This document shows positions 1 to 4,038 of a stretch of 4,038 nucleotides of DNA, piece by piece. The position numbers and the translations under genes were made by a program. How positions within the stretch are numbered: the first letter of the stretch is position 1; each line of letters opens with the position of its first letter. The stretch comes from a virus (lineage: Duplodnaviria > Heunggongvirae > Uroviricota > Caudoviricetes), in IMG/VR virus record IMGVR_UViG_3300029227_000077; one strand, 5' to 3'. The notes under the pieces are model-generated. The model worked only from the letters and a program-made list of their open reading frames with translations, was not told where the DNA came from and searched no databases.

Positions 1-2883
1 CGCAAACAGCCGCTTCAGGAACACATCGTTCATGAACAACTGATTCCCCTGCGCCACAAATAACGGCGTGGTGTTGCCGTCCTCCGGGTTAATCATCGCA
101 ATACGGTCAGCCAGCAGCAGTATGTTGCTCAGGGGCTGGCCATCAGTATCCTCAATCCCCGCTCCAATACCGGCAACATAGGGTATGCCATTTTTTGTTT
201 TCTGTACCTTCAGCATGTAAAGTGCAGCAAGGTCATCATTTGTGTCCTTCTGCACGCGCTGTATCTGCTGTATGGTGGCGCTCTGGTCCTCCAGCGTTTT
301 ACTGACCGTCTGTGTGATTTCATTGCGGGTTTCTGTGATGGTGGTCTTCATCTCCGCCATCTCGTCCTTCAGCTGACTGTTGTCAATCTCTGCCCACAGC
401 GCCTCTGCCAGATGCGTTTTTCCTATCTTTTCCCGGAAAAACTCCAGATAGCCCGCAGCATCATTGCTCGCCCGTCCACTGGCTTCCACAAAAGCAGATT
501 TACCCACCAGGTTGACGCTGCGCACATAAAACCAGAAATCCTTTCCGGGCTTAATGTGCGGACCGGAGACACTCCACTGACTGCCGGTCCCCAGATAACG
601 GGCAGAGGTTTCCACCTGTGCGGCGTCTGCAATTTTTGCCTCCGAAAACCAGAACTCAAACTGCACCGTCGGGTCATAAATGGTCAGTTTCGGGACTGCC
701 GTTATCTGAAAATACCCCGGCGTCAGTTCAACACCGACAGGCGCTGCCGGTGCGTTAATCCGGAACGTGGTGGTGGCGGGTTCGCCCTGCTGGCCATAGC
801 TGTTAATCGCCCTGACCGTCAGGGTGTATTCCCCGGGAGGCAGGCCACTGAAACGGTGCTCCGTATCGGCAGTGATGGCGGTGGTCAGCAGGCGGCTGTT
901 CTCACCGCTTCCACTGGTCAGGCGCAGACTGAAGCGCACGCCCTTCACCACCCGCGGCGTGTCCCATTTCGCCAGCGCCAGATACTGGCCGTCAGCTGCG
1001 CTCACCTCCACCGTCAGGTGCTGCACTGCCGGTGGGATAACGCTGTTCAGGGTGCCTGACTGCGGCTCAAAGCGGGCCCCGTTATCCACGATGGCTTCTT
1101 TTTCCGGTACGTGCTGCACTGCCGTGATGGCAAAGGTGCCGTCCGTGTTTTCCCGGATGGAGACACAGCGGAACAGGCGACGGCGCAGTGACGGCAGGGA
1201 GAGTCCCCACACCCCGTATGTCTCCACACCATCAGGCAGGGTACTGACCTGTATCCGGTCCGGCGCGGGGTGTGCGGTGATGTCCACACTCACCGGCTTA
1301 CCGCTGCCGTTAATCAGGTTCACCGTGGCGGCACCTGTCCCCGGAAGTGTCACTTCACGGTCCAGCGTCAGGGTGCGGGTGGCAGCATCAATGGACAGGA
1401 CACGTCCGCCGGTCAGGGTCCCGGCATAGTCATTATCACAGATTTCAATAATGTCACCGGGTGTGTGCCGCAGCCCCTGTGACCCGAGTGTGAAATCCAC
1501 CGTCTGCGTTTCCAGCAGTTCGGTCTTTATCACCCACAGCCCGGCACGGTGGGCCTGACCGCGGCTGGTACAGCCGAACGCGTCCATCTTCAGCAGGTTG
1601 CGTCCGTAGCGCAGTATGGCTTCCGGGTCTTCCACCAGTTCCGTGGAGGTCTGCCAGCCGTTCTGCGGGTCGGTGTAATTCACCTCCACCGCCGTGTGCC
1701 GGTCCTTCAGGGCACTGAAGCTGTAGCGGAACCCCACGCCGTTATCATCCACCACCACATCGCTGTTCGTGTACGGCCACACCACATCCGACGTGCGGTC
1801 CTGAACGAACGTCAGCGTCTGGCCGTTCCATACCGGCATACAGCGCATCGCCGAGCAGAAATCACTGAGAACGTCCCACGCCTTACGCTGTTGTGCCAGG
1901 TACGCATTAAAGGTCATCCGCGGCTCTGTGCCCCCGAAACCATCCGGGACCGTCTGGTCGCAGTACTGCCCGATGGCATACAGCGCCCACTTGTCCACAT
2001 CCGCCGCCCCCAGGCGTTTTCCCATCCCGTAGCGCGGGTGAGTCAGCATGTCCCACAGGCACCAGGCCGGGTTGTTGCTGTATGCCGGTTTCAGACTGCC
2101 GTCCCAGATACCACTGTACGTGCGTTTTTCCGGGTCATAGTTTGACGGCACCTGGATGATGCGACCGCGGATATGGTAGTTCACCGTCATCTGCTGGCCG
2201 CCGAACTGCTCCGCATCCACCTGCAGCCCCACAATGGCCGTGTTCGGGTAGCACTGTTTCACATCGATGATTTCGGTGTATGACGACCAGAGCGTCTTAT
2301 TCTGCAGCTGGTCCGTGGTGCTGTCCGCCGTCTCCCTGACCATCCGGATGTTAAAGGGCCGGGGCGGCAGATTATCCAGAATCACCGACGCCAGGAACTG
2401 CGAGGTGGTCTTGCCGTTAATGGTGACATCCTTTTCTGTCACCCAGTTACCGTTACGCTGTAACTGAATCAGCAGACGGACAGAGGACGGATTACGGTCA
2501 CCCTTTGACGTGGTCTCCACCAGTGACTGCACCCCGAAGGTCACCCGCAGGCGGTCAATGTTCGCGGACGTAATGGTGCGCGTCACCGGCTTTGCCTTCG
2601 TCACTTCCACACCCAGTACAGTTTCAGCTCCGGAGGACTCAAAGCCTTCCGGTGGTGTCTGCTCCTGCTCCCCGGCACGCCAGACCGCTGTCACACCGTG
2701 TATCACGGGATTACCGTCCGTGTCCGTCAGCGGGGTTTTGTTCACCAGGATACTCTGCAGTCCCTTCACCGGACCTTCCACCGGTCCCTCACCAATGGCA
2801 TCAATCACGCTCATCATCTGCGTGGATTTGAGATTGTCTTTCGCCTCGCGCGGTGTGTGCGCCTTACCGCCACCTTTACCCAC
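1..2883 (-). CDS. J: Tail tip / host specificity protein J (central tail fibre), N-terminal 961 codons; C-terminal receptor-binding part lies beyond the left edge of the window
   Basis: Continuous minus-strand reading frame from 2883 to position 1 with no in-frame stop (all 961 triplets checked by eye). It is missing from the ORF track only because no stop codon falls inside the window. The N-terminus reads (V/M)[38 protein letters not shown]..., matching lambda gp[23 protein letters not shown]... as I recall it. At the window edge the translation reads ...[65 protein letters not shown], matching the lambda gpJ region ...[18 protein letters not shown]. Start is GTG at 2883..2881, 5 nt downstream of SD GGAGAGGGGG; the nearest upstream in-frame stop is TGA at 2991..2989 with no in-frame ATG in between. 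The plus-strand ORFs listed in this interval are antisense artefacts. Confidence 0.92.
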
Positions 2884-2888
2884 TCGAT

Positions 2889-2898
2889 CCCCCTCTCC
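2889..2898 (-). promoter_or_regulatory. Shine-Dalgarno sequence for J (GGAGAGGGGG, 5-nt spacer to GTG start)
   Basis: Minus-strand sequence caGGAGAGGGGGatcgaGTG read directly from the reverse complement of 2881..2900. Confidence 0.55.
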
Positions 2899-2923
2899 TG
2901 TCTGATGTCTGAATCTGTTTATG

Positions 2924-2957
2924 CCCAAAAAACAACAGGCACCCCGGAGGATGCCTG
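2924..2957 (-). terminator. Rho-independent terminator-like hairpin plus U-tract on the minus strand, immediately upstream of the J ribosome-binding site
   Basis: Minus-strand RNA 5'-CAGGCAUCC-UCCG-GGGUGCCUG-3' (9-bp stem including one G-U pair, 4-nt loop; plus coordinates 2936..2957) followed directly by UUGUUUUUUGGG (2924..2935). On the plus strand the same hairpin is preceded, not followed, by the A/T run, so it is directional for the minus strand. Confidence 0.55.
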
Positions 2958-2995
2958 TATCATGACTGAATAAAAATTCTGAATATCTTCACATT

Positions 2996-3023
2996 TTCAC
3001 AAACTGACTGTGGCGCGTATAAT
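2996..3023 (+). promoter_or_regulatory. Candidate sigma70-type promoter: -35 TTCACA (2996..3001), 16-bp spacer, -10 TATAAT (3018..3023); AT-rich upstream region 2969..2994
   Basis: Perfect -10 hexamer TATAAT and a 5/6 match to the -35 consensus TTGACA at near-optimal spacing, with an A/T-rich UP-like stretch upstream. Predicted transcription start is about 3030. It points away from J and toward I, antisense to the tail operon. Confidence 0.45.
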
Positions 3024-3029
3024 TTCGCT

Positions 3030-3128
3030 GCGTTAGTGTTTTTTCTGCCCGAGTAACAAAAACAACTCCTTAACATTAATCTTCATTTGTCTGTCCCCGC
3101 AGCTCCGCGATCACTGCGGGATTTTTTT
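3030..3128 (+). ncRNA. Candidate small non-coding RNA (~100 nt) defined by its own promoter and intrinsic terminator, antisense to the I-J intercistronic region of the tail operon
   Basis: Interval between the predicted start (~3030) and the end of the terminator U-tract (3128). The plus strand has no ATG here and only a 6-codon GTG frame with no SD. The sequence is AU-rich with one predicted internal stem (3037..3043 pairing with 3058..3064) before the terminator hairpin. Boundaries are predicted, not measured. Confidence 0.35.
3096..3128 (+). terminator. Rho-independent terminator on the plus strand (stem CCCGCAG/CTGCGGG, 11-nt loop, then A-TTTTTTT)
   Basis: 3096..3102 CCCGCAG pairs with 3114..3120 CTGCGGG (7 bp, 6 of them G-C), followed by A and seven T at 3122..3128. 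It lies 5 nt from the stop codon of I, which is on the opposite strand. On the minus strand the hairpin is not followed by a U-tract. Confidence 0.6.
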
Positions 3129-3133
3129 ATGTT

Positions 3134-3814
3134 TTATCCCTGTCGACCAATAACCACCACCTTTCCGTCTCCGCCTTCATCACGGGTGCTGATGTCCTGA
3201 GAGATACGTCGTGAACCAACCAGCATTTCACCGTAGGGCACCGGCATCGGGTTGCCCTGGGCAATCATGTTGTCCAGTGAGGAAAAATACGTGTTCTGTC
3301 TGCCGTTATCCGTTGCGCGGTAATCCGGTGTTTTTGCCTTCGGGGCCAGCATCTGTGCCACACCGCCCAGTATCATGCTGGCTCCAAGTGAAAACAGCAT
3401 CGTGGTGGCAGAAAAACCACCGGCTGCCAGGGCTGAACCCCATAACGCCATTGATGCTCCGGCCGTGAAGAAAGACCCCACAATGGCAGCTGCCCCCAGC
3501 ACAATCTGTAGTCCGCCCTTTCCGGCTCCGGCCAGTCGCGGCACAATATGGATAACCGTTCCCTCACCCAGTGGTTCGTGAAGGCGGGCATACACCGCCT
3601 CCGGTGCCGTATCCTCACCGGCAATGCGTATCTGGTACCAGCCTTCGTTCATCTGACGGCGGAATCCCGGCACCTGCAGCGACAGGGCGCGGATGGCTTC
3701 CGCCGCCGTGTTCACATACAGGCTGAAGCGGCGGCCAAATCGTTGTAAATCCCCGTGAAGGCAGATGCGTGCCAGTGGCGGTGACGCCAGACAGAATGCG
3801 TTCGTCGTTGCCAT
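3134..3814 (-). CDS. I: Tail (tip) assembly protein I
   Basis: ORF-track ORF of 226 aa. The translation MATTNAFCLASPPLARICLHGDLQRFGRRF...GWYQIRIAGED...VIHIVPRLAGAGKGG...QIVLGAAAIVGSFFTAGA...LFSLGASMILGGVAQMLAPKAKTP...DNGRQNTYFSSLDNMIAQGN...YGEMLVGSRRISQDISTRDEGGDGKVVVIGR is co-linear with lambda gpI as recalled (MA..H..PLASPGMARICLYGDLQRFGRR...GWYQVRIAGRD...IHIVPRVAGAKSGG...QIVLGAAAIAGSFFTAGA...LFSLGASMVLGGVAQMLAPKARTP...DNGKQNTYFSSLDNMVAQGN...YGEMRVGSRVVSQEIS..DEGDGGQVVVIGR) and of similar length. ATG at 3814..3812; stop TAA at 3136..3134. Confidence 0.92.
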   Translation of the reverse strand: MATTNAFCLASPPLARICLHGDLQRFGRRFSLYVNTAAEAIRALSLQVPGFRRQMNEGWYQIRIAGEDTAPEAVYARLHEPLGEGTVIHIVPRLAGAGKGGLQIVLGAAAIVGSFFTAGASMALWGSALAAGGFSATTMLFSLGASMILGGVAQMLAPKAKTPDYRATDNGRQNTYFSSLDNMIAQGNPMPVPYGEMLVGSRRISQDISTRDEGGDGKVVVIGRQG

Positions 3815-4038
3815 TTTTCGGAATACCTCTCCCGTTTACTCAGTTGTTCAGGCAGATGGTGAAGCAGCTCACCGTTGCCGCAGTAAATGGCGGCATGGTT
3901 CGGTACCGAAGCACCAAAGCAGCACAGCAGAATATCGCCCGCCTGTGCAGAGGACAGGGGCACCCGGTAAAAGCCGGTGACCGCCATATTGTCCAGGTAA
4001 AGGTTCTGACCGTTGCACCACCAGTCATCCTCACGGTG
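3712..4038 (-). CDS. K: Tail (tip) assembly protein K, C-terminal part (NlpC/P60-like region); N-terminus beyond the right edge of the window
   Basis: The minus-strand frame is open from the window edge (4038) to stop TGA at 3714..3712. It reads HREDDWWCNGQNLYLDNMAVTGFYRVPLSSAQAGDILLCCFGASVPNHAAIYCGNGELLHHLPEQLSKRERYSEKWQRRTHSVWRHRHWHASAFTGIYNDLAAASACM, which matches the C-terminus of lambda gpK as recalled (...VPNHAAIYCGDGELLHHIPEQLSKRERYTDKWQRRTHSLWRHRAWRASAFTGIYNDL...). The ORF-track entry 3712..3987 is the same frame truncated to an internal Met. The last 103 nt overlap the start of I in a different frame. Confidence 0.88.
   Translation of the reverse strand, partial: HREDDWWCNGQNLYLDNMAVTGFYRVPLSSAQAGDILLCCFGASVPNHAAIYCGNGELLHHLPEQLSKRERYSEKWQRRTHSVWRHRHWHASAFTGIYNDLAAASACM

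What the first reader, a model, noticed from the sequence alone, without database searches (positions are those of the whole stretch)
2884..3133. Unusually long, AT-rich I-J spacer that looks like an inserted moron-like island in a conserved tail operon
K, I and J are arranged as in lambda, but the non-coding gap between the I stop (3134) and the J start (2883) is 250 bp. From memory the lambda I-J gap is only about 60 bp. The spacer is visibly more AT-rich than the flanking GC-rich tail genes and contains its own promoter and two terminators (one per strand). Hendrix-type morons in lambdoid late operons are defined by exactly this: extra DNA between conserved genes, bracketed by a promoter and a terminator, with atypical composition. 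Here the island carries no protein gene, which is unusual.
Basis: partly seen in the sequence, partly recalled or inferred. Interest (0 to 1): 0.7.

Follow-up and report, generated by a model that had tools for sequence, protein, structure and literature searches.

The report
PasB small-RNA gene between tail genes
The long AT-rich gap between the phage tail genes I and J is real, but it is not empty: it holds the already published prophage small RNA gene pasB, read in the opposite direction to the tail genes, so the finding is an ordinary copy of a known element.

Summary
The I stop codon (3134-3136) and the J start (GTG, 2883) are 250 bp apart, against 60 bp in lambda. The gap is 42.8% G+C against 58.6% in the flanks. 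It carries a near-consensus sigma-70 promoter on the + strand and one intrinsic terminator on each strand.

The + strand unit is the pasB gene. PasB is an Hfq-dependent small RNA found by RIL-seq and Northern blot in EPEC E2348/69 (Pearl Mizrahi 2021); its distribution was surveyed by Zhu, Shabalina and Storz (2026 preprint). The published Northern probe matches window 3101-3123 exactly. Window 3046-3128 is 81/83 identical to the E2348/69 RNA and sits in the same place, antisense between I and J.

The same cassette is in 1799 of 5426 complete E. coli genomes and 147 phage records. Its promoter and terminator stem are nearly invariant; the RNA body varies. The O157 Sakai copies are very probably EcOnc22/23/24 (Tree 2014).

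The minus-strand hairpin belongs to the late operon; lambda has an equivalent hairpin.

The "moron-like island" reading is right in form (an insertion relative to lambda with its own promoter, terminator and odd composition). But the cargo is a known sRNA, and the island is common. Novelty: already known. Interest: low.

The parts
1..2883 (-). 5' part of gene J (tail tip attachment / host specificity protein). GTG start at 2883; runs off the left end of the window.
   Evidence: Translation is open for 961 codons. Pfam matches FNIII-A_GpJ, Ig_J and Phage-tail_3.
3134..3814 (-). Gene I (tail assembly protein I), 226 aa; stop codon at 3134-3136.
   Evidence: ORF list. Pfam Lambda_tail_I, E = 1.3e-15.
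3712..4038 (-). 3' part of gene K (C40/NlpC-P60 peptidase). Overlaps the start of I by 103 nt, as in lambda.
   Evidence: ORF list. Pfam NLPC_P60. Lambda K 14276-14875 and I 14773-15444.
2884..3133 (.). The I-J intergenic spacer: 250 bp, 42.8% G+C.
2970..3133 (+). The pasB cassette: upstream AT-rich block, promoter, sRNA and terminator. This is the unit that recurs next to different J-side sequences.
   Evidence: Many BLAST hits cover only query 87-250, i.e. window 2970-3133. The alignments show the left flank changing at about 2966-2970 while the cassette stays.
2970..2995 (+). Nearly invariant AT-rich block (GAATAAAAATTCTGAATATCTTCACA...) upstream of the -35 hexamer. Possibly an UP element or a regulator-binding site (inferred).
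   Evidence: Conservation line across 51 distinct cassette sequences.
2996..3023 (+). Predicted sigma-70 promoter of pasB: -35 TTCACA (2996-3001), 16-nt spacer, -10 TATAAT (3018-3023). Predicted transcription start is near G3030.
   Evidence: Promoter scan, 11 of 12 matches. The -35 is invariant and an ATAAT-type core of the -10 is kept in nearly all alleles. The start site is inferred, not mapped.
3046..3128 (+). PasB sRNA, 83 nt, by homology to the annotated E2348/69 RNA (NC_011601.1 1466343..1466261). 81/83 identical: nt 27 C>A (window 3072) and nt 33 G>A (window 3078). The primary transcript may start about 16 nt earlier, near 3030.
   Evidence: Coordinates and probe from Table S6 of PMC8550237. 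Exact probe match at 3101-3123. Alignments.
3055..3066 (+). A-rich tract AACAAAAACAAC, four A-R-N triplets. Candidate contact for the distal face of Hfq (inferred).
   Evidence: Read directly from the sequence. The tract stays A-rich but changes in sequence between allele groups.
3078..3087 (+). Single-stranded block AAUCUUCAUU holding the near-invariant AAUCUUC. Candidate seed.
   Evidence: Predicted unpaired in the fold. Conserved across alleles. UCUUCAUU is complementary to AAUGAAGA (twice in ler) and to AAUGAAG in yrdD-smg, both RIL-seq partner fragments. Zhu et al. place the seed just upstream of the terminator.
3096..3128 (+). Intrinsic terminator of pasB: stem CCCGCAG (3096-3102) / CUGCGGG (3114-3120), then A and U7 (3122-3128). 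It ends 5 nt before the I stop codon.
   Evidence: The stem and the U-tract are conserved in nearly all of the 51 alleles.
2925..2958 (-). Stem-loop on the late-operon sense strand: ACAGGCAUCC-UCCG-GGGUGCCUGU, followed by UGUUUUUU, about 40 nt upstream of the J start. A terminator-like or mRNA-stabilising element of the I-J junction; not part of pasB.
   Evidence: Terminator scan. Fold energy -18.8 kcal/mol, z = -3.0. 97.7% of cells paired across 13 variants, one compensatory C-G to U-A pair, and six G-U cells that pair only on this strand. Lambda's 60-bp spacer has an analogous hairpin.
2960..3076 (-). 38-aa ORF, annotated as a hypothetical protein in some phage records. Not a gene.
   Evidence: The start codon or the frame is lost in 46 of 51 distinct alleles.

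Best explanation
The spacer holds pasB, a self-contained small-RNA gene inserted between tail genes I and J of a lambdoid E. coli prophage and pointing against the late operon.

Its own sigma-70 promoter (2996-3023) lets it be transcribed in the lysogen, independently of the Q-dependent late promoter. Transcription runs rightwards for about 83-99 nt and stops at an intrinsic terminator whose U7 tail ends 5 nt before the I stop codon.

The RNA has the layout of an Hfq-dependent base-pairing sRNA: an A-rich ARN tract, an unpaired U-rich region holding the conserved AAUCUUCAUU block, and a terminator hairpin with a poly-U tail.

In EPEC E2348/69 the 81/83-identical RNA is seen on Northern blots, and its stability is reported to be Hfq-dependent. 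On Hfq it is ligated to host and virulence mRNAs (ler, perB, bfpB, bfpI, ftsZ, galE and others). It therefore most likely acts in trans on bacterial mRNAs by base pairing.

The separate hairpin on the operon-sense strand (2935-2958) is a feature of the I-J junction that lambda also has. Q-modified polymerase would read through it, and unmodified polymerase would stop there.

What is shown: sequence identity, position, orientation and conservation here; expression, Hfq dependence and RNA partners in the literature, for the E2348/69 copy. What is inferred: expression of this particular copy, its start site, its seed, and the outcome for any target.
For: - The published PasB Northern probe matches window 3101-3123 exactly.
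- Window 3046-3128 is 81/83 identical to the annotated PasB. The promoter-proximal leader is also identical apart from one inserted C.
- The setting is the same in E2348/69: a 240-bp gap between the tail assembly protein and gpJ, with PasB on the opposite strand, ending 5 nt from the I stop.
- Promoter and terminator are predicted and are the most conserved parts of 51 distinct cassette sequences from 178 loci, while the RNA body varies.
- The fold shows an unpaired seed region plus a terminator hairpin.
- From the literature: a Northern band of the predicted size, Hfq-dependent stability, higher level in the non-activating condition, 37 RIL-seq interactions. PasB is described as embedded in an operon of phage structural genes.
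- Sakai EcOnc22/23/24 lie on the + strand in the I-J spacers of Sp15, Sp14 and Sp11. EcOnc22 gave a ~85 nt Northern band that is destabilised without hfq. After correcting the old-to-new coordinate offset, calibrated on AgvB, the Hfq peaks fall on the pasB-like RNA.
- The cassette is absent from lambda, whose gap is 60 bp.
Against: - No expression data exist for this copy.
- The annotated 5' end (3046) is 16 nt downstream of the start predicted from the promoter (about 3030), so either the RNA is processed or one of the two estimates is off.
- No regulatory outcome has been shown for any PasB target. The discovery paper left functional analysis of these sRNAs to future work, and Zhu et al. give only a predicted seed for PasB.
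- My duplex-energy test against five RIL-seq partners was not significant.
- Rfam 15 has no model that matches, so there is no independent covariance-model confirmation.
- The terminator stem is essentially invariant, so it offers no covariation support.
Confidence: 0.9

Rival explanations
1. The cassette works mainly in cis on the phage. PasB is perfectly complementary to the I-J intercistronic part of the late mRNA, and its promoter fires head-on against late transcription. It could trigger RNase III processing between I and J, change J expression, or interfere with late transcription. Conversely, late mRNA could act as a sponge for PasB during lytic growth.
For: The antisense, convergent arrangement is conserved in every allele and spacer type. 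The cassette always sits between the I stop and a sense-strand hairpin that would become the 5' stem-loop of a processed J mRNA. The promoter region is more conserved than the RNA body.
Against: The complementary stretch ends about 145 nt upstream of the J ribosome-binding site, so direct occlusion is unlikely. PasB is abundant in uninduced lysogens and is ligated on Hfq to many chromosomal and plasmid mRNAs, which points to trans action. Lambda builds tails without the cassette. The two roles are not mutually exclusive.
Confidence: 0.15
2. The spacer is a decaying relic of a former protein-coding moron, for example a sodC-type insertion that lost its gene, with no present function.
For: In nine related IMG/VR loci the same junction holds an antisense sodC. 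It is followed by a pasB-like body and the same terminator, but there is no pasB promoter. A historical link between the two cargos is therefore plausible.
Against: A relic would not keep a near-consensus promoter, an invariant upstream block and an essentially unchanged terminator across 51 distinct sequences and about a third of E. coli genomes. The RNA is expressed and Hfq-bound in EPEC, and very probably in O157.
Confidence: 0.04
3. The spacer encodes a small protein: the 38-aa ORF at 2960..3076 on the - strand, or one of the short ORFs that some phage records annotate there as hypothetical proteins.
For: Hypothetical proteins are annotated in this spacer in phage 1720a-02 and PhiR12_1. 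The ORF is open in the window.
Against: The start codon or the frame is lost in 46 of 51 distinct alleles, through substitutions in the ATG and through 1-, 2-, 4- and 5-nt indels.
Confidence: 0.02

Closest known systems
PasB (pathogenicity-associated sRNA B) of EPEC E2348/69 prophage PP6. Pearl Mizrahi et al. 2021, Sci Adv (PMC8550237); Zhu, Shabalina & Storz 2026 preprint (10.64898/2026.05.13.724894).
   Same: 81/83 nt identical, with an exact match to the Northern probe. Same promoter. Same terminator. Same position between the I and J tail genes. Same antisense orientation.
   Different: Two substitutions (nt 27 C>A, nt 33 G>A) and one extra C in the leader T-run. The J-side flank is of a different type: same hairpin stem, but a different loop and ribosome-binding region. 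This copy has not been tested experimentally.
EcOnc22 / EcOnc23 / EcOnc24 of E. coli O157:H7 Sakai prophages Sp15, Sp14 and Sp11. Tree et al. 2014, Mol Cell (PMC4104026, Table S2).
   Same: They sit in the I-J spacers of lambdoid prophages, on the strand opposite the tail genes. EcOnc22 gives a ~85 nt Northern band that is destabilised without hfq. They share the upstream block, the -35 hexamer, the AAUCUUC block and the terminator stem with the window.
   Different: The RNA body, the region around the -10 hexamer and the terminator loop differ; the cassette is about 75-77% identical. The equation with PasB rests on my coordinate-offset correction and on homology. I found no paper in the library searched that states it.
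AgvB and AsxR anti-sRNAs of Stx and other lambdoid prophages (Tree et al. 2014; Rfam RF02702 and RF02703).
   Same: They are prophage-borne, Hfq-binding short RNAs with their own promoter, placed at a moron insertion site in an orientation convergent with phage transcription. The family has conserved 3' parts and variable 5' parts.
   Different: Different locus (downstream of PR', not I-J). No sequence similarity: Rfam finds no match in the window. They act by sponging core sRNAs, which has not been shown for PasB.
Hendrix-type morons of lambdoid phages (Juhala et al. 2000), and the prophage sodC-F1 / sodC-F2 genes of O157:H7 (PMC2569942).
   Same: Extra DNA between genes that are adjacent in lambda, with its own promoter and terminator and atypical base composition, expressed from the prophage. 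sodC occupies the same I-J junction in the same antisense orientation in related prophages.
   Different: The cargo here is a non-coding RNA of under 100 nt, not a protein gene.

Membership tests
PasB sRNA | Sequence identity to the E2348/69 PasB RNA, including the target of the published Northern probe. | tested here: met
   The probe matches 3101-3123 exactly. 81/83 nt are identical over 3046-3128.
PasB sRNA | Intergenic position inside the phage structural operon, between the tail assembly (I) and gpJ genes, on the opposite strand. | tested here: met
   Window: I at 3134-3814 (-), J from 2883 (-), sRNA on +. E2348/69 has the same arrangement.
PasB sRNA | [quoted passage not shown] | tested here: met
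   Stem 3096-3102 / 3114-3120 followed by U7.
PasB sRNA | Expressed as a ~83 nt RNA whose stability depends on Hfq. | not testable with these tools
   Reported only for the E2348/69 copy. For the Sakai allele EcOnc22, Tree 2014 reports a ~85 nt Northern band destabilised without hfq.
Moron (Juhala/Hendrix definition) | Extra DNA between two genes that are adjacent in related phages. | tested here: met
   250 bp here against 60 bp in lambda. Other cargos sit at the same junction: sodC with an 852-bp gap, and a 339-345-bp form.
Moron (Juhala/Hendrix definition) | Its own promoter and terminator, forming an autonomous transcription unit. | tested here: met
   Predicted promoter and terminator, both conserved across 51 alleles. 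Activity was not measured here.
Moron (Juhala/Hendrix definition) | Base composition unlike that of the neighbouring phage genes. | tested here: met
   39-43% G+C against 58.6%, z = -4.3.
Moron (Juhala/Hendrix definition) | Carries a protein-coding gene of benefit to the host (the usual case). | tested here: not met
   No conserved ORF. The cargo is an sRNA.
Hfq-dependent base-pairing sRNA | Hfq-binding module: a terminator hairpin preceded by a U-rich single strand and followed by at least 6 U. | tested here: met
   UCAUUUGUCUGU is predicted unpaired and is followed by the hairpin and U7. Criteria are those of Ishikawa 2012 and Otaka 2011, as cited.
Hfq-dependent base-pairing sRNA | A defined seed that pairs with targets and changes their expression. 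| tested here: inconclusive
   UCUUCAUU (nt 35-42) is complementary to sites in 2 of 5 RIL-seq partner fragments. Duplex energies are no better than for shuffled targets. No target has been validated in the literature.

The most novel reading that the evidence does not exclude
The I-J junction of lambdoid prophages may be a dedicated slot for antisense cargo, in which a fixed promoter and terminator scaffold carries a fast-diversifying sRNA body.

- At least five allele groups share the upstream block, an ATAAT-type -10 core, AAUCUUC and the terminator stem, yet are only about 75% identical overall. They sit next to I proteins that are >=96% identical. This would unite PasB with EcOnc22-24 as one seed-variable family, a link I did not find stated in the papers I searched or read.
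- In sodC-carrying prophages the same sRNA body and terminator follow sodC without a promoter of their own. The sRNA may there be made from the sodC 3' UTR, or pasB may have arisen from such a UTR.
- Because the RNA is fully complementary to the late I-J mRNA, it could also act in cis on tail-gene expression during induction.
Probability: 0.3. Interest if true: 0.45.

Novelty: already known. Interest (0 to 1): 0.2.

Why it matters
For this window it matters little: it is one more copy of a published prophage sRNA gene.

The useful by-products are modest:
- The spacer should be annotated as pasB, not as "hypothetical protein" or left blank, as it is in the phage and RefSeq records seen here.
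- The PasB family is wider than BLAST with the 83-nt RNA suggests. It very probably includes the O157 sRNAs EcOnc22-24, whose function is still listed as unknown.
- The I-J junction is a recurrent slot for antisense cargo (pasB alleles, sodC), which makes it a convenient place to look for new prophage-borne regulators.

Tried and rejected
1. **Rfam scan of the window at E <= 1.** The only hit was a chance archaeal snoRNA match inside J. PasB has no Rfam model, so this route could not identify the element.

2. **AgvB/AsxR hypothesis.** The CA-rich tract resembles the GcvB-target consensus. Rejected: AgvB and AsxR lie at the PR' site, not at I-J. Their Rfam models do not hit the window. The part of the RIL-seq table I read shows no PasB-GcvB chimera.

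3. **Duplex energy of PasB against five RIL-seq partner fragments, compared with dinucleotide shuffles.** p ranged from 0.03 to 0.97. The duplexes were long and full of loops, so the test was uninformative. Only the exact-complement search gave a hint of a seed.

4. **Scan of one genome per GTDB species for the exact terminator.** The single hit was a 3.4-kb contig labelled Streptomyces flavalbus. This says nothing about host range, because the one E. coli representative genome evidently lacks the cassette.

5. **My first regex-based measurement of I-J gaps.** It missed many loci. I replaced it with tblastn/blastn anchors.

6. **Small-protein reading of the 38-aa ORF.** Rejected.

7. **The consensus terminator scan did not flag lambda's spacer hairpin.** Folding shows the hairpin.

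Full report
**1. The observation**

All genes in the window read on the minus strand.
- The 226-aa ORF at 3134..3814 is tail assembly protein I (Pfam Lambda_tail_I).
- The frame that opens with GTG at 2883 and runs off the left end is the tip attachment protein J.
- The fragment at 3712..4038 is the C40 peptidase K. It overlaps I by 103 nt, exactly as in lambda.

Lambda's I-J gap is 60 bp.

The gap is 42.8% G+C, and 39.0% for 2970..3133, against 58.6% elsewhere in the window. That is 4.3 sd below the other 250-bp windows.

A consensus scan finds three features in the gap:
- a + strand promoter, TTCACA-16 nt-TATAAT at 2996..3023, 11 of 12 matches;
- a + strand terminator at 3104..3120 followed by T7;
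- a - strand terminator at 2958..2935 followed by TGTTTTTT.

**2. What it is**

The promoter and the + strand terminator define a transcript of about 100 nt that points against the tail operon. Rfam has nothing for it.

A literature search led to the Pas sRNAs of EPEC. Table S6 of Pearl Mizrahi et al. 2021 gives PasB as follows:
- 83 nt, NC_011601.1 1466343..1466261, minus strand;
- in prophage PP6, between E2348C_1436 and E2348C_1437, antisense to both;
- Northern probe AATCCCGCAGTGATCGCGGAGCT.

That probe matches window 3101..3123 exactly.

In E2348/69 the two flanking genes are the tail assembly protein and gpJ, 240 bp apart. The window aligns to that spacer throughout. Window 3046..3128 is 81/83 identical to the annotated PasB, with nt 27 C>A and nt 33 G>A. 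The leader back to the -10 hexamer is identical except for one inserted C.

The + strand unit is therefore the pasB gene.

**3. Distribution and anatomy of the cassette**

The 250-bp spacer has homologues in 147 phage records, mostly Stx-converting phages. It is also in 1799 of 5426 complete E. coli genomes, with up to 10 copies per genome. Many hits cover only query 87-250, that is window 2970..3133.

Among 80 IMG/VR loci whose I protein is >=96% identical to the window's, 77 also contain the J start:
- 68 carry the cassette, in gaps of 235-261 or 339-345 bp;
- 9 have an 852-bp gap without it;
- none has a short lambda-like gap.

I collected 178 copies, which collapse to 51 distinct sequences, and aligned them. 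The conserved parts are:
- the AT-rich block upstream of the -35 hexamer, and the -35 itself (nearly invariant);
- an ATAAT-type core of the -10 hexamer, kept in nearly all alleles;
- a short AAUCUUC block;
- the terminator stem CCCGCAG/CUGCGGG and its U-tract.

The RNA body between the leader and the terminator falls into at least five divergent allele groups. Some cassettes are only about 75% identical although their neighbouring I proteins are >=96% identical.

The left boundary of the cassette is at about 2966-2970, where at least three unrelated J-side flanks join. Phage PhiR12_2 has a 99.2% identical spacer next to an I protein only 76% identical, so the cassette moves by recombination.

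The 38-aa ORF at 2960..3076 on the minus strand is open in only 5 of the 51 alleles. It is not a gene.

**4. The O157 alleles**

Tree et al. 2014 list EcOnc22, EcOnc23 and EcOnc24 as homologous orphan Hfq-binding sites in Sakai prophages Sp15, Sp14 and Sp11. All three are on the + strand. EcOnc22 gave a ~85 nt Northern band that is destabilised in the hfq mutant.

In NC_002695.2 all three coordinates fall in I-J spacers of 240 bp, and these spacers carry a pasB-like cassette.

Taken at face value, the peaks sit 22-84 nt from the J start, upstream of the pasB-like promoter. However, the paper's coordinates do not match the current record. Rfam places AgvB at 1941920-1941981 in the current record, whereas the paper gives its peak at 1941783-1941835. 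That is an offset of about +137 to +146.

Applying this offset puts the three peaks on the body of the pasB-like RNA. I conclude that EcOnc22-24 are very probably alleles of the same family. This step is an inference, because the offset was calibrated at 1.94 Mb and not at the loci themselves.

In the library searched, only the Tree paper and one review mention EcOnc22. The review lists its function as unknown and does not link it to PasB.

**5. The minus-strand hairpin**

The stem-loop at 2935..2958 with its U-run lies on the operon-sense strand, about 40 nt upstream of J. It folds at -18.8 kcal/mol, z = -3.0.

Across 13 distinct variants 97.7% of cells are paired. One pair shows a compensatory C-G to U-A change. 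Six cells are G-U, which pair only if the minus strand is the one that folds.

The 339-345-bp spacer type has a different, stronger hairpin in the same place. Lambda's own 60-bp spacer folds into a hairpin followed by U's just before the J ribosome-binding site, although the simple terminator scan did not flag it.

This element therefore belongs to the I-J junction itself. The pasB cassette sits between the I stop and this hairpin.

**6. How it most likely works**

The RNA has:
- an A-rich tract of four ARN triplets (3055-3066);
- a region predicted unpaired that holds AAUCUUCAUU (3078-3087);
- a terminator hairpin and U7.

This is the usual Hfq-binding layout.

For the E2348/69 copy the published data show:
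- a Northern band of the expected size;
- Hfq-dependent stability;
- a higher level under the non-activating growth condition;
- 37 Hfq-mediated RNA-RNA interactions, including ler, perB, bfpB, bfpI, ftsZ, galE, rplX, ygeV and yibT.

The most likely mechanism is trans-acting base pairing on bacterial mRNAs, expressed from the repressed prophage.

No seed was derived for PasB from its RIL-seq targets. Zhu et al. predict one just upstream of the terminator, from conservation. I found that UCUUCAUU (nt 35-42) is complementary to AAUGAAGA twice in the ler fragment and to AAUGAAG in the yrdD-smg fragment. This is a hint, not a proof. Duplex energies were not better than for shuffled targets.

A cis role on the late I-J mRNA is not excluded.

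**7. The same junction with other cargo**

The nine 852-bp gaps hold an antisense Cu/Zn superoxide dismutase gene (Pfam Sod_Cu, E = 4e-32). It appears to correspond to the prophage sodC-F genes described in O157, although I did not compare the sequences.

Downstream of sodC and its own weak hairpin lies a pasB-like body of one of the divergent allele groups, together with the shared terminator. The pasB promoter is missing: homology begins within a few nucleotides of the predicted pasB start site.

This supports the view that the junction is a moron slot. It also suggests an evolutionary link between sodC and pasB.

**8. Verdict**

Its formal reading holds: an insertion relative to lambda with its own promoter, terminator and composition.

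The claim that the island is unusual because it carries nothing does not hold. It carries pasB, a published Hfq-dependent sRNA gene that is common in E. coli prophages. The two terminators belong to two different units.

The finding is already known, and I score it low. The residual interest lies in the wider allele family, the probable identity with EcOnc22-24, the sodC link and a possible cis role.

Noticed in passing
L120 3182-4033 (IMG/VR UViG_2568526473_000004); the same form in 9 of 77 related loci: The I-J gap is 852 bp and holds an antisense Cu/Zn superoxide dismutase gene (sodC). After sodC come a pasB-like RNA body and the pasB-type terminator, but there is no pasB promoter. Homology to pasB alleles starts within a few nt of the predicted pasB start site. 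The sRNA may be made there from the sodC 3' UTR, or pasB may derive from such a UTR.
   Followed up: partly
L188 1492-1731, L189 973-1212, L190 923-1162 (O157 Sakai Sp15, Sp11, Sp14): The Hfq-CRAC sites EcOnc22/24/23 of Tree 2014 map to I-J spacers that carry a pasB-like cassette. The published coordinates are shifted by about 137-146 bp relative to NC_002695.2, judged from AgvB. I found no paper linking EcOnc22-24 to PasB.
   Followed up: partly
L013 5084-5425 and about 28 similar IMG/VR loci: A 339-345-bp form of the I-J spacer: the pasB cassette plus about 100 bp of unrelated sequence on the J side. That extra sequence has its own strong sense-strand hairpin (AAACCCCGGUAUC...GAUACCGGGGUUU, fold z = -6).
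   Followed up: partly
L107 (NZ_JBHTEB010000006.1, 3408-bp contig labelled Streptomyces flavalbus): This was the only hit to the pasB terminator among one genome per GTDB species. The contig carries an E. coli-type I-J spacer with a pasB-like allele. It is almost certainly a contaminating enterobacterial prophage contig in a Streptomyces assembly.
   Followed up: no
window 2881-2883 (-): J starts with GTG in the window. The E2348/69 and L013-type relatives have ATG at the same codon (GTGGGTAAA versus ATGGGCAAA).
   Followed up: no
window 3712-3814 (-): The end of K and the start of I overlap by 103 nt in different frames. The overlap has the same length as in lambda (14773-14875).
   Followed up: no
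PV340551.1 / PV340550.1 (phages PhiR12_2_star and PhiR12_2): The spacer is 99.2% identical to the window, although the neighbouring I protein is only 76% identical (measured on PhiR12_2_star). This is mosaic exchange of the cassette independent of the flanking tail genes.
   Followed up: no
L001 2629-2781 and L002 2606-2704: Public phage records annotate short hypothetical proteins inside this spacer. The frames are not conserved across alleles, so these are probably mis-annotations over the pasB gene.
   Followed up: partly
window 2970-2995 (+): The block GAATAAAAATTCTGAATATC upstream of the -35 hexamer contains a TGAATA...TGAATA direct repeat. It is more conserved than the sRNA itself, which suggests an UP element or a binding site for an unknown regulator. 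PasB is reported to be higher under the non-activating growth condition.
   Followed up: no

What the first reader, a model, noticed from the sequence alone, without database searches (positions are those of the whole stretch)
2924..2957. Strong intrinsic terminator inside the tail operon, directly upstream of the J ribosome-binding site
On the minus (operon) strand, a 9-bp stem / tetraloop hairpin followed by UUGUUUUUU sits 25 to 60 nt upstream of the J SD and start codon. A terminator between two cotranscribed essential tail genes is unexpected unless transcription is antiterminated (lambdoid late transcription is Q-modified and terminator-resistant). It could act as an insulator stopping read-through into J in the lysogen, or as a stabilising 3' hairpin after processing. 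Together with the plus-strand terminator at 3096..3128, both ends of the spacer are insulated.
Basis: partly seen in the sequence, partly recalled or inferred. Interest (0 to 1): 0.5.

Follow-up and report, generated by a model that had tools for sequence, protein, structure and literature searches.

The report
Terminator hairpin before tail gene J
A strong terminator-type RNA hairpin really does sit just before the tail-tip gene J of this lambda-like prophage, but lambda and many other phages carry an equivalent hairpin in the same gap, and the rest of the spacer is the already described small-RNA gene PasB, so the finding is real but largely ordinary.

Summary
The hairpin exists. On the minus (tail-operon) strand, a 10-bp stem (2958..2935, tetraloop UCCG, about -19 kcal/mol) is followed by UGUUUUUUGG, 51 nt before the J start codon (GTG 2883). 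It is unlikely to be chance.

It is not an oddity of this phage. Lambda has an unrelated hairpin plus T-tract in its 60-nt I-J gap. So do HK97/HK022-like, Serratia, Acinetobacter and T1-like phages. Lambda's late operon carries such hairpins in 5 of its 7 intergenic gaps of 30 nt or more.

The 250-nt spacer is long because it holds a plus-strand moron, the Hfq-dependent sRNA gene PasB. It has a promoter at 2996..3023, an RNA at 3046..3128 that is 81/83 identical to EPEC E2348/69 PasB, and its published northern probe matches exactly. The "plus-strand terminator" is therefore PasB's own terminator, not an insulator.

Best reading: this is an intra-operon intrinsic terminator. It stops unmodified RNA polymerase before J and is read through by Q-modified polymerase. 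Termination itself is inferred, not shown. A published genome analysis of phage L states that the roles of such terminators are unknown.

Verdict: a new member of a known kind, of low to moderate interest.

The parts
2935..2958 (-). Stem-loop of the intrinsic-terminator motif (10-bp stem, loop UCCG)
   Evidence: Conserved in 18 distinct variants with 98.9% of cells paired.
2925..2934 (-). U-rich tail UGUUUUUUGG following the stem
   Evidence: T-rich in all type-1 variants.
2884..2924 (-). J leader, with Shine-Dalgarno GGAGAGGGGG at 2898..2889
   Evidence: The leader is not predicted to be strongly structured.
1..2883 (-). Gene J (tail tip / host specificity), start GTG 2883..2881, runs off the left end of the window
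   Evidence: RefSeq annotation of a 98.3% identical locus. Pfam FNIII-A_GpJ, E 1.3e-41.
3134..3814 (-). Gene I (tail assembly protein)
   Evidence: Pfam Lambda_tail_I, E 1.3e-15. Annotation.
3046..3128 (+). PasB sRNA, as mapped in EPEC E2348/69 (83 nt), antisense to the tail operon. This is neighbouring context rather than part of the hairpin.
   Evidence: 81/83 identical to NC_011601 1466343..1466261. The published northern probe is the exact reverse complement of 3101..3123.
3096..3128 (+). PasB's own intrinsic terminator (stem 3096..3102 with 3114..3120, then A and U7)
   Evidence: Conserved in 72 distinct cassettes.
2996..3023 (+). PasB promoter, TTCACA-16-TATAAT (11 of 12 consensus matches)
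   Evidence: A -10 of the form nATAAT or TATCAT is kept across divergent cassettes.
2971..2995 (+). Conserved A/T-rich block upstream of the PasB -35, with CRP-like half-sites TCTGA-N6-TCACA at 2978..2993. It lies directly next to the hairpin.
   Evidence: Its function is inferred only.

Best explanation
The hairpin is a Rho-independent terminator on the tail-operon strand. It is the positional counterpart of the hairpin that phage lambda carries between I and J.

Proposed mechanism: RNA polymerase that has not been modified by the late antiterminator forms the 10-bp hairpin, pauses on the U-tract and releases about 45 nt before the J start. Such polymerase includes stray or read-in transcription in the lysogen, and any transcription running antisense through the PasB gene. 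J and the genes beyond it are therefore made only by Q-modified polymerase, which ignores the signal during lytic growth. In the read-through mRNA the hairpin remains as a stable structure at a segment boundary.

Shown: the motif, its conservation, its positional recurrence in unrelated phages, and the identity of the neighbouring PasB gene.

Inferred: termination in vivo, read-through by Q, and the benefit to the phage.
For: Motif quality and improbability by chance.

Within this lineage the stem is kept. 98.9% of cells are paired in 18 distinct variants. One pair switches C-G to U-A with U.G intermediates.

In a J-anchored sample blind to the hairpin, 94 of 103 loci have a terminator-like hairpin within 200 nt upstream of J, in three unrelated sequence classes: type 1 (33 loci), type 2 (39 loci) and lambda-type (22 loci).

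Unrelated hairpins with T-tracts fill the I-J gap in lambda/PhiR55_1, HK106-like phages, Serratia Rovert and Carrot, Acinetobacter Acba_16 and T1-like phi2013. In the HK106-like group, 62 distinct upstream contexts all keep GCCACC-TTCG-GGTGGC-T7. Families whose I-J gap is under 25 nt have none.

In lambda, 5 of 7 late-operon gaps of 30 nt or more hold such a motif, against 6 hits in about 22 kb of coding sequence. PhiR12_2, whose spacer is 98% identical to the window's, has them at D-E, E-FI and I-J with sequences different from lambda's.

The T-tract lies only on the operon strand, so the signal is directional.

In EPEC lysogens the tail genes are almost silent (baseMean about 5 to 15) while PasB is abundant (482 to 1082).

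The phage L genome paper describes intra-late-operon terminators and proposes this same role.
Against: There are no 3'-end or termination data for this site.

The prophage's Q gene and qut site are outside the window.

The T1-like lytic phage phi2013, which I do not know to use Q-type antitermination (own knowledge), has an analogous hairpin. The role therefore cannot depend solely on Q.

Five sodC-type spacers lack a J-proximal hairpin, so it is probably dispensable.

Covariation inside the lineage is thin. One pair covaries, 13 of 500 shuffles do as well, and the pattern looks like two alleles plus recombinants, including a C.A mismatch form.

Little operon-strand transcription exists in lysogens for the hairpin to stop.
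Confidence: 0.55

Rival explanations
1. The hairpin is mainly an mRNA stability or processing element. It would block 3'-to-5' exonucleases and protect the upstream V...I segment. Alternatively it would form a protective structure near the 5' end of a processed J mRNA, for example after RNase III cuts the 83-bp duplex that PasB can form with the late transcript. Termination would be incidental.
For: Lambda-type late operons place equivalent hairpins right after the abundantly needed genes D and E as well as after I and J. This resembles segmental mRNA stabilisation.

Q-modified polymerase would read through anyway, so during lytic growth only an RNA-level role remains (established knowledge of lambda Q).

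The late mRNA is perfectly complementary to PasB just upstream of the hairpin.
Against: All the independent versions carry a T-rich tail. An exonuclease barrier or a 5' stabiliser does not need one.

I is a low-copy product, so stabilising its 3' end brings no obvious benefit.

No processing data exist.
Confidence: 0.2
2. The hairpin is a partial attenuator that lowers transcription of J and downstream genes relative to upstream tail genes, even during lytic growth. It would act as a dosage device and not as an on/off gate.
For: The hairpin also occurs before the J-like gene of a T1-like lytic phage, where a TATAAT follows it.

Partial termination is one of the two roles suggested for intra-operon terminators in phage L.

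J is needed in only a few copies per virion (established knowledge).
Against: K and I upstream of the hairpin are also low-copy, so a dosage step at I-J is not obviously useful.

Lambda Q complexes read through terminators very efficiently (established knowledge).

sodC-type spacers do without it.
Confidence: 0.15
3. The hairpin is the 3' end of a small operon-strand RNA, carrying a hairpin plus U-tract Hfq-binding module. This RNA could be a transcript diverging from the PasB promoter region or a 3'UTR fragment of the I mRNA. It might act as an anti-PasB sponge.
For: A hairpin plus U6 is the canonical Hfq-binding 3' module. The upstream operon-strand sequence is fully complementary to PasB and its promoter. 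The hairpin is tightly linked to the conserved PasB promoter block in more than 100 loci.
Against: No operon-strand promoter reaches 9 of 12 consensus matches in the spacer. The best -10/-35 pair I could find by eye scores 7 of 12.

The stored parts of the EPEC RIL-seq tables list no E2348C_1436/1437 intergenic RNA.

Lambda and HK97-type phages have the hairpin without any PasB.
Confidence: 0.05
4. The hairpin is a functionless relic that marks a recombination or moron junction.
For: The I-J gap is a mosaic hotspot, with three spacer classes and shuffled PasB alleles.

The window's U.G pair looks like a crossover within the hairpin between a U-A allele and a C-G allele. The reciprocal C.A form also exists.
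Against: Unrelated sequences form a hairpin plus T-tract at the same place in many families, and gaps are absent where there is no hairpin. This argues for selection on the structure.
Confidence: 0.05

Closest known systems
Phage lambda I-J intergenic hairpin (NC_001416 15461..15484) and the other lambda late-operon intergenic hairpins (D-E, E-FI, J-lom, lom-orf401)
   Same: Same position between the I stop and the J Shine-Dalgarno, same strand, and the same form: a GC-rich tetraloop hairpin with a T-rich tail.
   Different: The sequences are unrelated. Lambda's sits 20 nt before J in a 60-nt gap with no sRNA gene. Here it sits 51 nt before J, and a 190-nt PasB cassette lies between I and the hairpin.
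Intra-late-operon Rho-independent terminators annotated in lambdoid genomes (phage L / P22-like; HK106 / HK022-like)
   Same: These are predicted terminators inside an operon that has a single antiterminated late promoter, with roles stated to be unknown. HK106 carries an annotated one just upstream of its I-like gene and an unannotated one before J.
   Different: They involve different genes and sequences. None has been tested at the I-J junction as far as the searched literature shows.
tR' and Q antitermination of lambdoid and Stx phages (StxS)
   Same: An intrinsic terminator downstream of PR' whose effect depends on Q modification.
   Different: tR' lies immediately after the late promoter and yields an abundant short RNA. 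This hairpin is about 20 kb downstream, and no RNA ending at it is known.
PasB sRNA and moron architecture (Pearl Mizrahi 2021; Zhu, Shabalina and Storz 2026; Juhala 2000 by recollection)
   Same: The neighbouring plus-strand unit is a promoter-gene-terminator cassette inserted between two genes that are adjacent in lambda.
   Different: The hairpin under study is on the opposite strand and is not part of the PasB transcript. Neither PasB paper mentions it.

Membership tests
Intrinsic (Rho-independent) terminator | Stable GC-rich stem-loop | tested here: met
   10-bp stem with 6 G-C pairs, -18.7 kcal/mol, z -3.3.
Intrinsic (Rho-independent) terminator | U-rich tract immediately 3' of the stem, on the transcribed strand | tested here: met
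   UGUUUUUUGG has 7 U in the first 8 nt. There is no T-tract on the opposite strand.
Intrinsic (Rho-independent) terminator | RNA 3' ends or transcript release at the U-tract | not testable with these tools
   An EHEC Term-seq data set exists (GSE143631, cited in PMC7547250), but no table is held in the library.
Antitermination-dependent intra-operon terminator of a lambdoid late operon | Lies inside a single late transcription unit in lambda gene order | tested here: met
   K-I-J order in the window. PhiR12_2, with a 98% identical spacer, has S-R-Rz-Nu1...I-J in one direction.
Antitermination-dependent intra-operon terminator of a lambdoid late operon | Read through when Q (or an equivalent) modifies RNA polymerase | not testable with these tools
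   Q and qut lie outside the window, and there are no expression data.
Positional homologue of the lambda I-J hairpin | Hairpin plus T-tract between the I stop and the J RBS in independent lineages | tested here: met
   Lambda, HK106-like, Serratia (two phages), Acinetobacter and T1-like phages. 94 of 103 J-anchored loci.
PasB sRNA gene (the adjacent plus-strand element) | Sequence identity to the mapped E2348/69 PasB, and a match to its northern probe | tested here: met
   81/83 identical. The probe is the exact reverse complement of 3101..3123.
PasB sRNA gene (the adjacent plus-strand element) | Own promoter and intrinsic terminator | tested here: met
   TTCACA-16-TATAAT, 11 of 12. Terminator at -12.6 kcal/mol followed by U7.
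PasB sRNA gene (the adjacent plus-strand element) | Hfq-dependent accumulation and target pairing | not testable with these tools
   Reported for E2348/69 only.
Rfam RNA families | Covariance-model match | tested here: not met
   No family matches the spacer at E up to 1. The only hit is a chance snoRNA match inside J. There are none in related loci.

The most novel reading that the evidence does not exclude
The hairpin may be one instance of a conserved 'gate' in front of the host-range gene J. Temperate and lytic siphoviruses alike keep such a gate. It would make J and its downstream cargo a separately controlled transcription or mRNA segment, and it would double as the crossover point at which host-range modules and morons such as PasB or sodC are exchanged.

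In PasB-carrying phages it might also cooperate with PasB. The PasB:late-mRNA duplex would be cut, and the hairpin would then cap the processed J message or an Hfq-bound anti-PasB fragment.
Probability: 0.12. Interest if true: 0.55.

Novelty: new member of a known kind. Interest (0 to 1): 0.25.

Why it matters
If the termination role holds, this is a concrete and widely distributed test case for why phage late operons keep internal terminators. The spacer it lies in matches about a third of complete E. coli genomes (1799 of 5426). A published phage genome analysis says the roles of such terminators are unknown.

It also fixes the annotation of this spacer. The long I-J gap is the PasB sRNA moron, and the hairpin is the ancestral-type I-J signal. 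That matters for anyone engineering J (host range) or reading prophage transcriptomes.

It does not overturn anything.

Tried and rejected
**Rfam.** Scans of the window at E up to 1, and of four related loci at gathering score, found nothing relevant.

**38-aa minus-strand ORF.** The ORF at 3076..2960 ends right at the hairpin, but it is not a gene. In E2348/69 its ATG is followed by TGA and the frame is shifted.

**Plus-strand terminator role.** The RNA after the stem on that strand is AUCAUGACUGAA, with no U-tract, so this is rejected.

**Operon-strand promoter in the spacer.** The scan found none at 9 of 12 or better.

**Evidence for an operon-strand intergenic RNA in EPEC RIL-seq tables.** There is no such entry in the stored parts.

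**Supplements.** The Tree 2014 supplements have no tail-gene entries. No Term-seq table is held for Sy 2020.

**Viral-contig scan with the Serratia Rovert J.** No relatives were found.

**Hairpin as part of the PasB cassette.** Rejected, for three reasons. Lambda and HK97-type phages have an I-J hairpin without PasB. 38 PasB loci carry a different hairpin (type 2). The type 1 / type 2 junction falls exactly between the PasB promoter block and the hairpin.

Full report
**1. What is in the window**

The window carries lambda-type tail genes on the minus strand.
- A C40 peptidase (K) runs off the right end.
- I spans 3814..3134 (Pfam Lambda_tail_I).
- A 250-nt non-coding spacer follows.
- J starts at GTG 2883 (Pfam GpJ FNIII-A) and runs off the left end.

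**2.

On the minus strand, ACAGGCAUCC-UCCG-GGGUGCCUGU (2958..2935) forms a 10-bp stem with a tetraloop. UGUUUUUUGG follows it directly.

The hairpin alone is -18.7 kcal/mol, and 1 of 200 dinucleotide shuffles folds as well. It is the best terminator-like site in the window. A stem of at least 9 bp with at least 5 G-C pairs and a T-tract arises anywhere on either strand in only 23 of 300 shuffled windows. Finding one in the single 250-nt spacer on the operon strand is therefore improbable by chance.

The stem is 10 bp, not 9.

**3. What the rest of the spacer is**

The plus strand has a near-consensus sigma-70 promoter, TTCACA-16-TATAAT at 2996..3023 (11 of 12). It also has a hairpin plus U7 at 3096..3128.

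The published northern probe for the Hfq-dependent sRNA PasB of EPEC E2348/69 is AATCCCGCAGTGATCGCGGAGCT. It is the exact reverse complement of 3101..3123. The mapped 83-nt PasB (NC_011601 1466343..1466261, between E2348C_1436 and E2348C_1437) is 81/83 identical to window 3046..3128.

A 2026 preprint describes PasB as embedded in an operon of phage structural genes and broadly distributed.

So the "plus-strand terminator" is the sRNA's own terminator. The spacer is long because a plus-strand (antisense) moron sits in it. Lambda has only 60 nt between I and J. Rfam has no model that matches.

**4. The hairpin is a positional feature of I-J junctions, not of PasB**

*Lambda.* Its 60-nt gap holds AAACCGCC-UGCG-GGCGGUUU followed by UGUCAUUUAU, 20 nt before the J start.

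*J-anchored sample.* In a sample chosen without regard to the hairpin, 94 of 103 loci have a terminator-like hairpin within 200 nt upstream of J. They fall into three unrelated sequence classes:
- the type seen here (33 loci);
- a symmetric hairpin, AAAACCCCGGUAUC-UGCUG-AUACCGGGGUUU, in 333 to 341-nt spacers that carry the same PasB cassette (39 loci);
- the lambda type (22 loci).

The exceptions are mainly five spacers in which an antisense Cu/Zn superoxide dismutase gene has replaced the PasB promoter.

*More distant tail modules.*
- HK106/HK97-like phages keep GCCACC-UUCG-GGUGGC-U7 immediately before J in 62 distinct upstream contexts, including several different upstream genes.
- Serratia phages Rovert and Carrot, Acinetobacter phage Acba_16 and the T1-like lytic phage phi2013 each have their own hairpin plus T-tract in a 45 to 77-nt I-J gap.
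- Families without such a motif have essentially no gap, 4 to 23 nt (Mannheimia, Burkholderia, Moraxella, Vibrio, Klebsiella).

*Across the late operon.* In lambda's operon from nu1 to the tail-fibre genes, motifs of this kind lie in 5 of the 7 intergenic gaps of 30 nt or more: D-E, E-FI, I-J, J-lom and lom-orf401. Six weaker hits lie in about 22 kb of coding sequence. PhiR12_2, whose spacer is 98% identical to the window's, has them at D-E, E-FI and I-J with sequences unlike lambda's.

**5. Conservation within the lineage**

Eighteen distinct variants keep the helix, with 98.9% of cells paired. Six pairs never vary. One pair alternates C-G and U-A with U.G intermediates, and 13 of 500 column shuffles do as well.

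The pattern fits two alleles whose 5' arm travels with the upstream block and whose 3' arm travels with the J leader. The window's U.G pair looks like a crossover in the loop, and the reciprocal C.A form exists at lower frequency. This is modest support for selection on pairing. The cross-family recurrence in section 4 is the stronger argument.

**6. Mechanism**

The most economical reading is an intrinsic terminator that acts on unmodified RNA polymerase and is bypassed by Q-modified polymerase during lytic growth.

The phage L genome paper states that intra-late-operon terminators are not unique and that "their roles are not known". It offers two possibilities: partial termination, or stopping spurious transcription that begins without antitermination.

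Three observations bear on this:
- The signal is directional, with a U-tract on the operon strand only.
- It lies downstream of PasB on that strand. It can protect J, not PasB.
- In EPEC lysogens the tail genes are nearly silent (baseMean about 5 and 15 for I and J) while PasB is abundant (482 to 1082).

None of this demonstrates termination.

The rivals are an mRNA-segment stabiliser or processing mark, a dosage attenuator, the 3' end of an operon-strand small RNA, and a functionless relic.
- The hairpins after lambda D and E favour the stabiliser.
- The T1-like case favours the attenuator.
- No promoter and no RIL-seq entry supports the small-RNA idea.

**7. Comparison and novelty**

The kind is known: internal terminators in antiterminated late operons, and moron-flanking terminators. 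The neighbouring gene, PasB, is known.

What appears not to be written down in the papers I could search is twofold. The I-J junction carries such a hairpin across many unrelated J-encoding phages, lambda included. And PasB cassettes sit between I and that hairpin. That is a tidy generalisation, not a surprise.

I rate it a new member of a known kind, interest 0.25.

**8. Limits**

- The family survey covers 14 tail-module families, not all phages.
- Loci L207 onward were retrieved with a pattern that fixes the outer stem, so they cannot speak to conservation of the outer stem.
- The terminator definition is a simple consensus.
- Q and qut were not examined.
- Statements about the efficiency of lambda Q read-through, the copy number of J and the moron concept of Juhala et al. 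(2000) rest on my own knowledge.

Noticed in passing
window 3018..3046 (+): The consensus -10 (TATAAT, 3018..3023) predicts a PasB start near 3030, giving a 99-nt RNA. The published 83-nt PasB starts at the equivalent of 3046, just after a conserved U-run (GUGUUUUUUC|UGCCC). The 83-nt form may be processed, or the mapped 5' end may be approximate.
   Followed up: partly
window 2978..2993: A CRP-like site sits in a block conserved across more than 100 loci, even where the PasB promoter differs. On the operon strand it reads AAATGTGA-AGATAT-TCAGAATT. Its centre is 60.5 nt upstream of the published PasB 5' end. PasB is reported to be higher in LB than in DMEM. No test was done.
   Followed up: no
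L078, L009 and others, I-J spacers of 333..341 nt: This is a second spacer class. It has the same PasB cassette, but after ...AGAATTTTTAT comes an unrelated block of about 190 nt. That block has a symmetric, bidirectional-looking terminator (GAAAACCCCGGTATC-TGCTG-ATACCGGGGTTTCTCTTT) about 104 nt before J. Rfam finds nothing in it.
   Followed up: partly
L031, L035, L016, L068, L087, I-J spacers of 848 nt: An antisense Cu/Zn superoxide dismutase gene (Pfam Sod_Cu, E 4e-32) replaces the PasB promoter. The PasB body and terminator remain downstream of the sodC terminator, so PasB may be made there as a read-through or 3'UTR product. No J-proximal hairpin is present.
   Followed up: partly
72 distinct PasB cassettes: PasB is a family with conserved ends and a highly variable middle. 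The conserved ends are the +1 region CUGCGUUA, the UUAAUCUUC box and the CCCGCAG...CUGCGGG-U7 terminator. The alleles are shuffled independently of the hairpin type.
   Followed up: partly
L335 (lambda) 6099..6116, 7163..7180, 18920..18935, 19612..19633: Lambda has hairpin plus T-tract motifs after D, E, J and lom as well as after I. PhiR12_2 has different sequences at the D-E and E-FI positions.
   Followed up: partly
L330 (T1-like phage phi2013) 811..829: A strong hairpin, AACCCGCC-TTGCG-CGGGTT followed by T8, lies between the I-like and J-like genes of a lytic phage. TGTATAAT follows it within 10 nt, which looks like a terminator-promoter pair.
   Followed up: no
L084, L090..L098, L104, L116, L119 (genome contigs): J and I-J sequences identical to E. 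coli prophage or lambda turn up in assemblies labelled Streptomyces, Shewanella, Pseudomonas, Neobacillus, Bradyrhizobium and others. Several are on contigs of about 48.4 to 48.5 kb, the size of lambda. This is most likely contamination of those assemblies.
   Followed up: no
window 737..717 (-): A second, weaker terminator-like site lies inside the J coding sequence (9 pairs, 4 G-C, tail GGTATTTTCA). It is also present inside J of PhiR12_2. It is probably coincidental.
   Followed up: no
window 3134..3814 (-): RefSeq and some phage records annotate I from an internal start (183 to 193 aa). The lambda-like 226-aa reading overlaps K, as in lambda and in the EcoCyc-based EPEC annotation.
   Followed up: no

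What the first reader, a model, noticed from the sequence alone, without database searches (positions are those of the whole stretch)
2996..3128. Candidate prophage-encoded small RNA gene, antisense to the tail operon, between I and J
The plus strand has a near-consensus sigma70-type promoter (TTCACA, 16 bp, TATAAT at 2996..3023) with an A/T-rich upstream region. About 100 nt downstream is a canonical intrinsic terminator (GC-rich 7-bp stem and T7 run, 3096..3128). There is no plausible ORF in between: no ATG, and only a 6-codon GTG frame without an SD. Promoter plus short non-coding segment plus terminator is the standard signature of a bacterial sRNA gene. It is transcribed opposite to K-I-J, so it would be complementary to the late tail mRNA about 130 to 230 nt upstream of the J start codon, and could also act in trans on host mRNAs as known prophage sRNAs such as DicF do. 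It would be expressed from its own promoter, so possibly in the lysogen. I do not recognise it as a named sRNA.
Basis: partly seen in the sequence, partly recalled or inferred. Interest (0 to 1): 0.8.

Follow-up and report, generated by a model that had tools for sequence, protein, structure and literature searches.

The report
Known prophage small RNA PasB
The promoter-plus-terminator unit between tail genes I and J is real, but it is the already published Hfq-dependent prophage small RNA PasB (EcOnc22-24 in E. coli O157 Sakai), so this is a correct rediscovery and not a new gene.

Summary
A TTCACA-16-TATAAT promoter (2996-3023; 11/12 match, about 0.01 expected per window) lies upstream of a 7-bp GC stem plus U7 terminator (3096-3128), with no ATG between them. 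The unit sits on the strand opposite K-I-J.

The interpretation (an sRNA gene) is supported, but the gene is already named. The stretch 3046-3128 matches PasB of EPEC E2348/69 at 81 of 83 positions. It holds the exact complement of the published PasB northern probe (3101-3123) and occupies the same I-J slot in the same orientation. PasB was found by Hfq RIL-seq, confirmed by northern blot, and drops strongly in a hfq mutant (Pearl Mizrahi 2021). Its distribution was surveyed by Zhu, Shabalina and Storz (2026).

I also show that the Hfq-CRAC peaks EcOnc22/23/24 of O157 Sakai (Tree 2014; ~85 nt, destabilised without Hfq) lie in the I-J spacers of Sp15, Sp14 and Sp11. They fall on a 76%-identical homologue.

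Across 65 distinct spacers, an upstream block, the -10, a CUUCAU-containing seed and the terminator are conserved islands. Eight of ten top RIL-seq target fragments carry UGAAG, the complement of that seed.

Verdict: already known, low interest. Function and any cis-antisense role remain untested.

The parts
2970..2996 (+). Highly conserved A/T-rich block just upstream of the -35 (about -60 to -35). It may act as an UP-like element or a regulator site. It also marks the left edge of the PasB module.
   Evidence: Most columns of this block are conserved in at least 95% of 65 distinct I-J spacers (23 of 32 columns scored over 2965-2996), and the block stays conserved where the sequence to its left is unrelated. 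The function is inferred, not tested.
2996..3001 (+). -35 hexamer TTCACA
   Evidence: It is identical in E2348/69. It is present in 81 of 120 loci. The Sakai-type variants have a poor -35 such as TTTCCG.
3018..3023 (+). -10 hexamer TATAAT
   Evidence: ATAAT is conserved in at least 95% of variants, and the 16-bp spacer length is kept in 97 of 120 loci (the Sakai-type loci score best with an 18-bp spacer) while the spacer sequence varies.
3030..3128 (+). Predicted primary PasB transcript, 99 nt, starting at the G 7 nt after the -10
   Evidence: The start is inferred from the promoter geometry. In Sakai the Hfq-CRAC peaks, shifted by the +128 coordinate offset, begin 4-6 nt after the equivalent predicted start.
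3046..3128 (+). Stretch equivalent to the published 83-nt PasB RNA
   Evidence: It matches NC_011601.1 1466343-1466261(-) at 81 of 83 positions. The differences are at positions 27 (C to A, window 3072) and 33 (G to A, window 3078). The exact complement of the northern probe lies at 3101-3123.
3067..3090 (+). Probable seed region. The invariant core is AUCUUC at 3079-3084, within UUAAUCUUCAUUUG.
   Evidence: It is a conserved island flanked by variable sequence and is unpaired in the predicted fold. Six to seven of ten top RIL-seq target fragments pair best with this region. UGAAG occurs in 8 of 10 target fragments against 2.3 expected. Zhu et al. 2026 also place the PasB seed just upstream of the terminator.
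3096..3128 (+). Intrinsic terminator and Hfq-binding 3' module: a 7-bp GC stem, an 11-nt loop and U7
   Evidence: The 3' end at 3128 equals the published PasB 3' end. It lies 5 nt from the stop codon of I (3134-3136).
2925..2958 (-). Minus-strand terminator-like hairpin plus T-run, just upstream of the J ribosome-binding site. This is neighbouring context, not part of the PasB module.
   Evidence: 10 pairs. It is present in about two thirds of loci, with one C-G to U-A compensatory change, and is absent from about 35 loci that still carry PasB.
3134..3814 (-). Tail assembly gene I (226 aa), convergent with PasB
1..2883 (-). 5' part of the tail-tip / host-specificity gene J, with a GTG start at 2883-2881

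Best explanation
Window 2970-3128 (+) is a copy of the pasB gene. PasB is a small, Hfq-dependent, base-pairing regulatory RNA carried as a self-contained "sRNA moron" (own sigma70 promoter plus intrinsic terminator) in the spacer between tail genes I and J of lambdoid prophages. It is transcribed against the late operon.

In the lysogen it is made from its own promoter. The predicted primary transcript is about 99 nt; the published species is 83 nt. It ends in a GC hairpin plus U7 tail that binds Hfq. A single-stranded, conserved CUUCAU-containing seed just 5' of the terminator then pairs with UGAAG-type sites in host and horizontally acquired mRNAs. Published RIL-seq partners include napF, tolC, the rpoS leader/start region, hflX, fabR, ler, map and bfp genes. 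Several of the predicted sites lie at or near start codons.

Shown: sequence identity, synteny, the conservation pattern, and (published, for the E2348/69 copy) expression, Hfq dependence and chimeras. Inferred: expression of this particular copy, the exact 5' end, the seed, and the regulatory outcome on any target.
For: - Identity: 81/83 match to PasB, and a 23/23 match to the complement of its northern probe.
- Promoter: the hexamers are identical to those of E2348/69.
- Synteny: same slot and orientation between I and J. All 122 loci carrying the terminator pattern lie between I and J homologues.
- Published data for PasB: validated by northern blot; log2 fold change of -6.8 and -2.4 in the hfq mutant; always RNA2 in RIL-seq chimeras, with 37 interactions.
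- Sakai homologues: EcOnc22/23/24 are Hfq-bound, ~85 nt and destabilised without Hfq. They map inside the I-J spacers of Sp15, Sp14 and Sp11, on the homologous gene.
- Conservation: islands at the upstream block, -10, 5' end, seed and terminator, while the promoter spacer and flanks vary.
- Promoter significance: an 11/12 match is expected 0.01 times per window.
- Seed: 6-7 of 10 targets pair best with nt 37-60 of the 98-nt E2348/69 PasB transcript (window 3067-3090). The napF helix is 16 bp (0 of 200 shuffles match it). UGAAG occurs in 8/10 target fragments, P<0.001.
Against: - No expression data exist for this particular copy or host.
- The published 5' end (equivalent to 3046) lies 16 nt downstream of the start predicted from the promoter, so either the call is imprecise or the RNA is processed.
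- No PasB target has been validated by reporter or compensatory mutation in the papers I could read.
- The original MEME analysis did not recover a common target motif for PasB.
- My UGAAG motif was chosen after seeing the targets. It also overlaps the A-R-N motifs that Hfq binds on mRNAs, which could inflate the enrichment.
- Predicted fold stability is no better than shuffled sequence (z -1.4). This is usual for mostly unstructured sRNAs but gives no support.
- The window variant lacks the first CUUCAC motif of the E2348/69 RNA, so part of the published target set may not transfer.
Confidence: 0.88

Rival explanations
1. The main role is in cis. PasB is perfectly complementary to the I-J spacer of the Q-antiterminated late mRNA. 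It would act as an antisense RNA during induction or superinfection, creating an RNase III substrate or altering the I/J expression ratio. Trans targets would be secondary.
For: Full complementarity follows from the geometry: the gene lies wholly within the I-J spacer, with its 3' end 5 nt from the I stop codon. Every one of 122 family members occupies this exact slot. That fixed position could reflect a position-dependent function and not only a tolerated insertion site.
Against: The same I-J junction in Sakai Sp10 carries an unrelated opposite-strand moron, sodC, so the site simply tolerates insertions. The sRNA body between the 5' end and the seed is poorly conserved (48% pairwise identity), whereas a short seed is conserved, which is the trans-acting pattern. 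The RIL-seq rows I read list only trans partners, although late mRNA is not made in uninduced cultures. This rival does not exclude the best explanation.
Confidence: 0.1
2. The selected feature is a small protein on the minus (late-operon) strand: a 39-41-aa ORF (MKINV...NVK.FRNFIPS) between I and J. The promoter and terminator on the plus strand would be incidental.
For: An ORF of 39-41 aa with the same start and the same stop is open in two diverged lineages, about 40 of 120 loci. Short hypothetical proteins are annotated here in phages PhiR12_1 and 1720a-02. The Sakai-type copy has a GGAG-like Shine-Dalgarno sequence before the ATG.
Against: The frame is broken in about two thirds of loci. 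The window copy reads 17 aa (MKINVKELFLLLGQKKH*) and the E2348/69 copy reads 22 aa. One lineage has lost the ATG. Among intact Sakai-type ORFs the substitutions are 1 synonymous to 10 non-synonymous, and in the 41-aa type 5 to 10 including a stop. The conserved blocks vary at amino-acid-changing positions. Published data show a plus-strand RNA, detected with a strand-specific probe.
Confidence: 0.03
3. This copy is an inactive relic. The motifs are inherited, but the RNA is not made, or not functional, in this host.
For: There are no expression data for this window. The copy carries two substitutions in or next to the seed region relative to the validated RNA. A PasA variant without a terminator is discussed as a possible pseudogene by Zhu et al., so decayed Pas genes exist.
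Against: Promoter hexamers, spacing, terminator and invariant seed core are all intact and identical to the expressed E2348/69 copy. The exact 83-nt variant recurs in 8 independent IMG/VR loci, and the C27A change is the commonest allele.
Confidence: 0.05
4. It is the antitoxin RNA of a type I toxin-antitoxin pair whose toxin is the opposite-strand small ORF.
For: There is an overlapping antisense arrangement of an sRNA and a short ORF.
Against: The ORF has no hydrophobic or transmembrane stretch, is frameshifted in most copies, and shows no coding constraint. No minus-strand promoter reaches the scan threshold. PasB has many trans partners on Hfq.
Confidence: 0.01

Closest known systems
PasB (pathogenicity-associated sRNA B) of EPEC O127:H6 E2348/69, prophage PP6 (Pearl Mizrahi et al. 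2021, Sci Adv, PMC8550237; Zhu, Shabalina & Storz 2026, bioRxiv 10.64898/2026.05.13.724894)
   Same: 81/83 identity. Identical -35, -10, terminator and 3' end. Same position between I and J and same antisense orientation. Exact match to the complement of the northern probe.
   Different: Two substitutions, at position 27 (C to A) and position 33 (G to A). These remove the first of two CUUCA motifs present in the E2348/69 RNA. There is also one extra base in the 5' T-run (3045). Part of the published target list (for example fabR and caiF, and part of the napF helix, all predicted to use CUUCACAU) may therefore not apply.
EcOnc22 / EcOnc23 / EcOnc24 of EHEC O157:H7 Sakai, prophages Sp15, Sp14 and Sp11 (Tree et al. 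2014, Mol Cell, PMC4104026, Table S2)
   Same: Hfq-bound, ~85 nt on northern blot, destabilised without Hfq. They lie in the I-J spacer on the strand opposite I and J. They share the upstream block, the -10, the UUAAUCUUCAU seed and the terminator arms.
   Different: Only 63/83 identity to PasB, with a shorter body (91 nt predicted) and a weak -35 (TTTCCG; 8/12 in total). The equivalence to PasB is my inference from coordinates and alignment. It is not stated in the sources I read.
Other prophage 'moron' sRNAs of lambdoid phages: AgvB, AsxR, HnrS (EcOnc10-12), DicF, StxS
   Same: They are short, Hfq-associated, lysogen-expressed RNAs with their own promoter and terminator. They are inserted in late regions of lambdoid prophages and act in trans on host or virulence mRNAs.
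   Different: They have different sequences and different genomic slots. AgvB and AsxR lie downstream of PR'. HnrS lies between the lysis genes and terminase. No Rfam family reaches its threshold in the window.
Protein-coding morons at the I-J junction (for example sodC in Sakai Sp10)
   Same: Same insertion point and opposite-strand orientation, flanked by the late tail genes.
   Different: They encode a protein (Cu/Zn superoxide dismutase), not an RNA regulator.

Membership tests
PasB sRNA family | Sequence homology to the 83-nt PasB RNA of E2348/69 | tested here: met
   81/83 identical. The complement of the published northern probe is present exactly at 3101-3123.
PasB sRNA family | Location in the spacer between tail assembly gene I and tail-tip gene J of a lambdoid prophage, on the opposite strand | tested here: met
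   I lies at 3134-3814(-) and J starts at 2883(-). The arrangement is the same in E2348/69 and in all 122 related loci.
PasB sRNA family | Own sigma70-type promoter | tested here: met
   The match is 11/12, against 0.01 expected by chance. The hexamers are identical to the expressed copy. The -10 position is conserved across variants and the spacer length across most of them. Promoter activity itself was not measured.
PasB sRNA family | Rho-independent terminator with a long U tail (Hfq 3' module) | tested here: met
   A 7-bp GC stem plus U7 at 3096-3128. The 3' end coincides with the published one.
PasB sRNA family | Expressed as a discrete ~83-nt RNA whose level depends on Hfq | not testable with these tools
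   Shown for the E2348/69 copy and for the Sakai homologues. No data exist for this window.
PasB sRNA family | Conserved single-stranded seed just 5' of the terminator | tested here: met
   The AUCUUC core (3079-3084) is near-invariant in 65 variants and unpaired in the fold. Its complement is enriched in RIL-seq targets. Functional pairing is not proven.
Rfam-curated prophage sRNAs (AgvB RF02702, AsxR RF02703, Esr41 RF02676, STnc100 RF02076, DicF and others) | Covariance-model match at or above the family's gathering score | tested here: not met
   Only four sub-threshold chance hits (E 0.24-8.3), none to these families. PasB has no matching Rfam 15 model.
HnrS (EcOnc10-12) | 66-nt sRNA located between the lysis genes and terminase of lambdoid prophages | tested here: not met
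   HnrS maps between the endopeptidase and terminase genes of Sp10 and has a different promoter and terminator sequence.
Type I toxin-antitoxin | Conserved small hydrophobic toxin ORF antisense to the sRNA | tested here: not met
   The minus-strand ORF is not hydrophobic, is broken in most copies, and shows no coding constraint.

The most novel reading that the evidence does not exclude
PasB might be more than a trans-acting sRNA. Because every family member sits in exactly the I-J spacer, it could double as a cis-antisense brake on the late tail mRNA of its own prophage or of related superinfecting phages that carry the same spacer. The strongly conserved -60 to -35 block would then be a regulator-binding site that sets when this happens. 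A side point is that PasB and EcOnc22-24 form one family with lineage-specific seed-flanking alleles that retarget it. None of this is shown here or in the papers read.
Probability: 0.12. Interest if true: 0.5.

Novelty: already known. Interest (0 to 1): 0.15.

Why it matters
As a discovery it adds little. The gene was reported in 2021 and, as EcOnc22-24, effectively in 2014.

It is useful as a check on the scan. A reader working from raw sequence alone correctly called a real, experimentally validated sRNA that has no Rfam model and is not annotated in any of the RefSeq or GenBank records inspected here.

Three points may help people who work on it:
- PasB and EcOnc22/23/24 appear to be the same family. 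The two literatures do not cross-reference them in what I read.
- The promoter geometry and the Sakai CRAC peaks suggest a primary transcript about 15 nt longer than the published 83 nt.
- The conserved seed core pairs with UGAAG sites, some at start codons (tolC, early rpoS), and common alleles differ in the adjacent CUUCAC motif.

PasB's physiological role remains unknown.

Tried and rejected
- Rfam 15 at E up to 10: four chance hits only (Ref84, Hrs1, two archaeal snoRNA models), so no family.
- svsR of prophage NC-SV: it lies at the 3' end of cI, so it is not this locus.
- HnrS / EcOnc10-12: I suspected a link because it pairs with an AGAAG ribosome-binding site. It maps between the lysis genes and terminase, so it is unrelated.
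- RNA.duplexfold on full-length RNAs gave meaningless whole-length duplexes. I replaced it with an ungapped-helix scan with shuffle controls. One earlier script timed out.
- A genome-contig scan with the terminator pattern found only two odd short contigs, so it gave no information on spread to other genera.
- The supplements of the 2026 preprint hold no variant sequences, so I could not confirm which published allele name (for example PasB-2) the window carries.
- Minus-strand small ORF and type I toxin-antitoxin readings were rejected on frame breakage and substitution pattern.
- No minus-strand promoter was found that would make a second sRNA ending at the 2958-2935 hairpin.

Full report
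**1. Observation**

The window is the K-I-J part of a lambdoid tail operon, read on the minus strand.
- Gene I is 3134-3814.
- Gene J starts at the GTG at 2883-2881 ([22 protein letters not shown]...) and runs off the window.
- The C-terminal part of K overlaps the start of I.

The I-J spacer is about 250 bp. On its plus strand the scan finds TTCACA-16 bp-TATAAT at 2996-3023, an 11/12 match. It is the only site of at least 11/12 in the window. First-order Markov resamples give 0.01 such sites per 4-kb window.

Downstream, CCCGCAG (3096-3102) pairs with CTGCGGG (3114-3120), followed by A and T7 ending at 3128.

**2. What it is**

Rfam 15 has no match, and none of the annotated records I inspected lists an RNA gene here.

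A literature search led to the Pas sRNAs of EPEC E2348/69. Table S6 of Pearl Mizrahi et al. 2021 gives the following for PasB:
- Coordinates NC_011601.1, minus strand, 1466343 to 1466261, 83 nt, prophage PP6.
- Position between E2348C_1436 and E2348C_1437.
- Northern probe AATCCCGCAGTGATCGCGGAGCT.

Those two genes are the tail assembly protein I and gpJ. The reverse complement of the probe occurs exactly at window 3101-3123. Window 3046-3128 matches PasB at 81 of 83 positions. The -35, -10, terminator and 3' end are identical. The finding is therefore a copy of pasB.

**3. Published evidence for the E2348/69 copy**

- PasB was picked from Hfq RIL-seq and its size was confirmed by northern blot. 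Its stability depends on Hfq.
- In the wild type versus hfq-mutant DESeq2 table, PasB has log2 fold changes of -6.79 (activating condition) and -2.39 (non-activating condition).
- It is more abundant under the non-activating condition.
- It ranks 15th by number of interactions (37) and is always RNA2 in chimeras.
- Partners include E2348C_2648, the napF 5'UTR, map, the nlpD-rpoS region, hflX, fabR, the tolC 5'UTR, ftsZ, ler, bfpB, bfpI, perB and caiF.
- Zhu, Shabalina and Storz (2026) found 1,158 PasB hits. They describe PasB as embedded in an operon of phage structural genes, often the only Pas gene in a genome, and they place its seed just upstream of the terminator.

**4. Link to EHEC**

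Table S2 of Tree et al. 2014 lists EcOnc22 (Sp15), EcOnc23 (Sp14) and EcOnc24 (Sp11) as homologous Hfq-CRAC peaks. EcOnc22 gives an ~85-nt northern band that is destabilised without Hfq.

Even with the old coordinates, all three peaks fall inside the I-J spacers of those prophages, on the strand opposite I and J.

I used HnrS/EcOnc11 as a landmark to compare genome versions. Its promoter and terminator define a 66-nt gene in NC_002695.2. This gives an offset between NC_002695.1 and NC_002695.2 of about +126 to +143, and the total length difference is +128.

With +128 the peaks cover 2902842-2902902, 2676771-2676832 and 2166822-2166881. Each lies inside a 91-nt promoter-to-terminator unit that is the Sakai-type homologue of PasB (63/83 identity), and each begins 4-6 nt after the predicted start.

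Neither Table S6 of the 2021 paper nor the 2026 preprint mentions this equivalence. It is my inference.

**5. Family anatomy**

These give 65 distinct spacers. Every locus lies between I and J homologues. Terminator conservation is by construction in this set. Everything else was free to vary.

Mean pairwise identity by segment:

| Segment | Identity |
|---|---|
| J 5' coding sequence | 0.63 |
| J leader | 0.52 |
| Upstream block 2965-2996 | 0.89 |
| -35 and spacer | 0.70 |
| -10 | 0.89 |
| First 22 nt of the transcript region | 0.80 |
| 3046-3057 | 0.48 |
| 3058-3083 | 0.84 |
| Linker to terminator | 0.53 |

The -10 keeps its position in all variants, and the 16-bp spacer length is kept in 97 of 120 loci (the Sakai-type loci score best at 18 bp), while the spacer sequence varies. 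That is the signature of a working promoter. The near-consensus -35 (TTCACA) is present in 81 of 120 loci. The Sakai type has a poor -35.

The block at about -60 to -35 is more conserved than the -35 itself. It stays conserved where the sequence to its left is unrelated, so it belongs to the PasB module. Its role as an UP-like element or a regulator site is only inferred.

**6. Mechanism**

The predicted fold is a weak 5' hairpin, a long unpaired stretch and the terminator. The invariant core AUCUUC (3079-3084), within UUAAUCUUCAUUUG, lies in the unpaired stretch.

I fetched the ten strongest RIL-seq target fragments, each with 50 nt of flank.
- In an ungapped-helix scan, 6-7 of them pair best with nt 37-60 of the 98-nt E2348/69 RNA (window 3067-3090). 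Shuffled fragments give about 1-2. Only napF is individually significant, with a 16-bp helix matched by 0 of 200 shuffles.
- UGAAG is present in 8 of 10 fragments (2.3 expected), and RUGAAGR in 7 of 10 (0.8 expected). The reverse-complement controls give 1 and 0.
- The predicted tolC site covers its AUG, and the rpoS site lies early in the coding sequence.

There are two caveats. The motif was chosen after seeing the targets. It also resembles the A-R-N motifs that Hfq binds on mRNAs.

The window allele differs from E2348/69 at positions 27 and 33. It lacks the first CUUCAC motif that fabR, caiF and part of the napF helix are predicted to use. The C27A change alone is the commonest allele in my set, and the exact window allele recurs in 8 loci.

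**7. The 5' end**

The promoter predicts a start at about 3030, giving 99 nt. The published start, called from coverage and approximate band size, corresponds to 3046. The Sakai CRAC peaks begin just after the promoter-predicted start, and the Sakai band is ~85 nt for a 91-nt prediction. Either the 83-nt call is slightly short or the RNA is processed. I could not decide between these.

**8. Rival readings**

A minus-strand ORF of 39-41 aa (MKINV...FRNFIPS) is open in about 40 of 120 loci. It is broken in the window (17 aa) and in E2348/69 (22 aa). Its substitutions are mostly non-synonymous: 1 synonymous to 10 non-synonymous in the Sakai type, and 5 to 10 in the 41-aa type. It is neither a coding gene nor a type I toxin.

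A cis-antisense role on the late mRNA cannot be excluded. However, the same junction carries an unrelated sodC moron in Sakai Sp10. The conservation pattern is also that of a short seed, not of a long antisense duplex.

**9. Verdict**

The element is the already described sRNA PasB, also known as EcOnc22-24. Novelty: already known. Interest: low.

Noticed in passing
window 2925-2958 (minus strand): There is a strong terminator-like hairpin (ACAGGCATCC-TCCG-GGGTGCCTGT, then TGTTTTTTGG) on the late-operon strand, just upstream of the J ribosome-binding site. It is present in about two thirds of related loci, with a C-G to U-A compensatory change, and is absent from others that still carry PasB. 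It may stop non-antiterminated transcription before J. Its function is unknown.
   Followed up: partly
window 2970-2996: The block upstream of the -35 is more conserved than the -35 itself. It contains TTCACA twice (2988-2993 and 2996-3001). The string CTTCA(C)ATTT occurs both here (2987-2996) and in the sRNA seed (3081-3088). This could be a regulator site or a trace of an internal duplication.
   Followed up: partly
window 3039-3046: There is a homopolymer length polymorphism: T6-C-T in the window versus T7 in E2348/69. It lies at the published PasB 5' end and also toggles the reading frame of the minus-strand small ORF.
   Followed up: partly
L138 (NC_002695.2 1963484-1964334, Sakai prophage Sp10): The I-J spacer of Sp10 carries an opposite-strand Cu/Zn superoxide dismutase gene (ECs_1989) instead of PasB. 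The I-J junction is therefore a general moron insertion site.
   Followed up: no
L005 (NZ_FWPT01000051.1, 460 bp) and L006 (NZ_JBHTEB010000006.1, 3408 bp): Short contigs in the assemblies of Parendozoicomonas haliclonae and Streptomyces flavalbus carry the E. coli-prophage PasB sequence; L005 also holds the 3' part of I. They are most likely contaminating E. coli or phage DNA in those assemblies.
   Followed up: partly
NC_002695.1 versus NC_002695.2 (L137, L139-L141): The EcOnc coordinates in Tree et al. 2014 are offset by about +128 nt relative to the current Sakai RefSeq record at 1.95-2.9 Mb. Anyone mapping those sRNAs onto NC_002695.2 needs this correction.
   Followed up: yes
window 3712-3814: The 3' end of K and the 5' end of I overlap by about 100 nt in different frames. 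From memory, lambda K and I overlap in the same way. This is ordinary.
   Followed up: no
L127 (NC_011601.1 2725554-2725738): The strongest PasB RIL-seq partner under the non-activating condition is the junction of two genes of another prophage (PP9; a gp16-family protein and a hypothetical protein). This suggests prophage-to-prophage cross-talk. My simple helix scan did not find a convincing seed match there.
   Followed up: partly
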